A program made the translations under genes and the position numbers. Positions 1 through 64,000 of a stretch of 64,000 nt of DNA are shown here, piece by piece. The notes beneath the pieces are model-generated. The model did not search any database, was not told the DNA's origin, and was given only the letters and a program-made list of their open reading frames with translations. Where the stretch lies: assembly GCF_046105845.1 (NCBI RefSeq), contig NZ_CP151004.1, one strand, 5' to 3'. Position 1 is the first letter of the stretch, and the number at the start of each line of letters is the position of its first letter. Source of the DNA: Escherichia coli. Lineage in GTDB: Bacteria > Pseudomonadota > Gammaproteobacteria > Enterobacterales > Enterobacteriaceae.

Positions 1-858
<858 letters not shown>

Positions 859-908
859 TTATTTAAGCACTTGATAAATTTGGAAATATTAATTTTCGGA
901 GAACCCGT

Positions 909-2372
909 ATGTCTTTAGCAAAAGATAATATATGGAAACTATTGGCCCCACTGGTGGTGATGGGCGTCATGTTTCTTATCCCTGTCCCCGACGGTATGCC
1001 ACCGCAGGCATGGCATTACTTCGCTGTGTTTGTGGCAATGATTGTCGGCATGATCCTTGAGCCAATTCCGGCAACAGCGATCAGTTTTATTGCGGTTACT
1101 ATTTGCGTTATTGGCAGTAATTACCTGCTCTTTGATGCCAAAGAATTAGCTGACCCAGCGTTTAATGCGCAAAAACAGGCGCTGAAATGGGGTCTGGCTG
1201 GTTTTTCCAGCACCACGGTATGGCTGGTATTTGGCGCATTTATTTTTGCATTAGGGTATGAAGTTTCCGGGTTAGGTCGTCGCATTGCCCTTTTCCTGGT
1301 GAAATTCATGGGCAAACGCACGCTGACGTTGGGTTATGCGATTGTCATTATCGACATTCTGCTGGCACCGTTTACACCGTCCAACACCGCGCGTACTGGC
1401 GGGACCGTTTTTCCGGTCATTAAAAACCTGCCGCCGTTATTTAAATCATTCCCCAACGATCCGTCTTCCCGTCGCATTGGTGGTTATTTGATGTGGATGA
1501 TGGTCATTAGTACCAGTCTGAGTTCTTCCATGTTTGTCACCGGTGCGGCACCAAACGTGCTGGGTCTGGAGTTCGTCAGCAAAATTGCCGGTATCCAGAT
1601 TAGCTGGTTGCAGTGGTTCCTCTGCTTCCTGCCGGTTGGGGTTATCTTGCTTATCATTGCGCCGTGGCTTTCCTACGTGCTGTACAAACCGGAAATCACA
1701 CACAGTGAAGAAGTGGCAACCTGGGCGGGTGATGAACTAAAAACCATGGGTGCGCTGACACGCAGAGAGTGGACGCTGATTGGCCTTGTATTGCTCAGCT
1801 TAGGTTTGTGGGTATTTGGCAGTGAAGTCATTAATGCTACTGCGGTAGGTCTGCTGGCAGTTTCGCTAATGCTGGCCCTGCACGTTGTGCCGTGGAAAGA
1901 CATTACCCGCTATAACAGCGCATGGAACACGCTGGTCAACCTGGCAACTCTGGTTGTGATGGCTAACGGCCTGACTCGTTCTGGTTTTATTGACTGGTTC
2001 GCTGATACCATGAGTACGCACCTGGAAGGATTCTCACCAAACGCAACGGTGATTGTACTGGTTCTGGTGTTCTACTTTGCACACTACCTGTTTGCCAGCC
2101 TGTCTGCGCACACCGCAACCATGCTGCCGGTTATTCTGGCCGTCGGTAAAGGTATTCCGGGCGTACCAATGGAACAACTGTGTATCCTGCTGGTGCTGTC
2201 TATCGGTATCATGGGCTGTCTGACGCCGTATGCAACCGGTCCTGGGGTGATTATTTACGGCTGTGGCTATGTGAAATCAAAAGATTACTGGCGACTTGGT
2301 GCAATCTTCGGGGTGATTTACATCTCTATGCTGCTGTTGGTTGGCTGGCCGATTCTCGCCATGTGGAACTAA
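909..2372 (+). CDS. citT: Citrate/succinate antiporter CitT
   Basis: 487 aa polytopic membrane protein ORF, recognised as CitT; synteny citG-citT-rna. Confidence 0.9.
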   Translation: MSLAKDNIWKLLAPLVVMGVMFLIPVPDGMPPQAWHYFAVFVAMIVGMILEPIPATAISFIAVTICVIGSNYLLFDAKELADPAFNAQKQALKWGLAGFSSTTVWLVFGAFIFALGYEVSGLGRRIALFLVKFMGKRTLTLGYAIVIIDILLAPFTPSNTARTGGTVFPVIKNLPPLFKSFPNDPSSRRIGGYLMWMMVISTSLSSSMFVTGAAPNVLGLEFVSKIAGIQISWLQWFLCFLPVGVILLIIAPWLSYVLYKPEITHSEEVATWAGDELKTMGALTRREWTLIGLVLLSLGLWVFGSEVINATAVGLLAVSLMLALHVVPWKDITRYNSAWNTLVNLATLVVMANGLTRSGFIDWFADTMSTHLEGFSPNATVIVLVLVFYFAHYLFASLSAHTATMLPVILAVGKGIPGVPMEQLCILLVLSIGIMGCLTPYATGPGVIIYGCGYVKSKDYWRLGAIFGVIYISMLLLVGWPILAMWN

Positions 2373-2403
2373 TACGTTCGCCAAACGCTGAATAAATCAT
2401 CAC

Positions 2404-2437
2404 GCCCGCCAGGTAAGCCCACCTGGCGGGCTTTTTT
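2404..2437 (+). terminator. Rho-independent terminator downstream of citT
   Basis: Inverted repeat gcccgccagg / cctggcgggc followed by a T-run, directly after the citT stop codon. Confidence 0.7.
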
Positions 2438-2485
2438 ATGATTTAATAGATAGTATTCAGTATATGTATGAGTTCCACACCCATT

Positions 2486-3292
2486 ATGAAAGCATTCTGG
2501 CGTAACGCCGCGTTGCTCGCGGTTTCTCTGCTTCCCTTCTCTTCTGCCAACGCCGTGGCGTTGCAGGCAAAACAGTATGGCGATTTTGATCGCTATGTCC
2601 TGGCCCTCTCCTGGCAAACCGGATTTTGCCAGAGTCAACACGATCGAAATCGTAACGAACGAGATGAATGTCGCCTGCAAACCGAAACGACCAACAAAGC
2701 TGATTTTCTGACCGTACATGGTCTGTGGCCAGGATTGCCTAAATCGGTTGCTGCCCGTGGTGTTGATGAACGCCGCTGGATGCGCTTCGGTTGCGCTACT
2801 CGCCCAATCCCGAATCTGCCAGAAGCACGCGCCAGCCGGATGTGTTCATCGCCGGAAACCGGGTTATCACTGGAAACGGCAGCTAAACTAAGTGAAGTCA
2901 TGCCAGGAGCTGGCGGACGTTCCTGCCTGGAACGCTACGAATATGCCAAACACGGTGCCTGCTTTGGTTTTGATCCAGACGCATACTTCGGCACGATGGT
3001 ACGCCTGAATCAAGAAATTAAAGAGAGCGAAGCCGGAAAATTCCTTGCGGATAACTACGGTAAAACAGTGAGCCGCCGTGACTTTGACGCCGCCTTTGCC
3101 AAAAGCTGGGGAAAAGAGAACGTGAAAGCAGTTAAGCTAACATGCCAGGGTAACCCTGCGTATTTGACTGAAATTCAGATCTCGATCAAAGCTGACGCCA
3201 TCAACGCTCCGCTTTCTGCCAACTCATTCTTGCCACAACCACACCCAGGCAACTGTGGCAAAACCTTTGTGATTGATAAAGCAGGTTATTAA
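2486..3292 (+). CDS. rna: Periplasmic ribonuclease I
   Basis: ORF 2468..3292; chosen start at the MKAFWRNAALLAVSLLPFSSANA signal peptide gives 268 aa, matching RNase I as recalled. Confidence 0.9.
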   Translation: MKAFWRNAALLAVSLLPFSSANAVALQAKQYGDFDRYVLALSWQTGFCQSQHDRNRNERDECRLQTETTNKADFLTVHGLWPGLPKSVAARGVDERRWMRFGCATRPIPNLPEARASRMCSSPETGLSLETAAKLSEVMPGAGGRSCLERYEYAKHGACFGFDPDAYFGTMVRLNQEIKESEAGKFLADNYGKTVSRRDFDAAFAKSWGKENVKAVKLTCQGNPAYLTEIQISIKADAINAPLSANSFLPQPHPGNCGKTFVIDKAGY

Positions 3293-3440
3293 TCCTCTGA
3301 TTTACAAAAGACGCTAATTCGTCTTCCATAAACCATGACGATTAAGATTTATACATAATGCGCTGCATTGAGGAATTCCCTGAATGTGACGCAAATCACT
3401 TCAAAGAGTGAGCAACAGTCAGTATCATCATGTGAGTTAA

Positions 3441-3474
3441 ACCCTCGCCGCCTGACGGTGAGGGTTTTCTTTTG
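3441..3474 (+). terminator. Candidate rho-independent terminator in the rna-rnk spacer
   Basis: Imperfect hairpin accctcgccg / cggtgagggt followed by tttcttttg, about 150 nt downstream of the rna stop. Confidence 0.5.
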
Positions 3475-3521
3475 GGTATGTTTATCTGCGACACTCGCAG
3501 TACCGACGACATGGAGTAAAA

Positions 3522-3932
3522 ATGTCCAGACCAACTATCATCATTAACGACCTGGATGCCGAACGCATCGATATTCTGCTGGAGCAACCCGCCTATGCTG
3601 GTTTGCCAATCGCCGACGCGTTAAACGCAGAGTTGGATCGCGCCCAAATGTGTTCGCCAGAAGAGATGCCACACGACGTGGTGACAATGAACAGCCGGGT
3701 TAAATTCCGCAATCTTAGCGATGGCGAAGTGCGTGTGCGCACGCTGGTGTATCCGGCAAAAATGACCGACAGCAATACTCAGCTTTCCGTTATGGCTCCG
3801 GTAGGTGCCGCACTGCTGGGGCTGCGCGTTGGCGATTCCATTCACTGGGAACTTCCGGGCGGCGTTGCAACCCACCTTGAAGTGCTGGAACTCGAATACC
3901 AGCCAGAAGCTGCTGGCGACTACCTGCTTTAA
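3522..3932 (+). CDS. rnk: Regulator of nucleoside diphosphate kinase Rnk (GreA/GreB-like)
   Basis: 136 aa ORF recognised as Rnk; synteny. Confidence 0.9.
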
Positions 3933-3965
3933 TCCCATCTGCACAAGCGATAACTCGCTTTGCCC

Positions 3966-3987
3966 AGAGGATGCACTCGCATCCTCT
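3966..3987 (+). terminator. Hairpin downstream of rnk (candidate terminator)
   Basis: Perfect 9-bp stem agaggatgc / gcatcctct with a 4-nt loop, about 35 nt after the rnk stop; the U-tract is weak. Confidence 0.45.
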
Positions 3988-4074
3988 TTCCGCTCAAATA
4001 TCAACCAGATTTATCATTTTGCTCTTAAGCGCAGCATTCTAATCTGAACTGGTTATTCATCTGCGGAACCTCAT

Positions 4075-4164
4075 ATGAGCGAAGCTCTCGGTATCACTGC
4101 ATTTTATATATTCATAGCCGCAATTATTGTTGCTGCAGTGCTATACCTTGAACAACGCTGGTAG
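4075..4164 (+). CDS. Candidate small hydrophobic protein (29 aa, MSEALGITAFYIFIAAIIVAAVLYLEQRW), hypothetical
   Basis: ATG-initiated 30-codon frame in the rnk-uspG spacer encoding one predicted transmembrane helix; weak GGAA upstream; contains rare ata and cta codons. Sequence-only prediction. Confidence 0.25.
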   Translation: MSEALGITAFYIFIAAIIVAAVLYLEQRW

Positions 4165-4287
4165 CGCCTGGTTTTATTTATTTTCCAGCTCAATAGCAAA
4201 TTCAGATCAAATCAGCCTCGCAAATCATAGATTCATAACCAATAATGTGCTGTTATGTATACATGCAAAAACAAGGAGAGAATGCTT

Positions 4288-4716
4288 ATGTACAAAACAA
4301 TCATCATGCCAGTTGATGTATTTGAAATGGAATTGAGCGACAAAGCGGTTCGCCACGCTGAATTCCTCGCCCAGGATGACGGAGTTATTCATCTACTTCA
4401 CGTACTACCGGGGTCAGCCAGCCTGAGCCTGCACCGTTTTGCCGCTGATGTACGTCGTTTTGAAGAGCATCTGCAACATGAAGCAGAAGAACGTTTGCAA
4501 ACGATGGTCAGCCACTTCACCATCGATCCTTCCCGCATTAAACAACATGTCCGTTTTGGTAGCGTGCGGGATGAAGTTAACGAGTTAGCGAAAGAACTTG
4601 ATGCAGATGTAGTAGTGATTGGTTCGCGTAACCCATCAATTTCAACTCATCTGTTGGGTTCTAACGCCTCGAGCGTGATCCGCCACGCCAATTTGCCGGT
4701 GCTGGTTGTGCGTTAA
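4288..4716 (+). CDS. uspG: Universal stress protein G
   Basis: ORF 4255..4716; start chosen at [11 protein letters not shown] to give 142 aa matching UspG as recalled. Confidence 0.9.
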
Positions 4717-4774
4717 TTGCCAGAATAAGTATCCCGCCCTGCCCGGAGCCATCCCGGCGGGGCTTTTTATTGCC

Positions 4775-4807
4775 ATAAAAAAGCCGCCAGGTTTGACCCC
4801 GGCGGCT
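4775..4807 (-). terminator. Rho-independent terminator downstream of ahpF
   Basis: Stem agccgcc / ggcggct with a 12-nt loop; on the minus strand it is followed by a U-tract (plus-strand ataaaaa). A second structured GC-rich hairpin plus T-run around 4732..4771 probably terminates uspG on the plus strand. Confidence 0.6.
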
Positions 4808-4836
4808 AAGCAATTGCAGGTGAATCTTACTTCTTC

Positions 4837-6402
4837 TTATGCTGTTTTGGTGCGAATCAGGTAGTCAAAAGCACTCAGAGAGGCTTTGGCACCTTCGCCA
4901 GTGGCGATGATGATCTGCTTGTACGGAACCGTTGTACAGTCACCCGCTGCGAACACGCCTTTCACGTTGGTTTCGCATTTCGCATCAATGATAATCTCGC
5001 CCATGCGGTTACGTTCGACTGCGCCTTCGAGCCAGTTGGTGTTCGGCAGCAGACCAATCTGCACGAAAATACCGGCCAGTTCGATGTTGTGAATATCGCC
5101 GCTGACACGATCTCGATATTCCAGACCAATGACTTTGCTGCCGTCGCCTTTCACTTCCGTAGTTTGCGCATTCAGAATAATGTCGACGTTTTTCAGGCTG
5201 CGCAGTTTGTCCTGCAGAACCTGGTCGGCTTTCATTTCTGGCGCAAATTCCAGCAGCGTTACGTGCTCAACGATACCCGCCAGGTCGATTGCCGCTTCCA
5301 CGCCGGAGTTACCGCCGCCGATAACCGCTACGCGTTTGCCTTTAAACAGCGGGCCGTCGCAGTGCGGGCAGTAGGTCACGCCTTTGGTGCGATACTGATC
5401 TTCGCCCGGAACGTTCATGTTGCGCCATTTTGCACCGGTCGCCACGATAATGCTGCGTGCTTTCAGTACCGCGCCAGAAGCTGTTTCAATCTGATGCAGA
5501 CCACCTTCAACCGCTGCCGGGATCAGTTTGCTGGCGCTCTGGCTGTCGATCACATCAACGTCGTATTCATCAACGTGAACTTTCAGCGCTCCTGCCAGCT
5601 TCTGCCCTTCAGTCTTCGGTACAGAAATGTAGTTTTCGATATCAACGGTATCGAGGATCTGACCACCAAAACGTTCGCCCATCAGACCAGTACGGATGCC
5701 TTTACGTGCGGAGTAAATTGCTGCCGCTGCACCCGCTGGGCCGGAACCGACGATTAATACGTCATAAGCATCACGCTTGTTCAGCTCTTCTGCCGCACGT
5801 TTTTCCGCGCCAGTATCAATTTTGGCGACGATTTCAGTCAACGTCATGCGACCCTGACCAAACTCTTTCCCGTTTACGAATACTGCCGGAACGCCCATCA
5901 CGTTGCGATCGGTGATTTCGTTCTGGAAGGTACCTCCGTCAATTGCAGTGTGCTTGATGCGCGGGTTCAGTACGCTCATCAGGTTCAGCGCCTGCACCAC
6001 ATCCGGGCAGTTGTGGCAAGAGAGCGAGTAATAGGTTTCGAATTCAAAATCACCGTCAATATGGCGAATCTGCTCCAGCAGAGACTGCGCTTCTTTCGAC
6101 GGATGACCACCGGTCCACAACAACGCCAGTACCAGCGAGGTAAACTCGTGGCCCAGCGGGGAACCTGCAAAACGTGGCCCCTGGTTAGAACCTGGGTTAG
6201 TGATCAGGAAAGACGGCTTACGCACCGGCAAGCTGTTATCTTCTTTAAAGGTGACTTTGTCTGACAGTTCTGCGATTTCAGCCAACAGTTCCTTGATTTC
6301 TGCCGATTTAGCGCTGTCATCCAGCGTGGCAATTAACTCAACAGGCTTGGTCAATTTCTCAAGGTAAGCCTTGAGTTGAGTTTTCATATTTGTGTCGAGC
6401 AT
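4837..6402 (-). CDS. ahpF: Alkyl hydroperoxide reductase subunit F
   Basis: ORF 4837..6432; start trimmed to MLDTNMKTQ to give 521 aa; two CxxC motifs are visible in the translation. Confidence 0.93.
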
Positions 6403-6572
6403 GTTTATCTCCTGGGCTTTAAACATCATCATGCAAGCGGCCTCTGCGGCTACCTGGATGCAGCTTGCATCATGGTGCGGGGAAGAAAATCGGGTGCCGC
6501 AGCACCCGAAGAATTAGGTGAATTTCCGAAGTATTTCGCGCCGGAGTTGGTAGCGCGAAAGACGAAGGAAAT

Positions 6573-7136
6573 TTAGATTTTACCAACCAGGTCCAGAGAC
6601 GGAGCCAGAGTTGCTTCACCTTCTTTCCATTTAGCCGGGCAAACTTCACCTGGGTGAGAAGCTACGTACTGTGCTGCTTTGATTTTACGCAGCAGGTCAG
6701 ACGCGTCACGGCCAATGCCTTCAGCGGTAACTTCGATTGCCTGGATGATACCCTGCGGGTCAACAACGAAGGTCGCACGGTCAGCCAGACCTTCATCTTC
6801 ACGCATGTTGTCGAAGTTACGGGTCAGGGCGCCAGTCGGGTCGCCGATCATCGCATATTTGATTTTAGCGATGGTTTCAGAGCTGCTGTGCCATGCTTTG
6901 TGGGTGAAATGAGTATCGGTAGATACTGCGTATACGTCTACGCCCAGTTTCTGCAGTTCTTCGTAGTGGTCAGCAACGTCACCCAGTTCGGTCGGGCATA
7001 CGAAAGTAAAGTCAGCCGGGTAGAAGAAGAAGACGCTCCAGCGGCCTTCGGTATCTTTTTCGGTGATTTCGATGAATTCGCCGTTTTTGAATGCCTGGTT
7101 TTTAAAAGGTTTAATTTTGGTGTTAATCAAGGACAT
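6573..7136 (-). CDS. ahpC: Alkyl hydroperoxide reductase subunit C (peroxiredoxin)
   Basis: 187 aa ORF recognised as AhpC; followed by ahpF. Confidence 0.95.
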
Positions 7137-7507
7137 CTATACTTCCTCCGTGTTTTCGATGAGATGTAAGGTAACCAATTTTTGCCGATTCGGCTAATGC
7201 GTTTCCATTATCAAATCGATAAGTTTTACCTTACAACCTTCGTAAGACAACTTTGTGAACTTTGCACCGCCAGCGGCGATAAAAAGTAAAATGGCCCCCT
7301 TTCCAGGTGACCGTGTAATCTGAACTACCCTTTGGTATCTTCAGCGCCTGCCTGCAGGCTGAGGTGTTGCCCTTACAAATGCAACAACGACATGGATTAC
7401 AACACCCTCATAAACAAAGGGCAATCACCTGATCTAAGCTCTTACCTATGACAGTGATAGGTTATGCCTTTTACTCGACTTTTGCACTGACTGAAAAGGA
7501 CAAATTA
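7137..7507. promoter_or_regulatory. Divergent ahpC / dsbG control region (OxyR-regulated promoters expected here)
   Basis: Intergenic region between the divergently oriented ahpC and dsbG; OxyR control of ahpCF and dsbG is established knowledge. The exact operator was not mapped from the sequence. Confidence 0.4.
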
Positions 7508-8254
7508 ATGTTAAAAAAGATACTTTTACTGGCTCTGCTTCCTGCAATCGCCTTCGCAGAGGAACTTCCTGATCCAGTAAAAGCGATTGAAAAACAGGGC
7601 ATTACAATCATCAAAACGTTCGATGCTCCCGGAGGAATGAAAGGTTATCTCGGCAAGTATCAGGATATGGGCGTCACCATCTACCTGACTCCAGATGGTA
7701 AGCACGCTATCTCTGGTTACATGTACAACGAGAAAGGTGAAAACCTGAGTAACACACTTATCGAAAAAGAAATTTACGCACCAGCCGGACGCGAAATGTG
7801 GCAACGGATGGAACAATCCCACTGGCTCCTCGACGGTAAAAAAGACGCGCCGGTCATTGTCTACGTCTTCGCCGATCCGTTCTGCCCATATTGTAAACAG
7901 TTCTGGCAGCAGGCTCGTCCGTGGGTAGATTCTGGCAAAGTGCAATTAAGAACATTGTTGGTTGGGGTTATCAAACCAGAAAGCCCGGCGACAGCAGCGG
8001 CAATTCTTGCCTCCAAAGATCCCGCAAAAACCTGGCAAGAATATGAAGCCTCTGGTGGCAAGCTTAAGCTAAACGTGCCTGCAAACGTAAGTACAGAGCA
8101 AATGAAAGTGTTAAGCGACAACGAGAAACTCATGGACGATCTGGGGGCAAATGTCACACCAGCTATCTATTACATGAGTAAGGAGAATACGCTGCAACAG
8201 GCCGTGGGGTTGCCCGATCAGAAAACGCTTAATATCATTATGGGGAATAAATAA
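7508..8254 (+). CDS. dsbG: Periplasmic disulfide isomerase/chaperone DsbG
   Basis: ORF 7448..8254; start chosen at the [17 protein letters not shown] signal peptide (248 aa); CPYC active-site motif is present. Confidence 0.9.
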
Positions 8255-8266
8255 AAGGTAATTCAT

Positions 8267-8302
8267 GGATGGTTGAACTATATCCCTGCTTTTCAACCAT
8301 CC
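8267..8302 (+). terminator. Strong hairpin downstream of dsbG (candidate terminator or boundary element)
   Basis: Perfect 11-bp inverted repeat ggatggttgaa / ttcaaccatcc with a 14-nt loop, 13 nt after the dsbG stop; no clear U-tract. Confidence 0.4.
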
Positions 8303-8463
8303 TAAAAAAGCATGAATTGCTCGCTCTGCCCTAAGTGGCTGTGCTATTTTAGTAAAACTTAATCCTGAGTTAAGCAAAAAAAAATAATCAATAAAAATAT
8401 ATACGCAAAAAAACATTGATTAAGTGAATATATCATGGAAGAAAAATATAACCGGAGTAGTGT

Positions 8464-9366
8464 ATGGCCAATCTCTACGACTTGAAAAAGTTCGACTTAA
8501 ATCTTCTTGTCATATTTGAGTGTATTTATCAGCATTTAAGCATTAGCAAGGCTGCTGAATCACTATATATCACCCCGTCAGCCGTGAGCCAGTCGTTACA
8601 ACGCTTACGTGCGCAATTTAATGACCCTTTATTCATTCGCTCAGGAAAAGGTATCGCGCCGACGACGACAGGGTTAAATCTGCATCACCATCTTGAGAAA
8701 AATCTCAGAGGCCTTGAACAAACAATTAATATAGTCAATAAGTCCGAACTAAAGAAAAACTTTATTATCTACGGTCCTCAGCTCATTTCTTGCTCTAATA
8801 ATAGTATGCTGATCCGCTGCCTACGGCAAGATGCCTCTGTCGAGATTGAGTGCCATGATATCCTCATGTCAGCAGAGAATGCTGAAGAACTGTTGGTTCA
8901 CCGCAAAGCCGATCTGGTGATCACCCAAATGCCAGTGATCAGCCGTTCCGTCATTTGCATGCCATTGCATACAATTCGCAATACTCTAATTTGTAGTATT
9001 AAGCATCCGCGAATTACTGACAATAGCACTTATGAACAAATTATGGCAGAAGAGTTCACCCAATTAATATCCAAATCAGCAGGAGTTGATGATATTCAAA
9101 TGGAAATAGACGAGAAGTTTATGAATCGCAAAATTTCATTTCGTGGTTCCTCTTTGCTGACAATCATTAATAGCATTGCAGTTACAGATTTACTGGGAAT
9201 AGTCCCCTATGAACTTTATAACTCCCACCGTGACTTTCTTAATTTAAAAGAGATAAAACTAGAACATCCGTTACCTTCAATAAAGCTTTACATTTCCTAT
9301 AATAAATCTTCTTTAAACAATCTGGTGTTCTCACGATTTATTGACCGTCTAAATGAGTGTTTTTGA
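8464..9366 (+). CDS. ybdO: LysR-family transcriptional regulator YbdO
   Basis: 300 aa ORF with N-terminal helix-turn-helix typical of LysR regulators; the gene is visibly AT-rich; synteny dsbG-ybdO-ybdN. Confidence 0.85.
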   Translation: MANLYDLKKFDLNLLVIFECIYQHLSISKAAESLYITPSAVSQSLQRLRAQFNDPLFIRSGKGIAPTTTGLNLHHHLEKNLRGLEQTINIVNKSELKKNFIIYGPQLISCSNNSMLIRCLRQDASVEIECHDILMSAENAEELLVHRKADLVITQMPVISRSVICMPLHTIRNTLICSIKHPRITDNSTYEQIMAEEFTQLISKSAGVDDIQMEIDEKFMNRKISFRGSSLLTIINSIAVTDLLGIVPYELYNSHRDFLNLKEIKLEHPLPSIKLYISYNKSSLNNLVFSRFIDRLNECF

Positions 9367-9512
9367 TATATAACTTCAGACAGCTACTATAACTTTCACC
9401 TATTTATTCACAGCGCGAATGAAAAATAAAACACTCTGCTTTTCAGTGTTTACTTTATAATTAACAGTCTTATCTCACTGATCACCCTGTAACGTTCAGA
9501 GAGCGTCTTCAG

Positions 9513-10733
9513 ATGTCTATTTATAAAATTCCTCTTCCGCTCAATATTCTGGAAGCTGCAAAAGAACGTATTACCTGGACACTTAACACCCTACCCCGCG
9601 TTTGTGTCTCATTTTCTGGCGGCAAAGACTCTGGTTTAATGCTGCATCTGACAGCCGAACTTGCTCGACAAATGGGCAAAAAAATCTGTGTTTTGTTTAT
9701 CGACTGGGAGGCGCAATTCTCTTGCACCATTAACTATGTTCAGTCCCTGCGCGAGTTGTACACCGATGTGATCGAAGAGTTTTACTGGGTTGCGCTCCCG
9801 CTTACGACGCAAAATTCCCTTTCACAATACCAACCCGAATGGCAGTGCTGGGAACCTGATGTCGAATGGGTACGTCAGCCCCCGCAAGATGCGATAACCG
9901 ATCCTGACTTTTTCTCCTTTTACCAGCCTGGCATGACCTTCGAACAATTTGTGCGTGAGTTTGCCGAATGGTTTTCGCAAAAACGCCCGGCGGCGATGAT
10001 GATCGGCATCCGTGCGGATGAGTCCTACAACCGTTTTGTCGCCATCGCCAGTTTAAATAAACAACGTTTTGCCGACGATAAACCCTGGACTACGGCCGCA
10101 CCAGGCGGGCATAGCTGGTACATTTACCCCATTTACGACTGGAAAGTGGCTGATATCTGGACCTGGTATGCAAATCATCAAAGTCTCTGCAACCCACTGT
10201 ATAACCTAATGTATCAGGCAGGCGTTCCTCTGCGTCATATGCGAATTTGCGAACCTTTTGGCCCGGAGCAACGACAAGGATTATGGCTCTATCACGTTAT
10301 CGAACCGGATCGCTGGGCTGCTATGTGCGCACGAGTCAGCGGGGTAAAAAGTGGCGGCATTTACGCCGGACATGACAATCATTTTTATGGTCATCGGAAA
10401 ATCCTCAAGCCCGAACATTTAGACTGGCAGGAGTATGCATTATTGCTACTCAACAGCATGCCGGAGAAAACAGCTGAGCATTATCGCAATAAAATCGCCA
10501 TTTATTTGCACTGGTATCAGAAAAAAGGCATCGAGGTTCCACAAACCCAGCAAGGGGACATTGGCGCGAAAGATATCCCCTCCTGGCGGCGAATATGCAA
10601 AGTTTTACTCAATAACGATTACTGGTGTCGGGCATTATCATTTAGCCCGACCAAAGCGAAGAACTATCAGCGTTATAACGAACGAATAAAAGGAAAACGT
10701 CAGGAATGGGGGATACTATGCAACAACGATTAA
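9513..10733 (+). CDS. ybdN: PAPS-reductase-like (adenine nucleotide alpha-hydrolase) protein YbdN, function unknown
   Basis: 406 aa ORF; SGGKDS P-loop motif near the N-terminus; recognised as YbdN (IbrA-like). Confidence 0.85.
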   Translation: MSIYKIPLPLNILEAAKERITWTLNTLPRVCVSFSGGKDSGLMLHLTAELARQMGKKICVLFIDWEAQFSCTINYVQSLRELYTDVIEEFYWVALPLTTQNSLSQYQPEWQCWEPDVEWVRQPPQDAITDPDFFSFYQPGMTFEQFVREFAEWFSQKRPAAMMIGIRADESYNRFVAIASLNKQRFADDKPWTTAAPGGHSWYIYPIYDWKVADIWTWYANHQSLCNPLYNLMYQAGVPLRHMRICEPFGPEQRQGLWLYHVIEPDRWAAMCARVSGVKSGGIYAGHDNHFYGHRKILKPEHLDWQEYALLLLNSMPEKTAEHYRNKIAIYLHWYQKKGIEVPQTQQGDIGAKDIPSWRRICKVLLNNDYWCRALSFSPTKAKNYQRYNERIKGKRQEWGILCNND

Positions 10734-11335
10734 CGCAGGATTTAACCCAATTTCTCGCCAGCTTGCCGGAAGACGATCGCATCAAAGCGATTAATGAAAT
10801 CCGCATGGCGATCCATCAGGTTAGCCCCTTTCGAGAAGAGCCAGTGGATTGCGTTCTGTGGGTTAAAAACAGCCAACTTATGCCTAATGATTACAACCCA
10901 AACAACGTGGCACCACCCGAAAAAAAACTGCTGAAAAAATCCATTGAAATAGATGGTTTTACCCAACCCATTGTGGTCACGCATACGGATAAAAATGCCC
11001 TGGAAATCGTGGATGGTTTTCACCGCCATGAAATTGGTAAAGGCTCATCATCGTTAAAATTACGCTTAAAAGGTTATTTGCCGGTGACCTGTCTGGAAGG
11101 TACGCGTAATCAACGCATCGCCGCGACTATTCGTCATAATCGCGCCCGTGGACGTCACCAAATCACTGCCATGTCAGAAATCGTCCGTGAACTCAGCCAG
11201 TTGGGATGGGACGATCATAAAATCGGCAAAGAGCTGGGAATGGACGGCGACGAAGTGCTGCGCCTGAAGCAAATTAACGGCCTGCAAGAACTGTTTGCCG
11301 ACCGTCAATTTTCCCGCGCCTGGACGGTTAAATAA
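10706..11335 (+). CDS. ybdM: ParB/sulfiredoxin-like domain protein YbdM, function unknown
   Basis: 209 aa ORF overlapping the ybdN 3-prime end by 28 nt (an alternative start at MQQR, 10718, is possible); recognised as YbdM (IbrB-like). Confidence 0.8.
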   Translation: MGDTMQQRLTQDLTQFLASLPEDDRIKAINEIRMAIHQVSPFREEPVDCVLWVKNSQLMPNDYNPNNVAPPEKKLLKKSIEIDGFTQPIVVTHTDKNALEIVDGFHRHEIGKGSSSLKLRLKGYLPVTCLEGTRNQRIAATIRHNRARGRHQITAMSEIVRELSQLGWDDHKIGKELGMDGDEVLRLKQINGLQELFADRQFSRAWTVK

Positions 11336-12496
11336 CTACAGCTGGCGCAGGCGTTCAGCTGCTGCCAGCAACGTCGATTCCTTCTTGGCAAAACAGAGAC
11401 GAATCAGTTTATGGGGGAAGGGATCGGCGCAAAACACCGACAGCGGAATCGCCGCTACACCGTGCTCCCGCGTCAGCCACTGGCAAAACTCAACGTCATC
11501 CAGGGTAGAAACCGCGCTGTAATCCACCAGCAAAAAGTATGTACCTTCACACGGTAAAATCTCCAGCCGGCTTTCATTTAAAGCATTCACCAGAATATCG
11601 CGTTTCTGGCGATAAAAGTCCGGTAACGCAAGATAATGCTCAGGTTCTGCACGTAGCATATCCGCAAGTGCCAGCTGTGCCGGGGTATTCACCGAAAAGG
11701 TCAGATACTGGTGTACCTTGCGAATTTCAGCGCTGATGGGCGCTGGCGCAACGCAATAACCCACTTTCCAGCCGGTCATATGATAGGTCTTGCCAAATGA
11801 AGAAACTGCCACCGCCCGCTCACGCAGCTGCGGATGCGCCAGCACGCTGGCATGGCCCTGTTGTGAAAAGTTGATGTGCTCGTAAACTTCATCGCTAATG
11901 ACAAAAATCTCGTGCCCGCCGATCGCCTGCCACAGAGCGGAGAAATCAGCCTGCTGCCAGACAGTTGCACTGGGGTTATGCGGGGTGTTGAGGATCACCA
12001 GTCGGGTGCGCTCGCTTAACAATGCGGCAAATTCCTGCCAGTCCACGCGAAAATGCGGTGGTTGCAGTGCAATACGTTTCACTATTCCCCCCGAAAGCGC
12101 GATGGCGGGCGCGTAACTGTCATAGCTGGGATCAAAGCAGATCACTTCATCACCATTGCGCACCAATGCGGTAATCGCTGCATATAACGCTTCCGTCGCC
12201 CCTGCCGTTACGGTGATATCGCTATCGGCATCCGGTTGATAGCCATACAGACGTTCCGTTTTCTGAGCAATCGCCTCGCGCAAGGCCTGCACGCCAGTCA
12301 TAGGCGCGTATTGGTTTGCCCCCTGGGCAACGTGGTACGCCAGCCGCTCTTGTAAATAGCGCGGACCATCAAAATCAGGAAAGCCTTGCGAAAGGTTAAT
12401 CGCCTGGTGTTGCTGCGCCAGCGCGCTCATCTGGGTGAAAATAGTGGTGCCAAGTTGTGGAAGTTTGCTTTGTGGAATCAGAGGGTTATTTGTCAT
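11336..12496 (-). CDS. ybdL: PLP-dependent methionine aminotransferase YbdL
   Basis: 386 aa class I aminotransferase ORF; synteny. Confidence 0.9.
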   Translation of the reverse strand: MTNNPLIPQSKLPQLGTTIFTQMSALAQQHQAINLSQGFPDFDGPRYLQERLAYHVAQGANQYAPMTGVQALREAIAQKTERLYGYQPDADSDITVTAGATEALYAAITALVRNGDEVICFDPSYDSYAPAIALSGGIVKRIALQPPHFRVDWQEFAALLSERTRLVILNTPHNPSATVWQQADFSALWQAIGGHEIFVISDEVYEHINFSQQGHASVLAHPQLRERAVAVSSFGKTYHMTGWKVGYCVAPAPISAEIRKVHQYLTFSVNTPAQLALADMLRAEPEHYLALPDFYRQKRDILVNALNESRLEILPCEGTYFLLVDYSAVSTLDDVEFCQWLTREHGVAAIPLSVFCADPFPHKLIRLCFAKKESTLLAAAERLRQL

Positions 12497-12604
12497 TTTT
12501 ATTGTACCTGACGAAGTTGCGTGTTGAAGGCACTATAACACGATGCTAGTATTTGGCAATCAAGACGTTTAGATGTCTAAATAAAACAATAAGGACAACA
12601 CAAC

Positions 12605-13693
12605 ATGCCTCACAATCCTATCCGCGTGGTCGTCGGCCCGGCTAACTACTTTTCACATCCAGGAAGTTTCAATCACCTGCACGATTTTTTCACTGATGAA
12701 CAGCTTTCTCACGCGGTGTGGATCTACGGCGAACGCGCCATTGCTGCGGCGCAAACAAAACTTCCGCCAGCGTTTGAACTGCCAAGGGCAAAGCATATTT
12801 TGTTTCGCGGCCATTGCAGCGAAAGCGATGTACAACAACTGGCGGCTGAGTCCGGTGACGATCGCAGCGTGGTGATTGGCGTCGGCGGCGGCGCACTGCT
12901 CGACACCGCGAAAGCCCTCGCCCGCCGTCTCGGTCTGCCGTTTGTTGCCGTTCCGACGATCGCCGCCACCTGCGCCGCCTGGACACCGCTCTCCGTCTGG
13001 TATAACGATGCCGGACAGGCGCTGCATTATGAGATTTTCGACGACGCCAATTTTATGGTGCTGGTGGAGCCAGAGATTATCCTCAACGCGCCGCACCAAT
13101 ATCTGCTGGCGGGGATCGGTGACACGCTGGCGAAATGGTATGAAGCGGTGGTGCTGGCTCCGCAACCAGAAACGTTGCCGCTAACCGTGCGGCTGGGGAT
13201 CAATAATGCGCAGGCCATTCGCGACGTCTTGTTAAACAGTAGCGAACAGGCGCTGAGCGATCAGCAAAAACAACAGTTAACGCAATCATTTTGCGATGTG
13301 GTGGATGCTATTATTGCTGGTGGTGGGATGGTCGGTGGTCTGGGCGATCGTTTTACGCGTGTGGCGGCGGCCCATGCCGTGCATAACGGTCTGACCGTTT
13401 TGCCGCAAACCGAGAAGTTTCTCCACGGCACCAAAGTCGCCTACGGAATTCTGGTGCAAAGCGCCTTGCTGGGTCAGGATGATGTGCTGGCGCAATTAAC
13501 AGAGGCGTATCAGCGTTTTCATCTGCCGACTACGCTGGCGGAGCTGGAAGTGGATATCAATAATCAGGTGGAGATCGACAAAATGATTGCCCACACCCTA
13601 CGTCCAGTGGAATCCATTCATTACCTGCCAGTCACGCTGACACCAGATACCTTGCGTGCAGCGTTCGAAAAAGTGGAATCGTTTAAAGCCTGA
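12605..13693 (+). CDS. ybdH: Iron-containing (glycerol dehydrogenase-like) hydroxycarboxylate dehydrogenase YbdH
   Basis: 362 aa ORF with the GVGGGALLD nucleotide-binding motif; synteny. Confidence 0.88.
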   Translation: MPHNPIRVVVGPANYFSHPGSFNHLHDFFTDEQLSHAVWIYGERAIAAAQTKLPPAFELPRAKHILFRGHCSESDVQQLAAESGDDRSVVIGVGGGALLDTAKALARRLGLPFVAVPTIAATCAAWTPLSVWYNDAGQALHYEIFDDANFMVLVEPEIILNAPHQYLLAGIGDTLAKWYEAVVLAPQPETLPLTVRLGINNAQAIRDVLLNSSEQALSDQQKQQLTQSFCDVVDAIIAGGGMVGGLGDRFTRVAAAHAVHNGLTVLPQTEKFLHGTKVAYGILVQSALLGQDDVLAQLTEAYQRFHLPTTLAELEVDINNQVEIDKMIAHTLRPVESIHYLPVTLTPDTLRAAFEKVESFKA

Positions 13694-13702
13694 CGTACAC
13701 AT

Positions 13703-13900
13703 TTAGCAGCAGCGCGCGCCGCCTTTTCCACCGTAGCGCGCGTCCTGCCGCTCACGGAAAAACTCCTCGTAGGTCATCGGCGTTTGATCGGGATGGTTAA
13801 CCCGCATATGTTCGACATAGTTGTCGTAATCAGGCATACCAATCATCAGCTTCGCCGCCTGACCTAAATATTTTCCGGCTTTTGCCAGTGAATCAAACAT
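13703..13900 (-). CDS. ybdD: Small protein YbdD (DUF466), partner of CstA
   Basis: 65 aa ORF immediately downstream of cstA on the same strand. Confidence 0.85.
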
Positions 13901-14052
13901 CAATACCTCCGGTAAACAGGTTGCTGATAGAGTGCATTAATAGCTATCAACGCGCTCGGTCAGTCCCCTCGCCCCACAGGAGAGAGGGTTAGGGTGAGGG
14001 GGAACCCTCGGCACCATGCCAACATTCGCCAACATCCCCCCTCACTCTGACT

Positions 14053-16158
14053 TTAGTGCGCGCCTTTCGCCTGCGCCACGATCTCTTCGACATTTTCCGG
14101 CATCGGCTCATACGGCGTTTCTTTCGCCGTTGGCTTCGGCTCTTTCAATGCCGCCAGTGCAGTCTTAATCGAGAACAGCGCCAGAACCACCACGACCACC
14201 ATAAAGAAGATGGTTAACCCGGCATCCAGACGGTTGTTGAACACCAGTTGCGCCAGTTGTGACTCAGTATACTGCGACGGAATATTGCCGCTGTCGATCA
14301 TTGCCTGGAACTTGTTAGCAATCGCCAGGAAGCCGACCTTCGCATCCGGGCTAAACGCTTTCTGCCAGCCAGCGGTCAGAGTACAAATCAGCAGCCAGGC
14401 CGTTGGTACCAGCGCCACCCAGGCGTAACGTTGACGTTTCATTTTGAACAGCACCACAGCACAGAGCATCAGCGCCATCCCTGCCAGCATCTGGTTGGCA
14501 ATACCAAACAGCGGCCACAAGGTGTTAATACCGCCCAGCGGATCGACCACGCCCTGATGCAGGAAGTAGCCCCACGCCAGCACGCACAGCGCCGTTGCCA
14601 GCAGGTTAGCAGGCAGTGAATCGGTCCTTTTCAGGCCCGGAGACACCACGCCCAGCAGATCCTGCAACATAAAGCGCGCAGCACGCGTACCTGCATCCAC
14701 CGCCGTCAGAATAAACAGTGCTTCAAACAGAATGGCGAAGTGATACCAGAACGCCACATCCATCATGCCGCCCAGCGCACCGTGCAGAATGTAGGCCATC
14801 CCCACCGCCAGGGTCGGCGCACCGCCCGCACGGGAAATGATCGACTGTTCACCCACTTCGCTGGCAATCTGGTTGAGCGTATCTGGTGTAATGCTAAATC
14901 CCCAGCTACTCACCACTTGCGCTGCAGAAGCGACCACATCCGCCGTCCCTGCCGGAGCCAGCACCGCCATCGGGCTGTTCATAGCGAAGTACACACCCGG
15001 ATCGATGATACAGGCGGAAACCAGCGCCATAATCGCTACGAAGGATTCCATTAACATCCCGCCGTAGCCGATAAAACACGCCTGCCCTTCGTTCGCCAGC
15101 ATCTTCGGCGTGGTACCGGAAGAGATCAGCGCATGGAAGCCAGACACCGCGCCACAAGCGATGGTGATAAACAGGAACGGGAACAGGTTACCGGTCCATA
15201 CCGGGCCAGTGCCATCAACAAATTTGGTCAGCGCAGGCATGGTCAGCGTCGGGCGCATGATCAGAATGCCTACCGCCAGACCGACGATAGTCCCGATTTT
15301 CAAGAAGGTTGAGAGGTAGTCACGCGGGGCCAGCAGCAACCACACCGGCAGCACCGCCGCCACGAAGCCGTAACCCACCAGCATCCAGGTCAGCTGCACG
15401 CCGGTAAAGTCAAAGTACGGTGCCCAGGTCGGACTTTCTGCCACCCAGCCGCCAGAGATAATGGCGAAAATCAGGAACACCAGGCCAATCACCGACACTT
15501 CGCCAATACGCCCCGGACGCAGATAACGCAGGTAGATCCCCATAAACAGCGCCAGCGGAATGGTGAACGCAACGGTATACGTTCCCCACGGGCTATGAGT
15601 CAGGGCTTTCACCACGATCATCGCCAGTACTGCAAGGATAATGACCATGATCATAAAGCAGGCCACCAGCGCTATCACCCCGGCGGTTGGCCCCATCTCT
15701 TCTTTGACCAACTCACCCAGCGAGCGACCATCGCGGCGCGTAGAAACAAACAGCACCATGAAATCCTGCACCGCACCGGCGAGAACCACCCCGGCGAGCA
15801 GCCAGATCATCCCCGGCAGGTAGCCCATTTGCGCTGCCAGCACCGGCCCAACCAGCGGACCTGCTCCGGCAATGGCCGCAAAATGGTGACCGAACAGCAC
15901 TTTCTTGTCCGTCGGCACATAGTCCAGCCCGTCGTTATGGCGCACCGCTGGCGTCATACGCGTCGGGTCAACCGCCAGCACATTTTTGGCGATATACAGA
16001 CCATAAAAACGGTAAGCGATCAGATAGATACAGACCGACGCCACCACAATCCACAGCGCGTTGATCTGTTCCCCACGATTTAAAGCAATATATCCCAGAG
16101 CAAATGCTCCCATTACAGAGAGCACTGTCCAGACGAGGTATTTCCCTGATTTGTTCAT
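14053..16158 (-). CDS. cstA: Carbon starvation protein A (peptide/pyruvate transporter)
   Basis: 701 aa polytopic membrane protein ORF recognised as CstA. Confidence 0.93.
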   Translation of the reverse strand: MNKSGKYLVWTVLSVMGAFALGYIALNRGEQINALWIVVASVCIYLIAYRFYGLYIAKNVLAVDPTRMTPAVRHNDGLDYVPTDKKVLFGHHFAAIAGAGPLVGPVLAAQMGYLPGMIWLLAGVVLAGAVQDFMVLFVSTRRDGRSLGELVKEEMGPTAGVIALVACFMIMVIILAVLAMIVVKALTHSPWGTYTVAFTIPLALFMGIYLRYLRPGRIGEVSVIGLVFLIFAIISGGWVAESPTWAPYFDFTGVQLTWMLVGYGFVAAVLPVWLLLAPRDYLSTFLKIGTIVGLAVGILIMRPTLTMPALTKFVDGTGPVWTGNLFPFLFITIACGAVSGFHALISSGTTPKMLANEGQACFIGYGGMLMESFVAIMALVSACIIDPGVYFAMNSPMAVLAPAGTADVVASAAQVVSSWGFSITPDTLNQIASEVGEQSIISRAGGAPTLAVGMAYILHGALGGMMDVAFWYHFAILFEALFILTAVDAGTRAARFMLQDLLGVVSPGLKRTDSLPANLLATALCVLAWGYFLHQGVVDPLGGINTLWPLFGIANQMLAGMALMLCAVVLFKMKRQRYAWVALVPTAWLLICTLTAGWQKAFSPDAKVGFLAIANKFQAMIDSGNIPSQYTESQLAQLVFNNRLDAGLTIFFMVVVVVLALFSIKTALAALKEPKPTAKETPYEPMPENVEEIVAQAKGAH

Positions 16159-16338
16159 AGTTGTTATCCGTGTGCGTGTCCATAGAGATGTTACATTTTG
16201 TTTCTATAACATCTTTGTACAATTTAACAACACGGCAACCATGTAAATCGGAGTTGAAACCAATATTTAACTTAACAATGTTAACTCGATCACTCCGTTA
16301 ACCGAGTTTTCCTGCAATCTCATTTAATTCTGTCGGGC

Positions 16339-17500
<1,162 letters not shown>

Positions 17501-17501
<1 letters not shown>

Positions 17502-18361
17502 TATTTCACCTCGCGGGAGAGTAGCTTCCACCAGGCGTCGATGGTCGGGTTTTTCGCCAGCATGACAAAGTCGATATCGCCATGCACTTTGCGCCAGCGC
17601 GCCGCCAGCGCCATCATGCGCACCGAATCCAGACCGTAGTCGATCAGGTTGTCATCATCGAACGGTTCATCGGACTCGTCCAGCAACGGCAGGATCACCT
17701 CACGCAGCGCCGCTTTGCTGGCGGGGATAGGTGCTGCTGGCAGCAATTCTTCGGTCATCACCACCCGGCCAGAACGTCCGGCCACATATTTCAGCGACAT
17801 CAAATGCTCGTCACGGCTGAAATCGGCCAGCGCATCTGCCACCATAAACGGTTTAATATCGCGCATAAATGCGTCCGTTGCGGTGGTCATACAGCCAATG
17901 TGGGCATATACCCCGGTAATAATCAGCTGGTTACGTCCACTCTCTTTGAGCATTTGCTCCAGCGGGGAACGATGAAACGCGCTGTAGCGCCACTTCACCA
18001 GCACCGTGTCGTCGGCATCTGGCGTCAGGCGATCCACCACCTTTTGCTGTTCCGGCGAACGGGTCAGGCCTGGCCCCCACATATCATTCAACAGCGCCCG
18101 ATCTTCATCGCTCTGCTCTTTCGGCTGGGCGGTGTAATAAACCGGGATATTGTGCTGTTTGCAGTAGTCGCGTAGTGCCGCAATATTCGCGATCACCTGC
18201 TCCATCATCGGGCAGTTCTCGCCCCAGAAGCTGACAAAATAGTCCTGCATATCATGGATTAACAACGCGGCATGTTGCGGTTCAAAGGCCCAGTCGACTT
18301 TATTCTGCGGAATATCGTGAGACTCCGGCAGTGCGTAAGCCTGTAATTTTGGAATAGCCAT
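17501..18361 (-). CDS. entB: Isochorismatase / aryl carrier protein EntB
   Basis: 285 aa ORF; synteny entC-entE-entB-entA. Confidence 0.95.
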
Positions 18362-18374
18362 CGTGTTCTCTCCT

Positions 18375-19985
18375 TCAGGCTGATGCGCGTGACGCCAGCC
18401 ACTGACGTAATTGTTTTTTATCGACTTTCCCGACCGCCGTCAGCGGAAGTGAATCCACACACTCCACGCGATCCGGTAATTTAAATTCGGCAATACCCTG
18501 TTCACGCAGGAAACGACGCACCTGCACCGCGCGCAGCGGCTCTTTTACCACCAGATAAGCACAGCTTTTTTCGCCCATCAGCTCATCTTCCATGCTCACC
18601 AGTGCGGCGTAGATCACCGCCGGATGGCGCAGTAACAGGTTTTCGATCTCTTCGGCAGCGATCTTCTCGCCGCCACGGTTAATCTGATCTTTCTCGCGCC
18701 CCTGCACGGTGATGTAACCCTCTGGATCAATAGAGATCAGATCGCCAGAACAGTAAAAACCGTTGGCATCAAAGGCGCTGGCATTGTGCTGCGGGCTTTT
18801 GTAATAGCCGCGGAAGGTGTACGGACCGCGCGTCATCAGGCGTCCGACTTCCCCTTGCGGCAGTGGATTTCCTTCGGCATCGGCAACCCACACTTCATCG
18901 TCCGGACACATTGGATAGCCCTGGGTATGGATTATTTTCTCCGCGCTATCATCAAGTCGGGTGTAGTTCACCAGTCCTTCCGCCATGCCGAATACCTGCT
19001 GTAACTGGCAGCCAATCTCTGCGGGAATACGCGCCGCAAGCGTGGCAGAAAGACGTGCACCACCGACCTGTAACAGTTTCAGCGAGGCAAGCTGCGCCCG
19101 GCTTTCTCCTTCGGTCAGCGCCTGTAACCACAGGCTGACTGCGGGTGGCACCAGCGCGGTGACGTTCACCTGATGTTTTTCAATCAATGGGAAGCAGAGC
19201 GTGGCGCTGGGGTCGGCAGCCAGAACGACAGTGCCGCCAGCGAGAAATACTCCCAGCGATCCTGGCGAACTCATGGCGTAGTTATGAGCCGCCGGGATCG
19301 CGCACAGGTAGCGTGTCTGTTGTGTGAACTGACAAATCTCGACGCTACGACGCACGCTGTAGTAGTAGTCGTTATGAGTGCGCGGGATCAGTTTCGGTGT
19401 GCCGGTGGTGCCGCCGGAAAGCTGGAAATAGGCCACTTCATCAGCAGGTGACGGCGTGGCAGTAAAATCCTCAGCCGGATGGTTAATCGCATCCTGCAAA
19501 TTATGCTCACCGCTGTCGTTGTGCAGTTGCACCACGCGAATGGAGGAATGCTCTGCAACAAATGTATTGAGGAAATCATCCCCGCTAAACAGCGCATGCT
19601 GGCGATCGGCAATCAGTAACGCCGGTTCAATCTGGCTGGCATAGGCGTTCAGTTCACTACGCTGATGGCTGAACAGCGCCAGCACCGGCGCAACGCCCAG
19701 TTTCAGCAGCGCGAAAAAAGTAATGTAAAGTTCAGCGACGTTACCCAGTTGTACCAGCGCAGTTTCACCAGGTTTAATGCCCTGAAGGCGCAAACTACAC
19801 GCGAGGTTATCCGCCGCCTGATTCAGCTCCCGATAACTCAACTGCCGTTCGCCGTCGATGACCGCGATGCTGTCGCTTGCGGCATGACGGGTCAGAATGT
19901 CGGTCAGCGGCAAATCCTGCCAGTAGCCTTTTTCCCGATAGCGACGGGCAAACTCTTCCGGCCAGCGGGTGAATGGAATGCTCAT
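18375..19985 (-). CDS. entE: 2,3-dihydroxybenzoate-AMP ligase EntE
   Basis: ORF 18375..19991 trimmed to MSIPFTRW (536 aa); adenylation-domain motifs present. Confidence 0.95.
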
Positions 19986-19994
19986 CCTCACTCC

Positions 19995-21170
19995 TTAATG
20001 CAATCCAAAAACGTTCAACATGGTAGAAAGTTTGACGCCCGTTTCGCGCCACTCACCCAACGGTGACGACGCAGGCACAATCCCCGCTCCGGCAAACAGA
20101 CGCACCTGATTTTCCCGCAGCTTCGCGCAGCGGATGGTCACCACCCATTCACCGTTACCTTCGCTGTCACACCAACCCACAATGCCGCCAAACAGTTCGC
20201 GGTCGAACGGCTCCAGTTCAGCAATAACCTGAGTCGCGGCCTGATGCGGGAAACCGCTCAGCGCGGGGGTCGGATGCAGCAGACAGGCCAGAGTCAGTGC
20301 GTTTTCTTGCGAATTCGCTTTACCTTCAAAGGGAGTTGCGAGATGCCACAGCGTCGGCGTGGTGATCAGTTGTGGAGAAGAAGGAACGTGTAACTCACTA
20401 CTGCGTTCGCGCAATACCTCTTTCATCGCCTGAGTCACCAGTTCATGTTCATGGCGATCTTTTTCTGACGCCAACAGACGATTACCCGCTTCGCGATCGA
20501 GCACTTCATCCGGCTGACGACGCGCGGAACCGGCTAACGGAATGGAGCTAAAACGCTCGCCGTCTTTACGTAGCAGCAGTTCCGGGCTGGCCCCCAGCAG
20601 AACGCCACCATCAGCCAGCGGGACATGGAAGTTGTAACTAACCGGGTTTTGCGCAATCAACCGTTCCAGCAATACGCCACTATCAATGGCGGCGTCAGTG
20701 GTGATATCAATCAACCGTGACAACACCACTTTGTCGACCTGCGGCGTGGCGGTAAGTGCGGCGGCGCGAGCAACCATCTGTTCAAACGTGGCTTGTTCCG
20801 GAATTGCCTGGCGTTCCACCACGTTCAGCGACTGGCTGCGGGTAAAACGGCGGGCTGAAGATTGTTTTTCCTGGCGGGAGAACGACTGCCAGGATTCAGG
20901 AATATACAGCGATGAAGGCTGACGTGGATCGAAGGGAATCGCCCCGACCATCACCGGATTTTTGATGCCCTGCGCTTTGGCATCGGCAAACAGCGCGGCG
21001 AGTTTTTGCTGGAAGGGACTGTCGGGTGAATCCCCGTTCACAGCGGGTTCATCGAAGCGGGCGAAACATCCTGACGTCGTAAAACTGCGGTACGGCGACA
21101 TAAAGAAAAAGCGATTGGGCGCAAGTGTTGCCATGGTCTGCTGTACTTCCTCAGCCAGTGACGTATCCAT
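19995..21170 (-). CDS. entC: Isochorismate synthase EntC
   Basis: ORF 19995..21182 trimmed to MDTSLAEEV (391 aa). Confidence 0.93.
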
Positions 21171-21200
21171 ATCATCCTCCACAAAATGATAAAGGCTTTA

Positions 21201-21219
21201 ATAATGATTATCATTTATA
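21201..21219. promoter_or_regulatory. Fur box in the entC / fepB divergent promoter region
   Basis: aataatgattatcatttat closely matches the Fur consensus GATAATGATAATCATTATC; a weaker second match lies near 21315..21333 on the fepB side. Confidence 0.75.
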
Positions 21220-21358
21220 TTTTCGGTCGCTAACCTAAAAGCAAACGCGCACTATGTCAACTCTTGAGGTAACGCAATCTGCAACTCGGGGTTGCATCTG
21301 GTTGTGGTTACAATGAAAATGAGAAGCATTAACTTCATTAATAACAGGAAGCTGATTT

Positions 21359-22315
21359 GTGAGACTCGCCTCGCTCTACCGCAACGCCCTTCTATTAACA
21401 GGACTTTTGCTTTCAGGAATAGTCGCAGTTCAGGCCGCCGACTGGCCGCGTCAGATTACTGACAGCCGTGGCACTCATTCCCTGGAAAGCCAGCCGCAGC
21501 GTATTGTTTCCACCAGCGTCACCCTGACCGGCTCACTGCTGGCGATTGATGCTCCGGTGATTGCCAGCGGCGCGACCACGCCAAATAACCGCGTCGCGGA
21601 TGACCAGGGCTTTTTACGCCAGTGGAGCAAGGTGGCGAAAGAACGCAAACTGCAACGGCTCTATATCGGCGAACCGAGCGCCGAAGCGGTGGCCGCGCAA
21701 ATGCCGGATCTGATTTTAATCAGCGCAACCGGCGGCGATTCGGCGCTGGCGCTGTACGATCAGCTTTCCACCATCGCCCCGACATTAATCATCAATTACG
21801 ACGACAAAAGCTGGCAGTCGCTGTTAACGCAACTTGGCGAAATTACCGGGCATGAGAAACAAGCGGCAGAGCGGATTGCGCAGTTTGATAAGCAACTGGC
21901 GGCGGCGAAAGAGCAAATCAAATTACCGCCGCAGCCGGTCACGGCCATTGTCTATACCGCCGCTGCACACAGTGCCAATCTCTGGACGCCTGAATCAGCA
22001 CAAGGGCAGATGCTGGAACAACTCGGCTTTACGCTGGCGAAGTTGCCAGAAGGGTTAAACGCCAGCCAAAGCCAGGGCAAACGCCATGACATCATTCAGC
22101 TTGGTGGGGAAAATCTGGCGACGGGATTAAATGGCGAGTCACTATTCCTGTTCGCCGGTGATCAGAAAGACGCCGATGCGATTTATGCCAATCCACTGCT
22201 CGCGCACCTGCCTGCAGTACAAAACAAGCAGGTTTATGCGCTGGGAACCGAGACGTTCCGACTGGATTACTACAGCGCCATGCAAGTGCTGGAACGACTT
22301 AAGGCGCTGTTTTAA
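21359..22315 (+). CDS. fepB: Ferric enterobactin periplasmic binding protein FepB
   Basis: 318 aa ORF with signal peptide; synteny. Confidence 0.93.
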
Positions 22316-22318
22316 GCA

Positions 22319-23569
22319 TTAACTGTCGGACGCTGTCACCTGCGGCGGCGTCTGGCGAAAACGCCGCAACTCCACCAGCACCAGCAACAACAACACGCCG
22401 ATAATCAACAAACCAAAACCGCTCGCGCTTGCGGAAGCAACCGGTGTCATCATCGCTCCCAGACCGCCTAACAGCGCCGCGCCTATGGCATCGCCCGTCA
22501 CGTTTTGCGCCGTCCACAAACCGTTAATCCGCCCTAACATCGCTTCCGGGGTTTGCGTTTGCAGCATTGTGTATTGCAGCAACGAACTAACCGCGCTCAG
22601 CCAGCCGAACAGTGCCAGGCAAACCACGCCTAAAATCCACATCGGCATCAGGCCAAACAGACCAATGGCGAGGAACGATCCCAGCGTGGAGAGCAGCATC
22701 AATAACCCTGGTCGCGCGCTATGTGCCAGCTTCCCGCTGGTTAACGCGCCAATAGCCGCGCCGAGCGGGATCGCCGCATAGAGAAAACCAATCTGTGCCG
22801 CCGACATCTGCCAGTTGTCAGCCAGCGCCGGATACAGTACCCGCACCGCGCTCGCCATCGTCAATAAACCACCCAACAGCGCAATCCCTCCTACCAGCGG
22901 GCTGGCGAGCAGAAAACGAAATCCTGCCAGTAATGATTTCAACGGATGCTCACGCGGCTGAGGTGGCGGTGGCAACGCCGGAAGGCTTAATAACGGCAGC
23001 AAGGTAATAAACGTGCCCGCCGCCGCCAGCCCGTAGTTCCAGGCTACGCCGCCGGTCGCCAGCAATAAACCGCCAATCATGGGCGAAATCACCGACCCCA
23101 GGCGCACGGTCAACATGGTGATCGCCCCGGCCTGCATTAAGTTTTCACGCCCTACCAGTGCAGGTGTCGCCGCCAGTAGCGCCGTAACGCCAAGCGATGC
23201 GAAAAAACCATCCCATAATCCGAGTAAATAGATTGCCAGCAAAGATGGCTCCGGCAGCAGCGCGTTCAGGCACAGTCCAATGAAGCCAATGCCACAGGTG
23301 CCGCGCGCCAGCAAAATCACTTTTTTGCGCTCATAGCGATCCGCCAGCACACCGCCGACCATCAGGCCAACAAACATCGCGCCGCCGGTCAGCGTCACCG
23401 AAAGCCCCACCTGCCAGGTAGAATGCGTCATCATCTGGATCTGCACCGGCACCGCGACGCCGAGCAAACCCAGAGACACAATTGAGATAAAACGAGCGAG
23501 GAATACTGCGCGAAACGCCGGGTGCGTTTTCAACAGGCTGAGGTTAAGCAGCCAGGATTGTTTATTCAT
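22319..23569 (-). CDS. entS: Enterobactin exporter EntS (MFS)
   Basis: 416 aa MFS transporter ORF divergent from fepD. Confidence 0.93.
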
Positions 23570-23642
23570 TACAATGCCTTGCCATCAAATATTTTAAATA
23601 CCTATTCTTAGGCTGCACATGCTAACATATCCAAATAAGATC

Positions 23643-23667
23643 GATAACGATAATTAATTTCATTATC
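23643..23667. promoter_or_regulatory. Fur box in the entS / fepD divergent promoter region
   Basis: gataacgataattaatttcattatc, a Fur-box-like AT-rich dyad just upstream of the fepD start. Confidence 0.65.
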
Positions 23668-23679
23668 ATGGAAGTTCGT

Positions 23680-24684
23680 ATGTCTGGTTCTGTTGCCGTG
23701 ACACGCGCCATTGCCGTGCCCGGATTGCTGTTATTACTGATTATCGCGACGGCATTAAGCCTGCTCATTGGGGCAAAATCACTCCCCGCTTCCGTAGTGC
23801 TGGAGGCGCTCTCCGGCACCTGCCAGAGCGCCGACTGCACCATTGTGCTCGACGCCCGTCTGCCGCGCACCCTTGCCGGTTTACTGGCAGGCGGTGCGCT
23901 TGGGCTTGCCGGGGCGCTGATGCAAACCCTCACCCGAAACCCACTTGCCGACCCCGGCTTGCTTGGTGTGAACGCCGGAGCCAGCTTTGCCATTGTGCTG
24001 GGTGCGGCGCTGTTTGGTTACTCATCCGCGCAGGAACAACTGGCGATGGCCTTCGCCGGGGCGCTGGTGGCCTCATTGATTGTTGCCTTTACCGGCAGTC
24101 AGGGCGGAGGGCAGTTAAGTCCGGTGCGTTTAACCCTGGCGGGCGTGGCGCTGGCGGCGGTGCTGGAAGGGCTGACCAGCGGCATCGCCCTGCTTAATCC
24201 TGACGTCTACGATCAACTGCGTTTCTGGCAAGCCGGTTCGCTGGATATTCGTAATTTACACACCTTAAAAGTAGTGCTGATCCCGGTGCTGATCGCCGGA
24301 GTAACCGCGCTATTACTGAGCCGCGCACTGAACAGTTTAAGCCTTGGCAGTGACACCGCGACGGCGCTGGGCAGTCGCGTGGCGCGCACACAGTTGATTG
24401 GTCTGCTGGCGATTACCGTGCTTTGCGGTAGTGCAACGGCGGTAGTTGGCCCGATTGCCTTTATTGGCCTGATGATGCCGCACATGGCGCGCTGGCTGGT
24501 AGGTGCCGATCATCGCTGGTCGCTGCCCGTCACGCTACTTGCCACCCCTGCCCTGCTGCTGTTTGCCGATATCATCGGGCGGGTGATTGTGCCCGGCGAG
24601 TTGCGCGTTTCTGTGGTCAGTGCCTTTATTGGCGCACCGGTGCTGATCTTCCTCGTGCGACGTAAAACGCGAGGTGGCGCATGA
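23680..24684 (+). CDS. fepD: Ferric enterobactin ABC transporter permease FepD
   Basis: ORF 23668..24684 trimmed to MSGSVAVTRAIAV (334 aa). Confidence 0.92.
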   Translation: MSGSVAVTRAIAVPGLLLLLIIATALSLLIGAKSLPASVVLEALSGTCQSADCTIVLDARLPRTLAGLLAGGALGLAGALMQTLTRNPLADPGLLGVNAGASFAIVLGAALFGYSSAQEQLAMAFAGALVASLIVAFTGSQGGGQLSPVRLTLAGVALAAVLEGLTSGIALLNPDVYDQLRFWQAGSLDIRNLHTLKVVLIPVLIAGVTALLLSRALNSLSLGSDTATALGSRVARTQLIGLLAITVLCGSATAVVGPIAFIGLMMPHMARWLVGADHRWSLPVTLLATPALLLFADIIGRVIVPGELRVSVVSAFIGAPVLIFLVRRKTRGGA

Positions 24685-25673
24685 TTTACGTCTCTCGCCG
24701 ATTAATCATCACCTGTTTGCTGCTAATTACCGCCTGTGTGGTTGCAGGTATCTGGGGATTACGCAGCGGTACCGTCACGCTGGAAACCTCGCAGATATTC
24801 GCCGCGTTGATGGGCGATGCGCCGCGCAGTATGACGATGGTGGTCACCGAATGGCGTTTACCACGCGTGCTGATGGCGCTGTTAATTGGCGCGGCTCTGG
24901 GCGTCAGTGGCGCGATTTTTCAGTCGCTGATGCGTAACCCACTCGGCAGTCCTGACGTAATGGGCTTTAACACCGGGGCGTGGAGCGGCGTGCTGGTGGC
25001 GATGGTGCTGTTTGGTCAGGACCTGACGGCTATCGCCCTAGCAGCAATGGCGGGCGGCATTGTCACCTCGCTGCTGGTCTGGCTGCTCGCATGGCGTAAC
25101 GGCATCGACACCTTTCGGTTGATTATTATCGGTATCGGTGTTCGCGCCATGCTGGTGGCCTTTAATACCTGGCTGTTGCTGAAAGCGTCTTTAGAAACGG
25201 CACTAACAGCGGGTTTGTGGAATGCCGGATCGCTCAACGGCCTGACGTGGGCAAAAACCTCGCCTTCCGCACCCATCATTATATTGATGCTAATTGCCGC
25301 CGCCTTACTGGTACGCCGGATGCGCTTGCTGGAAATGGGCGATGATACCGCGTGTGCGCTGGGCGTCAGCGTCGAACGTTCGCGGCTATTAATGATGCTG
25401 GTCGCCGTAGTGCTTACCGCAGCTGCCACTGCCCTGGCGGGGCCGATTTCCTTTATTGCTTTAGTCGCGCCACACATTGCCCGGCGCATTAGCGGCACCG
25501 CTCGCTGGGGGCTGACCCAGGCGGCGCTGTGCGGGGCGTTGTTACTGCTGGCGGCCGATCTCTGCGCCCAACAACTGTTTATGCCGTATCAACTTCCGGT
25601 TGGCGTCGTTACCGTCAGCCTCGGCGGTATTTACCTTATCGTCTTGTTAATTCAGGAGTCTCGCAAAAAATGA
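24681..25673 (+). CDS. fepG: Ferric enterobactin ABC transporter permease FepG
   Basis: 330 aa ORF; 4-nt overlap with fepD. Confidence 0.93.
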   Translation: MIYVSRRLIITCLLLITACVVAGIWGLRSGTVTLETSQIFAALMGDAPRSMTMVVTEWRLPRVLMALLIGAALGVSGAIFQSLMRNPLGSPDVMGFNTGAWSGVLVAMVLFGQDLTAIALAAMAGGIVTSLLVWLLAWRNGIDTFRLIIIGIGVRAMLVAFNTWLLLKASLETALTAGLWNAGSLNGLTWAKTSPSAPIIILMLIAAALLVRRMRLLEMGDDTACALGVSVERSRLLMMLVAVVLTAAATALAGPISFIALVAPHIARRISGTARWGLTQAALCGALLLLAADLCAQQLFMPYQLPVGVVTVSLGGIYLIVLLIQESRKK

Positions 25674-26485
25674 CCGAATCAGTAGCCCGTTTGCGTGGCG
25701 AACAGTTAACCCTCGGATATGGCAAATATACCGTTGCGGAAAATCTGACTGTAGAAATTCCTGATGGTCACTTCACGGCAATTATCGGGCCAAATGGCTG
25801 CGGTAAATCCACGTTACTGCGTACCTTAAGCCGCCTGATGACGCCTGCTCACGGGCATGTCTGGCTGGATGGCGAGCACATTCAACATTACGCCAGTAAA
25901 GAGGTTGCACGCCGGATTGGCCTGTTGGCGCAAAACGCCACAACGCCGGGAGATATCACCGTGCAGGAGCTGGTGGCGCGTGGGCGTTACCCGCATCAAC
26001 CGCTGTTTACCCGCTGGCGCAAAGAAGATGAAGAAGCGGTAACGAAAGCGATGCAGGCCACGGGAATCACTCATCTGGCAGATCAAAGCGTGGATACCCT
26101 TTCTGGCGGACAACGCCAGCGAGCGTGGATAGCAATGGTGCTGGCCCAGGAAACGGCAATTATGCTGCTCGATGAACCAACGACCTGGCTGGATATCAGT
26201 CATCAGATTGATCTCCTGGAACTGTTAAGCGAACTGAACCGCGAGAAAGGCTATACCCTGGCGGCGGTGCTGCACGATCTTAATCAGGCCTGTCGTTACG
26301 CCAGCCATTTGATTGCATTGCGGGAAGGGAAAATTGTTGCTCAGGGAGCGCCGAAGGAGATTGTCACTGCTGAATTGATCGAGCGCATTTATGGTCTGCG
26401 CTGCATGATTATTGACGATCCGGTAGCCGGAACTCCGCTCGTGGTGCCGCTCGGACGAACGGCACCTTCAACTGCCAAGATTTAA
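25670..26485 (+). CDS. fepC: Ferric enterobactin ABC transporter ATPase FepC
   Basis: ORF 25529..26485 trimmed to MTESVARLRGEQL (271 aa); Walker A GPNGCGKST; ATGA overlap with the fepG stop. Confidence 0.93.
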   Translation: MTESVARLRGEQLTLGYGKYTVAENLTVEIPDGHFTAIIGPNGCGKSTLLRTLSRLMTPAHGHVWLDGEHIQHYASKEVARRIGLLAQNATTPGDITVQELVARGRYPHQPLFTRWRKEDEEAVTKAMQATGITHLADQSVDTLSGGQRQRAWIAMVLAQETAIMLLDEPTTWLDISHQIDLLELLSELNREKGYTLAAVLHDLNQACRYASHLIALREGKIVAQGAPKEIVTAELIERIYGLRCMIIDDPVAGTPLVVPLGRTAPSTAKI

Positions 26486-27615
26486 ACTAAGTGCTCTTCC
26501 ATCACGGCATCCTGTTTTCTGGATGCCATCGCATGGCGCAACAGCACGCCACCACAAGCCACCATCCCGCCGATCATCGCAGAAAGGATCACAATAATCG
26601 CCTTACCCGGACCATCTTTTTTCACTGGCAATGACGGGCTTAACTGATATTTAAACGGCGTAAAATTCACATCGTTGATATTTGCTTTTGTTAGCTGCTC
26701 AACAAGATACTGACGATTACGTAATTCACCGTTCAGTTCCGCAACGTCAGTGACCGCTTTTTCAATTTCCAGTTTGCGTTCAATACCGTCTGCGCCGAGA
26801 GAAATAGAGAAATCGGGGTCATCTTTAACGGCCTGACCATTACTGTAAACGGGCTTTTTAATTCCTGCCGCGTTGGCAATGTCGAGTGAATAATTGAGGC
26901 GCTGAATGTTTGCATCAAGTTGATTTTTCGTTTTAATGCGATCCTGAGCCAGTTTTTCTTTTTCAAACTGGGTTTTGATCTCCAGTTTATTACGGACGTT
27001 TTCTATCGACTCTTTCACCACCAACGCAGAGATATAATCGATATACCCGCTCAAAACGGTCTGCGCCTCTTCACTGGTTGGCGCGGTAAAACTTAGCGTC
27101 CAGGAGGTATACAGTGACGGTTCATCTTTTTTCTTACTGGCATTGTCATCAACCGCTTTCATTTTTTCGCTCAATGCGACAATTGCGCGATGCAAATCCA
27201 GTTCGTCGATTTTCGCCTCTTTTAATTGGTCCATCACATAAGGTGTTGAGCGCAGGTACTCTTCCAGCAAGCTAACCGACTGAAACTTCTTGATAAACAG
27301 GTTAAATGCTTCTGTACGATCAATTTTGATATCCAGATCCAGCACACGAAGCTTAGTGAATGTTTTCTCAAGCGCCTGCCACTGAACAGGTTCTGGAGGC
27401 GTGACAACCGCCGCGCTGGTCCATTTTTGCGGCAGGATGAAAGAGATCAGTAAACCTGCGCAGGCAAATGCAAAAATGACCGCCATGACCGTTTTTTTGG
27501 CCCGCCATAAAACTGCGATTAGATTAAGTAAATCAATTTCATTATTACTGGGCGACGCCAGAGGATACTCGGGAAAATGAGTGTCACTTCCCTGTTTAAT
27601 ATTCAGTGATGACAT
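26482..27615 (-). CDS. fepE: Polysaccharide co-polymerase (Wzz-like) FepE
   Basis: 377 aa ORF recognised as FepE. Confidence 0.9.
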   Translation of the reverse strand: MSSLNIKQGSDTHFPEYPLASPSNNEIDLLNLIAVLWRAKKTVMAVIFAFACAGLLISFILPQKWTSAAVVTPPEPVQWQALEKTFTKLRVLDLDIKIDRTEAFNLFIKKFQSVSLLEEYLRSTPYVMDQLKEAKIDELDLHRAIVALSEKMKAVDDNASKKKDEPSLYTSWTLSFTAPTSEEAQTVLSGYIDYISALVVKESIENVRNKLEIKTQFEKEKLAQDRIKTKNQLDANIQRLNYSLDIANAAGIKKPVYSNGQAVKDDPDFSISLGADGIERKLEIEKAVTDVAELNGELRNRQYLVEQLTKANINDVNFTPFKYQLSPSLPVKKDGPGKAIIVILSAMIGGMVACGGVLLRHAMASRKQDAVMEEHLV

Positions 27616-27769
27616 GGGGTATAACCTGAAAATGAGTCCAATAGGGGGAAATCTCCACGGCGCTCACTTTACCAGTTGGTGAGAATTATCCGAAGCTGAA
27701 GTTTGTAAATTCCTTCCACTGAATGCAACATTCACTCTATTTAAGAGCAATATCCACCAAACTTATAAA

Positions 27770-27815
27770 TTAAATAAATGATAAACCCATAATCATTTCC
27801 AGTAATTATGGGTTT
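27770..27815 (-). terminator. Rho-independent terminator downstream of entF
   Basis: Perfect 11-bp inverted repeat aaacccataat / attatgggttt (27783..27815) followed on the minus strand by a U-rich tract, 16 nt after the entF stop. Confidence 0.55.
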
Positions 27816-27830
27816 ATGGATAATATTAAT

Positions 27831-30800
27831 TTACCTGTTTAGCGTAGCGCGAATAATCGGCCCAATTTTTTCAAACGCCACCGGAGAGATAATATCCACA
27901 TGCGCACAATCCTGACGATAGATATCCAGCTCAGCAATCCACGGTGCCCAGGCCTGTTCAGGACTCATACCTTCCTGAAGCGTGCGTTCGGCAACAAATA
28001 GCGTCGCTTTACCATCAAACGGTACGCTATGAGCTGTCGTCAGCAGGCGCACAGCATCAGCGTAGTTGCCTTCAATGGTGGTAAACAACTCCGTTGAAGT
28101 ACTTCCCTGCTGTGCCGCCAGGAAGGCTTCGCGCTCGCGGTTAATCTCCGCCAGCACTTCCGGGTCCAGACCATTGGCTTCTTTTTCCTGCCAGTTTTGC
28201 GTTTCTGGCGGCCAGGTATCCAGCAAGCCAAGAAATGCCACCTGTTCGCCACGGGCACGCAGCCGCGCCGCAATACCCTGCGCCAGCGTACCGCCCAGCG
28301 AATAACCCAGCAGGTAATAAGGGCCGTGCGGTTGATGCTCAAGTAACGTTGCCAGATGCGCTTCGCAGACTTCATCCAGATTTGCCGCGGTCTGCATGGG
28401 GCCATTGGGGCGCGGCGACTGAATGCCGATAATCGACCATTGTGGATCGAGATAACGCGAGAGCACGCTGAACTGCCAGGCAAAACCGGACGCAGGATGG
28501 AAACAAAACAGCGTCGGGCCATTACCTTCACGCAACGGCAGAATGGTTTCGAATCCCATGCGCTGGGTGCTGTCTTCTTCACCATCAATAATCGTTGCCA
28601 GTTTGGCGACGGTTGATGCGACCATCACCTGCCCCGGCGTCACCTGACGGGCAAAGTGTCGACTTAACTGCGCTGCCAGTTTCATTGCCAGTAGCGAATG
28701 ACCGCCAAGCGCGAAGAAATCAGCATCGGCATCCTGCACGTCACAACCCAGCAACGACGAGAATGCCGCGGCGATAATCGTTTCACTGCCCGCTTTCGGC
28801 GCACGCCCCGGCGCTTGTGCCTTCAGTTCAGGCAACGGTAAGGCTTTGCGATCCAGCTTGCCGTTGGCGCTAAGCGGCAACTGCGGAAGTTGCAGCAGAA
28901 CCACGGGCACCATATGCGGTGGCAATGTTTCGCGCAACTGCGCCTGCAATGCGCTGGTATCCAACGGCAGGCCCGATTGCGACACCAGATAGCCCACCAA
29001 CTGACGCGCATCGCCTCCCGTTGCGGCAGCCTGGTTAATGACGCAGGCGTGGGTCACGGCTTGTTCGACATCCGGCAGCGCCTGCATCACGCGATCGATT
29101 TCGCCCAGTTCGATACGCTGCCCGCGAATTTTTAGCTGATCGTCACTGCGCCCGAGGTACTCCACCGCGCCGTTATCCAGCCAGCGGGCAACGTCTCCGG
29201 TACGGTACATCCGTTCACCAGGGGCAAAAGGATCGGCAATAAAGCGGCTGGCGGTCAGATCGGGTCGTCCAAGATACCCCTGCGCCAGTTGTATGCCAGT
29301 GAGATAGAGATCTCCCGCCACACCCGGCGGCACCGGATGCATCATCGCATCAAGAATACGCAGGCCCGTATTCCACACCGGATAACCAATCGGCACACTG
29401 CTGCCGCGCACCTGTGCCAGTTCCTCGCCAAAAGCCGGATACCAGCTGACATCTACCGCCGCTTCCGTCGGGCCATATAGATTATGCAACGGCACGCTGG
29501 TTAACTGTTGCCATTCGCGGCATAAATCAGCGGGTAAGGCCTCACCACTACAGAAAACCTGTTTCAACGTCGCGCAATTCTGGCGAGCGGTTTGCGGAGT
29601 CAGCGATGCAACAAAAGCTGCCAGCATCGACGGCACAAAGTGCGTGGTCGTTACGCCATATTCGGCAAAGAATTGCTGCATAGCGAGCGGGTCGCGGTGC
29701 GCTTCCGGTTCAGCCATCACCAGTTTAGCCCCGGCAATAAACGGCCAGAAAAACTCCCACACCGAGACATCAAAACTGCACGGCGTTTTTTGGGCAACGA
29801 CATCTTCGCCTGTAAGCGGGTAGTGGTTTTGCATCCAAAGCAGGCGGTTAACGATAGCCGTCTGCCCGACCATTACCCCTTTCGGCCTGCCGGTAGAGCC
29901 AGAGGTAAAGATGATATAAGCCGTGTGGTGCGGTTGTGAAAGTTTCAGCGGCGCACTGCCCTGCGGTGTAAGCGGGGCGTTATAGCAAAGGCGGGTTAAA
30001 TCTGGAACATCGGCAAAGCGCGGCAGTTGATCGTCGGTGGTGATTAACAGCGACGGACGCGCATCTTCCAGCATCATTTTCAGGCGATCGTCCGGATAGC
30101 CGGTATCCAGCGGTAACCAGGCCGCACCAGCCTCAACAATTGCATGTAGCGCCAGAGTCAAAAAGACCGAGCGCGGTAGCGCCACCGCCACGCTGTCGCC
30201 TGGTTTAACGCCGCGCTCACGCAGCAGATTCGCCAGCGCCACCACCTGCTCGCGCATTTCCCGATAGCTAAACTGGTAACTCGCATCAACCAGCGCCGGA
30301 GCATGCGGTGTTTTTGCCGCCTGTTCCGCCACCAGCGCGCTCAGCGTGGTTTCTGGAATCTCAACCTGAGTGGCGTTGATCTGCGCCAGCTGCACATATT
30401 CACCTGGCAGCATAATATCGACATCGCCGCACAACAGCGCCGGATCCGCGGCGAACTGGGCAATCAGCATTTTCAGGCGTTCAGCGTGTTGAATTAACGT
30501 TGGCTCATCGTAACGCTGTTTATTGGCGAGGATCTCAATACTCAAATCACCGTGTTCATCCGGGAACAGTGCCAGTTCAAGGTCATTAACCGGACCGGTT
30601 GCCAGGGTATGGGTTTGCGCCTGAACACCAGGAATATCCAGTTGGTAATCAAATACCTTGATATTGAGTACCGGACCAAACAGCGGTTCATCACCTGCCG
30701 CTCGCCCGCTGTCACGGACAATTTGTTCGGCATCGTAACGTTGATGACGACGCATTTTTTTCAGTTGTGCTGCCAGTCGGGTTGCCAGTTGCGGCAGCGT

Positions 30801-31712
30801 TTCTTGCGCCTCAATATGAATACCCAACGGCAAAACGTTGAGCACGGGTCCGGTAGCCGTCAGCGCCGCCGAGCCCAGTCGACGCATAAAGATAAATCCG
30901 GCGGCGTAGTCCATGCGATTGCACAATCGCCCCAGCCATAAGGCCACCAGCGCAAGGGCTAAATCGGTACGCTGCACACCTGAAAGTTGCGTAGCCAGCT
31001 GGCGGAATTCCCCGTCAGTAAATTCCAGTTTCAGGCGAAGAATATCTGCCGAAGCGCTGCGCCCCGGTAAAGGTGCCGGAGAAAGTGACGCGGGCGGCGG
31101 CAATTGACGACGCTGTTCCGCCCAGAATGCCGCATCACGCTGCCAGGCTTCGCTTTCGCGGTATTGCTGGTACTCTTCCACTACATCAGCGAAAGGCGTA
31201 AACGGCGAAGCAGGCGTTGGTTCGCCACGCAGCCATGCGCAGTAAATATTGGCGATCTGGCGGGTAATGGCCGGGAAACTGAAGCCATCGACCAGCAAAT
31301 GGTGATAACGCTGATACCAGTACCAGCGGTTATCCGCCACCTGTATCAACTGATGAAAGACCAGTGGTTTACCGCTATCGACGCGCAGATCTTGTTGCAA
31401 ATCCGCCTGCATTAATGCCCGCGCAGTACCGTGCGGATCAATGTTGGTTCGCAGGTCGATAATTTCTGGCAGTTCGAACGTCAGCGCATCATCGACCCAC
31501 TGCCAGACTTCGCCGTTATCTTCCGTAAAACGCATCCGCAGCGTATCTGCTTGCGCTAATCCGGCAACCACCGCGCGGGCCAGTAATGGCGCATCAACCT
31601 CTCCGGTTAACTCAACGTAATGCGCCACGCTCCAGGCGGAGGGTAAATCCGACAGTTTTTCTGCCATCCAGATGCCGGGCTGTGCGGCGACCAAAGGTAA
31701 ATGCTGGCTCAT
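27831..31712 (-). CDS. entF: Enterobactin non-ribosomal peptide synthetase EntF (C-A-PCP-TE)
   Basis: ORF 27831..31850 trimmed to MSQHLPLVAAQPGIWMAEKL (1293 aa); adenylation and thioesterase motifs present; ATGA overlap with the ybdZ stop. Confidence 0.95.
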   Translation of the reverse strand: MSQHLPLVAAQPGIWMAEKLSDLPSAWSVAHYVELTGEVDAPLLARAVVAGLAQADTLRMRFTEDNGEVWQWVDDALTFELPEIIDLRTNIDPHGTARALMQADLQQDLRVDSGKPLVFHQLIQVADNRWYWYQRYHHLLVDGFSFPAITRQIANIYCAWLRGEPTPASPFTPFADVVEEYQQYRESEAWQRDAAFWAEQRRQLPPPASLSPAPLPGRSASADILRLKLEFTDGEFRQLATQLSGVQRTDLALALVALWLGRLCNRMDYAAGFIFMRRLGSAALTATGPVLNVLPLGIHIEAQETLPQLATRLAAQLKKMRRHQRYDAEQIVRDSGRAAGDEPLFGPVLNIKVFDYQLDIPGVQAQTHTLATGPVNDLELALFPDEHGDLSIEILANKQRYDEPTLIQHAERLKMLIAQFAADPALLCGDVDIMLPGEYVQLAQINATQVEIPETTLSALVAEQAAKTPHAPALVDASYQFSYREMREQVVALANLLRERGVKPGDSVAVALPRSVFLTLALHAIVEAGAAWLPLDTGYPDDRLKMMLEDARPSLLITTDDQLPRFADVPDLTRLCYNAPLTPQGSAPLKLSQPHHTAYIIFTSGSTGRPKGVMVGQTAIVNRLLWMQNHYPLTGEDVVAQKTPCSFDVSVWEFFWPFIAGAKLVMAEPEAHRDPLAMQQFFAEYGVTTTHFVPSMLAAFVASLTPQTARQNCATLKQVFCSGEALPADLCREWQQLTSVPLHNLYGPTEAAVDVSWYPAFGEELAQVRGSSVPIGYPVWNTGLRILDAMMHPVPPGVAGDLYLTGIQLAQGYLGRPDLTASRFIADPFAPGERMYRTGDVARWLDNGAVEYLGRSDDQLKIRGQRIELGEIDRVMQALPDVEQAVTHACVINQAAATGGDARQLVGYLVSQSGLPLDTSALQAQLRETLPPHMVPVVLLQLPQLPLSANGKLDRKALPLPELKAQAPGRAPKAGSETIIAAAFSSLLGCDVQDADADFFALGGHSLLAMKLAAQLSRHFARQVTPGQVMVASTVAKLATIIDGEEDSTQRMGFETILPLREGNGPTLFCFHPASGFAWQFSVLSRYLDPQWSIIGIQSPRPNGPMQTAANLDEVCEAHLATLLEHQPHGPYYLLGYSLGGTLAQGIAARLRARGEQVAFLGLLDTWPPETQNWQEKEANGLDPEVLAEINREREAFLAAQQGSTSTELFTTIEGNYADAVRLLTTAHSVPFDGKATLFVAERTLQEGMSPEQAWAPWIAELDIYRQDCAHVDIISPVAFEKIGPIIRATLNR

Positions 31713-31927
31713 TGCACCTCCTGCAACTGGGTGAAATTCGACGGTGTCAGAGTACGCCAGTGGGCTTCCAGCCACTGCTGGCAGGACGCCTGTGACTGCG
31801 GCTGACACACAACGTCCCAGCCTGCCGGTAAGGCGCATTGTTGCGGCCACAGACTGAATTGCCCCTGCGCATTGCGCAAAATGTAAAACGCTCCCTGCGG
31901 ATCATCGAAGGGATTACTGAATGCCAT
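31709..31927 (-). CDS. ybdZ: MbtH-like protein YbdZ
   Basis: ORF 31709..31933 trimmed to MAFSNPFDDPQGAF (72 aa), between fes and entF. Confidence 0.9.
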   Translation of the reverse strand: MAFSNPFDDPQGAFYILRNAQGQFSLWPQQCALPAGWDVVCQPQSQASCQQWLEAHWRTLTPSNFTQLQEVQ

Positions 31928-31929
31928 AT

Positions 31930-33132
31930 TCAACTCCTGTCATGGAAAAGTGGTTGCCAGAGGTCGATTAGCCCCTGCATCAAGCCACCGCGCCAACAAA
32001 GCGCATCATGTCCGCCGTCAACCTGACGCCAGAAAATGGATTCTTTTATAGGGTGTAATTGCGCATACAGCGCCTGATTGGCCCGCATGATCATCGGCTC
32101 GCGAATACCCGCTTCCAGCACAATGCGCAGACCTTCGGCGCTAACTTGACCAGCTTTAAGTTGCTCAAGTAAAACACCTTCTTGCTGCCCGCCCCGATGC
32201 GGCCACCAGTACGATCCTGACTGGCTTAATACACAGCCAAAGCGTTCAGGCCAGTGCAGTCCGGCATACAGCGCGGACAGCCCACCAAAACTCTGCCCGG
32301 CGACCACGGTGCGATCGGCGCGATCGCTAAAAGGGGCAATAGCTTTCACCAGGGGTAATAACTCTTGCTGTACTGCCAGCCAGAAATCCGCATTACACGG
32401 CAGTTCGTGGGCGCGGTGCGTGGTGTCGATAGCGTCGATCAACACATACACGGCGGGAGGAAGTTGCTGACGATGGGTCAGCGAAGTCAGCACAGGCCAG
32501 ACGGGCATACTCTGCGCCCAAAATTCACCATCAAGCAAAACTGCCAGCGGGCGTTCTTCTGCTGTTGCATCGCCGGTGGTAAAAATCCATACACGGCGTG
32601 AATTTTTCAACCGTTCACTTTTCCAGATAATTTCTTTGGCAGGCGTTTCTGGCGCTTGCGGACAATCCCATCCCGGTTGCAGAGGCGCTTGCGGCATTTC
32701 GAGTGCAGAAACAGCGTGCCCTCGCCCGCCTTTCCAGCTTTGTGGATTCAGCGGATCGGCTATCGCCTGGGGTAATAGTTTTCGCCAGCCTTCACGTAAT
32801 TCGAGGCGATCGGGGGATGGTGCAGAAAAAATGTCATCGCGTTCGGTGGGAATAAAACAGTAGCTGCCGCGCCAGTTGGCATTAAGTTGTGTCGTCCACT
32901 GCCAGACGTTGGTACCTGCAATTCGCTGCATCGACTGGGGCTGGCTGTTCTGATGGTGATCGGTCACACCAGTGATGTAGACCCATACGCGCTTTATCGT
33001 CGAGTATTCTTCAGAACCTTGGGGATCACGCCACCAGAAAGTGACCTCAAACATTTCGTCATTCAGACGCTGCCATTCCGGGCCATGTTTCGACTGCCAC
33101 CAGCTCTCACTTCCTACTTTTAACGCCGTCAC
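31930..33132 (-). CDS. fes: Enterobactin esterase Fes
   Basis: 400 aa ORF recognised as Fes; the start codon choice is uncertain (longest ORF used). Confidence 0.9.
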   Translation of the reverse strand: MTALKVGSESWWQSKHGPEWQRLNDEMFEVTFWWRDPQGSEEYSTIKRVWVYITGVTDHHQNSQPQSMQRIAGTNVWQWTTQLNANWRGSYCFIPTERDDIFSAPSPDRLELREGWRKLLPQAIADPLNPQSWKGGRGHAVSALEMPQAPLQPGWDCPQAPETPAKEIIWKSERLKNSRRVWIFTTGDATAEERPLAVLLDGEFWAQSMPVWPVLTSLTHRQQLPPAVYVLIDAIDTTHRAHELPCNADFWLAVQQELLPLVKAIAPFSDRADRTVVAGQSFGGLSALYAGLHWPERFGCVLSQSGSYWWPHRGGQQEGVLLEQLKAGQVSAEGLRIVLEAGIREPMIMRANQALYAQLHPIKESIFWRQVDGGHDALCWRGGLMQGLIDLWQPLFHDRS

Positions 33133-33176
33133 ACCATAACCCCATGTTTACTGTGCAATTTTTTATTGATTGCAGA

Positions 33177-33217
33177 AATATATTGATAATATTATTGATA
33201 ACTATTTGCATTTGCAA
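33177..33217. promoter_or_regulatory. Overlapping Fur boxes in the fes / fepA divergent promoter region
   Basis: aaatatattgataatattattgataactatttgcatttgcaat contains tandem GATAAT-type Fur hexamers. Confidence 0.75.
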
Positions 33218-33374
33218 TAGCGTAATGGCGCGCCGTGGGAAGCGCGGACATTAATTAACCAACTGCACTGCGTGTCTTTCAGGATCAAAGGTTTTCGCGG
33301 TAGCGGGATGCGTCGTGTTGATGACGACCATGCCCGACAGTTGCAATTCGTGGCAAAAATGCAGGAATAAAACA

Positions 33375-35615
33375 ATGAACAAGAAGATTCATTCCCTGGC
33401 CTTGTTGGTCAATCTGGGGATTTATGGGGTAGCACAGGCACAAGAGCCAATCGATACTCCTGTTTCACATGACGATACCATTGTCGTTACCGCCGCCGAG
33501 CAGAACTTGCAGGCACCTGGCGTTTCGACCATCACCGCAGATGAAATCCGCAAAAACCCGGTTGCCCGCGATGTGTCGGAGATCATCCGTACCATGCCAG
33601 GCGTTAACCTGACCGGTAACTCCACCAGTGGTCAGCGTGGTAATAACCGCCAGATTGATATTCGCGGCATGGGTCCGGAAAACACGCTGATTTTGATTGA
33701 CGGCAAGCCGGTAAGCAGCCGTAACTCGGTGCGTCAGGGCTGGCGTGGCGAGCGCGATACCCGTGGTGATACCTCCTGGGTGCCACCTGAAATGATTGAA
33801 CGTATTGAAGTTCTGCGTGGTCCGGCAGCTGCGCGTTATGGCAACGGCGCGGCGGGCGGCGTGGTTAACATCATTACCAAAAAAGGCAGTGGTGAGTGGC
33901 ACGGCTCGTGGGACGCATATTTCAATGCGCCAGAACATAAAGAGGAAGGTGCCACCAAACGCACTAACTTTAGCCTCACCGGTCCGCTGGGCGACGAATT
34001 CAGCTTCCGCTTGTATGGCAACCTCGACAAAACTCAGGCTGACGCGTGGGATATCAACCAGGGCCATCAGTCCGCGCGTGCCGGAACGTATGCCACGACG
34101 TTACCAGCCGGGCGCGAAGGGGTAATTAACAAAGATATTAATGGCGTGGTGCGCTGGGACTTCGCGCCTCTGCAATCACTCGAACTGGAAGCGGGCTACA
34201 GCCGCCAGGGTAACCTGTATGCGGGCGACACCCAGAACACCAACTCTGACTCCTATACCCGCTCGAAATATGGCGATGAAACCAACCGTCTGTATCGCCA
34301 GAACTACTCGCTGACATGGAACGGCGGCTGGGATAACGGCGTGACCACCAGCAACTGGGTGCAGTACGAACACACCCGTAACTCGCGTATTCCGGAAGGT
34401 CTGGCGGGCGGTACCGAAGGGAAATTTAACGAAAAAGCGACACAGGATTTCGTCGATATCGATCTCGATGACGTGATGCTGCACAGCGAAGTTAACCTGC
34501 CGATTGATTTCCTCGTTAACCAGACGCTGACGCTGGGTACGGAGTGGAATCAGCAGCGGATGAAGGATTTAAGTTCCAACACCCAGGCGCTGACCGGAAC
34601 GAATACCGGTGGCGCTATTGATGGCGTGAGTGCCACCGACCGTAGCCCGTATTCAAAAGCAGAAATTTTCTCGCTGTTTGCCGAAAACAACATGGAGCTG
34701 ACTGACAGCACCATCGTAACGCCGGGGCTGCGTTTCGATCATCACAGTATTGTCGGCAATAACTGGAGCCCGGCGCTGAACATATCGCAAGGTTTAGGCG
34801 ATGACTTCACGCTGAAAATGGGCATTGCCCGTGCTTATAAAGCGCCGAGTCTGTACCAGACTAACCCGAACTACATTCTCTACAGTAAAGGTCAGGGCTG
34901 CTATGCCAGCGCGGGCGGCTGCTATCTGCAAGGTAACGATGACCTGAAAGCGGAAACCAGCATCAACAAAGAGATTGGTCTGGAGTTCAAACGCGACGGC
35001 TGGCTGGCGGGCGTCACCTGGTTCCGTAACGATTATCGCAATAAGATTGAAGCGGGCTATGTGGCTGTAGGGCAAAACGCAGTCGGCACCGATCTCTATC
35101 AGTGGGATAACGTGCCGAAAGCGGTGGTTGAAGGTCTGGAAGGATCGTTAAACGTACCGGTTAGCGAAACGGTGATGTGGACTAATAACATCACTTATAT
35201 GCTGAAGAGTGAAAACAAAACCACGGGCGACCGTTTGTCGATCATCCCGGAGTATACGTTGAACTCAACGCTGAGCTGGCAGGCACGAGAAGATTTGTCG
35301 ATGCAAACGACCTTCACCTGGTACGGTAAGCAGCAGCCGAAGAAGTACAACTATAAAGGTCAGCCAGCGGTTGGCCCGGAAACCAAAGAAATCAGTCCTT
35401 ACAGCATTGTGGGTCTGAGCGCGACCTGGGATGTGACGAAGAATGTCAGTCTGACCGGCGGCGTGGACAACCTGTTCGACAAACGTTTGTGGCGTGCGGG
35501 TAATGCCCAGACCACGGGCGATCTGGCAGGGGCCAACTATATCGCCGGTGCCGGGGCGTATACCTATAACGAGCCGGGACGTACGTGGTATATGAGCGTA
35601 AACACCCACTTCTGA
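33375..35615 (+). CDS. fepA: TonB-dependent ferric enterobactin outer membrane receptor FepA
   Basis: ORF 33315..35615 trimmed to the MNKKIHSLALLVNLGIYGVAQA signal peptide (746 aa); ends in the terminal aromatic residue typical of beta-barrels. Confidence 0.95.
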   Translation: MNKKIHSLALLVNLGIYGVAQAQEPIDTPVSHDDTIVVTAAEQNLQAPGVSTITADEIRKNPVARDVSEIIRTMPGVNLTGNSTSGQRGNNRQIDIRGMGPENTLILIDGKPVSSRNSVRQGWRGERDTRGDTSWVPPEMIERIEVLRGPAAARYGNGAAGGVVNIITKKGSGEWHGSWDAYFNAPEHKEEGATKRTNFSLTGPLGDEFSFRLYGNLDKTQADAWDINQGHQSARAGTYATTLPAGREGVINKDINGVVRWDFAPLQSLELEAGYSRQGNLYAGDTQNTNSDSYTRSKYGDETNRLYRQNYSLTWNGGWDNGVTTSNWVQYEHTRNSRIPEGLAGGTEGKFNEKATQDFVDIDLDDVMLHSEVNLPIDFLVNQTLTLGTEWNQQRMKDLSSNTQALTGTNTGGAIDGVSATDRSPYSKAEIFSLFAENNMELTDSTIVTPGLRFDHHSIVGNNWSPALNISQGLGDDFTLKMGIARAYKAPSLYQTNPNYILYSKGQGCYASAGGCYLQGNDDLKAETSINKEIGLEFKRDGWLAGVTWFRNDYRNKIEAGYVAVGQNAVGTDLYQWDNVPKAVVEGLEGSLNVPVSETVMWTNNITYMLKSENKTTGDRLSIIPEYTLNSTLSWQAREDLSMQTTFTWYGKQQPKKYNYKGQPAVGPETKEISPYSIVGLSATWDVTKNVSLTGGVDNLFDKRLWRAGNAQTTGDLAGANYIAGAGAYTYNEPGRTWYMSVNTHF

Positions 35616-35652
35616 TGCTAACGTCAGATTGTTGACAAAGTGCGCGTCGTTC

Positions 35653-35754
35653 ATGCCGGATGCGGCGTGAACGCCTTATCAGGCCTACAAAAATCTTGTC
35701 AATTCAATATATTGCAGGACCACGTAGGCCTGATAAGCGTAGCGCATCAGGCAG
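35653..35754. repeat. Pair of inverted REP (repetitive extragenic palindrome, BIME-like) elements
   Basis: atgccggatgcggcgtgaacgccttatcaggcctac and the inverted gtaggcctgataagcgtagcgcatcaggca match the enterobacterial REP consensus. Confidence 0.85.
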
Positions 35755-35789
35755 TTTTGCGTTTGTCATCATTCTCTAATATGGTCGAC

Positions 35790-36410
35790 ATGAAAACTAC
35801 GCATACCTCCCTCCCCTTTGCAGGACATACGCTGCATTTTGTTGAGTTTGATCCGGCGAGTTTTCGCGAGCAGGATTTACTCTGGCTGCCACACTACGCA
35901 CAACTGCAACACGCTGGACGTAAACGTAAAACAGAGCATTTAGCTGGACGGATCGCTGCTGTTTATGCCTTGCGGGAATATGGCTATAAATATGTGCCCG
36001 CTATCGGCGAGCTACGCCAACCTGTGTGGCCTGCGGAGGTATACGGCAGTATTAGCCACTGCGGGACTACGGCATTAGCCGTGGTATCTCGTCAACCGAT
36101 TGGCATTGATATCGAAGAGATTTTCTCTGTACAAATCGCAAGAGAATTGACAGACAACATTATTACACCAGCAGAACACGAGCGACTCGCAGAATGCGGT
36201 TTAACCTTTTCTCTGGCGCTGACACTGGCATTTTCCGCCAAAGAGAGCGCATTTAAGGCAAGCAAGATACAGGCCGCTCAAGGTTTTCTGGATTATCAGA
36301 TAATTAGCTGGAATAAACAGCGGATCATCATTCGACTAGAGGATGAGCAGTTTGCTGTGCACTGGCATATAAAAGAAAAGATAGTCATAACGCTGTGCCA
36401 ACACGATTAA
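35790..36410 (+). CDS. entD: Phosphopantetheinyl transferase EntD
   Basis: ORF 35640..36410 trimmed to MKTTHTSLPFAGHTL (206 aa); the longer ORF would read through the REP elements. Confidence 0.92.
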   Translation: MKTTHTSLPFAGHTLHFVEFDPASFREQDLLWLPHYAQLQHAGRKRKTEHLAGRIAAVYALREYGYKYVPAIGELRQPVWPAEVYGSISHCGTTALAVVSRQPIGIDIEEIFSVQIARELTDNIITPAEHERLAECGLTFSLALTLAFSAKESAFKASKIQAAQGFLDYQIISWNKQRIIIRLEDEQFAVHWHIKEKIVITLCQHD

Positions 36411-36531
36411 TTGACAACTTCTGGTACGATTCGCCCGCAGCCATTGCTGACCGCGGGCGAAAGTGTAAAGCAGGTGCCTTACCATCCTGACCTGACAACC
36501 GGATATGCGGGGATTGCTCCCAACACAACGG

Positions 36532-36684
36532 CTACTTCTTCGGTTCGTAAGCGAGAACAGCCTTAAACTCAATATTACGTTCCTTCACCGTAAACTCACA
36601 CAGCGAGTCTCCGACCAGAAGCGTAAATCCCAGCACCGTTAAACACAGCACTATGACTGCCACAAGGGCATATTTCGTCAGCAT
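36532..36684 (-). CDS. hokE: Type I toxin Hok-family protein HokE, copy 1 (50 aa)
   Basis: [50 protein letters not shown]; Hok-family hallmarks (single TM, LCE and AYEP motifs); recognised as HokE. Confidence 0.9.
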
Positions 36685-36784
36685 GTTTATATTGCCTCCA
36701 TGCGAAGAAGGGACTACCATCCAAATTGTTCAGGTTTGGGTAGGTAGCCCCAGGGTTGATAGAAATATCGTCCTGGGGCTTCAT
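36596..36784 (-). CDS. mok-like overlapping reading frame (modulator of killing), copy 1
   Basis: 62-codon frame starting upstream of and overlapping hok in another frame, as in hok/mok/sok loci; GGAAAG Shine-Dalgarno upstream. Confidence 0.6.
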
Positions 36785-36790
36785 CTTTCC
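36727..36790 (+). ncRNA. sokE: Candidate Sok-type antisense RNA, copy 1 (boundaries approximate)
   Basis: Plus-strand promoter-like TTGCCT-17 nt-TACCAT at 36692..36720, then a single-stranded stretch and a hairpin ccccagg / cctgggg (36749..36779) with a U-rich tail, antisense to the mok start region. Predicted from sequence architecture only. Confidence 0.35.
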
Positions 36791-37035
36791 AGACCTCAGA
36801 GTTAACCTGAAACCGGAAAGCTTCAGGCACCCGCCGTTATCTTACCCTTCCTCAGCAAAATAGCTGTTTATTTATACAGTGAATCCTGTTTCGGACTTCT
36901 GTTGGCAAAACTGATCATTGCCCTTAAAACGACATCGCCCGCAGCCATTGCTGACCGCGGGCGAAAGTGTAAAACAGGTGCCTTACCACCCTGACCTGAC
37001 AACCGGATATGCGGGGATTACTCCCCGCACAACGG

Positions 37036-37188
37036 CTACTTCTTCGGTTCGTAAGCGAGAACAGCCTTAAACTCAATATTACGTTCCTTCACCGTAAACT
37101 CACACAGCGAGTCTCCGACCAGAAGCGTAAATCCCAGCACCGTCAAACACAGCACTATGACTGCCGCAAGGGCATATTTCGTCAGCAT
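37036..37188 (-). CDS. hokE: Type I toxin Hok-family protein HokE, copy 2 (50 aa, one V-to-A difference from copy 1)
   Basis: [50 protein letters not shown]; intact frame. Confidence 0.88.
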
Positions 37189-37288
37189 GTTTATATTGCC
37201 TCCATGCGAAGAAGGGACTACCATCCAAATTGTTTGGGTTTGGAGTGGCAGCCCCAGGGTTGATAGAAATATCGTCCTGGGGCTTCAT
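37100..37288 (-). CDS. mok-like overlapping reading frame, copy 2
   Basis: 62-codon frame overlapping hok copy 2; differs from copy 1 in its N-terminal part (GAATPNPNN versus GATYPNLNN). Confidence 0.55.
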
Positions 37289-37294
37289 CTTTCC
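37231..37294 (+). ncRNA. sokE: Candidate Sok-type antisense RNA, copy 2 (boundaries approximate)
   Basis: Same promoter-like element and hairpin as copy 1; the predicted 5-prime tail carries 5 substitutions relative to copy 1. Confidence 0.3.
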
Positions 37295-37622
37295 AGACCT
37301 CAGAGTTAACCTGAAACCGGAAAGCTTCAGGCACCCGCCGTTATCTTACCCTTCTTCAGCAAAATGGCTGTTTATTTATACAGTGAGTCCTGTTTCGGAC
37401 TTCTCAATCCTCATTTGATCAACTGAAGCTGAACCCGTTTTTTTTCTGCATGCCTCAATCGTCAAAATTCTTCGCCACCAGTCCGCACTGCCATAACTTG
37501 TCATATTGCAAAATGTAGCCAATTTGCTTCAGTCACCATCATCAAAAAAAGAAACATTCCAGAACTTCCGCATCTCGCCCAGTCGCTCCCACTTCTATAC
37601 TGAATAGAAAACGCCAACATAA

Positions 37623-38750
<1,128 letters not shown>

Positions 38751-38815
38751 GCCGGGAATTGCCTTACAGAAGAATATCCCTGACAATGGTGTTTTAACTT
38801 ACATTTAACAATGTT

Positions 38816-39064
38816 ATGAAACACCCTTTAGAAACCTTGACCACCGCAGCAGGCATTTTGCTGATGGCTTTCCTTTCTTGCCTGCTGCTGCCCGCCCCCG
38901 CACTGGGGCTGACGCTGGCACAAAAACTGGTGACCATGTTCCATCTGATGGATCTTAGCCAGCTTTACACTTTATTGTTTTGTCTGTGGTTTTTAGTGCT
39001 GGGCGCTATTGAGTATTTTGTTCTGCGCTTTATCTGGCGACGCTGGTTCTCGCTGGCGGATTAA
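38816..39064 (+). CDS. ybdJ: Small inner membrane protein YbdJ
   Basis: 82 aa ORF with two hydrophobic segments; synteny. Confidence 0.8.
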
Positions 39065-39128
39065 ACGTCGATTATCGCCGAACTTCGCGGCATACTTTGC
39101 TTATTCTCCTTCGCCTAAAGGAACGTTT

Positions 39129-39497
39129 ATGGATAAGCAATCACTGCACGAAACGGCGAAACGCCTGGCCCTTGAGTTACCCTTTGTCGAGCTTTGCTGG
39201 CCTTTTGGCCCGGAGTTCGATGTTTTTAAAATTGGCGGCAAGATTTTTATGCTGTCGTCGGAGCTGCGCGGCGTCCCCTTTATCAATCTGAAGTCCGATC
39301 CACAAAAATCCCTGTTAAATCAGCAAATATACCCGAGCATCAAGCCAGGGTATCACATGAATAAAAAGCACTGGATTTCAGTGTATCCCGGCGAGGAAAT
39401 CTCCGAAGCGTTACTTCGCGATCTGATCAACGATTCGTGGAATCTGGTGGTTGATGGTCTGGCTAAACGCGATCAAAAAAGAGTGCGTCCAGGCTAA
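39129..39497 (+). CDS. ybdF: Uncharacterised protein YbdF (DUF419)
   Basis: ORF 39009..39497 trimmed to [19 protein letters not shown] (122 aa). Confidence 0.85.
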
Positions 39498-39590
39498 AGC
39501 GGGAATCTATAGCGCATTTTTCTCGCTTACCATTTTTCGTTGAACCTTGTAATCTGCTGGCACGCAAAATTACTTTCACATGGAGTCTTT

Positions 39591-40244
39591 ATGGATATCA
39601 TTTCTGTCGCCTTAAAGCGTCATTCCACTAAGGCATTTGATGCCAGCAAAAAACTTACCCCGAAACAGGCCGAGCAGATCAAAACTCTCCTGCAATACAG
39701 CCCATCCAGTACCAACTCCCAGCCGTGGCATTTTATTGTTGCCAGCACGGAAGAAGGTAAAGCGCGTGTTGCCAAATCCGCTGCCGGTAATTACGTGTTC
39801 AACGAGCGTAAAATGCTTGATGCCTCGCACGTTGTGGTGTTCTGTGCAAAAACCGCGATGGACGATGCCTGGCTGAAGCTGGTTGTTGACCAGGAAGATG
39901 CCGATGGCCGCTTTGCCACGCCAGAAGCGAAAGCCGCGAACGATAAAGGTCGCAAGTTCTTCGCTGATATGCACCGTAAAGATCTGCATGATGATGCGCA
40001 GTGGATGGCAAAACAGGTTTATCTCAACGTCGGTAACTTCCTGCTCGGCGTGGCGGCTCTGGGTCTGGACGCGGTACCCATCGAAGGTTTTGACGCCGCC
40101 ATCCTCGATGAAGAATTTGATCTGAAAGAGAAAGGCTACACCAGTCTGGTGGTTGTTCCGGTGGGTCATCACAGCGTTGAAGATTTTAACGCTACGCTGC
40201 CGAAATCTCGTCTGCCGCAAAACATTACCTTAACCGAAGTGTAA
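39591..40244 (+). CDS. nfsB: Oxygen-insensitive NAD(P)H nitroreductase NfsB
   Basis: ORF 39540..40244 trimmed to [17 protein letters not shown] (217 aa). Confidence 0.93.
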
Positions 40245-40303
40245 TTCTCCCTTGCCGGGCATCTGCCCGGCTATTTCCCCTCAGATTCTCCTGATTTGCA
40301 TAA

Positions 40304-41599
<1,296 letters not shown>

Positions 41600-41608
41600 T
41601 TAAAAAAA

Positions 41609-41635
41609 CCGCTCTCATCGAATGGATGAGAGCGG
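41609..41635. terminator. Bidirectional terminator hairpin between the convergent ybdG and pheP
   Basis: Perfect 11-bp stem ccgctctcatc / gatgagagcgg with a 5-nt loop, flanked by an A-run upstream and a T-run downstream; a degenerate REP-like sequence follows and overlaps the pheP stop. Confidence 0.7.
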
Positions 41636-41666
41636 ACATCGTTTTGTCGGATGTAGCGTGAATGCC

Positions 41667-43043
41667 TTATTTCCGACGCAGCGTTTTAAACGCTACAAAC
41701 AGGAATACAATCCACACTGGCAGCAGAATCGCTGACAAGCGCATATCATCCATCGTGCACATCAGCAGCAAAATCATGCCGAGGAAGGCGATGCAGAGAT
41801 AGTTGCCGAACGGATAGAGCAGCGCCTTAAACTGTGTTTCACGTCCCTGACGTCGCATCGCCGCGCGAAAACGCAGATGCGCCAGGCAGATCATAATCCA
41901 GTTCAACAGCAGCGTTGCTACCACCAGCGCCATCAGCAGACCAAACGCTTTTTGCGGCAGCAGATAGTTGATTAACACCACCAGCGAAGTGATGGCTCCG
42001 GAAAGCATCAGCGAGTTAATCGGCACGCCGCGACGGCTGACGCGAGTCAAAAACTTCGGTGCATTACCCTGCACAGAAAGGCCAAACAGCATCCGACTGT
42101 TAGAGTAAACCCCGCTGTTATACACCGATAATGATGCTACCAGAATGACGAAGTTCAGCGCAGAAGCTACCACGTTGCTGTCGAGATTATGGAAAATCAT
42201 CACAAACGGGCTACTGTTGGATTTCACTTCCACCCACGGATAGAGTGCCAGTAAAACCACCAGTGAACCGATATAAAACAGCAGGATTCGATACACCACC
42301 TGATTCACTGCTTTCGGGATGCTTTTTTCCGGATCGCGCGCTTCAGCCGCAGTAATCCCAATCAGCTCCAGACCGCCGAAGGAGAACATAATTACCGCCA
42401 GCGACAAAATCAGCCCATTCCAGCCGGTGGCGAAGAAACCACCGTAGCGCCAGAGGTTGTCGATACTGGCTTTCTCGCCGCCGTGACCAGAAAACAGCAG
42501 CCACAGGCCAAAGCCGATCATACCGATGATTGCCAGCACTTTAATCAGCGCAAACCAGAACTCGGTTTCGCCATATAAGCGCACGTTCACCAGGTTAACG
42601 GCGTTGATGATAATAAAGAAGGCGGCAGCCCAAATCCACGTTGGAACATCCGGGAACCAGTACTGCATATAGATGCCCGCAGCGGTCAGCTCTGCCATTC
42701 CCACCAGCACGAACATTACCCAGTAGTTCCAGCCAGAGAGGAAGCCCGCAAACGGTCCCCAGTATTTATAGGCAAAGTGGGCAAATGAACCGGATACCGG
42801 CTCTTCGACCACCATCTCGCCGAGCTGGCGCATAATCAGGAAAGCGATGATCCCGGCGACGCCGTAGCCCAGCAATACAGCCGGACCCGCCATCTGAATC
42901 GCCGGGCCAATGCCAAGAAACAGACCAGTACCAATTGCGCCACCCAGCGCAATCAGTTGAATATGACGGTTATGTAATCCGCGATGAAGCGTCGGCTCTT
43001 GATTCGACGCAGTATCTTCCGATACGGTTGACGCGTTTTTCAC
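41667..43043 (-). CDS. pheP: Phenylalanine-specific permease PheP
   Basis: 458 aa APC-family transporter; the codon corresponding to the recalled N-terminus (KNASTVSEDT) is GTG here, preceded by AGGGGAAAGG; an in-frame ATG 12 codons upstream (43079) is the alternative start. Confidence 0.9.
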   Translation of the reverse strand: MKNASTVSEDTASNQEPTLHRGLHNRHIQLIALGGAIGTGLFLGIGPAIQMAGPAVLLGYGVAGIIAFLIMRQLGEMVVEEPVSGSFAHFAYKYWGPFAGFLSGWNYWVMFVLVGMAELTAAGIYMQYWFPDVPTWIWAAAFFIIINAVNLVNVRLYGETEFWFALIKVLAIIGMIGFGLWLLFSGHGGEKASIDNLWRYGGFFATGWNGLILSLAVIMFSFGGLELIGITAAEARDPEKSIPKAVNQVVYRILLFYIGSLVVLLALYPWVEVKSNSSPFVMIFHNLDSNVVASALNFVILVASLSVYNSGVYSNSRMLFGLSVQGNAPKFLTRVSRRGVPINSLMLSGAITSLVVLINYLLPQKAFGLLMALVVATLLLNWIMICLAHLRFRAAMRRQGRETQFKALLYPFGNYLCIAFLGMILLLMCTMDDMRLSAILLPVWIVFLFVAFKTLRRK

Positions 43044-43144
43044 GCCTTTCCCCTGTGTGTCTTTTTTGTTGAGGGGCACCTTTTAACATTTAGTGCCCAT
43101 CGTCGCAAGACACAATCCACACGGTTAAACCGGGTATCCTGCTT

Positions 43145-46100
43145 TTATTTCCGTACCCGATGTCGGTGCAGCCACATCAGCTTATACGCCGCCGGGATAA
43201 TAAACAGCGACAGCAAAGGCGCGGTGATCATGCCGCCAATCATCGGCGCGGCAATCCGGCTCATCACCTCTGATCCTGCCCCCGTTCCCCACAGAATCGG
43301 CAGCAGACCAGCGATAATCACCGCCACCGTCATCGCTTTCGGGCGCACGCGCAGGACAGCGCCGTGATACAACGCCTCATCCAGCTTCTGCTCGCTGAAT
43401 GTTTGCGGATTATTCAACGACGGCTCGGCCTCTATGGCGTGACGTAAATACATCAGCATCACCACGCCAAATTCGGCGGCGACTCCGGCGAGGGCAATAA
43501 AACCGGTGCCCGTCGCCACGGAAAGATGAAAGCCCATCCACCACAGCAACCAGATGCCGCCCACCAGCGCAAACGGTACGCTGCTGATAATCAGCAACGC
43601 TTCGCCCACCCGACGGAACGCCAGATACAACAGCACGAAGATGATCATCAACGTCATCGGCACCATGAGTTTCAGCTTATGGTTGGCGCGCTCCAGTAGC
43701 TCGAACTGCCCGGAGAATGCCACGCTGGTGCCCGGTTTTAACTGCACTTTTTCAGCTATCGCTTTTTGCAAATCGTGAACCACCGACACCATGTCACGAT
43801 CGCGGGCATCGATATAAATCCAGCTCGTCGGGCGCGCATTCTCGGTTTTCAGCATCGACGGTCCGGTAGAGACTTTAACGTCGGCCACGTCTGCCAGGGT
43901 GATTTGCTGCTTCATCGGCGTCAGGATCGGCAACTGGCGCAGCGCCTGCGGACTATCGCGCCAGCTTTGCGGATAACGCAGATTAATTGGATAACGGGCA
44001 ATCCCTTCCACCGTTTCGCCAACCATCGCCCCGCCCACCGCAGATGTCACAAACAACTGCACATCCGCCACCGTCATACCGTAACGCGCGGCTTTTTCAC
44101 GGTTAATCTCAACGTTGATATAGCGCCCACCTTCCAGACGTTCAGCAAGGGCAGAAGCCACGCCTGGCACCGTTCGTGCCACTTCTTCAATTTGCTCCGC
44201 CATCGCGTCGATATCCGCCAGCACAGTGCCGGAAACTTTAATGCCGATGGGGCTTTTAATGCCAGTCGAGAGCATATCGATACGGTTACGAATTGGCGGC
44301 ACCCACAGATTCGCCAGCCCCGGCAGCCGCACGGTGTTATCCAGTTCCTCGATGATTTTGTCCATCGTCATGCCTGGCCGCCACTGATCTTGTGGCTTAA
44401 GCTGGATGGTCGTTTCTACCATCTCCAGCGGAGCAGAATCGGTGGCGGTTTCCGCTTTCCCGGTTTTGCCAAATACCCGCGCCACTTCAGGTACGCTCAT
44501 AATCAGCTTGTCGGTTTTTTGCAGCATACTCGCCGCCTCTGCTGCGGAAATCCCCGGCAGCGTCGATGGCATATATAACAAGTCGCCTTCATTAATCTGC
44601 GGTAAAAATTCCCCGCCAACTTTATTGAGCGGCCAGAGAATCGTCAGCACCGAAAGCGCTGCCACCAGCAGCGTGGTTTTCGGCCAGTGCAGTACTTTCA
44701 GCAACAGCGGATGATAAACACGAATCAAGAAGCGATTGAGCGGGTTACTGCTTTCTGGCGGAATTTTGCCACGGATCCAGTAACCCATCAGGATAGGGAT
44801 CACTACGATCGCCAGCAGCGCCGCGCCCGCCATCGCATAGGTTTTGGTGAACGCCAACGGGCCAAACAGACGCCCTTCCTGCCCTTCCAGGGTGAAGATC
44901 GGGATAAACGACAGTGTGATAATCAGCAGACTGATAAACAGCGCCGGACCCACTTCAACAGACGCATCGGTAATCACCTGCCAGCGCGTTTTATTATCCA
45001 GCGTGGCGTCAGGATGCTGGTGCTGCCACTCTTCCAGCCGTTTATGCGCATTCTCGATCATGACGATAGCGGCATCGACCATCGCCCCGACGGCAATCGC
45101 AATACCGCCCAGCGACATAATATTGGCGTTCAGTCCCTGAAAGTGCATGACAATAAAAGCAATACACAACCCCAGCGGCAACGAAATAATCGCCACCAGC
45201 GCCGAGCGCACATGCCAGAGAAACAGCGCACAGACTACCGCCACCACAATAAACTCTTCCAGCAACTTGCCGCTGAGGTTGTCGATGGCGCGGTCAATGA
45301 GCTGGCTGCGATCGTATGTTGTAACTATCTCCACGCCTTCCGGCAGACTGCTTTTCAGCGTTTCCAGTTTGTCTTTCACGGCGGCGATCACTTCTCGGGC
45401 GTTTTTGCCGGAGCGCAGGATCACCACCCCGCCCGCCACTTCGCCTTCGCCGTTCAGTTCGGCAATGCCCCGGCGCATCTCCGGGCCAATCTGGACCTTC
45501 GCAACATCGCGCAGATAAACGGGCACGCCATTTTCACTGGCTTTTAAAACGATGTGATTAAAGTCGTCGAGCGTTTGCAGATAGCCGCTGGCGCGCACCA
45601 TATATTCCGCTTCCGCCAGTTCGATCGACGAACCGCCCGCTTCCTGGTTTGAAGCATCCAGCGCGCTTTTTACTTCGGCGAGACTGATACCATATTGCGC
45701 CAGGCGCTGGGGATCGATAACCACCTGATACTCTTTCACCACGCCGCCCACCGACGCCACTTCCGCAACGTCAGGGATGGTTTTTAGCTCATATTTGAGA
45801 AACCAATCCTGCAATGAGCGTAAATCGGCCAGATCGTGCTTACCGCTGCGATCCACCAGTGCATATTCATAGATCCAGCCAACACCCGTGGCATCTGGTC
45901 CCAGCTCGGCGCTGACTCCCGCAGGCAGCTTACCCTGTACCTGGTTGAGGTACTCCAGCACCCGCGAACGCGCCCAGTACGGATCGGTACCATCTTCGAA
46001 AATGACATACACATAAGAGTCGCCAAACTGCGAGAAACCGCGCACAGTCTTCGCGCCAGGCACCGACAACATGGTGGTGGTTAGCGGATAAGTCACCTGA

Positions 46101-46288
46101 TTTTCAACGATTTGCGGTGCCTGACCGGGATAGCTGGTTTTAATAATCACCTGCACATCGGAGAGATCCGGCAGCGCATCCACTGGCGTATTAATGATGG
46201 TCCAGGTGCCCCAGATACTCAGAAACAACGCGCCCATCAGCACCAGAAAACGGTTCGCCACCGAGCGACGAATAATCCATTCAATCAT
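43145..46288 (-). CDS. cusA: Cu(I)/Ag(I) efflux RND transporter CusA
   Basis: 1047 aa RND pump ORF; operon cusCFBA. Confidence 0.95.
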
Positions 46289-46299
46289 TGGTTATTCCC

Positions 46300-47523
46300 T
46301 CAATGCGCATGGGTAGCACTTTCAGAGCGCATCCGCTCCAGTGCGCCAGAAATATTGGCTTCGGAATCAATCAGGAACAGGCCGCTGGAAACCACCTTTT
46401 CACCTTCCGCCAGACCAGAGCGTAACGCGGTGACGCCTTGCGATGCCTGGAAAACGGCAACGCGTTTCGGTACAAAGCGTCCGTCGGCATCAACGGTAAT
46501 CACCCGCTGTTCACTGCCGGTATCAATCAGCGCCTGTGACGGAATGAGCAGCATCGGTTCGCTGGTGGTATTGAGTTGCAACCAGGCGTTCATGCCCGGT
46601 TTTAGCGACTCGTCGGCGTTGTCGACTTCCAGACGCAGCTGCAGCGTGCGGGTCGCGGCATCCACGCCGGGTAGCAGCGTCCATTTGCGAATGGTGAGTG
46701 TTTTATCAGGTCGCGCCGGAACGGTGAGCGTAAACTGCGAGGCATCTTTCACCAGCCAGGCGATGGACTCCGGGATCGCTGCAGTGACCCACACCGGGTC
46801 CATACCCTGAATTTTCGCGACCACATTATCTTTGGCGATATTCATTCCCGCGCGCAGATCAAACGCGGTGATCACGCCATCAATGGGCGCTTTGAGCGTA
46901 AAGCGAGTCTGTATTTTTTGCGTGGCGATCAGGCGGCGAATATCCGCCTCCGGCATTCCCGCCAGTCGCAGTCGCTCAAGAATGCCTTCAGTCTGGGTCG
47001 CCGTACCGCCGGTTTCGCGCAGCAGTAAATACTCACTCTGCGCTTCCACCCAGTCGGGAATGGTCAGGTCGAGAAGCGGTGTGCCCTTTTGTACTTTATC
47101 GCCCACCGTAAGCGGATACACCTTGTCGATAAATCCGGCAGCGCGAGCCTGCACAATGGCATACTGATACTCGTTGTAACTGACATTCGCCGGGAAACTC
47201 TGGGCAAAAGTCAGCGGCCCGCGCGTGACGGTAGCCGTTTTCACCCCCAGATTCTGCGTCTGGGTCGGGTCAATGCGTACACCAGACGCAGAACTCTCTT
47301 CATCGGCATATTTCGGCACCAGATCCATATCCATAAACGGCGATTTACCTGGTTTATCGAACCGCGTATTGGGATACATCGGGTCGTACCAGAATAAGAT
47401 TTTACGTTCTGCGGTCGGCGTTTTTTCTGCGGGCGGTTCAGCCTTTGCAAACCAGGTAAAACCTGCCGCAGAAATAATACCGCCCGCGATCATGCTGCCG
47501 ATAATAAGCGCGATTTTTTTCAT
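46300..47523 (-). CDS. cusB: Cu(I)/Ag(I) efflux membrane fusion protein CusB
   Basis: 407 aa ORF; synteny. Confidence 0.95.
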   Translation of the reverse strand: MKKIALIIGSMIAGGIISAAGFTWFAKAEPPAEKTPTAERKILFWYDPMYPNTRFDKPGKSPFMDMDLVPKYADEESSASGVRIDPTQTQNLGVKTATVTRGPLTFAQSFPANVSYNEYQYAIVQARAAGFIDKVYPLTVGDKVQKGTPLLDLTIPDWVEAQSEYLLLRETGGTATQTEGILERLRLAGMPEADIRRLIATQKIQTRFTLKAPIDGVITAFDLRAGMNIAKDNVVAKIQGMDPVWVTAAIPESIAWLVKDASQFTLTVPARPDKTLTIRKWTLLPGVDAATRTLQLRLEVDNADESLKPGMNAWLQLNTTSEPMLLIPSQALIDTGSEQRVITVDADGRFVPKRVAVFQASQGVTALRSGLAEGEKVVSSGLFLIDSEANISGALERMRSESATHAH

Positions 47524-47538
47524 CTCATTAAACCTGGG

Positions 47539-47871
47539 TTACTGGCTGACTTTAATATCCTGTAATAAAGAAAGGTTGCCCTGCTGGACAAAATTAAACG
47601 CCACTTTGTCGCCGGTTTTAATTTCACTCATTTTCGTCTGCGGGGTGATGGTAAAGCGCATGGTCATCTCCGGCCAGTTCACGGCTACAATCGGATCGTG
47701 ATGGATGGTGATTTTTTTGCTTTCCAGATCAACACCTTTTACCACCCCAGTGGCGCTAATGACCTGTGGTTTTGCTTCGCTCGTGGTTTCATGATGATGT
47801 TCGTTAGCCTGGGCATTAAAGCCAATAATGGTAAACAGACTGAACATTGCGACTTGCAGTGCTTTTTTCAT
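47539..47871 (-). CDS. cusF: Periplasmic copper chaperone CusF
   Basis: 110 aa ORF with signal peptide and His-rich N-terminus. Confidence 0.93.
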   Translation of the reverse strand: MKKALQVAMFSLFTIIGFNAQANEHHHETTSEAKPQVISATGVVKGVDLESKKITIHHDPIVAVNWPEMTMRFTITPQTKMSEIKTGDKVAFNFVQQGNLSLLQDIKVSQ

Positions 47872-47894
47872 TTATTCTCTCCTGGAGTTAAAAA

Positions 47895-49277
47895 TTATTG
47901 CTGCCAACCGCCACCAAGTGCGGCATATAAAGAAATTTCGTTAACCTGACGGGCATAATTCAGGTCAAGTAAGGTTTGTCGGGTTGCAAATAAAGAACGC
48001 TCGGCATCCAGCACTTCCAGATAACTTACCGCGCCGTGCTGATATAATGCCCGCGCCCGTTGCAAAGTAATTTGCAGCGACGCCAGATAACGCTGCTGGG
48101 CGCTGATTTGATCGTTCAGGCTTTGACGTAATGCCAGCGCATCTGCCACTTCTTTAAAGGCGTTCTGGATTTTCTGTTCATAATTCACTACCGACTGCTG
48201 CTGGCGAATTTCGGCGATATCCAGATTGGCCTGGTTGCGTCCGGCATTAAAAATGGGGATCTCAATTTTCGGAATAAAATTCCACATCCCGCTGCTGGCG
48301 TTAAATAATGACGACAGATCGCTGCTGGCGGTTGATATTCCGCTGGTCAGGCTTATAGATGGGAAAAATGCCGCGCGTGCGGCCCCAATATTGGCATTAG
48401 CCGCCATTAACGCGTGTTCAGCTTCCATAATATCCGGGCGCTGCAATAAGATTTGCGACGACAAGCCCGCCGGTAATTTAACGCTTTGCAGGCTGTCGCT
48501 GTTTACTGTCTGCGCTTGCGGCAGCTTGCCGTAGCTTCCCAATAACAGTTGCAATGCATTATTCGCCTGCGCCAGTTCCCCCTGACGTTTAGCGATGTCA
48601 CTGCGGGTACTTTCTATCACCCCGCGAGCCTGTTCCAGCGCCAGAACATTGCTGCTACCGGTCAACAGTTGTTTTTCGACAAACGCATATGACTGCTGAT
48701 AATTACGCAGCGTTTCTTCGGCGATTTGCAATTGCGCATACGCCAGCTGCTGATTGAAATAGCTTTGCGCGACATTAGAAACCAGCAGAATATGCACCGC
48801 GCGCTGGGCTTCCTCCGTGGCTAAATAATTTTGGCGCTCGGCTTCGCTCATGTTCTTTAAGCGACCGAAAAAATCGAGATCAAAGCTGGCGTTAAGGCCA
48901 GTCGAGAACTCCCGCGTCGTGGCTGAATCGCCTTTAAGATTGCCGCTCCAGCTGCCGCTGCCCTCGCCATTGAGCTGTGGGTAGCGGTCGGTATCGGTCA
49001 GACGATATTGCGCCCGCGCTTCCTGCACTTTCAGCGTCGCCATGCGCAAATCCCGGTTATTCACCAGCGCCTCGCTAATCAGCGTCTTCACCTGATTATC
49101 AACAAAAAAGGTGCGCCAGCCCGCGTTCTGGTAGTTATCTGCTGCGTTAACCAGGCCGTTCTGGCTGAGTGAGAACTGCTGCGGCACGGGCATTGCCGGA
49201 CGCTGATAATCCGGTGCCAGTGAACAACCGGTTAGCGCAAGGGCCACACAAAATGGCAGAAGTTTACAAGGAGACAT
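47895..49277 (-). CDS. cusC: Cu(I)/Ag(I) efflux outer membrane factor CusC
   Basis: 460 aa ORF with lipoprotein signal (LTGCSLAP); synteny. Confidence 0.93.
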   Translation of the reverse strand: MSPCKLLPFCVALALTGCSLAPDYQRPAMPVPQQFSLSQNGLVNAADNYQNAGWRTFFVDNQVKTLISEALVNNRDLRMATLKVQEARAQYRLTDTDRYPQLNGEGSGSWSGNLKGDSATTREFSTGLNASFDLDFFGRLKNMSEAERQNYLATEEAQRAVHILLVSNVAQSYFNQQLAYAQLQIAEETLRNYQQSYAFVEKQLLTGSSNVLALEQARGVIESTRSDIAKRQGELAQANNALQLLLGSYGKLPQAQTVNSDSLQSVKLPAGLSSQILLQRPDIMEAEHALMAANANIGAARAAFFPSISLTSGISTASSDLSSLFNASSGMWNFIPKIEIPIFNAGRNQANLDIAEIRQQQSVVNYEQKIQNAFKEVADALALRQSLNDQISAQQRYLASLQITLQRARALYQHGAVSYLEVLDAERSLFATRQTLLDLNYARQVNEISLYAALGGGWQQ

Positions 49278-49336
49278 AGGCTCATAATTTCTGGTGATTT
49301 TATGCTGCCAACTTTACTCGCCAGGCTCTGATTTTC

Positions 49337-49358
49337 CGGTGACAGGAAAATGACAAAA
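49337..49358. promoter_or_regulatory. CusR box in the cusC / cusR divergent promoter region
   Basis: Palindrome aaaatgacaa-aa-ttgtcatttt between cusC and cusR, matching the known CusR operator. Confidence 0.85.
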
Positions 49359-49433
49359 TTGTCATTTTGCCAATAAGCGATTGCCATCTGATCCCGCTAC
49401 TCTAGAATTGCCCGGGCAACATGCGGAGGAAAT

Positions 49434-50117
49434 ATGAAACTGTTGATTGTCGAAGATGAAAAGAAAACCGGAGAATACTTGACCAAAGGGTTAACCGAAG
49501 CCGGTTTTGTGGTCGATTTGGCCGACAATGGGCTGAATGGCTACCATCTGGCGATGACCGGTGATTATGACCTGATAATTCTCGATATTATGCTGCCGGA
49601 CGTGAACGGCTGGGATATCGTGCGCATGTTGCGTTCCGCCAATAAAGGGATGCCGATTCTGTTGCTTACCGCGCTTGGTACCATTGAACATCGCGTCAAG
49701 GGGCTGGAGTTGGGGGCGGATGACTACCTGGTGAAGCCGTTCGCTTTTGCTGAACTGCTGGCGCGGGTGCGCACCCTACTACGGCGCGGAGCGGCGGTGA
49801 TTATCGAAAGTCAGTTTCAGGTTGCCGATCTGATGGTCGATCTCGTCAGCCGCAAAGTCACCCGTAGCGGCACGCGCATCACGTTGACCAGTAAAGAATT
49901 TACTTTGCTGGAGTTTTTCCTCCGCCATCAGGGTGAAGTGCTGCCCCGCTCGCTTATCGCCTCGCAGGTGTGGGACATGAATTTCGACAGCGACACTAAC
50001 GCTATTGATGTGGCGGTGAAGCGGCTGCGCGGCAAAATCGACAATGATTTTGAACCAAAGTTGATTCAGACCGTGCGCGGCGTGGGTTACATGCTTGAGG
50101 TGCCGGATGGTCAGTAA
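49434..50117 (+). CDS. cusR: Copper-responsive response regulator CusR (OmpR family)
   Basis: 227 aa ORF recognised as CusR. Confidence 0.95.
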
Positions 50118-51549
50118 GCCATTTCAGCGCCCGTTTTCGCTGGCAACCCGCCTGACCTTTTTTATCAGCCTGGCCACCATCGCGGCGTTTTTCGCCTTTG
50201 CCTGGATCATGATCCACTCAGTAAAAGTGCATTTTGCCGAGCAGGATATTAATGATTTAAAAGAGATTAGCGCCACTCTTGAACGGGTACTTAATCACCC
50301 TGACGAAACGCAAGCCCAACGCTTAATGACGCTGGAAGATATCGTCAGTGGTTATTCCAATGTGTTGATTTCCCTGGCAGATAGCCACGGTAAAACGGTG
50401 TATCACTCCCCCGGTGCGCCGGATATCCGCGAGTTTACGCGTGACGCCATACCCGATAAAGACACGCGGGGCGGTGAGGTGTATCTCCTTTCCGGCCCGA
50501 CGATTATGATGCCGGGCCACGGTCACGGGCATATGGAACACAGCAACTGGCGGATGATTAGCTTGCCGGTTGGCCCACTAGTGGACGGCAAACCGATTTA
50601 TACGCTCTACATTGCGCTTTCGATCGATTTTCATCTTCATTACATAAATGATTTGATGAATAAACTTGTAATGACCGCATCGATCATTAGCATCCTGATC
50701 GTCTTTATCGTGCTGTTGGCGGTACATAAAGGTCACGCGCCGATCCGCAGCGTCAGCCGTCAAATCCAGAATATCACCTCGAAAGATCTCGACGTTCGCC
50801 TTGACCCGCAGACCGTGCCGATTGAGCTGGAACAGTTGGTACTGTCGTTCAACCATATGATCGAGCGTATTGAGGATGTCTTTACCCGCCAGTCCAATTT
50901 CTCAGCGGATATCGCCCACGAAATTCGTACACCAATTACGAATCTCATCACGCAAACGGAAATCGCCCTCAGCCAGTCGCGCAGCCAGAAGGAGCTGGAA
51001 GATGTGCTCTACTCTAATCTCGAAGAGCTGACGCGAATGGCGAAAATGGTCAGCGATATGCTGTTTCTCGCCCAAGCCGATAACAACCAGTTAATCCCCG
51101 AAAAGAAAATGCTCAACCTGGCGGATGAAGTCGGCAAAGTGTTCGATTTTTTCGAGGCATTAGCGGAAGATCGCGGCGTGGAGTTGCGGTTTGTTGGTGA
51201 CGAATGTCAGGTTGCGGGCGATCCGCTGATGCTGCGTCGGGCGTTAAGCAACCTGCTTTCTAATGCCCTGCGTTATACGCCAACCGGAGAGGCAATTGTA
51301 GTGCGCTGTCAAATGGTCGATCACCAGGTGCAAGTTACCGTCGAAAACCCCGGTACGCCCATTGCGCCCGAACACTTACCGCGATTGTTTGACCGTTTCT
51401 ACCGCGTTGACCCCTCCCGCCAGCGAAAAGGTGAAGGTAGCGGCATTGGGCTGGCGATAGTGAAATCAATTGTTGTCGCGCATAAAGGCACGGTTGCGGT
51501 AACGTCGGATGCGCAGGGGACAAGGTTTGTTATCATATTACCCGCTTAA
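50107..51549 (+). CDS. cusS: Copper-sensing histidine kinase CusS
   Basis: ORF 50095..51549 trimmed to [16 protein letters not shown] (480 aa); overlaps the cusR stop by 11 nt. Confidence 0.93.
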
Positions 51550-51698
51550 TCCTTCAGCAAACGGCAACTTTTATAACCAGTGTAAAAATAACGTGCCGCA
51601 ATAGTCATACCTATTAATGGTAAAAAGCTGTCACAATTCATAAAAAACCTTAATATACGCCACCCTAAACATAACCAGCGTTAATGTAAGGTTTTTGT

Positions 51699-53936
51699 GT
51701 GGACTGGCTTCTTGATGTTTTTGCTACCTGGCTCTACGGCTTAAAAGTAATCGCGATAACGTTAGCGGTCATCATGTTCATCAGCGGGCTGGACGATTTT
51801 TTTATTGATGTCGTCTACTGGGTACGCCGCATTAAACGCAAGTTGAGTGTTTATCGCCGCTACCCGCGAATGAGTTACCGCGAACTGTATAAACCAGATG
51901 AAAAACCGTTAGCGATTATGGTTCCGGCGTGGAATGAAACGGGCGTCATCGGCAATATGGCCGAGCTGGCGGCGACCACGCTCGACTATGAAAACTATCA
52001 TATCTTTGTTGGCACCTACCCCAACGACCCCGATACTCAGCGTGATGTTGATGAAGTGTGCGCTCGCTTCCCAAACGTGCATAAGGTAGTCTGCGCGCGT
52101 CCTGGCCCCACCAGCAAAGCCGACTGCCTGAACAACGTGCTGGACGCCATCACCCAGTTTGAGCGTAGCGCCAATTTCGCTTTTGCTGGTTTTATTCTGC
52201 ATGACGCCGAAGACGTAATTTCACCGATGGAATTGCGTCTGTTCAACTATCTGGTCGAGCGTAAAGATCTGATTCAGATCCCGGTATACCCATTCGAACG
52301 CGAATGGACGCACTTCACCAGCATGACTTACATTGATGAGTTTTCAGAACTGCATGGCAAAGATGTTCCGGTGCGTGAAGCCCTCGCCGGACAGGTGCCC
52401 AGCGCAGGCGTCGGTACTTGTTTCAGCCGCCGCGCCGTGACCGCACTGTTAGCTGACGGTGACGGTATTGCTTTCGACGTGCAGAGTCTTACTGAAGATT
52501 ACGACATTGGTTTCCGCCTGAAAGAAAAAGGTATGACGGAAATTTTTGTCCGTTTTCCGGTGGTGGACGAAGCCAAAGAACGCGAGCAGCGTAAATTTTT
52601 ACAGCACGCACGGACGTCAAACATGATCTGCGTGCGCGAATATTTCCCCGATACCTTTTCGACTGCGGTTCGACAAAAATCTCGCTGGATCATCGGCATT
52701 GTTTTCCAGGGCTTTAAAACCCACAAATGGACCTCCAGCCTGACGCTGAACTACTTTCTCTGGCGCGACCGCAAAGGGGCAATCAGTAACTTTGTCAGCT
52801 TCCTCGCGATGCTGGTGATGATCCAGCTTTTGCTGTTACTGGCGTATGAAAGTTTGTGGCCCGATGCCTGGCATTTCCTTTCTATTTTCAGCGGCAGCGC
52901 ATGGTTAATGACCCTGCTGTGGCTAAACTTTGGTTTGATGGTTAACCGCATCGTGCAGCGGGTGATTTTTGTCACTGGCTACTACGGTCTGACGCAGGGG
53001 CTGCTATCTGTCCTGCGTCTTTTCTGGGGCAACCTGATTAACTTCATGGCCAACTGGCGCGCGTTAAAACAGGTACTTCAACACGGCGATCCACGTCGCG
53101 TCGCGTGGGATAAAACAACGCATGACTTCCCCAGCGTGACTGGCGATACCCGCTCGTTGCGCCCGTTAGGCCAAATTCTGCTGGAAAATCAGGTCATCAC
53201 TGAAGAACAACTCGATACAGCACTGCGTAATCGCGTCGAAGGTCTACGCCTGGGCGGTTCAATGCTGATGCAGGGGCTGATTAGCGCCGAACAGCTGGCA
53301 CAGGCGCTGGCAGAGCAAAACGGCGTGGCGTGGGAGTCGATCGACGCCTGGCAGATCCCTTCATCACTGATTGCCGAAATGCCGGCCTCCGTGGCGCTGC
53401 ATTATGCAGTACTGCCGCTGCGTCTGGAAAATGATGAGTTAATTGTCGGCAGTGAAGATGGTATTGACCCGGTTTCGCTGGCGGCCCTGACGCGTAAAGT
53501 CGGATGCAAAGTGCGTTACGTCATTGTTCTGCGGGGACAAATTGTCACGGGGTTACGCCACTGGTATGCGCGCCGACGCGGTCACGATCCGCGGGCAATG
53601 TTGTACAATGCGGTTCAGCATCAGTGGCTCACGGAACAGCAGGCCGGTGAAATCTGGCGGCAATATGTGCCGCATCAGTTCCTGTTCGCCGAAATACTGA
53701 CCACGCTCGGTCATATTAATCGTTCAGCAATTAACGTGTTGTTATTGCGCCATGAACGTAGTTCTCTGCCGCTCGGCAAGTTTTTGGTCACCGAAGGCGT
53801 TATCAGCCAGGAAACGTTGGATCGCGTCCTGACAATTCAACGCGAATTACAAGTTTCGATGCAATCACTATTACTCAAAGCAGGTTTAAACACAGAACAG
53901 GTTGCGCAACTGGAGTCCGAAAATGAAGGAGAATAA
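51699..53936 (+). CDS. nfrB: Bacteriophage N4 adsorption protein B (inner membrane glycosyltransferase family 2)
   Basis: 745 aa ORF recognised as NfrB; synteny with nfrA. Confidence 0.9.
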   Translation: MDWLLDVFATWLYGLKVIAITLAVIMFISGLDDFFIDVVYWVRRIKRKLSVYRRYPRMSYRELYKPDEKPLAIMVPAWNETGVIGNMAELAATTLDYENYHIFVGTYPNDPDTQRDVDEVCARFPNVHKVVCARPGPTSKADCLNNVLDAITQFERSANFAFAGFILHDAEDVISPMELRLFNYLVERKDLIQIPVYPFEREWTHFTSMTYIDEFSELHGKDVPVREALAGQVPSAGVGTCFSRRAVTALLADGDGIAFDVQSLTEDYDIGFRLKEKGMTEIFVRFPVVDEAKEREQRKFLQHARTSNMICVREYFPDTFSTAVRQKSRWIIGIVFQGFKTHKWTSSLTLNYFLWRDRKGAISNFVSFLAMLVMIQLLLLLAYESLWPDAWHFLSIFSGSAWLMTLLWLNFGLMVNRIVQRVIFVTGYYGLTQGLLSVLRLFWGNLINFMANWRALKQVLQHGDPRRVAWDKTTHDFPSVTGDTRSLRPLGQILLENQVITEEQLDTALRNRVEGLRLGGSMLMQGLISAEQLAQALAEQNGVAWESIDAWQIPSSLIAEMPASVALHYAVLPLRLENDELIVGSEDGIDPVSLAALTRKVGCKVRYVIVLRGQIVTGLRHWYARRRGHDPRAMLYNAVQHQWLTEQQAGEIWRQYVPHQFLFAEILTTLGHINRSAINVLLLRHERSSLPLGKFLVTEGVISQETLDRVLTIQRELQVSMQSLLLKAGLNTEQVAQLESENEGE

Positions 53937-56895
53937 CCTTAATCGCGTCATCGGATGGTCTGGTTTACTGCTGACGTCTTTATTGAGTACCAGCGCACTC
54001 GCAGACAATATCGGCACCAGCGCAGAAGAGCTGGGGCTGAGCGATTATCGCCATTTTGTTATTTATCCCCGTCTCGATAAGGCGCTGAAGGCACAGAAAA
54101 ATAACGACGAAGCAACCGCCATCCGCGAATTTGAATATATACACCAGCAGGTGCCGGATAATATTCCGCTGACTTTATACCTTGCGGAAGCCTATCGCCA
54201 TTTTGGTCATGATGACCGGGCGCGGCTGTTGCTTGAGGATCAACTGAAACGTCACCCAGGAGATGCCCGACTTGAGCGCAGTCTGGCGGCTATTCCAGTT
54301 GAAGTGAAAAGCGTTACGACTGTTGAAGAACTGCTTGCCCAGCAAAAAGCGTGCGACGCTGCGCCGACCCTGCGTTGTCGCAGTGAAGTCGGGCAGAATG
54401 CCCTGCGGCTGGCACAATTACCTGTCGCCAGAGCGCAACTGAACGATGCGACGTTTGCTGCATCGCCGGAAGGAAAAACGCTGCGAACCGATCTGCTGCA
54501 ACGCGCAATCTACCTGAAACAATGGTCCCAGGTAGATACGCTATACAATGAAGCACGCCAGCAGAACACATTAAGCGCGGCAGAACGCCGCCAGTGGTTT
54601 GATGTGCTTCTTGCCGGGCATCTGGACGATCGGATCCTGGCGCTGCAATCACAGGGGATCTTCACCGATCCTCAGTCATATATTACTTACGCGACCGCGC
54701 TGGCTTATCGTGGCGAAAAAGCACGCCTCCAGCATTATCTCATTGAAAATACGCCGCTATTTACCACGGACGCACAAGAGAAAAGTTGGCTCTATCTGTT
54801 ATCTAAATACAGCGGCAACCCCGTTCAGGCGTTGGCGAATTATACGGTACAGTTTGCCGACAACCGCCAGTATGTTGTTGGCGCGACGCTACCGGTGCTG
54901 TTAAAAGAAGGTCTGTACGACGCAGCGCAAAAACTGCTCGCCACCCTCCCCGCCAATGAAATGCTTGAGGAGCGTTATACCGTTAGCGTGGCGACCCGTA
55001 ACAAGGCTGAAGCTCTGCGTCTGGCACGATTGCTGTATCAGCAAGAACCGGCAAATCTTACCCGCCTGGATCAACTGACCTGGCAACTGATGCAGAACGA
55101 GCAGTCACGCGAAGCTGCCGATTTATTGCTGCAACGCTATCCTTTCCAGGGCGATGCGCGTGTCAGCCAGACTTTAATGGCGCGACTGGCGTCTCTGCTG
55201 GAAAGTCATCCTTACCTGGCAACTCCGGCGAAGGTGGCGATTTTATCGAAACCCTTACCGCTGGCGGAGCAACGTCAGTGGCAAAGTCAGTTGCCGGGTA
55301 TTGCAGATAATTGCCCGGCAATAGTTCGCTTGCTGGGCGATATGTCGCCTTCCTACGATGCCGCCGCCTGGAACCGTCTGGCAAAGTGTTATCGGGACAC
55401 GCTACCCGGTGTGGCGTTGTATGCATGGCTTCAGGCCGAACAACGACAACCGAACGCCTGGCAACATCGTGCGGTAGCCTATCAGGCGTATCAGGTTGAG
55501 GACTACGCCACCGCACTGGCGGCCTGGCAGAAAATCAGTCTTCACGACATGAGCAATGAGGATCTGCTTGCTGCTGCCAATACCGCCCAGGCGGCAGGAA
55601 ATGGTGCGGCTCGCGATCGCTGGCTTCAGCAGGCAGAACAACGTGGGCTGGGAAACAATGCCCTCTACTGGTGGCTGCATGCGCAACGTTACATTCCTGG
55701 TCAGCCGGAACTCGCACTGAACGATCTCACGCGCTCAATCAATATTGCGCCTTCTGCCAACGCTTACGTTGCGCGGGCGACAATTTATCGCCAACGTCAT
55801 AATGTCCCGGCGGCGGTGAGTGATTTGCGCGCCGCTCTGGAACTGGAACCGAATAATAGCAACACCCAGGCAGCGCTCGGTTACGCCTTGTGGGATAGCG
55901 GTGATATCGCACAGTCGCGGGAAATGCTCGAACAGGCGCATAAAGGGCTACCGGACGATCCGGCACTTATCCGACAACTGGCCTACGTGAACCAGCGTCT
56001 GGATGACATGCCTGCGACGCAGCACTACGCCCGGCTGGTGATTGATGACATTGATAATCAGGCGCTGATAACCCCACTGACCCCAGAGCAAAATCAGCAA
56101 CGCTTCAATTTCCGCCGTCTGCATGAGGAGGTCGGTCGCCGCTGGACGTTCAGTTTCGATTCTTCCATCGGCTTGCGTTCCGGCGCGATGAGTACCGCTA
56201 ACAATAATGTCGGCGGCGCAGCGCCAGGGAAAAGCTATCGTAGCTACGGGCAACTGGAAGCCGAGTACCGCATCGGACGCAATATGCTGCTGGAAGGCGA
56301 CCTGCTCTCGGTTTACAGCCGTGTATTTGCCGATACCGGAGAAAACGGGGTGATGATGCCGGTGAAAAATCCGATGTCCGGCACCGGTCTGCGCTGGAAG
56401 CCGCTGCGCGATCAGATCTTTTTCCTCGCCGTCGAACAGCAGTTGCCGCTGAACGGGCAAAATGGCGCATCCGATACCATGCTGCGCGCCAGCGCCTCAT
56501 TCTTTAATGGCGGCAAATACAGCGACGAATGGCACCCGAACGGTTCAGGCTGGTTTGCCCAAAACCTGTACCTCGATGCGGCGCAATATGTCCGCCAGGA
56601 TATTCAGGCGTGGACGGCAGATTATCGCGTAAGCTGGCATCAGAAGGTGGCGAACGGACAGACTATTGAGCCTTACGCTCACGTTCAGGACAACGGTTAT
56701 CGTGATAAAGGCACTCAGGGCGCGCAGCTTGGCGGTGTCGGGGTCCGCTGGAATATCTGGACCGGCGAGACGCACTACGACGCCTGGCCGCACAAAGTCA
56801 GTCTCGGCGTCGAATATCAACATACCTTTAAGGCGATTAATCAACGTAACGGAGAGCGCAACAACGCGTTTCTCACCATTGGAGTGCACTGGTAA
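53923..56895 (+). CDS. nfrA: Bacteriophage N4 adsorption protein A (outer membrane, TPR-containing)
   Basis: ORF 53902..56895 trimmed to MKENNLNRVIGWSGLL (990 aa); overlaps the nfrB stop. Confidence 0.9.
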   Translation: MKENNLNRVIGWSGLLLTSLLSTSALADNIGTSAEELGLSDYRHFVIYPRLDKALKAQKNNDEATAIREFEYIHQQVPDNIPLTLYLAEAYRHFGHDDRARLLLEDQLKRHPGDARLERSLAAIPVEVKSVTTVEELLAQQKACDAAPTLRCRSEVGQNALRLAQLPVARAQLNDATFAASPEGKTLRTDLLQRAIYLKQWSQVDTLYNEARQQNTLSAAERRQWFDVLLAGHLDDRILALQSQGIFTDPQSYITYATALAYRGEKARLQHYLIENTPLFTTDAQEKSWLYLLSKYSGNPVQALANYTVQFADNRQYVVGATLPVLLKEGLYDAAQKLLATLPANEMLEERYTVSVATRNKAEALRLARLLYQQEPANLTRLDQLTWQLMQNEQSREAADLLLQRYPFQGDARVSQTLMARLASLLESHPYLATPAKVAILSKPLPLAEQRQWQSQLPGIADNCPAIVRLLGDMSPSYDAAAWNRLAKCYRDTLPGVALYAWLQAEQRQPNAWQHRAVAYQAYQVEDYATALAAWQKISLHDMSNEDLLAAANTAQAAGNGAARDRWLQQAEQRGLGNNALYWWLHAQRYIPGQPELALNDLTRSINIAPSANAYVARATIYRQRHNVPAAVSDLRAALELEPNNSNTQAALGYALWDSGDIAQSREMLEQAHKGLPDDPALIRQLAYVNQRLDDMPATQHYARLVIDDIDNQALITPLTPEQNQQRFNFRRLHEEVGRRWTFSFDSSIGLRSGAMSTANNNVGGAAPGKSYRSYGQLEAEYRIGRNMLLEGDLLSVYSRVFADTGENGVMMPVKNPMSGTGLRWKPLRDQIFFLAVEQQLPLNGQNGASDTMLRASASFFNGGKYSDEWHPNGSGWFAQNLYLDAAQYVRQDIQAWTADYRVSWHQKVANGQTIEPYAHVQDNGYRDKGTQGAQLGGVGVRWNIWTGETHYDAWPHKVSLGVEYQHTFKAINQRNGERNNAFLTIGVHW

Positions 56896-57786
56896 ATGCG
56901 TAAGTTCATTTTCGTATTGCTGACACTGCTTTTGGTCAGCCCTTTTTCCTTTGCGATGAAAGGTATTATCTGGCAACCACAAAACCGTGATAGTCAGGTT
57001 ACCGATACCCAGTGGCAGGGGCTGATGAGTCAGTTACGTTTGCAAGGCTTCGATACCCTGGTTTTGCAATGGACCCGTTACGGCGATGCATTCACCCAGC
57101 CAGAACAGCGCGCGTTATTGTTTAAGCGTGCCGCAGCTGCGCAACAGGCTGGCCTGAAGCTGATTGTCGGGCTGAATGCCGATCCGGAATTTTTTATGCA
57201 CCAGAAACAGTCATCCGCGGCGCTGGAAAGCTATCTTAATCGCCTGCTGGCTGCCGATCTCCAGCAAGCCAGATTATGGAGCGCCGCGCCTGGCGTAACG
57301 CCGGATGGCTGGTACATCAGCGCGGAAATTGACGACCTGAACTGGCGCAGCGAAGCCGCCCGTCAACCTTTGCTGACATGGTTAAACAACGCGCAGCGGT
57401 TGATTAGCGATGTTTCAGCAAAACCGGTTTATATCAGTAGTTTTTTCGCCGGAAACATGTCGCCCGATGGCTATCGCCAACTGCTGGAACACGTTAAAAC
57501 AACCGGCGTTAATGTCTGGGTACAGGATGGCAGCGGCGTGAATAAACTTACCGCTGAACAGCGTGAACGTTATCTACAGGCCAGCGCCGATTGCCAAAGT
57601 TCCGCCCCTGCCAGCGGCATTGTTTATGAACTGTTTGTCGCCGGCAAAGGCAAAACCTTTACAGCGAAACCGAAACCGGATGCAGAGATCGCCTCGCTGT
57701 TAGCGAAACGTTCCTCTTGCGGTAAAGACACGCTCTATTTCTCTCTGCGCTATTTGCCCGTCGCGCACGGCATTCTCGAGTATTAA
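56896..57786 (+). CDS. ybcH: Uncharacterised protein YbcH
   Basis: 296 aa ORF with signal peptide; starts immediately after the nfrA stop. Confidence 0.85.
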   Translation: MRKFIFVLLTLLLVSPFSFAMKGIIWQPQNRDSQVTDTQWQGLMSQLRLQGFDTLVLQWTRYGDAFTQPEQRALLFKRAAAAQQAGLKLIVGLNADPEFFMHQKQSSAALESYLNRLLAADLQQARLWSAAPGVTPDGWYISAEIDDLNWRSEAARQPLLTWLNNAQRLISDVSAKPVYISSFFAGNMSPDGYRQLLEHVKTTGVNVWVQDGSGVNKLTAEQRERYLQASADCQSSAPASGIVYELFVAGKGKTFTAKPKPDAEIASLLAKRSSCGKDTLYFSLRYLPVAHGILEY

Positions 57787-57968
57787 ATCCCCTCCAGGTA
57801 AGTCGGGTACGACCTGACTTACCACTTTCGCTCTCGTCAGAATTCCATCAAGATTAATTGCTAAAAAGCGTGCTAAAGAAAGAAGATCGTTATCGGCGAA
57901 CGGGCCGATCACTCATGCAGGAAGCATAGATCCTTTGAGCGGAGTTTCTGATATCTGAGGAGTGCGAA

Positions 57969-58730
57969 ATGCAATTGAGCAGCAGTGAACCTTGCGTGGT
58001 GATCCTGACCGAAAAAGAGGTAGAGGTAAGCGTCAATAACCATGCTACGTTTACCCTTCCGAAAAACTACCTGGCCGCCTTCGCGTGCAACAATAACGTC
58101 ATTGAACTCTCAACGTTAAATCACGTATTAATCACCCACATCAACCGCAACATCATCAACGATTATCTGTTGTTTTTAAATAAGAACTTAACCTGCGTAA
58201 AGCCCTGGTCGCGGCTGGCTACCCCGGTTATCGCTTGTCATAGCCGTACACCGGAAGTGTTCCGGCTAGCCGCCAACCACAGCAAGCAGCAACCCAGCAA
58301 ACCCTGCGAAGCGGAGTTGACGCGCGCATTGCTTTTTACCGTATTGTCTAACTTTCTTGAGCAATCGCGGTTTATTGCCCTACTGATGTATATCTTACGC
58401 AGCAGCGTCCGCGACAGCGTCTGCCGCATTATTCAAAGCGATATTCAGCATTACTGGAATCTGCGAATTGTCGCCAGTTCGCTATGTTTAAGCCCCAGCC
58501 TGCTCAAAAAGAAATTAAAAAACGAAAATACCAGCTATAGCCAGATTGTCACAGAGTGTCGTATGCGTTACGCCGTACAGATGTTATTGATGGATAACAA
58601 AAATATCACTCAGGTAGCGCAATTATGTGGCTATAGCAGCACGTCGTACTTTATCTCTGTTTTTAAGGCGTTTTACGGCCTGACACCGTTGAATTATCTC
58701 GCCAAACAGCGACAAAAAGTGATGTGGTAA
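57969..58730 (+). CDS. envY: AraC-family porin thermoregulator EnvY
   Basis: 253 aa ORF with C-terminal AraC-type helix-turn-helix; recognised as EnvY. Confidence 0.85.
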   Translation: MQLSSSEPCVVILTEKEVEVSVNNHATFTLPKNYLAAFACNNNVIELSTLNHVLITHINRNIINDYLLFLNKNLTCVKPWSRLATPVIACHSRTPEVFRLAANHSKQQPSKPCEAELTRALLFTVLSNFLEQSRFIALLMYILRSSVRDSVCRIIQSDIQHYWNLRIVASSLCLSPSLLKKKLKNENTSYSQIVTECRMRYAVQMLLMDNKNITQVAQLCGYSSTSYFISVFKAFYGLTPLNYLAKQRQKVMW

Positions 58731-58765
58731 AGGGCAAAGCGGAAACGGATAAGACGGGCATAAAC

Positions 58766-58842
58766 GAAGAAAAAATGGCGCGCCCTGCAGGATTCGAACC
58801 TGCGGCCCACGACTTAGAAGGTCGTTGCTCTATCCAACTGAG
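58766..58842 (-). tRNA. argU: tRNA-Arg (anticodon UCU)
   Basis: Reverse complement reads GCGCCCTTAGCTCAGTTGGATAGAGCAACGACCTTCTAAGTCGTGGGCCGCAGGTTCGAATCCTGCAGGGCGCGCCA, a canonical cloverleaf with encoded CCA and anticodon TCT. Confidence 0.95.
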
Positions 58843-59094
58843 CTAAGGGCGCGTTGATACCGCAATGCGGTGTAATCGCGTGAATTATACGGTCAACCCT
58901 TGCTGAGTCAATGGCTTTTGATCTGGTTGCTGAACAAGTGAACGACCGCGTCTGATTTTCTGATTTATTTCGCTATAGCGGCAAACAAACGCACACCGCT
59001 GCGCGTCTGAATCAAGAAAACCCGTATTTTCATGTATCAAAGTACAATTTCCCGACCTAACGGAAAATTGTCCGATCCAATGAGACTGGTAACT

Positions 59095-59727
59095 ATGAAA
59101 CCAACGTCGGTGATCATTATGGATACTCATCCTATCATCAGAATGTCTATTGAAGTTCTGTTGCAAAAAAACAGTGAATTGCAGATTGTCCTGAAAACGG
59201 ATGATTACCGCATAACCATCGATTATCTCCGAACCCGTCCTGTTGATTTAATCATTATGGATATAGACTTGCCCGGTACAGACGGTTTTACCTTCCTGAA
59301 AAGGATCAAACAAATCCAGAGTGCAGTGAAAGTATTATTTTTATCATCGAAATCAGAATGCTTTTATGCTGGCAGAGCGATACAAGCTGGTGCTAACGGT
59401 TTTGTCAGTAAATGCAATGATCAGAATGATATTTTTCATGCCGTTCAGATGATCCTCTCCGGATACACTTTCTTTCCCAGCGAAACGCTCAACTATATAA
59501 AAAGCAATAAATGTAGCACGAATAGTTCAACGGTCACTGTGCTATCTAATCGTGAAGTGACCATTTTACGTTATCTGGTTAGCGGATTATCAAATAAAGA
59601 AATTGCCGATAAGTTATTACTTAGCAATAAAACAGTTAGCGCGCATAAATCTAATATTTATGGCAAGCTAGGTTTGCATTCAATTGTAGAGCTTATCGAC
59701 TACGCCAAATTATATGAATTAATATAA
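59095..59727 (+). CDS. fimZ: Fimbrial response regulator FimZ (LuxR/NarL family)
   Basis: ORF 59032..59727 trimmed to MKPTSVIIMDTHPII (210 aa). Confidence 0.92.
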   Translation: MKPTSVIIMDTHPIIRMSIEVLLQKNSELQIVLKTDDYRITIDYLRTRPVDLIIMDIDLPGTDGFTFLKRIKQIQSAVKVLFLSSKSECFYAGRAIQAGANGFVSKCNDQNDIFHAVQMILSGYTFFPSETLNYIKSNKCSTNSSTVTVLSNREVTILRYLVSGLSNKEIADKLLLSNKTVSAHKSNIYGKLGLHSIVELIDYAKLYELI

Positions 59728-59729
59728 TA

Positions 59730-60245
59730 TTAATTATAATTGATCATAAATATCGCATCCGCTTTCGCCACACCTGGCTGAACACCGCTGGCTAACGCTC
59801 GATAATTGGCAAAAAAGTTTAGTGTGACATTGCCATTTGCATCTACTTCCTCAGTCGGGCTCGCCTCCCCCAGTGCGAGCCGGGAGCGATCGCTATTACG
59901 TAATTCGATGGCGACGGTTTGTGCCATTGCGGGATCATCCAGAGCCAGCAGGTTGGCATCAGATGCCGGCGTTCCCGTAAATAAAATCGCAACTGAACCC
60001 GGAGGACATCCCTCCAGCCGCAGGCTAAAAGGGACGAGTGCCGTGGTATCGCCAGCGCTCAGTAATTGTGTCGTAGGCCATCTGCCTAAATCTACCGTCT
60101 TATCAATATCCGCTGTGTTTACGGTACAGGAGAAATCAACAACGTTACCGTGCAAATTGATATTAATCGTTCCTAAAGGGTCAGCTGCCCATCCACTGGA
60201 ACTCCACAGTAGCCCGCAGAAACAGCTAAAGAGTACTCTTCTCAT
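59730..60245 (-). CDS. sfmF: Fimbrial minor subunit SfmF
   Basis: ORF 59730..60440 trimmed to the MRRVLFSCFCGLLWSSSGWA signal peptide (171 aa). Confidence 0.85.
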   Translation of the reverse strand: MRRVLFSCFCGLLWSSSGWAADPLGTININLHGNVVDFSCTVNTADIDKTVDLGRWPTTQLLSAGDTTALVPFSLRLEGCPPGSVAILFTGTPASDANLLALDDPAMAQTVAIELRNSDRSRLALGEASPTEEVDANGNVTLNFFANYRALASGVQPGVAKADAIFMINYN

Positions 60246-60255
60246 TCTCCGTACC

Positions 60256-61263
60256 TCATTGATAATCGACGCGTAAATAACCCAGCGCGCTAAACGGCCC
60301 TTCGGTCGGTTTTTGACCGGTAATACTGATAGGCCAGGCGCGAAGTGTGACATTGGCTGCCGCAGCTGCATCCAGACGGAAAGGAATAACGCTATTGAGA
60401 TCGTTAGGCGTGATCGGCGTATCGTTCTGATCGGCGACAATAAAACCTAAATCCTGATTGTCCGACACCATCGCCTGACCAGAAACGGCACTGGCTTCCA
60501 GACGCATTGTTAAATAAGCCTGCGCAGCAACATTCGTACATTTGATCGCAATATTCCTGGTTTGCGGCATGACACCATTAGGTCGATTCCCCGGCCCTGC
60601 CGCACTAAATAACGATGCACCGATATCACCAAAATCAAATTCAACAATTTGCCCGGCATTTAATTCGCAGTTTTGCGGTACTTCAACCCGGCCACCAAAA
60701 CTAATGGTATAAACAGGTGTAACCAACGGATCGTAAGGCGTTGATGTCACATACACGGTAAACATCACCTGTCTGGGGATCTCCACCATGTTAATAAAGG
60801 GCCGAATAACCTTTAAACGAAATATCAAACGAGAATCCATCACCCCGAACGGAAGGTTTTGCGAAACGTTAGGATCTGTTCCCATACGAATATAATTTTG
60901 CGGGGGAAATTGAATATCCATCACGCTATCAACCAGACTCATCGCACCTAATAGATAATCATTTAATTGCATATATTTATAATTATCGATAGTTTCCTGA
61001 ACAATAAAGTTGGTGACATAACTACGGTATGTATAATTCACCAGCGTGCCGGGTGGACAAATTGCTGACACACCTACCCAGCCGGATTTTTCCGGTAAAA
61101 CAACAATCTGCCCTGGCTGGTTATTGGTGCTATTAAAGACATTTGAGAGATCATAGTGTTCATCTTCTGCTACGCCAGTACTATTTGCACAAACAGTAGC
61201 CCAGGATATGTTTGCCAGACACAAACATGCCATTGCCAATAATAATCTGCAGATTATCTTCAT
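60256..61263 (-). CDS. sfmH: Fimbrial adhesin-like subunit SfmH
   Basis: 335 aa ORF with signal peptide; exact start uncertain. Confidence 0.85.
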   Translation of the reverse strand: MKIICRLLLAMACLCLANISWATVCANSTGVAEDEHYDLSNVFNSTNNQPGQIVVLPEKSGWVGVSAICPPGTLVNYTYRSYVTNFIVQETIDNYKYMQLNDYLLGAMSLVDSVMDIQFPPQNYIRMGTDPNVSQNLPFGVMDSRLIFRLKVIRPFINMVEIPRQVMFTVYVTSTPYDPLVTPVYTISFGGRVEVPQNCELNAGQIVEFDFGDIGASLFSAAGPGNRPNGVMPQTRNIAIKCTNVAAQAYLTMRLEASAVSGQAMVSDNQDLGFIVADQNDTPITPNDLNSVIPFRLDAAAAANVTLRAWPISITGQKPTEGPFSALGYLRVDYQ

Positions 61264-61275
61264 TGATAATTTCCT

Positions 61276-63885
61276 TTATGAGCCAGGATGTGTGCAAACT
61301 GCCGAAATAACAGTGACGGCTTGCTGTAAGCTTTGCTTCGGCAATACATAGTGCGCAATGCAGCGTGAGTTCGCGCCGTCTCCCCACTGAACCAGTAATT
61401 CACCAGACAATGGCGCACCACTTAAATAAACTTGCCCGTCATCACCCACCATACTGGTTATTCCGGTACTGTTTTCCCGTACCAGTGATCCAAACGGCAC
61501 CGGTTTTCCGCCCTGGGTAACGGTAATGAGCGCCCGCACGCCTATGCGGGTATCAAAATTGGCACGAACCAACGCGCCTTGCGTCGGCACAACGCTGCTA
61601 ATATTTTTTTCAACATCGATGGAATTCCCCATCGTATTAGTATCAAGCGCGATACGGTTATACCGATAAACCGTGGCATACGGCATCACCGCATAGCCGC
61701 GCCAGTCGGTTAAAATGCCAGTTTGATTTTCAATGCGTACACCGCCTGCGCCAGGCGCTTTAATCAAAACATTGGTATCCCCTAAAGGCTGGCTCAGCGT
61801 TATGCCATTTTCATGCCCGACCACACCGCCAGACAGCTGCCAGTTAACGTCATGTTGATCGCGGTCGTAGTTATACCCGACCCCCAGCGTACCGTAAGCG
61901 GCCTGCCAGTTTGCCGTGGCGCTGCCCGTATACCCATTATTCGAGGTATCGCCCTGGCTTACGTGATAACTCAGGTTGTGGCCTTCCAGTAAGGTCCCAC
62001 CAACGCCTGCCAGCCAGCTATTTTGCCCGTTGCTGTTACGGTTGGCGTTAAAGGAGGCATAAGCGCGATCGAGCGCATTTTCCCGGGTGTAGCGACGTTT
62101 GGTCAAAACATTGAAAGGCACTGAAACATTAAGTCCGACAATACGTTCGTTATCGGGGATCCCTACAGATTCATTCCACGAAAATGAGAGTGAATAACTG
62201 ATGCCAACCCAGCTGCTGGTATACCCCACCTGATACCACGTATCTGAATCCGAAGTATTCCAGTATTTTTGATGGGTACCAGAAATATAAAGCGAGCCAA
62301 AGTCATTAAGTGATTGTGAAATATTTAACTGCAAACGGTCTTTACGGCTAAAGCGTAAATTGTGGTAATTCACGATTATCGGTTCATCGCGATGCTCACC
62401 GTCATAATCGTAATCATATTCGTACCCCTCCATACGACGATACGCAACATCATCAAGGGTATAAAAACCTTGTGTCGAATAGCGGTAACCCATTAACTGA
62501 AAATTGGTGCCGAAAGTGTTCATTGATTTCGCATAGAGGAAGCGAATGGAATCCCCCTCATGACGACTGTCGTCGGCTAACTGACTGCGCGCATGCGTTA
62601 CATCCAGCGACACTGCGCCCCAGCTCCCGAGATTGCGCCCCAGCCCTAATAAAAAGGCGGTGTAATTGGCAGATAATTGCGTCCCGCCGTAGGCAGTAAA
62701 TTCCTGTGGTAAACCGCCGAGTGCCGTGCCCTGAAAAAAGAAAGGCGACGATTGCTGACTATTACCGCTACGAAAATCGCCCGCCGTCAGGTCAAATTTG
62801 AAACGCCCTTCGCGTTGTAAAATTGGCACTGTTGAATACGGAATAGTGTAATTCTGCTGATTACCATCGCGCTCGTCGATGGTGACGTCCAGATCGCCAT
62901 TTGAAGATGTCGGGTGCAAATCTGTAATTTCAAAAGCGCCGGGGGAAACATAGCTTTGATAGATAATAAAACCATTTTGCCGAATCGTTAGCTGGGCCGC
63001 CGTACGGGCAATCCCACGTACCGTTGGGGCAAACCCTTGCTGGCTATCAGGATACATATTATCGGAAGAATAAAGCCGTACACCTCGAAATCCGACGCCA
63101 TCGAAAATATCACTCCCTGTATTACCGTCTCCCATTACCAGTTCACTTTTCAGCGGAATAATGGCGCGCTGTACCCAGGTGCCAATATTATTCCAATGTT
63201 CTGAATGATATCCATTTCCGCGAAAATAGTTCCAGGAACCATTGTTGCGTAAACGCCACGGGCCAATATTAATCCCGCTGAGCTCACTAAAAAAATAGCT
63301 ATCGTTACCATTACCTCTGTTACCGGTGAAATTATAATTCAGGAGTAAAGCAGGAATACCTTCATCCCACTCTTCAGGCGGAATGTAACCGTGAGCGCTA
63401 CTCAACAACGCTATCTGAGGAATAGTGATGTTCAGGCGCATCGCTGCAAAATCAAAGTTAATTGTGGCATCAGGTACAGCTTTCAGTAAATTAATGCATT
63501 TATTATTTTGCTGCTGGGCTAACTCGGGGAATGCACTGCTATTAAGGCCAATTCGTTCAAGGAGTGCCTGATTAAAACAAGGCATTAACCCACCTGATTT
63601 ATCACCTGTATTTACTGTCGTCGATTCAAATACGATATCCTGTGAACCAATGAACTCATCATTACGCCAGAGATCCACCCGATACACACCCGCAGGTTGA
63701 TGATTACCTCTCTCAAAGCGCGATAAATCAGCAACGGATGTGCCATTCTCTAATAAAAATGCCGGGTTGAAATAACTTTCCGCATAGCTTAAAAAGGAGG
63801 GTAAAATGGCAAGAGATGAATAACAAATTCCGGCCAGACACCAGGTATACCTCTGCGGAATATCCGTAGTAGTGGGTATTTTCAT
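61276..63885 (-). CDS. sfmD: Fimbrial outer membrane usher SfmD
   Basis: 869 aa usher-family ORF; synteny sfmC-sfmD-sfmH-sfmF. Confidence 0.9.
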
Positions 63886-63915
63886 AATTAGCTCTGATAT
63901 TGTCAGATGATTCGG

Positions 63916-64000
63916 TTAGTTTAAGTTCACTTCTCTGACCGGGGTTACTGAACCATAATCATTAACGGTCTGAAATTTCAGCTTTCCCTGCACTCCTGAG
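63916..64000 (-). CDS. sfmC: Periplasmic fimbrial chaperone SfmC, 3-prime end only (gene continues beyond the window)
   Basis: Open minus-strand frame entering from the window edge and ending TVNDYGSVTPVREVNLN-stop 30 nt upstream of sfmD. A second open frame ending at 63962 is the alternative, so the frame choice is tentative. Confidence 0.4.
   Translation of the reverse strand, partial: SGVQGKLKFQTVNDYGSVTPVREVNLN

Follow-up and report, generated by a model that had tools for sequence, protein, structure and literature searches.

The 229 nt between rna and rnk in Escherichia coli raise the question of whether they are the 3′ untranslated region of the upstream gene, the source of a small RNA, or a control region of the downstream gene. 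The region lies in a 64,000-nt stretch of E. coli DNA (the window), in which the + strand carries citT (909–2372), rna (RNase I; stop codon TAA at 3290–3292), rnk (3522–3932), a yldA-like small ORF, and uspG. The product of rnk is a Gre-family RNA polymerase-binding protein, with the Pfam domains Rnk_N and GreA_GreB. The intergenic region was found in 5,419 out of 5,426 complete E. coli genomes, and it carries no RefSeq annotation in E. coli. Five differences separate the window from strain MG1655 across this region, none of them inside the terminator, the CRP site, or the promoter core described below. An earlier note on this DNA had suggested a long rna 3′ untranslated region, a small RNA, or a leader peptide or attenuator acting on rnk; the features that it described are all present in the sequence, with slight corrections to their coordinates. 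The gene controlled by the module in this leader is rnk, and it is probable, by a modest degree, that the region as a whole is a rnk control region in which one or more promoters fire into a leader terminator.

The hairpin and U tract that had been noticed just before rnk are borne out as a strong, textbook intrinsic terminator, far beyond chance, at 3439–3473 on the + strand instead of 3441–3474. Its 12-bp stem (3439–3450 with 3456–3467) closes a loop at 3451–3455 and runs into a U tract at 3465–3473 (TTTTCTTTT); the stem length, the 7 G-C pairs, and the UUUUCUUUU tail to 3473 are those of an intrinsic terminator. The folding energy is −19.6 to −21.3 kcal/mol (z = −4.1), none of 200 shuffled sequences folds equally well, and the pair probability is 0.97 regardless of where the 5′ end of the RNA is placed. 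The structure is situated 181 nt past the rna stop and 48 nt ahead of the rnk start codon (ATG at 3522). No entry for a 3′ end near 3473 was found in the supplements of Adams (2021).

Conservation was assessed using 80 rnk loci from approximately 20 enterobacterial genera, together with a Citrobacter-like segment carried by a plasmid of E. coli and Salmonella contigs, and 78 distinct leaders were aligned. The terminator is conserved in all 78, with 99.2 % of the cells in its helix paired; three of its pairs have changed on both sides and six via wobble, and the G-U and U-G variants pair solely in the + strand RNA. RNAalifold, applied to the same 78 leaders, retains the terminator as the only substantial helix, plus a 3-bp remnant of the helix P1 discussed below. 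In this comparison, a check of the kind that had been proposed for the interval, covariation is confined to the terminator.

The element is already catalogued, and in this sense the finding is real but ordinary. Rfam family RF01771 (rnk_leader; type Cis-reg; leader), which derives from the enterobacterial rnk-leader of Naville & Gautheret (2010), matches positions 3368–3476 on the + strand with 124.9 bits (gathering score 50 bits; E = 1.5e-24) over the whole of the model (1–109 of 109), ending 46 nt before the rnk ATG. The element in the window is thus the same one, matched at full length, at the same position upstream of rnk and with the same terminator.

Comparison of the loci shows that the module travels with rnk, not with rna. 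It is present upstream of rnk in 81 out of 82 distinct sequences, representing approximately 20 genera, and in all 81 loci the conserved blocks and the terminator are found in front of rnk whatever the place of rna. The rna gene itself is within 300 nt upstream in 23 of these loci, lies 0.85–2.2 kb away beyond intervening genes in 46, and is not within 2.5 kb in the remaining 12. Because the module stays with rnk where rna is distant or absent (58 out of 81), a small RNA or attenuator here is to be assigned to rnk and not to the 3′ untranslated region of rna. The suggestion of a small RNA derived from that untranslated region is therefore upheld in one part, since the homologous region of Salmonella yields the stable RNA sRNA10, and fails in the other, since the element is linked to rnk and is adjacent to rna in just 23 of the 81 loci.

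The interval of about 115 nt between the two hairpins of the region had been treated as mere spacer, which it is not, as it contains a published CRP site and a conserved promoter-like core. The CRP site, TGTGA-CGCAAA-TCACT (TGTGACGCAAATCACT), occupies 3385–3400 (centre 3392.5), and this 16-mer is the exact reverse complement of AGTGATTTGCGTCACA, a CRP ChIP-seq site of enterotoxigenic E. coli (ETEC) strain H10407 that was assigned to rnk (Haycocks et al., 2015). Likewise, rnk is a CRP target in published genomic SELEX. The site is the sole occurrence of TGTGA-N6-TCAC in the 64-kb window, against 0.35 expected per window for the core pattern. Across the 78 leaders the half-sites TGTG and TCAC are invariant and the N6 between them is free, in agreement with the CRP consensus. 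The site coincides with the P1 hairpin of the Rfam model (3382–3402).

Adjoining the CRP site on the + strand is a promoter-like core at 3400–3428, consisting of a −35 element TTCAAA (3400–3405), a 17-bp spacer (3406–3422), and a −10 element TATCAT (3423–3428). The conserved pattern, TGTG(A/C)-N6-TCAC, adjoining TTCA(A/C)A, exactly 17 bp, and TAT(C/G/T)AT, was found in 81 out of 82 distinct sequences. The spacer is 17 bp in all 81 matched sequences, despite there being 59–60 distinct spacer sequences, and in this it is unlike the neighbouring variable segments, which differ in length. The information per position is 2.0 bits in TGTG and TCAC, 1.84 in TTCAAA, and 1.76 in TAT.AT, with 0.62 in the N6 of the CRP site and 0.52 in the first 13 positions of the spacer; 5′ of the conserved core it is 0.35 bits per column, i.e. 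the sequence there is unconserved between genera. From the −10 element to the CCC of the terminator stem there are 13±1 nt in 78 out of 81 sequences. Only 8–25 nt separate the rna stop from the CRP site in Kosakonia and some Citrobacter, leaving no room for an intergenic promoter further upstream.

Because the 6-bp and 17-bp segments are constant in length but free in sequence, and because a ChIP-seq site has been published here, the 5′ part of the leader is read as DNA: much of it looks like CRP-controlled promoter DNA and not folded RNA. The 5′ two-thirds of the RF01771 model coincide with the CRP site and the promoter-like core, and promoter DNA therefore probably makes up part of this RNA family. 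What the present analysis adds to the catalogued element is evidence that a CRP-dependent promoter accounts for much of the ‘leader’.

From the position of the −10 element, transcription is predicted to start at 3434–3435, which would place the CRP centre at −41.5 or −42.5, a class II geometry, and a start at 3435 would lie approximately 4 nt before the terminator stem. In class II CRP promoters, such as galP1, the CRP site overlaps the −35 region and its canonical centre is 29.5 bp from the −10 element. The rnk core shares with these promoters a weak −35, a good −10, conserved half-sites, and a free spacer; it differs in that the distance from the CRP centre to the −10 hexamer is 30.5 bp, 1 bp beyond the canonical −41.5 arrangement, and in that it would fire straight into a terminator. 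A promoter scan by itself is not significant (1 match versus 2.3 expected).

Among the E. coli starts covered from the table of Kim (2012) there is none near 3435, the Klebsiella starts covered include none supporting a start at about 3435, and a homologous start is likewise absent from the late-stationary-phase Salmonella starts covered from Ramachandran (2014); an RNA of approximately 39 nt would escape most libraries. The core also contains a near-invariant TCAG at −16 to −13 that the sigma-70 consensus leaves unexplained. A sigma-E-like reading, TCACTT-N17-TCAGT, was considered by analogy with greA and rejected; the match is only loose, therefore the conservation of TCAG stays unexplained. 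Also rejected was a candidate promoter downstream of the terminator (CTGACG at 3452–3457 and TATGTT at 3477–3482), which needs a 19-bp spacer and, judged by eye, is specific to E. coli.

Transcription of the homologous region has been documented in Salmonella. The RNA sRNA10 was predicted to be approximately 100 nt, gave a Northern band only in late stationary phase, and had its 5′ end determined by 5′ RACE (Sridhar et al., 2010). It is sigma-S dependent (6 reads versus 117; Levi-Meyrueis et al., 2014) and its expression profile is SPI2-like. In strain SL1344, differential RNA sequencing placed the primary start of rnk 168 nt before its ATG, with the sRNA10 start 4 nt away (Ramachandran et al., 2014). 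These starts are just downstream of TTGAGA-N18-TAAAAT, here termed P-up, and from the P-up start to the U tract of the terminator there are approximately 119 nt in Salmonella. sRNA10 is therefore an orthologous intergenic RNA with the same terminator as the E. coli rnk leader, differing in that it starts at P-up; in E. coli the −35 TTGAGA of this promoter has been lost, and the counterpart of its −10, recognised by homology only, has degenerated from TAAAAT to TAAGAT (3342–3347, + strand). For E. coli, a start was mapped inside rna, at approximately 3144 (Kim, 2012).

Taken as a mechanism, cAMP-CRP would bind the site at 3385–3400, adjoining the sigma-70 core TTCAAA-17-TATCAT, and would activate a start at approximately 3434–3435. 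Three kinds of transcript would then reach the terminator at 3439–3473: those from the CRP promoter; in E. coli, read-through from rna together with those from the start at about 3144; and, in Salmonella and most other genera, those from the conserved promoter P-up. The majority of this RNA would end at the terminator, giving products of approximately 39 nt from the CRP promoter and of approximately 119 nt from P-up, the latter being sRNA10, and in E. coli the same terminator would also form the 3′ end of the rna mRNA. These short products, with a hairpin and a U tail, would bind Hfq, and Rnk would be made solely from transcripts that read through. Since the sequence offers no conserved switch, read-through may be constitutive, as a fixed fraction, or may be set by a factor acting in trans. 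By analogy with greA, such a factor may act by occupying the secondary channel of RNA polymerase, a form of autoregulation.

It is possible, although doubtful, that the main product of the region is instead a trans-acting, Hfq-dependent small RNA (sRNA10, or ‘5′rnk’), for which the blocks UCACUUCAAA and UCAGUAUCAUC would be the seeds and the control of rnk would be secondary. The stable stationary-phase RNA of about 100 nt in Salmonella, with its sigma-S dependence and its SPI2-like profile, argues for this, as does the co-immunoprecipitation of the rna–rnk intergenic region with Hfq in E. coli (Zhang et al., 2003, via Naville & Gautheret, 2010), and a terminator hairpin with a U tail is a standard Hfq-binding module. 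In addition, RIL-seq has recovered chimeras of 5′rnk with fepA under iron starvation. A search for a duplex of the rnk leader with fepA (RNAduplex) returned energies worse than those of shuffled controls, which is uninformative as the method is unsuited to such long sequences, and the seeds are putative ones for which no validated target is known. Seeds leave the invariant 17-nt spacing, the TAT-N-AT, and the binding of CRP unexplained, and the module directly adjoins the 5′ side of rnk in every case, as a cis-acting element would. It may nevertheless be that the CRP site and the hexamers are conserved for a reason at the level of RNA, for example as a small RNA seed, since the mapped Salmonella start is upstream of them and the blocks are therefore transcribed as RNA too. 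A trans-acting RNA is compatible with the preferred reading, of promoters that fire into the rnk leader terminator, and does not exclude it.

The interpretation that accompanies the Rfam family is that of an RNA leader only, a 109-nt element transcribed from an upstream promoter in which P1 and a conserved linker function as RNA and an antiterminator contends with the terminator upon some signal. Naville & Gautheret (2010) proposed a terminator and antiterminator for the greA and rnk leaders, describing ‘a clear antiterminator’. The full-length fit to the Rfam model is in keeping with this, as is the upstream position of the primary start in Salmonella, where the region is transcribed. Comparison of the 78 leaders makes it unlikely, however, because neither the 5′ hairpin nor the proposed antiterminator is supported in them. 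The P1 helix has 7 pairs, of which 3 are invariant and none has undergone compensatory change, and pairing is lost at its outer pair in 23 of the 78 leaders and at its inner pair in 24, so that the helix is not maintained at either end in approximately 30 % of them. The best antiterminator candidate in E. coli, UGAGG (3369–3373) with CCUCG (3443–3447), does form if the terminator's 3′ arm is left out of the fold, but the proportion of paired cells, 47.7 %, equals that of shuffles, and it was rejected. No conserved antiterminator or other alternative fold was returned by RNAalifold from the 78 leaders, nor was a conserved ligand-binding fold. The lack of conservation 5′ of the CRP site also speaks against this interpretation, and the fixed spacings combined with a published CRP ChIP-seq site point to constraint on DNA.

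Without a conserved antiterminator, an attenuator of the switch type is unsupported. The earlier note's proposal of an attenuator controlling rnk thus holds in that a real terminator is present within a catalogued candidate attenuator, RF01771, and does not hold as regards a conserved antiterminator or switch. In common with the trp, his, and pyrBI attenuators and with riboswitches, the rnk leader has an intrinsic terminator between promoter and start codon; it differs from them in that a leader peptide, an antiterminator, and a ligand-binding fold are all lacking in conserved form.

Less likely still is that the hairpin at 3439–3473 is simply the terminator of rna and that the interval is a long rna 3′ untranslated region, possibly releasing a small RNA. 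The rna gene of E. coli and of Salmonella immediately precedes rnk in the same orientation, and its transcripts very likely end at the rnk-leader terminator in these species, given that there is no other intrinsic terminator past the rna stop; as this is the first strong one, the 3′ untranslated region of the E. coli rna mRNA would be approximately 181 nt. As a full account of the region this is unsupported by the loci described above, in which the blocks and the terminator stay before rnk with rna separated or not nearby. A primary 5′ end within the intergenic region has also been mapped for the Salmonella small RNA itself, and the sequence from the rna stop to 3368 is unconserved, even in E. 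albertii.

The short hairpin without a U tract that had been placed at about 3306–3326 is present after the rna stop, at 3308–3325 on the + strand (AAGACG at 3308–3313 and CGTCTT at 3320–3325, with a 6-nt loop). Its 6 bp give −5.3 to −6.0 kcal/mol, equalled by 11 out of 200 shuffles, and position 3310 is C instead of G in K-12 MG1655, producing a mismatch; the hairpin is absent from E. albertii and Salmonella. Being weak, mismatched in K-12, and unconserved, this hairpin is close to chance level and is probably not functional. For the same reasons, and because it has no U tract, it was rejected as the terminator of rna.

Finally, attenuation coupled to the translation of a leader peptide is scarcely credible: the short ATG frames at 3335–3358 (7 codons), 3358–3411 (17 codons; MRCIEEFPECDANHFKE), and 3478–3519 exist, the first two as previously described, but none is preceded by a Shine–Dalgarno sequence, the first lacks its start codon in K-12, E. 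albertii, Salmonella, and Citrobacter have none of the three, and no alternative structure ties them to the terminator. The frames at 3335–3358 and 3358–3411 either precede the CRP site and promoter core or extend across them, the pair overlapping the degenerate P-up promoter and the CRP site. These frames are unconserved even within Escherichia, therefore control of rnk by a leader peptide is unsupported and that suggestion is rejected. The ATG-TGA pairs at 3384 and 3430 are also unconserved and were rejected along with the three frames.

The arrangement proposed for rnk resembles that of its paralogue greA. In MG1655 (segment L093), the greA leader has a 127.5-bit match to Rfam RF01769 that spans a promoter-like ATGACC-17-TAAAAT (hexamers at 1898–1870) as well as GGAACTT-N16-TCAAA, which is sigma-E-like. 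Immediately downstream of the two comes a terminator of 11 bp (1847–1819) ending in a U7 tail, and the greA ATG is 95 nt past the U tract. As at rnk, one or more promoters would lead almost directly into an intrinsic terminator, followed by 50–100 nt and the start codon, and the RF01769 model, like RF01771, probably spans promoter DNA. The two leaders are without sequence similarity, only RF01769 matching at greA and only RF01771 at rnk, and no common feature was recognised between them by Naville & Gautheret (2010). The rnk promoter has a CRP site, whereas that of greA has the sigma-E-like element. Transcripts of greA reportedly terminate in the leader, giving the short GraL RNAs of 40–60 nt. 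GraL is said to have been characterised experimentally, whereas the short rnk RNA from the internal promoter is a prediction.

The greA arrangement and the termination of GraL suggest that these two Gre-family genes share a layout of promoter, immediate terminator, and gene. A bolder proposal, which is put forward as a speculation with little chance of being correct in full, is that greA and rnk have the same design, with a promoter firing into a terminator at approximately +5. At rnk the promoter would be of the CRP-dependent class II type, so that carbon starvation would mainly give rise to an Hfq-binding RNA of about 39 nt, consisting of scarcely more than the terminator hairpin; read-through would be set by occupancy of the secondary channel (by Rnk, GreA, GreB, and DksA) and would thus be autoregulatory, and the two Rfam leader families would largely be promoter DNA.

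For genome annotation the value of these results is small, as the element is in Rfam, is a named small RNA in Salmonella, and includes a published CRP site. They do offer corrections: the conserved 5′ part of RF01771 behaves as a CRP-dependent promoter and not as an RNA helix, the antiterminator is unconserved, and it is with rnk and not with rna that the element should be grouped. Confirmation of the internal promoter would mean that rnk is connected to carbon starvation by way of a terminator abutting its promoter, as is known for greA, and a second independent example would be available in which to test what sets read-through at such a terminator.

Minor features were observed around the module. 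Two minus-strand ORFs (3349–3534 and 3396–3587) overlap the conserved + strand signals, and one of these is annotated as a gene, without a Pfam match, in one Salmonella assembly. Between the terminator and the ribosome-binding site of rnk, a hairpin CUGCGA-CAC-UCGCAG in the 5′ untranslated region (3486–3500, + strand) folds with −8.9 kcal/mol, which 2 out of 200 shuffles equal; several genera carry hairpins of differing sequence at this position, and Kluyvera has none. Immediately upstream of rnk, at 3510–3521 on the + strand, CATGGAGTAAAA represents in E. coli a motif, CATGGAGTAA, that is near-invariant among the aligned enterobacterial leaders. The Shine–Dalgarno sequence of rnk, GGAG (3513–3516), is within a mini-frame ATG GAG TAA at 3511–3519.

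Directly 5′ of the -10 hexamer in the inferred promoter core of the rnk leader, the sequence TCAG (3419-3422, positions -16 to -13) is near-invariant (1.63 bits) and is not demanded by the sigma-70 consensus. The fourth base of the -10 hexamer and the base that follows it vary jointly, as TATCATC versus TATGATG. Together with TCACTT 17 nt upstream, the TCAG has a loose likeness to the sigma-E promoter (GGAACTT-N16-TCAAA) at greA, the Gre-family paralogue of rnk. Upstream of MG1655 greA, the Rfam greA leader RF01769 (minus strand, 1812-1933 of the fetched segment L093) covers promoter-like hexamers, both ATGACC-17-TAAAAT and GGAACTT-N16-TCAAA, therefore the hairpins in the 5′ half of this model may be promoter DNA and not RNA structure. 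The same problem is presented by RF01771, the rnk leader model, in that promoter DNA has possibly been drawn as RNA hairpins in both.

In Kim et al. (2012), an E. coli transcription start with 32 reads is assigned to rnk, 378 nt 5′ of its ATG, which places it at about 3144 in the window, within the rna coding region. Transcripts from this start must pass the leader terminator for rnk to be expressed. Of the 81 distinct upstream sequences (loci L005-L077 of the enterobacterial comparison), 50 contain a second promoter-like block that is conserved, TTTCGC-N-TAAAAT-TCA, with TTGAGA or TTGCGA located 18 bp 5′ of it. The block precedes the CRP site flank by a variable distance of 11-44 nt and agrees with the mapped start of Salmonella rnk/sRNA10, sRNA10 being a small RNA from the same intergenic region. 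Its E. coli remnant is TAAGAT only (3342-3347), and in Enterobacter the palindrome GTGATCAC is found just 5′ of the block. In Intestinirhabdus alba (L024, 2351-2459), the left half-site for CRP has decayed to AGGTGA and the -10 to CAGCGCTAT; the terminator is intact, as is the TAAAAT block further 5′. This variant could be a natural test of the contribution of the CRP/-10 blocks.

Between the terminator and the rnk start codon, CATGGAGTAA (3510-3521) is near-invariant in approximately 20 genera. Here a mini-frame, ATG GAG TAA, encloses the rnk Shine-Dalgarno GGAG and stops 2 nt short of the rnk start codon. Because ACG replaces the ATG of the mini-frame in three Superficieibacter-like sequences, the conserved feature may be the Shine-Dalgarno rather than the mini-ORF. 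A hairpin, CUGCGA-CAC-UCGCAG (3486-3500), lies between the terminator and the Shine-Dalgarno, with counterparts unlike it in sequence in Citrobacter, Enterobacter, Kosakonia, Superficieibacter, and Shimwellia; in Kluyvera there is no hairpin at the matching position.

Downstream of rnk, a hydrophobic ORF of 29 codons (4075-4164, plus strand, MSEALGITAFYIFIAAIIVAAVLYLEQRW) occupies the place of MG1655 yldA (b4734, MAEAFYILIGFLIMAAIIVMAVLYLENHS). The two are clearly related, with a divergence that is strong for a pair of E. coli strains. The gene ybdR, which is flanked by yldA and uspG in MG1655 and is found 3′ of rnk in Salmonella, is missing here; BLAST with its 3′ end against 3901-6000 gave no match, and approximately 90 nt (4165-4254) separate the yldA-like ORF from uspG.

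A 300-kb E. coli plasmid (NZ_LR890350.1) carries a Citrobacter-like chromosomal segment containing citT, rna, a flavin reductase gene, a hydrolase gene, rnk, and uspG. Via this plasmid the strain has a second copy of rnk, 84 % identical and with its own leader.

Follow-up and report, generated by a model that had tools for sequence, protein, structure and literature searches.

A 29-codon gene between rnk and uspG of Escherichia coli is very probably yldA, carried on one of two old haplotypes of the locus

Differences in gene content between conserved flanks are a familiar kind of variation among E. coli strains. In a K-12 derivative, the locus examined here reads rnk, the small gene yldA, ybdR (1239 bp, opposite strand) and uspG. 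K-12 YbdR is a zinc-dependent alcohol dehydrogenase that carries the Pfam domains ADH_N and ADH_zinc_N. K-12 YldA, with the sequence MAEAFYILIGFLIMAAIIVMAVLYLENHS, belongs to a set of 36 small proteins whose SPA-tagged versions, made from the chromosome, were detected on immunoblots of LB cultures (VanOrsdel et al. 2018, PMC6001520, Table 1). The K-12 yldA-ybdR pair has been listed as a convergent 'excludon' (PMC12288877). Another small membrane protein, YoaI, binds and stimulates EnvZ and has been tagged at its predicted cytoplasmic C-terminus (PMC11429745). A literature search on polymorphism of ybdR, covering ybdR, uspG and phylogroup, found nothing relevant.

In this study, we focused on the same locus in a stretch of E. 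coli DNA of 64 kb, called the window below. An earlier reading of the letters of this DNA (the sequence-only reading) had claimed that ybdR is absent between rnk and uspG, leaving a gap of 355 bp. This claim was borne out by the open reading frame (ORF) list and by tblastn and blastn searches of the window with YbdR, and the K-12 gene order given in that reading was also correct. In the window, rna (2468-3292, + strand) is followed by rnk (3522-3932, + strand), which encodes the nucleoside diphosphate kinase regulator and forms the left conserved flank. It is annotated as such by PGAP in identical or near-identical E. coli genomes, and its nucleotide identity to K-12 is 99.8%. The right flank is uspG (universal stress protein G; 4288-4716, + strand, with its ATG at 4288), and ahpF lies beyond it on the other strand (4837-6432, - strand). 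The spacer between rnk and uspG is therefore positions 3933-4287. K-12 YbdR gave no significant tblastn match in the spacer or in the whole 64-kb window, and a permissive blastn search for a ybdR remnant in the same sequences returned only chance matches of 8-10 nucleotides. Within the spacer, an ORF at 4075-4164 (+ strand; 29 codons plus stop) starts with ATG and encodes the peptide MSEALGITAFYIFIAAIIVAAVLYLEQRW, nearly all of which is a single hydrophobic helix.

This ORF corresponds to a gene that is already known: yldA has been named, it is annotated in RefSeq with exactly the window sequence, and its K-12 orthologue has been detected experimentally. In E. coli AR_0013, the spacer is 100% identical to that of the window and the product of the ORF is WP_001287361.1. 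PGAP gives the label 'yldA: small membrane protein YldA' to the ORF in all E. coli genomes with this spacer, about 1820. The window peptide matched the NCBIfam equivalog model for YldA (NF041476) over its full length (1-29) with 59 bits against a cut-off of 45, while its score for the Pfam YldA-like family PF23689 was 22.9 bits, under the gathering score of 27. The gene starts 142 nt past the rnk stop codon in the window and 137 nt past it in K-12, on the same strand in both, and the placement 3' of rnk is the same in all yldA-positive loci. Both the coordinates of the ORF and its description as a gene for a small single-helix membrane protein, as proposed from the letters, were upheld. The view that the small ORF occupies the place of ybdR was not, because K-12 also has yldA, between rnk and ybdR. 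We consider it very probable, at roughly 0.88, that the ORF at 4075-4164 is yldA and that the window carries one of two old rnk-uspG haplotypes. On this reading, window yldA would be a translated gene of 29 residues, and its product, a predicted single-helix inner-membrane protein, would insert into the membrane as a single transmembrane helix.

The boundaries between the window form and the K-12 form are sharp. An alignment to K-12 had been proposed in order to define the limits of the indel, and in the blastn comparison of the two sequences homology was confined to 3300-3993 and 4270-4900. It breaks at 3993, just past the 3' hairpin of rnk, and restarts at 4270, 18 nt before the uspG start. 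The segment between these points (3994-4269, 276 bp) is haplotype-specific. In K-12, its counterpart is a segment of 1611 bp that holds the K-12 allele of yldA, ybdR and the divergent promoter region of ybdR and uspG, and blastn returned no matches between the two segments. The copy in E. coli AR_0013 shows 100% identity to the window segment, and those of E. albertii and two further Escherichia species show 85-97%. Even the yldA alleles are deeply diverged (pS 0.80, pN 0.36), and their proteins are about 52-58% identical. The allele of Citrobacter sp. R56 is closer to that of the window (pS 0.63, pN 0.14) than the K-12 allele is. Because the sequence between 3993 and 4270, including yldA, is non-alignable, the difference between the window and K-12 is best described at the sequence level as a cassette replacement, and not as a clean deletion or a simple insertion. 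The window form is rnk, the window allele of yldA and uspG, and the K-12 form rnk, the K-12 allele of yldA, ybdR and uspG; the cassette ends at the hairpin 3' of rnk on one side and at the ribosome-binding site of uspG on the other.

Both forms are common in E. coli. The window form was found in 1816-1820 of 5426 complete E. coli genomes, about one third, and the K-12-specific segment in 3605. These counts sum to 5421-5425 of the 5426 genomes; the species is thus cleanly split in two, and genomes of the window form do not carry ybdR elsewhere. CFT073 and ST131, which we take to be phylogroup B2, have the window form, and K-12, TG1, O104:H4, O103 and O157:H7 bear ybdR. The absence of ybdR is therefore a common and ordinary strain-to-strain dimorphism in gene content. 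Among E. coli genomes, identity within the K-12 form is 98.4-100% and within the window form 97.8-99.5%, and this similar diversity indicates that neither is a recent arrival. In about 7 of the 3605 genomes of the K-12 type, less than 80% of the K-12 segment is covered. A variant of the segment in E. coli HH97 (NZ_CP116409.1; locus L083, 3577-3921; 89.8% identity) was considered as an old third haplotype and rejected. It is a K-12-type locus with K-12 flanks in which a recent internal deletion of ybdR has left a frameshifted fragment of 192 bp, and the yldA annotation is lengthened there to 46 aa.

Outside E. coli, we compared 80 rnk loci fetched from species representatives, a sample that does not include E. 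fergusonii or the main E. coli representative. The window form is common to E. albertii and to two other non-coli Escherichia representatives (L003 and L004). Between E. albertii and the window, the spacer is 85-92% identical, and the flanking genes are 84% (rna), 94% (rnk) and 87% (uspG) identical. In these three Escherichia, the divergence of the spacer is in line with that of the flanks, which indicates that the window form was inherited and not recently introgressed. The window spacer also aligns along its length to the spacers of several Citrobacter (alignment A1). On the other side, ybdR is present at the same locus in 22 loci, from taxa that include Salmonella enterica arizonae and diarizonae, C. 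sedlakii, many Enterobacter, Leclercia, Silvania, Intestinirhabdus and Pseudenterobacter. K-12 ybdR is 81% identical to that of Salmonella, 80% to that of C. sedlakii and 75-78% to those of Enterobacter, and the corresponding values for rnk are 82%, 83% and about 74%. Since the identity of ybdR tracks that of rnk, ybdR is old at this locus and has no close foreign donor. Both states, with and without ybdR, occur within Citrobacter, within Enterobacter and within Lelliottia. We also observed ybdR without a detectable yldA in Salmonella and in several Enterobacter, Leclercia and Silvania loci (L021, L022, L033, L034, L037, L040, L046-L048 and L025); in Salmonella, the gap between rnk and ybdR is only about 90 nt. 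As yldA is present in 36 of the 80 loci and is missing from some that bear ybdR, it is itself an accessory gene.

Several histories could lead to this distribution. The sequence-only reading had offered two, that K-12 gained ybdR or that ybdR was cleanly deleted, and this choice fits poorly, because 276 bp and 1611 bp of non-homologous sequence replace each other, and the exchanged stretch takes in a deeply diverged allele of yldA and a promoter region of uspG that also differs. True deletions of ybdR do exist, as in HH97, and the wide occurrence of ybdR at the locus in other genera means that its absence is derived at some depth. However, a recent clean deletion from a K-12-like locus, in the window strain or a recent ancestor, is effectively excluded. 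The sequence on both sides of such a deletion is non-homologous to K-12, in the 81 bp upstream of yldA and the 105 bp downstream as well as in yldA itself; the window holds no remnant of ybdR; and the orthologous arrangement is found at species-level divergence in E. albertii and two other Escherichia and in one third of E. coli. The real deletion in HH97 looks unlike the window, since the K-12 flanks and the 192-bp fragment remain. The main rival to our leading reading is that the form without ybdR is ancestral for Escherichia, and that homologous recombination in the flanking rnk and uspG sequences brought the cassette of K-12-type yldA and ybdR from another enterobacterium into an ancestor of phylogroups A, B1 and E. 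We regard this acquisition as somewhat unlikely, although all three of the sampled non-coli Escherichia lineages lack ybdR and have window-type yldA, the boundaries of the cassette are sharp and lie in conserved sequence, and the occurrence of both states within Citrobacter, Enterobacter and Lelliottia suggests frequent exchange or loss. Against it, the sampled genera contain no close donor, and ybdR, at 75-81% identity, tracks the flanks as in vertical descent. Diversity within the K-12 type is also about as large as within the window type, and a simple insertion would not have replaced yldA and the uspG promoter region as well. In the two-haplotype reading, which we prefer, the window strain would not have lost ybdR from K-12-like sequence; its lineage would have inherited a long-standing haplotype without ybdR. 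Judged from the sequences, both cassettes appear to be long-standing, and a retained ancestral polymorphism or an ancient replacement by homologous recombination would fit equally. An improbable extension is that the cassettes represent allelic lineages which predate the genus Escherichia and are kept in E. coli by balancing or niche-dependent selection, with a diverged partner specificity of YldA or a difference in uspG regulation.

Alternatives were also weighed for the ORF itself. The window ORF list contains dozens of ORFs of 20-40 aa near yldA, and a lone 29-codon ORF in an AT-rich spacer would be no more than chance; we call yldA real because it is conserved. The weak Shine-Dalgarno sequence before it and the Pfam score below the cut-off also favor a chance frame in a non-coding spacer, but the probability of this is negligible. 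An ORF of exactly 29 codons with an ATG start, and thus the same length, start and stop, is kept in 35 loci of Escherichia, Citrobacter, Enterobacter, Lelliottia, Kosakonia, Phytobacter and Pseudenterobacter. The 35 homologues have in common the C-terminal motif AVLYLE(R/Q/N)(H/R)W; three of them read AVLFLE and two AVIYLE, each with a single conservative substitution of L or Y. The sequence-only reading had named a bias toward synonymous substitutions as a test of the ORF, and such a bias was found: the window gene differs from the three other Escherichia species by 14 synonymous changes and one non-synonymous change (7 and 0 for E. albertii, 3 and 0 for L004, 4 and 1 for L003). About 20 sites of the gene are synonymous and 64 non-synonymous. 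Over the whole family, the third codon position is variable in all 28 codons, the first in 19 and the second in 18, and the pooled pN/pS is 0.38. The synonymous bias and the third-position variation are the signature of a translated gene. The NCBIfam equivalog match above its cut-off and the translation of the K-12 orthologue point in the same direction.

A further suggestion of the sequence-only reading, a type I toxin-like peptide, was not supported. It is very unlikely that yldA encodes such a toxin under the control of an antisense RNA, even though the peptide is short, very hydrophobic and intergenic, and the 3' end of K-12 yldA converges on ybdR in the pair listed as an excludon. Expressed from its native locus, the K-12 protein builds up in LB cultures with no apparent harm. 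The gene occurs once per genome and is strictly syntenic from genus to genus. A tblastn search of 72,556 plasmids with YldA found no match. The Rfam scan for an antisense RNA family gave only a chance sub-threshold match to a snoRNA, though a novel antisense RNA could escape a sequence scan, and no promoter-like site was seen on either strand. With regard to an occluding 5' UTR, there is no significant mRNA structure around the start codon: of 200 shuffles of 4040-4100, 160 were at least as stable as its own fold (-8.2 kcal/mol, z = +0.79). Moreover, purifying selection with a conserved C-terminal motif means that more than composition is kept in the peptide.

The window form has non-coding elements of its own. 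The last element common to both haplotypes is a hairpin 3' of rnk (AGAGGATGC-ACTC-GCATCCTCT; 3966-3987, + strand), found by RNA folding and followed by a weak U tract. Its energy is -15.5 kcal/mol (z = -4.3), none of 200 shuffles was as stable, and alignment A1 shows an invariant stem with a variable loop across Escherichia and Citrobacter. It is probably a leaky terminator of rnk. A conserved non-coding block, AATATCAACCAGATTTATCATT (3997-4018, + strand), lies upstream of yldA as a candidate promoter or operator. In the eight aligned Escherichia and Citrobacter sequences of alignment A1, 20 of its 22 columns are identical; of the other two, one has a single G, in C. amalonaticus, and one is an A/G position (R in the search pattern). 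The block occurs once in the window where 0 copies are expected by chance. It may be a regulator-binding site or a promoter element. It contains two TATCA repeats 13 nt apart and is absent from the K-12 form. Closer to the gene, a putative -10-like hexamer TAATCT (4040-4045, + strand) has no good -35 and is proposed from its conservation: window-type loci have TAATCT or TAACCT, and Enterobacter-type loci have TAATCT or TAATCC at a similar distance from the ATG. A weak Shine-Dalgarno-like GGAA (4065-4068, + strand) is found 6 nt before the ATG of yldA, and GGAA or GGGA/GGGG is kept 5-7 nt upstream in nearly all of the 35 loci. The upstream region of uspG (4225-4287, + strand), with the Shine-Dalgarno sequence AAGGAGA at 4273-4279, is conserved in the window-type loci of Escherichia and Citrobacter (alignment A1).

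The transcription of yldA can be outlined from these elements. A scan of 3880-4800 for consensus promoters and terminators found nothing, including no sigma-70 site; since it also missed the obvious rnk hairpin, the scan is uninformative for this region. The U tract after the rnk hairpin is weak, so that transcripts from rnk may read through into yldA. Alternatively, yldA may have a weak promoter, for which the conserved TAATCT at 4040-4045 would be a candidate. Neither the terminator scan nor RNA folding revealed a terminator or a stable hairpin in the interval from yldA to uspG. Co-transcription is therefore possible, and in the window haplotype transcription may continue from yldA into uspG. 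In C. amalonaticus S646 (locus L014, about 6770-6890), the spacer is otherwise of the window type and has a GC-rich insertion of about 124 bp that contains a palindrome and separates the conserved region upstream of uspG from the Shine-Dalgarno sequence of this gene. This insertion may be a small repetitive or MITE-like element.

Some observations concern the surroundings of the spacer. Window uspG encodes a protein identical to that of K-12 at 139 of 142 residues, but the nucleotide identity is only 93.9%, compared with 98.4% for ahpF. The differences are almost all synonymous and are clustered in the 3' third of the gene, with 17 of 26 between nt 291 and 369. Despite its identical spacer, AR_0013 differs from the window at 22 sites in uspG, 19 of them after nt 290. 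This pattern suggests a mosaic of old alleles, or else a local hotspot of recombination. Positions 1-12000 of the window had no match of at least 99% among the 5426 complete E. coli genomes; the best matches, for example canine strain 1190 and O166:H15, reached only 98.8%, which indicates that the source strain, or such a mosaic of alleles, is not closely represented in the collection. A homologue of rnk with 82% identity to the window was found at 98573-99147 of NZ_LR890350.1 (H30), a non-chromosomal record of 300,631 bp from E. coli MSB1_9D. Other matches of the window region on plasmids were few (6 places), and these plasmid-borne matches could be chromosomal segments captured from another genus.

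The significance of these results is mostly one of annotation hygiene. Beyond this, the residual interest lies in the depth of divergence of two cassettes and two YldA alleles within one species. As the two alleles are deeply diverged and lie in different genetic contexts, findings made on K-12 YldA may not hold for strains with the window form, for example CFT073 and ST131. The similarity between YldA and YoaI also provides a concrete first hypothesis for the function of YldA. With the YoaI model NF041475, window YldA scored 30 bits and K-12 YldA 22.5 bits, both under the cut-off of 45. Conversely, an HMM built from 32 YldA sequences gave YoaI 18.7 bits, against a maximum of 8.7 bits in 1000 composition-matched shuffles. 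This resemblance is a lead for mechanism and not evidence of membership, as it is a sub-threshold match of two very short hydrophobic peptides. By analogy with other small membrane proteins, we tentatively suggest that YldA might bind and modulate a larger inner-membrane protein.

Among the described systems, K-12 YldA is the closest to the window gene. Both have 29 aa and follow rnk on the same strand at a distance of about 140 nt, and in both the sequence M-x-E is followed by a hydrophobic helix and then by AVLYLE-x-x-x. However, only 15 of 29 residues are identical between the alleles (58% over the 26 aligned by BLAST), and their DNA is unalignable. In K-12, yldA and ybdR converge, and 3 nt separate their stop codons, whereas window yldA is followed 123 nt on by uspG, on the same strand and without a terminator. 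Translation has been demonstrated for the K-12 allele. YoaI (34 aa, PhoP/PhoB-linked) resembles YldA in having an acidic residue, a single transmembrane helix and then E-R, and the alignment of the two, E-x-L-x-I-T ... V-L-x-x-E-R, shows a likeness beyond composition. It is encoded at another locus and has an N-terminal extension of its own that is not in YldA, and YldA falls below the cut-off for the YoaI family. The type I toxins Hok, Ldr, Ibs, TisB and ShoB have a patchy, multi-copy or plasmid-borne pattern that yldA does not have. As a polymorphism, the rnk-uspG locus resembles other gene-content differences of E. coli in its sharp edges in conserved flanks, its non-homologous core and its two forms that partition the species. 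It differs from them in that the segment is very small (0.3 versus 1.6 kb) and carries no mobility genes or repeats, and in that both forms keep an orthologous, deeply diverged small gene.

Follow-up and report, generated by a model that had tools for sequence, protein, structure and literature searches.

Three hairpins between ahpC and ahpF in Escherichia coli: a probable leaky terminator, an RNase III site, and an ERIC remnant

Leaky intrinsic terminators within operons set unequal expression of the genes, with a highly expressed gene before the terminator and a less expressed one after it; they consist of a G+C-rich stem with an immediate U-tract, and the 3' ends of transcripts are found in vivo in the U-tract. 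The REP-type 3' stabilizers, of which malE-malF is an example between operon genes, are multi-copy, non-terminating elements. In these, a stable hairpin shields the abundant upstream cistron from 3' exonucleases (Higgins et al. 1982, cited in PMC3184786). Intercistronic hairpins can also be cleaved by RNase III. Gordon, Cameron and Pfleger (2017, PMC5371410) reported a cleavage site at position 639695 in the ahpC-ahpF spacer of E. coli K-12, alongside sites at pflB and yajQ, and verified it with purified enzyme and 5' RACE. The half-life of ahpC mRNA was about 14 min in the wild type versus about 6 min in the rnc mutant, and that of ahpF was unchanged; the authors proposed that after cleavage the ahpC mRNA carries a protective hairpin at its 3' end. 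Hairpins of another origin are the ERIC (or IRU) elements, which are MITE-like imperfect palindromes of about 127 bp (Sharples and Lloyd 1990, Hulton et al. 1991, and Wilson and Sharp 2006, cited in PMC3184786) and which, when transcribed, reportedly influence how stable the upstream mRNA is (De Gregorio et al. 2005, as summarized in PMC3184786).

In the present study, we analyzed the spacer between the peroxide-defense genes ahpC and ahpF in a stretch of 64,000 nucleotides from E. coli (contig NZ_CP151004.1), hereafter called the window; positions are those of the window unless otherwise indicated. The RNA of the spacer was predicted to fold into three separate hairpins, HP1, HP2, and HP3. 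HP2 resembles the leaky intra-operon terminators in its stem, its immediate U-tract, its in vivo 3' ends, and its place between a highly expressed and a less expressed gene; it differs in that the U-tract is interrupted and the published 3' end is classed as 'orphan'. With the REP-type stabilizers HP2 has in common a stable hairpin behind an abundant upstream cistron, but it is single-copy and followed by a U-tract. HP3 is at the same locus as the RNase III site of Gordon et al. (2017) and has the same sequence as in K-12, so that the long imperfect stem, the in vitro cleavage, and the stabilized upstream message all apply and nothing differs. HP1 keeps the two terminal arms of an ERIC. The K-12 allele is a full element with both ERIC primer sites, whereas the copy in the window is a 51-nt remnant without the 74-nt core and without both primer sites. 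The features of the locus are as follows.

6573..7136, minus strand: ahpC coding sequence, 187 amino acids, the upstream gene of the operon (open reading frame, and annotation in identical E. coli records)
6403-6572, transcribed from the minus strand: ahpC-ahpF spacer, 170 nt
6522..6572, minus strand: HP1, an internally deleted ERIC/IRU repeat ('mini-ERIC') (fold and repeat comparison)
6490..6509, minus strand: HP2, an 8-bp G+C-rich stem with a UGCG loop, UCGGGUGC-UGCG-GCACCCGA (fold and conservation)
6481..6489, minus strand: U-tract UUUUCUUCC of the putative HP2 terminator (K-12 Term-seq 3' ends at 6487 and 6485)
6423..6478, minus strand: HP3, a long imperfect hairpin, RNase III processing site (fold and published K-12 site)
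6409..6413, minus strand: Shine-Dalgarno sequence AGGAG of ahpF, unpaired in the centroid structure and sequestered by no predicted hairpin
4837..6402, minus strand: ahpF coding sequence, with the annotated start MLDTNMK at 6402 (open reading frame and RefSeq annotation)
4782..4807, minus strand: terminator-like hairpin after ahpF, a 10-bp stem followed by UUUUUAUGG (consensus scan)

The transcript of the spacer folded with -59.2 kcal/mol, compared with -44.0 ± 4.0 kcal/mol for dinucleotide shuffles (z = -3.8; 0 of 200 shuffles were as good). The initial annotation, made from the window sequence and its open reading frames, had described a 170-nt spacer with two inverted repeats; the length and both repeats were confirmed, and a third hairpin, HP1 (6572-6522), had been missed. 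The small repeat, given as 6493..6508 with a perfect 6-bp stem, is present but lies one nucleotide away (on the plus strand, gggtgc at 6492-6497, cgca at 6498-6501, and gcaccc at 6502-6507), and its perfect stem has 8 bp. The longer repeat, gcaagc (6433-6438) and gcttgc (6463-6468), was recovered within 21-nt arms (6424-6444 and 6457-6477) that are 81% complementary.

A stretch of 301 nt around the spacer was present in 5,422 of 5,426 complete E. coli genomes, in many of them with 100% identity. The K-12 spacer is 244 nt long (639509-639752 of NC_000913.3), and from HP2 to the ATG of ahpF its sequence is identical to that of the window. Two of the 5,432 matches to the spacer were on plasmids, and a few genomes had two copies, which suggests that ahpCF is occasionally duplicated or mobilized. 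In one genome of strain DH5alpha (NZ_CP045741.1; positions 640-740 of our locus L003), a deletion begins in the 3' arm of HP2 and reaches the first part of ahpF, and ahpF is annotated from another start; this could be a real mutation of the laboratory strain or an assembly error.

No promoter was found within the spacer by a consensus scan. Open reading frames on either strand of the spacer were rejected as coding, since they are broken by the 74-nt indel in K-12 and the frame is not conserved; the short ones lacked a Shine-Dalgarno sequence, and neither their length nor their frame was conserved. The program that called open reading frames extended ahpF by 10 codons to position 6432, through three in-frame ATGs in the 3' arm of HP3 (6403-6432). 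We rejected this start: in several genera the ATGs further upstream (spacing of 29-31 nt) are not in frame with ahpF, and RefSeq annotates MLDT. As other genera do not keep the extended frame, we retain the annotated start at 6402.

HP2 has a stem of 8 bp, six of which are G-C pairs, and a 4-nt loop (6490-6497 and 6502-6509). Its predicted free energy is -16.6 kcal/mol (z = -5.7), and none of 200 shuffles was as good. The tract UUUUCUUCC lies directly 3' of the stem, with six U in its first eight nucleotides, of which only four are consecutive. The consensus scan scored HP2 as terminator-like, a result that is weak alone because seven such sites occurred in 2.9 kb, compared with 3.9 ± 1.9 expected. 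The decisive evidence comes from published Term-seq data of strain MG1655 (Adams et al. 2021, PMC7815308; supplementary file 1, NC_000913.3 coordinates). A 3' end in the spacer was listed at 639668 in LB at OD 0.4 (17,950 average reads), at 639670 in LB at OD 2.0 (7,690 average reads), and at 639668 in M63 glucose (8,697 average reads); the authors classed all three as 'orphan' and gave no Rho score. We placed the 61-mers of that table (50 nt upstream and 10 nt downstream of the end) on NC_000913.3, and the ends fell within the tract, one on its third U and the other on the C that follows the fourth. Positions 639668 and 639670 are 6487 and 6485 in the window, within the U-tract and 3-5 nt past the HP2 stem. 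Thus, a G+C-rich stem-loop, an adjoining U-tract, and in vivo 3' ends in the U-tract, by which an intrinsic terminator is recognized, come together at HP2.

The same table (Adams et al. 2021) lists no curated 3' end just after ahpF (6413xx), which fits the view that many more transcripts end after ahpC than after ahpF, and the Rho table (file 2) contains no Rho-dependent region in the spacer. As the U-tract is interrupted, the terminator is presumably only partly efficient. We infer that HP2 is a constitutive, leaky intrinsic terminator that also serves as a 3' protective hairpin, and that the 3' ends arise mainly from termination and not from trimming. The proposal of a partial terminator in the initial annotation thus gained support for the small hairpin, from its anatomy as well as from K-12 3' ends in the U-tract under three conditions; Term-seq had been named there as the check, and the outcome of a spacer free of 3' ends did not occur. 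A literature search for ahpC and ahpF with Term-seq found nothing, and nothing relevant came from searches for Northern blots or stem-loops described for ahpCF of E. coli. The 'orphan' 3' end of Adams et al. (2021) can now be assigned to the ahpC terminator hairpin HP2, which is a modest addition of the present analysis.

Upstream of the ahpC promoter, positions 7281-7374 (minus strand) matched the enterobacterial sRNA family STnc70 of Rfam with 44.1 bits (gathering threshold, 40). Another 'orphan' 3' end of K-12 Term-seq, 638796, was found in three conditions 149 nt upstream of ahpC; it corresponds to 7285 in the window, the end of the STnc70 match, which suggests that a short transcript of the same strand has its end shortly before ahpC.

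For the comparative analysis, 80 ahpC loci were fetched, and ahpF adjoins ahpC in 70 of them (none from E. coli). The spacers of these 70 loci were 68-410 nt long, none being shorter than 68 nt. A hairpin with a perfect stem and a T-run was found in at least 45 of the 70 spacers (Proteobacteria), compared with 15% of shuffled spacers; the scan undercounts such hairpins, as the extension of a stem by A-U pairs consumes the U-tract (for example, in locus L008). Among 19 Enterobacterales, 98% of the cells in the aligned HP2 stem were paired, compared with 18-55% in slid controls, in an alignment that was built by hand around the stem and therefore biases the counts toward structure. Compensatory changes occurred in three of the eight pairs (A-U/U-A; C-G to U-A; G-C to A-U or C-G). 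This alignment omits two divergent hairpins (the MAG bran_bin.7 and Klebsiella sp. BIGb0407), which forced gaps. RNAalifold on the MAFFT alignment recovered HP3 only; HP2 was lost because its variable loop lengths misaligned the arms, and thus the arms were extracted by hand.

The U-tract was conserved together with the stem. Across the 19 species, 67% of the first eight nucleotides after the HP2 stem were U, compared with a spacer background of 24%, and the tail was U-rich (at least four U in eight) in 18 of them. The tail in Leclercia, UAUCCCCU, has three U in eight, and with this poor U-tract HP2 may act there only as a stabilizer. Pantoea, Erwinia, Providencia, Brenneria, and Mangrovibacter have kept HP2 and the U-tract and are all without HP3; in the first four of these, HP2 and a tract of 6-8 U lie about 20 nt before the ATG of ahpF, and there is no HP1 either. 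From these comparative data, including the genera without HP1 and HP3, we consider HP2 to be the ancestral conserved core of the spacer across Enterobacterales.

HP3 (6478-6423) folded with -23.0 kcal/mol (z = -2.6; 2 of 200 shuffles were as good) and contains about 20 base pairs, interrupted by bulges, in its 56 nt. It ends about 10 nt before the Shine-Dalgarno sequence of ahpF (6413-6409), and it is followed by no U-tract. The cleavage site 639695 falls on the C of GCAAGCUG-C-AUCC; this base belongs to the upper part of the 5' arm of HP3 and corresponds to about 6460 in the window. Thus, the extended stem of roughly two helical turns seen in the fold coincides with a site at which both rnc-dependent cleavage and cleavage by the purified enzyme are documented (Gordon et al. 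2017, PMC5371410). The suggestion that the long repeat too may be a partial terminator or attenuator did not hold, as it has no U-tract and coincides with a verified RNase III site that stabilizes ahpC mRNA.

HP3 was found only in the group of Escherichia, Citrobacter, Enterobacter, Leclercia, and Superficieibacter, with a similar fold in 13 orthologues. Between genera, the 5' and 3' arms were 92% and 97% identical, respectively, compared with 71% (ahpC) and 66% (ahpF) at third codon positions. The 3' arm with the bases that follow it, CUUGCAUGAUGAUGUUU (6423-6445, minus strand), lies just 5' of the ribosome-binding site of ahpF and was 97% identical in 12 genus-level taxa. RNAalifold found no compensatory pairs in HP3, and the few changes in the 5' arm break pairs; the comparative data thus show a constraint on the sequence and do not prove pairing, and the support for HP3 comes from the experiments in K-12. 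Beyond Gordon et al. (2017), what is new, from sequence comparison, is that HP3 is restricted to this group and that its 3' arm is 97% identical across genera without compensatory change. This conservation would seem stricter than an RNase III stem needs, and the arm could have a second function, for example as a binding site for an sRNA or a protein that controls the translation of ahpF; we regard such a function as quite unlikely.

HP1 adjoins the stop codon of ahpC. Its predicted free energy is -18.3 kcal/mol (z = -4.4), with an inner stem UUUCGCGCU/GGCGCGAAA at 6560-6552 and 6542-6534 and an outer stem at 6572-6567 and 6527-6522. The K-12 spacer has 74 additional nucleotides inside HP1, which carry the ERIC core and both sites of a primer pair, which we take to be the standard ERIC-PCR primers, with 1-2 mismatches each; the two primer sequences are widely used together as a pair in the literature, in 233 papers. 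By blastn, the first 127 nt of the K-12 spacer were repetitive, with a median of 8 places in a genome and a maximum of 15. Independent copies of this element, between rpsB and tsf, downstream of ybiT, and between ardC and mobH, have terminal arms in common with HP1 of the window. The central core (the ERIC1R/ERIC2 primer region) had no match in the window at up to three mismatches, and the 51-nt remnant itself is single-copy. Thus, terminal inverted arms are present in the window, the multi-copy intergenic distribution belongs to the K-12 element, and the central core is absent. As the terminal arms are shared with the independent copies and the 74-nt core is gone, HP1 is an internally deleted ERIC. 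Its alleles in complete E. coli genomes were distributed as follows.

Full ERIC (as in K-12), 244-nt spacer: 1,763 genomes
Mini-ERIC, identical or near-identical to the window, 170-nt spacer: 1,434 genomes
Few terminal ERIC bases left (including O157:H7), 128-nt spacer: 1,112 genomes
Unclassified: about 1,100 genomes

One unclassified genome that we examined, uk_P46212, had an allele of 170 nt in which HP1 carries two SNPs. For the HP1 variant of locus L006, megablast gave no match in any E. coli genome. In other genera, the site of HP1 was occupied by full ERICs, a different short hairpin of ERIC ends, REP-like elements (in two genera, loci L013 and L016), or nothing. As HP1 varies or is nearly absent both within E. 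coli and among genera, it is dispensable. By analogy with the reported effects of ERICs in other transcripts, an effect of HP1 on the stability of ahpC mRNA is possible and would be at most modulating; that the three common ERIC alleles cause the stability of ahpC mRNA and the level of AhpC to differ heritably between E. coli lineages we think improbable, to the same degree as the second function of the HP3 arm. A polymorphic ERIC remnant with three common E. coli alleles next to the ahpC stop codon is a modest addition to what is known of the locus.

The ardC-mobH copy (NZ_OZ547209.1, locus L088, positions 401-501) lies between ardC and a MobH relaxase gene in an apparent integrated conjugative element, and 31 ERIC places were on plasmids in a distant search; these observations suggest that ERICs are also carried on mobile DNA. 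In Superficieibacter electus (locus L019, positions 2065-2190), the ERIC differs from that of the K-12 ahpC-ahpF spacer at few positions, as judged by eye, and the rest of the spacer looks more diverged from K-12 than the ERIC does. This hints at transfer or homogenization rather than simple vertical descent.

Three other explanations of the spacer have to be weighed. HP2 could be only a barrier to 3' exonucleases: the full ahpCF mRNA would always be made, RNase III would cut HP3, and PNPase or RNase II would trim the product back to HP2, so that the 3' ends in the U-tract would be processing products and the ratio would be set purely by differential mRNA decay. Such a barrier agrees with the increase in the half-life of ahpC mRNA from about 6 to about 14 min upon cleavage of HP3 and with the protective 3' hairpin proposed by the authors (PMC5371410); moreover, Term-seq cannot separate termination from exonucleolytic trimming back to HP2, and in Leclercia the U-tract is poor. 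A block to exonucleases does not need a U-rich tail, however, and this tail is conserved in 18 of 19 species; HP2 has also been kept with a long run of 6-8 U in genera that lack HP3 altogether, and it is within the U-tract, 3-5 nt past the stem, that the 3' ends are found. A barrier alone is therefore, in our judgment, an unlikely account. The hairpins could also be mere by-products of the insertion of ERIC- or REP-type mobile repeats, with no role in expression. This agrees with the origin of HP1, which is an ERIC remnant that varies freely within E. coli, and REP-like or full ERIC elements are present at the same position in other genera, but it does not extend to HP2 and HP3. These two are single-copy, at one place per genome in a megablast search with the spacer, do not vary among the examined E. 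coli alleles except for SNPs in the apical loop, are conserved across genera, and have experimental RNA phenotypes. As an account of the whole spacer, it is scarcely credible.

The remaining alternative is a regulated attenuator or a riboswitch-like element, in which an alternative pairing, a leader peptide, a ligand, or a protein decides on termination at HP2, for example under oxidative stress; attenuation had also been proposed in the initial annotation. The spacer is indeed highly structured, and the loop and 3' arm of HP2 have 7-nt complementarity to the apex of HP3. This partner at the HP3 apex is not conserved in other genera, however, and as it lies downstream of the HP2 terminator, it is not yet made at the time of the termination decision. 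Upstream of HP2 the spacer contains nothing but the ERIC remnant, and this cannot serve as an antiterminator on which regulation depends, as the full, mini, and nearly absent alleles are all common in E. coli. The spacer had no match to an Rfam family at E values up to 10 and no conserved short open reading frame or leader peptide, its reading frames being without Shine-Dalgarno sequences, and the 3' ends were present in all three growth conditions. Thus, upstream of the terminator we found no conserved antiterminator or other competing structure, no leader peptide, and no known aptamer, and termination regulated in this way is very unlikely.

We therefore favor, with a probability of about 80%, the explanation that the three independent hairpins uncouple the mRNA levels of ahpC and ahpF, with more message for ahpC than for ahpF, and thereby lead to an excess of AhpC. 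In this proposed mechanism, RNA polymerase coming from the OxyR-controlled ahpC promoter would meet HP2, and part of it would terminate in the U-tract at about 6487-6485. The product would be a short ahpC-only mRNA with its 3' end protected by HP2, and the remaining polymerase would read through into ahpF. RNase III would cut HP3 in the read-through RNA into an ahpC part and an ahpF part, as in the K-12 experiments, which were made on a sequence identical to that of the window from HP2 to the ahpF ATG. From the ahpC part, 3' exonucleases could trim back to HP2, after which it would be stable; the ahpF part would have a single-stranded leader with a free ribosome-binding site. HP1, as a decayed and dispensable mobile repeat, would at most modulate mRNA stability. 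AhpC greatly exceeds AhpF, as seen in proteomics and ribosome profiling. The size of the read-through fraction, and that the spacer sets the ratio of AhpC to AhpF, we infer.

The system is an ordinary one whose main parts have been published before; it is a textbook-like case of a leaky terminator together with RNase III processing and involves no new principle. The cell needs far more AhpC than AhpF, the reductase of AhpC, and the spacer is likely the device by which this excess is obtained from a single promoter.

Follow-up and report, generated by a model that had tools for sequence, protein, structure and literature searches.

What do the products of ybdN and ybdM do? We address this question for the known citR (ybdO)-ybdN-ybdM cluster in a stretch of 64,000 nucleotides of Escherichia coli DNA (GCF_046105845.1, contig NZ_CP151004.1), referred to below as the window. 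The initial annotation had named no established biochemical function for YbdNM; we likewise found no established biochemistry in the searchable literature for YbdNM or for the IbrAB family to which the pair belongs. We put a probability of roughly 0.4 on the reading that YbdNM is a silenced, DNA-targeted adenylyl-transfer or modification module in E. coli.

The citR-ybdN-ybdM Locus

The cluster lies between dsbG and minus-strand ybdL, and its three genes are those, at those positions, that the initial annotation had described:

8255..8463, no strand: dsbG-citR spacer, AT-rich promoter/regulatory region of citR; GC 0.316
8464..9366, + strand: citR (ybdO), LysR-type repressor of ybdNM
9367..9512, + strand: citR-ybdN spacer, candidate ybdN promoter and operator; GC 0.349
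9513..10733, + strand: ybdN (IbrA family), PAPS-reductase-fold PP-loop ATP pyrophosphatase plus DUF3440 helical domain
10706..11335, + strand: ybdM (IbrB family), N-terminal helical extension, ParB/sulfiredoxin domain and C-terminal helix-turn-helix (HTH)
10706..10733, + strand: ybdN/ybdM overlap, 28 nt from the annotated ATG at 10706

Carried by 5422 of 5426 complete E. coli genomes, the region is a core locus, and the gene order ahpC-(dsbG)-citR-ybdN-ybdM-ybdL is conserved in Citrobacter, Enterobacter, Kluyvera, Pseudocitrobacter and Superficieibacter; both findings bear out the earlier remark that this is not a new insertion. The dN/dS of the locus is 0.02-0.05, indicating strong purifying selection that includes ybdN and ybdM despite their silencing. 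The locus has been inherited vertically within the enterobacteria, and the horizontal acquisition suggested by the initial annotation is not supported as a recent event. The 28-nt overlap between ybdN and ybdM, noted earlier and confirmed from the annotated ATG, is identical in ten enterobacterial orthologous loci. A second in-frame ybdM ATG at 10718 would shorten it to 16 nt, and a start there agrees with the 205-aa Citrobacter orthologues of YbdM.

The description of the locus as an AT-rich module stands in part. GC content is 0.52 across the window and 0.32-0.39 in citR and its two spacers, with citR itself at 0.389 (z = -2.6 against 43 long ORFs in the window) and the lowest-GC 400-nt windows of the entire 64 kb at 9001-9600. 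Both ybdN and ybdM have an unremarkable GC of 0.476 (z about -0.85 each), and the label therefore fits the regulator and the spacers only.

YbdO belongs to the LysR family (Pfam HTH_1 and LysR_substrate) and passes the NCBIfam CitR equivalog NF047710 with 462.9 bits against a cut-off of 400. The silencing by H-NS that had been proposed from base composition is published experimentally for ybdO: its promoter is repressed by H-NS, and the locus itself lies in H-NS-bound DNA (PMC4720273). CitR gives a ChIP-exo peak upstream of citR and represses ybdNM, deletion of citR raising ybdN by 5.5 log2 and ybdM by 2.5 log2 (PMC9068703). The locus, the H-NS silencing of citR and the CitR repression of ybdNM are thus already known.

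IbrA and IbrB Form an Obligate Pair

YbdNM has the features of the IbrAB family (a COG3969 and COG1475 pair), namely a PAPS_reduct PP-loop domain followed by DUF3440 and an adjacent IbrB-type gene on the same strand. Of 80 genome loci with IbrA, 76 have an IbrB homolog as its neighbor, which in 75 of them is the next same-strand gene downstream; the other four loci are contig ends. The paired loci come from Enterobacteriaceae, Bacteroidota, Firmicutes, Verrucomicrobiota, Alphaproteobacteria, Helicobacter, an actinobacterium and a Heimdallarchaeote. The two ORFs overlap in 53 of the 75 pairs and are at most 15 nt apart in 19 more (72/75 combined), a conserved arrangement that makes translational coupling, as the initial annotation implied for ybdNM, probable. 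The pair also occurs in 224 phage records, and in IMG/VR 237 of 600 pattern matches were confirmed; Arthrobacter phage Laroye carries it beside a methyltransferase and the terminase. It is frequent on enterobacterial plasmids as well, with remnants on Shigella virulence plasmids. This obligate pairing of IbrA and IbrB across bacteria, archaea, phages and plasmids is new here.

IbrA and IbrB of E. coli ECOR-9 (the "IbrAB genetic island") are said, in work of 2002 attributed to Sandt, Hopper and Hill, to be co-activators of prophage eib genes. They resemble YbdNM in their two families, gene order and overlapping genes, and enterobacterial IbrAB-type paralogs are ∼54-60% identical to YbdN. Such paralogs lie next to iroBCDN on Klebsiella virulence plasmids, next to a saf/afaD fimbrial cluster and a LysR gene on a Salmonella plasmid, and next to a PerC-family regulator on an O157:H7 island. 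Unlike these copies on islands, plasmids and prophages, which lack citR, YbdNM sits at a fixed place in the core chromosome and is controlled by a dedicated LysR repressor, CitR, and by H-NS. In enterobacteria, the IbrAB module has its chromosomal, normally silenced copy in the citR-ybdN-ybdM cluster.

YbdN Has a PAPS-Reductase Fold

YbdN matches Pfam PAPS_reduct (PF01507) over residues 30-234 (E 1.2e-13) and DUF3440 (PF11922) over residues 237-383 (E 5e-23), and residues 2-387 match phrog_2302 (E 4.5e-77). In structure, IbrA comes closer to FAD synthase, CysD and APS/PAPS reductase than to TilS or QueC, and the best PDB sequence match of the family profile is CysD (E 3.4e-10). Domain search and structural comparison agree with the PAPS-reductase-like fold assigned earlier. 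The main features are:

9615..9632, + strand: PP-loop motif SGGKDS, residues 35-40, translation checked; G37, K38 and S40 invariant in 50 homologs
10005..10034, + strand: GIRADESYNR motif, residues 165-174, the G-x-R-x-x-E-S-x-x-R of the IbrA alignment, translation checked
10221..10661, + strand: DUF3440 region, residues 237-383 (Pfam PF11922), predicted helical by model

G165, R167, E170, S171 and R174 are at least 90% conserved in the alignment of 50 homologs. YbdN differs from FAD synthase and CysD in the extra 170-residue DUF3440 domain, for which a search for solved structural relatives found none, in its obligate ParB-like partner, and in having no link to flavin or sulfate pathways.

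The initial annotation had raised an analogy with Dnd/Ssp-type sulfur modification. Pairs of a PP-loop enzyme and a ParB-superfamily protein do recur in DNA-modification systems, as it had pointed out; examples are DndC-DndB, SspD-SspE and the Dpd system with DpdB. Dnd and Ssp, like IbrAB, combine a PP-loop ATP pyrophosphatase of the PAPS-reductase clan with an NTP- and DNA-binding ParB-superfamily protein. A role of IbrAB in PAPS/APS reduction or in Dnd/Ssp-like DNA phosphorothioation could further appeal to the PAPS_reduct match and RefSeq product name of YbdN, its weak DndC and BrxP matches, CysD as the best PDB sequence match, and a rise of the cys regulon by 2-2.8 log2 when citR is deleted and ybdNM derepressed (Table 1, PMC9068703); that rise comes alongside a large shift of the flagellar regulon and may be indirect. 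Against this reading, no cysteine is conserved above 60% among the 50 IbrA homologs. YbdN should therefore be unable to act as a reductase or as an Fe-S/persulfide sulfur transferase, the catalytic cysteine of CysH, the Fe-S triad and Cys dyad of DndC and a TtuA-type cluster all being ruled out. The analogy also fails on gene context: genes for cysteine desulfurase, DndD/E or SspB/C partners are found neither in the window nor in the 80 loci. IbrA differs from the Dnd/Ssp enzymes in lacking the Fe-S cysteines and Cys dyad, and IbrB differs from their partners in its HTH and its DGFHR motif. Judged from sequence, sulfur chemistry is largely refuted for IbrAB and very improbable, and that the module does not perform Dnd, Ssp or CysH chemistry is, on these grounds, a new conclusion. 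The ParB-like proteins of Dnd and Ssp carry DGQHR/DGQQR motifs where IbrB has DGFHR.

Three individual candidates were tried for YbdN and rejected. It has the PAPS-reductase fold of CysH and no conserved catalytic C-terminal cysteine (ECGLH-type), scoring 35.5 bits against a cut-off of 254.2 for PAPS reductase TIGR02057 and 34.3 against 154 for PRK02090. As DndC, an enzyme with a three-Cys 4Fe-4S site and a Cys dyad (PMC10853773), it reaches 22.3 bits against 290.4 for TIGR03183 and a partial PADLOC match (E 1.9e-5); dndA/dndD/dndE or sspA/B/C are absent near the locus in the window and not recurrent in the 80 loci. The match to BrxP of BREX type 4 (18.5 bits, E 1.2e-4) covers the PP-loop stretch only, and no brx genes (brxA/B/C/L) or pglZ lie near the locus in the window or in the 80 loci.

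YbdM Is a Noncanonical ParB-Like Protein

YbdM, named in RefSeq "IbrB-like domain-containing protein," comprises a ParB/sulfiredoxin domain and an HTH of the DNA-binding type, the ParB-like fold proposed earlier being upheld by both domain and structural comparison. It matches phrog_2159 (E 2.8e-68), and phrog_2302 and phrog_2159 together span YbdN/YbdM end to end. IbrB proteins from different phyla share 41-57% identity, and an alignment of 59 sequences has 30 invariant columns, all defined on YbdM residues. The main features are:

10886..10903, + strand: NDYNPN motif, residues 61-66, aligned to ParB box I (N-x-F-Q-P-R of Noc/ParB); N61, N64, P65 and N66 invariant
11012..11026, + strand: DGFHR motif, residues 103-107, at the place of the ParB GERR arginine patch in the Noc/ParB alignment; D103, G104 and R107 invariant, H106 at least 90% conserved
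11132..11158, + strand: RHNRARGRH motif, residues 143-151, the invariant family signature; R143, H144, N145, R146, A147, R148, G149 and H151 invariant in bacteria, phages and one archaeon
11162..11293, + strand: C-terminal helix-turn-helix region

Relative to the partition and regulatory ParB proteins (Spo0J, Noc, KorB, VirB), QPR is replaced by NPN and GERR by DGFHR, and RHNRARGxH stands at the expected place of ParB box III (ENLQR). The 209-aa chain stops about 13 residues past the last HTH helix, and because the protein ends there YbdM has no C-terminal dimerization domain; nor is a parA-like gene adjacent at the locus. As a CTP-clamp ParB, YbdM, which has the ParB/Srx N-domain plus HTH, was rejected on the absence of GERRxR and QPR/ENLQR and a TIGR00180 score of 15.8 bits against a cut-off of 58.45.

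Accessory Genes in Other Lineages

Many versions of the module carry an SNF2 helicase, a GNAT-like acetyltransferase or a ∼130-aa protein in addition to the pair, a feature that is new here. The helicase gene lies directly upstream with overlapping stop and start in 15 genome loci and about a dozen viral loci; its product matches PADLOC DpdE models (E 2e-13 to 4e-26) and also resembles ZorD and DrmD. In three viral loci (L152, L155 and L156) the helicase is fused to a GNAT domain (phrog_1249 acetyltransferase, E 2.5e-9), and in 18 Bacteroidales loci a separate 137-aa GNAT-like gene occupies the position of the helicase-GNAT, Chitinophaga having both; taken alone, the 137-aa protein is a weak GNAT match (PDB profile E 0.3-1.1, Pfam E 0.17). 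The further recurrent addition is the undescribed ∼130-aa protein, which we call c0. In Listeria monocytogenes, lmo1309-lmo1311 are listed as IbrB, IbrA and an SNF2 family protein and as Listeria sensu stricto-specific genes (PMC5736727). In E. coli the helicase, GNAT-like protein and c0 are all missing, so that the pair there may do something simpler or purely regulatory.

The Dpd 7-deazaguanine system, comprising the transglycosylase DpdA, the ParB-like ATPase DpdB and the SNF2-type helicase DpdE, is similar in having a ParB-like NTPase as helper of a DNA-modifying enzyme and in including an SNF2-family helicase in its cluster. IbrAB was rejected as a Dpd system: TGT-like (DpdA) genes do not recur next to the pair, and only the helicase resembles DpdE.

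A Proposed Mechanism and Its Alternatives

We propose that, with the AT-rich citR region silenced by H-NS and the ybdNM operon repressed by CitR, as the literature reports, translational coupling would let YbdN and YbdM act as a single two-protein unit once expressed. YbdM would bind DNA through its C-terminal HTH, and its ParB/sulfiredoxin pocket, whose invariant motifs NPN, DGFHR and RHNRARGxH are unlike the CTP-binding motifs of partition ParB, may hold a nucleotide or other phosphorylated ligand. YbdN would be a PP-loop ATP pyrophosphatase whose closest solved relatives are adenylyl-transferring or adenylyl-sulfate-handling enzymes. Together they could perform ATP-dependent adenylylation (activation) of a nucleic-acid target, most likely DNA, with YbdM picking the sites and a nonsulfur marking or modification step as the outcome; the grounds for DNA are only the HTH, the ParB fold and the link to the helicase. 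Elaborated versions in other lineages add an SNF2 translocase, a GNAT-type acyltransferase and/or c0 to this core, which fits a multistep nucleic-acid modification. The read-out may be altered expression or handling of horizontally acquired DNA, and in phages the module may serve genome marking or takeover. More broadly, and tentatively, IbrAB including YbdNM might be the catalytic core of a widespread unrecognized nucleic-acid modification family, in which a cysteine-free adenylyltransferase of PAPS-reductase fold and a noncanonical ParB/Srx-HTH protein, with SNF2 translocase, GNAT acyltransferase and c0 as optional additions, place a nonsulfur, non-deazaguanine mark on DNA. If so, the mark would serve phages and plasmids in labeling their genomes or escaping silencing, and enterobacteria would hold a chromosomal copy locked by CitR and H-NS. 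The biochemistry of YbdNM is testable in K-12.

A purely regulatory role, which we consider somewhat unlikely, would have YbdM/IbrB load on DNA in the manner of VirB or KorB, perhaps forming an NTP-gated clamp, and counter H-NS silencing or activate operons, with YbdN/IbrA as an accessory nucleotide-hydrolyzing partner and no covalent modification. Activation of prophage eib genes, the sole phenotype reported for the family, can indeed do without covalent chemistry, and the location of IbrAB-type paralogs beside horizontally acquired virulence operons and regulators (iroBCDN, saf/afaD, PerC-family), the remnants on Shigella virulence plasmids and the H-NS-bound state of the citR-ybdNM locus (PMC4720273) fit as well. 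However, IbrA keeps invariant PP-loop and nucleotide-binding motifs from phylum to phylum and is always alongside IbrB, and simple regulation would call for no conserved adenylating enzyme. IbrB also lacks the GERRxR/ENLQR CTP motifs and C-terminal dimerization domain of clamp-forming ParBs, and organisms lacking H-NS, among them Firmicutes, Bacteroidota and an archaeon, also carry the pair. The SNF2 helicase and GNAT, together with lytic-type phage genomes in which the pair sits beside terminase and methyltransferase genes, fit DNA enzymology better than operon-specific regulation. The target could instead be RNA, as in TilS/TmcA-like tRNA modification, or protein, as in Cap9/QueC-like ATP-dependent conjugation, possibly onto IbrB. 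The tRNA cytidine acetyltransferase TmcA is itself built from a helicase and a GNAT domain, and the ParB/Srx fold includes small-molecule- and protein-directed kinases (sulfiredoxin, SbnI and free serine kinase). We judge this unlikely given that the IbrB HTH is of the DNA-binding type, that the helicase is of the SNF2 class, dsDNA translocase-like as in ZorD, DpdE and DrmD and not a TmcA-type RNA helicase, and that IbrA is structurally closest to FAD synthase, CysD and APS reductase.

Anti-phage or anti-plasmid defense, possibly toxin-antitoxin-like or abortive, with a ParB-like sensor of foreign DNA and a PP-loop effector, is quite unlikely. Such a role would suit a small, self-contained, patchy and horizontally spread module carried on plasmids and prophages, with an associated SNF2 helicase resembling ZorD, DpdE and DrmD; TASmania pairs lmo1309/lmo1310 of L. 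monocytogenes as toxin-antitoxin by guilt by association, and YbdM protein rises 29-fold when a blaCTX-M-15 plasmid is present (PMC8764527). Overexpression of YbdM nevertheless cost only about 10% of growth rate in the same study (PMC8764527), the E. coli copy is kept off and is no island but a fixed core locus, and phages commonly carry the pair with no obvious lysogeny context. PADLOC v2.0 gave no system-level match, returning for E. coli the partial DndC and BrxP matches of YbdN and an MTase_II match of YbdM, for one distant IbrA protein again weak DndC/BrxP matches only, and for distant IbrB proteins none. Among 30 genes flanking 15 chromosomal modules, a small sample searched against a 2023 database, none had a convincing defense-gene match, and four had generic ABC-ATPase or HTH domain matches only. 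The defense context suggested by the initial annotation is thus unsupported by PADLOC and by the sampled neighbors.

Sequence Features of citR and Its Spacers

The dsbG-citR spacer contains a perfect 11-nt inverted repeat (8267-8277/8292-8302). An imperfect inverted repeat (9418-9435/9445-9462) lies in the citR-ybdN spacer, which is poorly conserved across genera. A sigma-70-like candidate site is found at 9363-9390, the count of such sites being not above that in shuffled sequence. Within E. coli, citR falls into two deep allele classes with 79.7% nucleotide identity, a dS of about 2.1 and a dN/dS of 0.03.

Organization and Composition of the Locus

In the window, the gene order is ahpF, ahpC, dsbG, citR (ybdO), ybdN, ybdM, ybdL, hcxA (ybdH), ybdD, and cstA, and the three genes considered here are placed as follows:

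8464-9366, + strand, citR (ybdO), encoding the LysR-type repressor CitR
9513-10733, + strand, ybdN, encoding an IbrA-family protein
10706-11335, + strand, ybdM, encoding an IbrB-family protein of the ParB/sulfiredoxin (Srx) fold

In terms of membership, this is an IbrAB-family locus, and its regulator is CitR. The region is present in 5422 of 5426 complete E. coli genomes (5321 at coverage of at least 80%), and the order ahpC-(dsbG)-citR-ybdN-ybdM-ybdL is common to Citrobacter, Enterobacter, Pseudocitrobacter, Kluyvera, and Superficieibacter. Conservation of this order across genera indicates an old, vertically inherited locus, in agreement with the initial annotation, which had called it an existing annotated locus and not a new insertion; its core, syntenic status rules out recent horizontal insertion.

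The whole module had been described as AT-rich, a description that holds for citR (GC 0.389) and for the dsbG-citR and citR-ybdN spacers (0.316 and 0.349; window overall 0.519) but not for ybdN and ybdM, which at a GC of 0.476 each (z about -0.85) are ordinary among the ORFs of the window. The citR gene ranks second in AT-richness among 43 long ORFs (z = -2.6), and the three 400-nt windows with the lowest GC in the 64 kb fall within positions 9001-9600. Elsewhere in the window, the ORF at 59032-59727 (+ strand; GC 0.372, z = -2.9, the window minimum) is as atypical as citR, and another AT-rich ORF lies at 60256-61263 (- strand; GC 0.445).

The 28-nt overlap of ybdN and ybdM noted from the sequence is correct with the annotated ybdM start, and shrinks to 16 nt if translation begins at an alternative in-frame ATG at 10718, which fits the 205-aa Citrobacter orthologues. 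The ybdM stop abuts the stop of the convergent ybdL at 11335/11336 with no spacer and no terminator-like hairpin between the two genes, so that read-through transcripts of ybdM and ybdL would collide; two terminator-like sites lie within ybdL (11438-11458, minus strand). Upstream, the longest dsbG ORF starts at 7448 and the RefSeq start is 60 nt further downstream (equivalent to 7508); the extension at 7448-7507 is probably not translated.

Folds and Active Sites of YbdN and YbdM

YbdN combines a PAPS_reduct domain (Pfam, residues 30-234, E 1.2e-13) with DUF3440 (residues 237-383, E 5e-23). An AlphaFold model built from 50 diverse homologues is confident (pLDDT 90.7), and fold searches with it gave aligned lengths limited to about 165-180 residues and no solved relative of the DUF3440 helical domain. 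Single-protein sequence searches of the PDB returned nothing useful, and PDB relatives were obtained by profile and fold searches. The ATP-pyrophosphatase site is conserved: the SGGKDS P-loop that had been read in ybdN is located at 9615-9632, its residues G37, K38, and S40 are invariant in the family alignment together with D64, E66, and D214, and a G-x-R-x-x-E-S-x-x-R motif is at least 90% conserved. No cysteine in the same alignment is conserved above 60%, an absence on which sulfur chemistry was rejected for YbdN. The CysH catalytic Cys, the DndC Fe-S triad and Cys dyad, and the residues that define a TtuA/NcsA-type thiolase cluster are all missing from the family, and YbdN scores an order of magnitude under the NCBIfam cut-offs for PAPS reductase and DndC. 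The RefSeq name "phosphoadenosine phosphosulfate reductase" fits the fold of YbdN and not its function, and the chemistry that remains is the ATP-dependent adenylyl transfer common to its clan.

YbdM is a ParB/Srx-fold HTH protein but not a partition-type CTP clamp; both the C-terminal dimerisation domain and a ParA partner are absent. It shares 41-57% identity with homologues from Firmicutes, Bacteroidota, phages, and a Heimdallarchaeote, and 30 alignment columns are invariant in the family. Its NxYNPN aligns to the ParB box I motif (QPR) and its DGFHR to the box II arginine patch (GERR), and by position we take the invariant RHNRARGxH to be a putative replacement of box III (ENLQR). Because the ParB-box positions are conserved with other residues, the pocket has been kept but chemically changed.

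The locus falls outside CysH, Dnd/Ssp, BREX type 4, Dpd, and partition ParB, since a defining feature of each was looked for and found to be absent. By analogy it nonetheless resembles DndC-DndB, SspD-SspE, and Dpd, in which a ParB-superfamily NTPase is likewise combined with a nucleic-acid-modifying enzyme.

An Obligate Gene Pair in Cellular and Mobile Genomes

A scan of one genome per species yielded 80 IbrA loci, in 76 of which an IbrB homologue adjoins IbrA (75 directly downstream on the same strand, one directly upstream); the four others are contig ends. The ORFs overlap in 53 of the 75 downstream pairs and are within 15 nt of each other in another 19. IbrA and IbrB are therefore an obligate, strictly coupled module. 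No IbrA-IbrB fusion was found among the long family members; their extra sequence is an N-terminal domain of unknown type, a tail that is probably GNAT, or a fragment of an unrelated ABC-ATPase. Cellular loci occur in Enterobacteriaceae, Bacteroidota, Firmicutes, Verrucomicrobiota, Alphaproteobacteria, Helicobacter, one actinobacterium, and one Heimdallarchaeote. Only in the Escherichia/Citrobacter/Enterobacter group does citR stand beside the pair; it has been lost twice there and evolves fast, with 50-60% protein identity versus 73-85% for YbdN.

A second enterobacterial clade, of the IbrAB type and about 54-60% identical to YbdN, is found at other chromosomal sites and on 855 plasmids (Klebsiella 323, Escherichia 204, Ralstonia 129, Shigella 123, and Salmonella 34, among others); the Shigella matches among those listed are short, and such IbrA-gene remnants lie on Shigella virulence plasmids. 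Distant searches in E. coli found 8088 places in 5420 genomes, with up to five per genome. Three of the IbrAB-type copies have the following neighbors:

L089, Klebsiella virulence plasmid: copy adjoining iroBCDN and fecIA
L088, Salmonella IncF plasmid: copy adjoining a saf/afaD fimbrial operon and a LysR gene
L090, E. coli O157:H7 chromosomal island: copy adjoining a PerC-family regulator, near cah

Phage families match both proteins end to end (phrog_2302 for YbdN, E 4.5e-77; phrog_2159 for YbdM, E 2.8e-68), and YbdN-like genes were found in 224 phage records and at least 237 IMG/VR stretches. The pair follows the lysis module in phages of Streptococcus and Lactobacillus, and in a Pseudoalteromonas phage the pair forms the end of the replication module. 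Arthrobacter phage Laroye has a shorter PAPS-reductase gene flanked by two ParB-like genes, next to a methyltransferase and a terminase.

Accessory Genes

Clustering of neighboring genes showed that the flanks are mostly unrelated housekeeping genes, indicating that the IbrAB module is self-contained. Three partners do recur, a SNF2 helicase, a GNAT-like protein, and a protein of about 130 aa (c0), none of which accompanies YbdNM in E. coli. The compact SNF2-family helicase (about 415 aa; Pfam SNF2-rel and Helicase_C, with PADLOC matches to ZorD, DpdE, and DrmD) lies directly upstream, with overlapping stop and start, in 15 loci from genomes and roughly a dozen from viruses. The Listeria monocytogenes genes lmo1309-1311 appear in a published list of Listeria sensu stricto-specific genes under the designations IbrB, IbrA, and SNF2 family protein (PMC5736727).

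The same upstream position is taken in 18 Bacteroidales loci by a 137-aa GNAT-like protein (c2), and in Chitinophaga (L076, 5843-8005) separate genes for the helicase and the 137-aa protein are followed in a row by IbrA and IbrB. On its own, c2 is weakly GNAT-like, with three weak GNAT matches in the PDB and no GNAT assignment from Pfam alone. Three viral loci (L152, 4236-6026; L155; L156) encode a longer helicase of about 596 aa directly upstream of IbrA-IbrB, and the extra C-terminal part of the one tested, from L152, is an acetyltransferase domain (phrog_1249, E 2.5e-9); this helicase-GNAT fusion makes the GNAT reading of the 137-aa protein credible. The third partner, c0, carries the motifs WEDxxxGMY, SCEHNLTN, and AWIGQAACC and has no PHROG, NCBIfam-type, or PDB relative. 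It is present in many viral loci (L094, L097-L099, L107, L121, L126, L128, L129, and others) and in genome loci L026 and L032, either encoded separately between IbrB and IbrA or as a C-terminal fusion to IbrB (20 viral loci and L026).

Regulation

The ybdO promoter is repressed by H-NS in strains K-12, SE11, and SE15, and the ybdO region has diverged from strain to strain (Higashi et al. 2016, PMC4720273). The suggestion in the initial annotation that this DNA is H-NS-silenced is thus right for citR. YbdO has been renamed CitR, with a ChIP-exo peak upstream of citR, and deletion of citR raises ybdN by 5.5 log2 and ybdM by 2.5 log2 (Rodionova et al. 2022, PMC9068703); in the same deletion the whole cys regulon (cysDNC, cysJI, cysAWU, tcyP) rises by 2-2.8 log2 alongside the flagellar regulon (PMC9068703, Table 1). 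Silencing by H-NS and CitR is shown in the literature, and that of ybdNM runs through CitR. In cells with a blaCTX-M-15 plasmid, a 29-fold rise in YbdM protein has been measured (PMC8764527).

An inverted-repeat search of the citR-ybdN spacer for an operator or parS-like site gave an imperfect repeat at 9418-9462 and nothing more, divergence of the spacer between genera is too great for phylogenetic footprinting, and promoter and terminator scans returned no more sites than shuffled sequences. Rfam finds no structured RNA inside the locus; its sole match, to the STnc70 sRNA, is in the ahpC-dsbG intergenic region (7281-7374, - strand; 44.1 bits against a gathering score of 40, E 1.2e-6). Just past the dsbG stop is a perfect 11-nt inverted repeat (8267-8277/8292-8302; GGATGGTTGAA, 14 nt, TTCAACCATCC), with no T-run after it on the + strand; it may serve to bind a protein or act as a non-canonical terminator.

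Proposed Function

We propose that YbdN and YbdM form a complex, that YbdM would carry this complex to DNA, and that YbdN would there adenylylate a target. In some lineages, to judge from the added helicase, GNAT, and c0 genes, this may be extended to a multi-step nucleic-acid modification. For a minimal two-gene module that needs no sulfur or amine donor, simple AMP transfer of the kind performed by FAD synthase and CysD would fit better than substitution chemistry. We hold YbdM-guided, YbdN-catalysed adenylylation on DNA, multi-step in some lineages, tentatively, at a probability of about 0.4.

The main rival gives the pair a solely regulatory role, as an activator or counter-silencer of the VirB/KorB kind. 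IbrAB of E. coli ECOR-9 are reported, in work by Sandt from 2002, to activate prophage eib genes, said to be the sole published phenotype of the family, and both this activation and the virulence-locus contexts of IbrAB-type copies are what a regulator would lead one to expect. We nevertheless consider a purely regulatory role somewhat unlikely, as it accounts neither for the invariance of the adenylating enzyme nor for the helicase and GNAT partners, nor for the presence of the pair in organisms that lack H-NS. The two readings could be combined, with a DNA mark or a DNA-bound complex acting as the activator of transcription. That the substrate is instead RNA or protein seems distinctly unlikely. 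A defence role is harder still to credit: PADLOC finds no system, so that membership of PADLOC systems was rejected, none of the 30 genes on the flanks of 15 chromosomal modules is convincing as a defence gene, and E. coli keeps its copy, part of the core genome, switched off. The lack of cysteines contradicts sulfur chemistry, which is highly improbable, and the one observation keeping it alive is the induction of the cys regulon on citR deletion (PMC9068703).

As the locus is annotated and its regulation published, it is no discovery as a scan hit. This analysis makes four additions: the labels of sulfur chemistry and of known defence systems are excluded, the pairing is shown to be obligate in different domains of life, the ParB pocket proves to be altered, and the accessory genes (SNF2, GNAT, and c0) point towards chemistry on nucleic acids. 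The initial annotation knew of no established biochemical function for YbdNM, and this is a genuine gap: searches of the literature to mid-2026 found no biochemical study of ybdN/ybdM, DUF3440, IbrA/IbrB, lmo1309-1311, or COG3969, and YbdM was termed "completely uncharacterized" in 2022 (PMC8764527). Few conserved proteins of E. coli K-12 have, like YbdN and YbdM, an evident enzyme fold but no reaction assigned to them. The spread of so tightly coupled a pair, with an almost invariant ParB-like partner, is also very unusual: it is found in gut Bacteroidales, in Firmicutes (in Listeria as a species-conserved operon), in Verrucomicrobiota and an Asgard archaeon, in phage genomes by the hundred, and on Klebsiella, Salmonella, and E. 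coli virulence plasmids. Should the pair modify DNA, the few enzymatic DNA marks on record would gain a new chemistry, and the activation of silenced prophage and virulence genes by IbrAB could be accounted for; should it be a regulator, it would represent a new class of ParB-type activator dependent on an adenylating enzyme. Either answer is directly testable in K-12, since CitR and H-NS have already been identified as repressor and silencer.

Allele Classes, Selection, and a Natural Knockout

E. coli carries two deep allele classes of the locus, with best matches per genome of 95-99% (3632 genomes) versus 80-90% (1754). Their divergence is limited to positions ~8100-9600, comprising citR, both spacers, and the first ~300 nt of ybdN, where identity is 76-80% versus 96-100% in the flanks (window compared with the E. 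coli loci L001 and L002). Between classes, citR identity is 79.7% at the DNA level and 88.4% at the protein level (dS about 2.1, dN/dS 0.03), and CitR residues 1-110, including the HTH, are identical. The classes may reflect either an ancient balanced polymorphism or import from another species. Both ybdN and ybdM are under strong purifying selection (dN/dS 0.02-0.05), indicating that they encode working proteins, though kept off in the laboratory. E. coli strain G8 (L003), a faecal isolate from a healthy human, is a natural knockout of the citR-ybdN-ybdM module: an IS1A at locus coordinates 7248-8295 stands in place of citR, ybdN, and all of ybdM but its last 294 nt.

Follow-up and report, generated by a model that had tools for sequence, protein, structure and literature searches.

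We analysed a 64,000-nucleotide stretch of Escherichia coli DNA (the window), in which ybdM and ybdL lie tail to tail on opposite strands (Table 1). Positions 11330-11341 read aaa TAA CTA cag. The TAA stop of ybdM is directly followed by CTA, the complement of the TAG stop of ybdL. The two reading frames share no base, so that they do not form a convergent overlap in the strict sense. The first-pass annotation had reported abutting stop codons that leave no intergenic DNA for a terminator. Both statements were borne out by the sequence, by the list of open reading frames and by the RefSeq annotations of three genomes, strain 1190, UTI89 and K-12 MG1655 (ybdL 633586..634746 +, ybdM 634747..635376 -), where the layout is identical.

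Table 1. Features at and around the ybdM/ybdL junction (positions in the window; +, - or. for strand)
Feature	Positions	Strand	Basis
citR (8464-9366) and ybdN (9513-10733), remainder of the dsbG-ybdL block	8464..10733	+	ORF list, RefSeq
ybdM CDS, 209 aa, IbrB-like / ParB_N protein, stop TAA 11333-11335	10706..11335	+	ORF list, RefSeq
C-rich, G-poor stretch, candidate Rho loading, ybdL-sense, +41 to +160 past ybdL stop, antisense to ybdM	11176..11295	-	base composition
Second hairpin, 27-63 nt past ybdL stop, within last 20 codons of ybdM, weak U-rich tail	11273..11309	-	folding
Interrupted U-rich tail UGUAGUUAUUUAACC after boundary hairpin, ybdL-sense RNA	11326..11340	-	hairpin-plus-tail scan, folding
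Junction of two stop codons, TAA then CTA, spacer 0 nt	11333..11338	.	sequence reading
ybdL CDS, 386 aa, methionine-oxo-acid transaminase, stop TAG (CTA) at 11338-11336	11336..12496	-	ORF list, RefSeq
Imperfect palindrome in last 10 codons of ybdL, hairpin in both transcripts	11341..11369	.	folding
C-rich, G-poor stretch, candidate Rho loading, ybdM-sense, +81 to +280 past ybdM stop, antisense to ybdL	11416..11615	+	base composition

The stop positions, on which these statements depend, are upheld on both sides of the junction. Residues 1-386 of YbdL align with the 386-residue chain of PDB 1U08, and the Pfam domain Aminotran_1_2 spans residues 32-383. YbdM matches Pfam ParB_N (E = 2.7e-05). 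A plasmid-borne homologue from Pantoea, 208 aa long and in an unrelated context, ends in ...FSEAWTVA as compared to ...FSRAWTVK in YbdM, and the C-terminal W-T-V-K is invariant or nearly so across 46 species. When the junction was searched for with a 100-base query, it proved colinear in 5416 of 5426 complete E. coli genomes. If a stop were lost, readthrough would lengthen ybdM by 73 codons or ybdL by 53. Both stops are true protein ends.

Junctions of this kind are common in the window. Of its nine convergent junctions, five have spacers in the range of -4 to +9 nt (ybdM/ybdL 0, hcxA/ybdD 9, fepB/entS 3, fepC/fepE -4 and fimZ/sfmF 2), and 75 overlapping convergent pairs have been counted in E. 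coli (Huvet and Stumpf 2014, PMC4161906). The abutment is no more than chance would give and is an ordinary arrangement.

The junction is also old. A zero spacer was found in 44 of 46 ybdM-bearing species from more than ten genera, the sole change being one 13-nt insertion common to two Citrobacter species. The stop codons themselves vary among species (TAG, TAA or TGA for ybdL, TAA or TAG for ybdM). Because the same junction spans Escherichia, Salmonella, Citrobacter, Enterobacter, Klebsiella, Raoultella, Kluyvera and others, the acquisition of ybdNM is ancient, not recent. Across genera, the citR-ybdN-ybdM block between dsbG and ybdL, in which ybdN and ybdM overlap by 28 nt, occurs or is missing as a unit. 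In Kosakonia, ybdL faces dsbG directly, and in some genera a LysR gene alone stands in between. Together with ybdNM-like pairs on 774 plasmid records, these layouts show insertable behaviour and support the earlier description of ybdNM as an acquired module. In PADLOC, YbdNM gave faint matches only, to DndC, BrxP and MTase.

The first-pass annotation had further concluded that antisense overlap of the two transcripts is obligate. This conclusion holds. With a zero spacer some transcript overlap is logically unavoidable, any RNA with a complete stop codon entering the opposite gene. In addition, the ybdL-ybdM pair is one of the 165 convergent excludons detected in at least 50% of 58 MG1655 transcriptomes (ExcludonFinder, NAR 2025, PMC12288877), as are the neighbouring pairs entS-fepB and ybdD-hcxA. 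Short or absent intergenic distances are typical of this class; its mean spacer is 95 nt, which places ybdL-ybdM at its short extreme (PMC12288877). As the layout stands in the K-12 reference annotation and the transcript overlap is catalogued, both are already known. The listing says nothing on repression, because a coverage-based caller scores an overlap at a zero spacer once both genes are expressed.

Where the two RNAs end was approached from their folding. In a 50-nt context, the palindrome at the end of ybdL has a minimum free energy of -18.4 kcal/mol in the ybdL sense (z = -2.45) and -18.8 kcal/mol in the ybdM sense (z = -2.44), 4 of 200 shuffled sequences folding as well. On the ybdL strand (11369-11341) it forms a G+C-rich hairpin of -15.8 kcal/mol. 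In four Escherichia loci this hairpin ranks in the top 0-4% of 33-nt ybdL windows. K-12 has the same stem, with z values of only -0.8 and -1.5 in a 61-nt context. Directly after the hairpin on the ybdL strand comes UGUAGUUAUUU, made up of the two stop codons and the last Lys codon of ybdM. The longer tail given in Table 1 consists of bases of the last Leu codon of ybdL, both stop codons and the antisense of the final Lys codon of ybdM. In sequences with ybdM the 12 nt from the stop hold 5.6 T on average, as compared to 3.2 in species without it. No uninterrupted U-tract was found on either side, the tail of the ybdL strand being broken up and that of the ybdM strand reading AACGUCGAUUCC; true terminators in the same window carry TTTTT(T) runs. 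The stem lies inside ybdL coding codons and not in untranslated RNA, where an intrinsic terminator would be placed. A second hairpin, inside ybdM, has an energy of -16.1 kcal/mol (-19.9 kcal/mol in a 56-nt context, z = -2.3), and its complementary strand folds weakly (-11.1, z = -0.75).

A consensus terminator scan did not call the boundary site. It returned 5 sites as compared to 6.8 expected, none suitably placed. In a separate scan for hairpins with tails, first of the locus and then of the whole window, the + strand yielded no terminator-like hairpin from 11336 to 14100 at the thresholds applied. Sites as good as the junction candidate numbered 74 in the 128 kb of strand covered, most of them intragenic. 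Three hairpin-plus-U-rich sites fall within 200 nt on the ybdL strand, where about 0.15 would be expected at the window-wide density. A canonical intrinsic terminator was rejected, since the consensus scan misses it and the candidate at the junction resembles the intragenic background matches. A conserved RNA structure at the junction was rejected as well. RNAalifold on 44 species gave a consensus energy of -2.3 kcal/mol and placed no stem there. In the same 44 species, the E. coli stem positions pair in 71.5% of cells as compared to 71.7% with shuffled partners, with no excess of compensatory changes, and Rfam gave no match at E <= 1 in 10400-12700. The sole terminator-like element of the junction, which is new in this analysis, sits in the last codons of ybdL and has no comparative support. 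Thus, the earlier claim that no room is left for a terminator stands as far as intergenic DNA and canonical terminators on either strand are concerned, but the coding DNA does hold a stable palindromic hairpin. The intragenic search that had been proposed turned up hairpins in the 3′ ends of both ybdL and ybdM, of which the one in ybdL is not a canonical terminator and shows no covariation. Given the coding hairpin and the UGUAGUUAUUU that follows it, the overlap could be short. A sigma-28 promoter at the junction, suggested by an RpoF SELEX peak that lies in ybdL about 40 bp from its 3′ end, was rejected, the best match (11/16 at 11305, + strand) being at chance level for the region.

The palindrome might act as a bidirectional terminator embedded in coding sequence, of a type reported from convergent gene pairs of E. 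coli (Ju et al. 2019; Wang et al. 2022). Polymerases arriving from both sides would be paused there and released by head-on and trailing collisions, the U-rich run of the ybdL strand would add an intrinsic-like release, and the overlap would be only about 30-45 nt long. We regard this as rather unlikely, even though several observations agree with it. The hairpin is as stable on one strand as on the other, and its position coincides exactly with the gene boundary. Where ybdM is present, folding of the last 33 nt of ybdL is stronger than in species without it (mean -11.6 versus -8.5 kcal/mol; 57% versus 12% in the top decile), but comparisons of species with and without ybdM are confounded by phylogeny. 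Kosakonia, which does not carry ybdNM, has a compact hairpin followed by UUAUUU between ybdL and dsbG. Moreover, the class observed by SEnd-seq is described as not intrinsic-like and Rho-independent (Wang et al. 2022, bioRxiv 10.1101/2022.10.23.513370). Against this, the consensus structure is negligible among the 44 species and pairing does not exceed that of shuffled partners. The z values fall in K-12, sites of equal quality are scattered within genes, and the trailing ribosome can reach the hairpin, which lies in translated sequence. Highly expressed pairs are those to which the collision model is best suited, whereas ybdNM is barely expressed. Finally, neither the Term-seq supplements of Adams 2021 nor the TRS tables name a mapped 3′ end for ybdL, ybdM, ybdN or hcxA, and a coordinate search of the TRS tables gave no terminus at 634.5-634.8 kb; these missing ends may simply reflect low expression.

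Base composition points rather to Rho. In the ybdM-sense RNA past the ybdM stop, the C/G ratio of the candidate loading stretch is 1.27-1.75, with its peak at +121 to +200 (C 35%, G 20%). In the ybdL-sense RNA, it is 1.41-1.80 (C 34%, G 19%), with 1.80 at +81 to +160. Both peaks extend over about 80 nt and, at 1.75 and 1.80, reach or exceed the 95th percentile of the window (1.67), though the C/G ratio is a crude proxy for a rut site. In PMC5909445 and PMC11551753, Rho is described as acting on untranslated nascent RNA, antisense RNA included. Judged from composition, both RNAs are most likely ended by Rho within the opposite gene. The stability of the hairpin in Escherichia and the three clustered sites of the ybdL strand leave room for a hairpin-based mechanism.

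A different question is whether the zero spacer is maintained by selection. It could enforce a true excludon, in which colliding polymerases and duplex cleavage by RNase III lead to mutual repression, and would thereby couple methionine-salvage transamination inversely to the ParB-like/PAPS-reductase module. The persistence of the zero spacer in 44 species is in line with this idea when set against the neighbouring convergent ybdD/hcxA junction, which has taken up insertions repeatedly and shows 12 different lengths in 18 of the same genomes (8-859 nt overall, 8-11 nt in Escherichia and one Citrobacter). So is the presence of the pair in the MG1655 excludome. CitR represses ybdNM, and citR deletion raises ybdN by 5.5 but ybdM by only 2.5 log2 units, the base means of the two being very low at 36 and 20 (PMC9068703); damping from the ybdL side could account for the smaller effect on ybdM. 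Nevertheless, the two Citrobacter species tolerate a 13-nt spacer, and the excludon listing is uninformative on repression. No change of ybdL upon ybdNM derepression has been reported; ybdL, b0600 and hcxA are absent from all text and tables of the citR-deletion paper (PMC9068703). These data, from an experiment not designed for the purpose, lend no support to the mutual transcriptional interference that the first-pass annotation had considered possible. YbdL and YbdNM are not known to be functionally linked. In addition, where ybdNM is missing (Kosakonia, Pluralibacter and others), ybdL lies just as tightly against the unrelated dsbG, with spacers of 4-30 nt. Harmless insertions have a single bond as their target. 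At the indel rate of the ybdD/hcxA junction, roughly one event at such a target is unsurprising and fits neutrality, an argument that is semi-quantitative. Both the persistence of the zero spacer in 44 of 46 species and its explanation without selection are new in this analysis, and we hold the selected excludon to be improbable. A combination of both readings is more improbable still. It would have the hairpin and U-rich run work as a coding-sequence terminator and the zero spacing selected across Enterobacteriaceae, with a fixed short overlap making expression of ybdL and of the ParB-like/PAPS-reductase genes mutually exclusive. An error of annotation or sequencing, with one true stop elsewhere, can practically be discarded as the cause of the abutment, in view of the coordinates shared by three independent RefSeq genomes and by the complete genomes, the length of the crystallized YbdL chain, the end of its Pfam domain, the like end of the plasmid-borne YbdM homologue and the stop positions kept across 46 species while the stop codons vary.

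Overall, the junction is probably an ordinary tight convergent one, old and frozen in place, with a Rho-ended overlap of little regulatory weight. In the ancestor of Escherichia, Salmonella, Citrobacter, Enterobacter and Klebsiella, a native ybdM end would have been placed against the native ybdL end. The spacer would have stayed at zero because the C-termini are constrained in length, because stop loss adds 53-73 residues and because harmless insertions have only one bond to enter. As there is neither intergenic DNA nor a canonical intrinsic terminator, each RNA polymerase is expected to pass its own stop and continue along the opposite gene in antisense. The run-on RNA would not be translated. 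Within 40-280 nt its composition turns C-rich and G-poor, and there Rho would most likely end it. The resulting 3′ overlaps would measure tens to a few hundred nucleotides, and the palindromic hairpin at the end of ybdL may contribute pausing or weak termination. Because CitR and H-NS hold ybdNM very low, the overlap is probably of little regulatory importance. The significance of the finding is small, the layout being in the K-12 annotation and the overlap being catalogued. At most, the locus could serve as a convenient natural test case for the regulatory cost or benefit of tight convergent junctions.

The junction can be compared with several known systems. Like the short convergent overlaps of prokaryotes (PMC4161906), it appears as a product of the same genome compaction, with the difference that those pairs share bases whereas the ybdM and ybdL frames merely touch. 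With convergent excludons it shares the opposite-strand, tail-to-tail arrangement and is itself a listed member, a listing that denotes overlap of RNA-seq coverage and not repression, RNase III processing or the position of a terminator. As in the overlapping bidirectional terminators seen by SEnd-seq, a non-canonical stem-loop that can form in both transcripts stands at the gene boundary. However, those terminators lie between genes, whereas the ybdL stem-loop lies inside the reading frame, its stem shows no covariation in relatives and the ybdNM partner is very weakly expressed. There is a likeness to Rho-dependent termination of untranslated and antisense RNA as well, the ybdM and ybdL RNAs past their stops being likewise untranslated, antisense and, within 40-280 nt, C-rich and G-poor.

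The stop codons of ybdM and ybdL face each other with zero bases between them. Positions 11324-11344, read directly from the sequence, are ...acggtt aaa TAA CTA cag ctg..., and the six-frame ORF list gives the same ends, which confirms what the first-pass annotation had stated. The region was matched in 5420 of the 5426 complete E. coli genomes (best match strain 1190, 99.3%), and a 100-base junction-centred query was colinear in 5416 of 5426. The identical abutting layout is annotated by RefSeq in strain 1190, K-12 MG1655 (ybdL 633586..634746, ybdM 634747..635376) and UTI89. The complete-genome record of E. coli Ecol_517 (NZ_CP018965.1) is linearised exactly at this junction, its base 1 matching the first nucleotide of the ybdL stop.

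Features at the ybdM/ybdL junction and elsewhere in the window
Feature	Coordinates	Strand	Description	Source
ybdM	10706..11335	+	209 aa; stop TAA 11333-11335	six-frame ORF list
ybdL	11336..12496	-	386 aa; stop TAG 11338-11336	six-frame ORF list
ybdN/ybdM overlap	10706-10733	same strand	28 nt	
Boundary hairpin	11341-11369		imperfect palindrome, last 10 ybdL codons	hairpin scan
Hairpin-plus-U-rich sites	11476-11437; 11369-11341; 11307-11275	-	three sites within 200 nt (11275-11476)	
Best sigma-28 promoter match	11305	+	11/16, aimed into ybdL antisense	
Identical 35-nt hairpins	36746-36780; 37250-37284		-22 kcal/mol, 504 nt apart	
ybdM/ybdL junction			spacer 0 nt	
fimZ/sfmF junction			spacer 2 nt	
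fepB/entS junction			spacer 3 nt	
hcxA/ybdD junction	13693-13703		spacer 9 nt	
fepC/fepE junction			spacer -4 nt	

Both stops are true protein ends. YbdL aligned with the PDB 1U08 chain (386 residues) over residues 1-386, and its Pfam aminotransferase domain extends to residue 383. The C-terminal (A/G)-W-T-(V/I)-K of YbdM shows no or almost no variation across 46 species, and a 208-aa homologue from a Pantoea agglomerans plasmid, where the surroundings are unrelated and the gene is followed by ordinary non-coding DNA, ends in ...FSEAWTVA and a stop. Since both ends are native, the junction arose by joining two native gene ends and not from one reading frame lengthening until a stop.

Overall, this is an ordinary tight convergent junction, previously annotated and catalogued. 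Five of the nine convergent junctions readable in the 64-kb window are equally tight (see table), and in an E. coli census, 75 of 4,131 adjacent pairs were convergent and overlapping (PMC4161906). ExcludonFinder (NAR 2025, PMC12288877) lists ybdL-ybdM among 165 convergent excludons detected in 50% or more of 58 MG1655 transcriptomes, together with the neighbours entS-fepB and ybdD-hcxA. The overlapping antisense transcription that had been the central inference from the abutting stops is therefore already in print.

We then compared 80 ybdL loci from different species, in each of which citR, ybdN, ybdM, hcxA and dsbG were located. ybdM was convergent to ybdL in 46 of the 80, with a spacer of exactly zero in 44 of these 46; a 13-nt insertion between the stops is common to two Citrobacter. 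The stop codons vary under the zero spacer (TAG, TAA or TGA for ybdL; TAA or TAG for ybdM). Genera with convergent ybdM include Escherichia, Salmonella, Citrobacter, Enterobacter, Klebsiella and Raoultella, and also Kluyvera, Lelliottia, Pseudocitrobacter, Superficieibacter and Huaxiibacter. When ybdNM is missing, ybdL lies directly opposite dsbG, lies opposite a lone LysR gene (five loci), or is followed by a same-strand gene in Pantoea, Mixta, Winslowiella and Erwinia (loci L059, L062, L065 and L076-L081). The latter ORF, of 255-271 aa, begins 12-60 nt upstream of the ybdL stop and contains LPEMFTTGF; we take it to resemble a C-N hydrolase or omega-amidase. The ybdL-dsbG spacer measures 27-30 nt in most Kosakonia, with a compact hairpin, whereas K. 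cowanii and Pluralibacter gergoviae have a spacer of just 4 nt. In Kosakonia and relatives (comparison loci L007-L015 and L032, ~5162-5192), the spacer hairpin is GC-rich and is followed by UUAUUU, the antisense of the AAA-TAA end of dsbG. The U-run opposite ybdL is made from the Lys-stop of the facing gene in both contexts (dsbG, ybdM).

Constancy of the zero spacer across genera is a minor new point, and a neutral explanation is sufficient for it. Without its stop, ybdM would be longer by 73 codons and ybdL by 53. The C-termini of both proteins are fixed in length, and an insertion harmless to both is possible at one phosphodiester bond only. Whereas the ybdL/ybdM junction is frozen, the ybdD/hcxA junction of the same genomes (loci L003-L053) is hypervariable. 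Its length took 12 values across 18 genomes: Escherichia has 8-9 nt, Salmonella 35 nt and Citrobacter from 11 (in one) to 191 nt. Its inserts include REP-like palindromic ones (35-191 nt) and one of 859 nt, which occurs in three Pseudocitrobacter loci. Given several events on this target of about 10 nt, roughly one event on a one-bond target is unsurprising, by a rough argument that ignores phylogeny. The conserved zero spacer probably does not imply selection.

The description of ybdNM as an acquired module stands insofar as the block is insertable, with the qualification that its acquisition is older than the split of the ybdM-bearing genera. It is supported by the order dsbG-(citR-ybdN-ybdM)-ybdL, by the block occurring as a unit or not at all, by the low G+C of citR and by 774 plasmid records with ybdM-like genes, mainly from Klebsiella, Escherichia and Ralstonia. 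The G+C content of citR and its flanks (8300-9700) is 33-42%, as compared to 52-57% for ybdL; this A+T-richness fits the stated regulation of citR by H-NS (PMC9068703). On a conjugative IncF plasmid of P. agglomerans (NZ_CP143405.1, locus L086, 805-3811), a ybdN/ybdM-like pair, consisting of a DUF3440 protein and a ParB-like protein 59% identical to YbdM, adjoins a tyrosine recombinase. The genes of this pair overlap by merely 1 nt, as compared to the ybdN/ybdM overlap of the window, also found in K-12 (635349-635376).

CitR represses ybdNM, and deletion of citR raised ybdN by 5.5 and ybdM by 2.5 log2 (base means 36 and 20; PMC9068703). That ybdM rose less than ybdN would be consistent with damping from the ybdL side, though other, trivial explanations exist. 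Neither ybdL, b0600 nor hcxA is mentioned anywhere in PMC9068703, which thus gives no sign of ybdL disturbance on ybdNM derepression. The putative mutual interference between ybdL and ybdNM is a possibility.

Where, then, may transcription end? The first-pass annotation saw no room for a terminator; there are indeed no intergenic bases, but elements embedded in coding sequence had been overlooked. A consensus terminator scan of 8000-14200 returned five sites against 6.8 expected by chance, none suitably placed. A hairpin scan yielded the boundary hairpin, a palindrome in the ybdL 3′ end after which the ybdL strand reads UGUAGUUAUUU, and nothing terminator-like on the ybdM strand from 11336 to 14100. 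This hairpin folds with -18.4 and -18.8 kcal/mol on the two strands (z about -2.45) and ranks in the top 0-4% of ybdL 33-nt windows in four Escherichia loci. The terminal 33 nt of ybdL fold on average with -11.6 kcal/mol in species that carry ybdM versus -8.5 in species that lack it, a difference confounded by relatedness. RNAalifold found no stem common to the aligned species at the junction, and pairing of the E. coli stem across 44 species was 71.5%, versus 71.7% for shuffled partners. Sites of equal quality number 74 in 128 kb of strand, mostly intragenic; clean stems and T-runs characterise the genuine terminators of the window.

Three hairpin-plus-U-rich sites cluster on the minus strand; about 0.15 would be expected at window-wide density, the cluster having been counted after the sites had been seen. 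Shimada et al. 2017 reported an RpoF (sigma-28) holoenzyme SELEX peak in ybdL, ~40 bp from the stop (window ~11375; K-12 U00096.2 633930); the best promoter match near the junction is at chance level and was rejected. In near-identical strain 1190, two tandem hokE toxin loci are annotated at the positions of the two identical 35-nt hairpins.

The Adams 2021 Term-seq supplements and the TRS tables showed no mapped 3′ end at this locus. The most likely route would be Rho-dependent termination inside the opposite gene. PMC5909445 and PMC11551753 describe Rho as acting on untranslated RNA, antisense RNA included, and the RNAs downstream of both stops are untranslated, antisense and C-rich/G-poor. 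This composition begins soon past the stop in both; C/G peaks at 1.75 in ybdM-sense RNA (+121..+200) and at 1.80 in ybdL-sense RNA (+81..+160), the 95th percentile for the window being 1.67. The boundary hairpin may add pausing. This hairpin, which folds on both strands, could also belong to the SEnd-seq class of bidirectional elements, although that model favours highly expressed pairs. Elements of this class are described as unlike intrinsic terminators and as Rho-independent.
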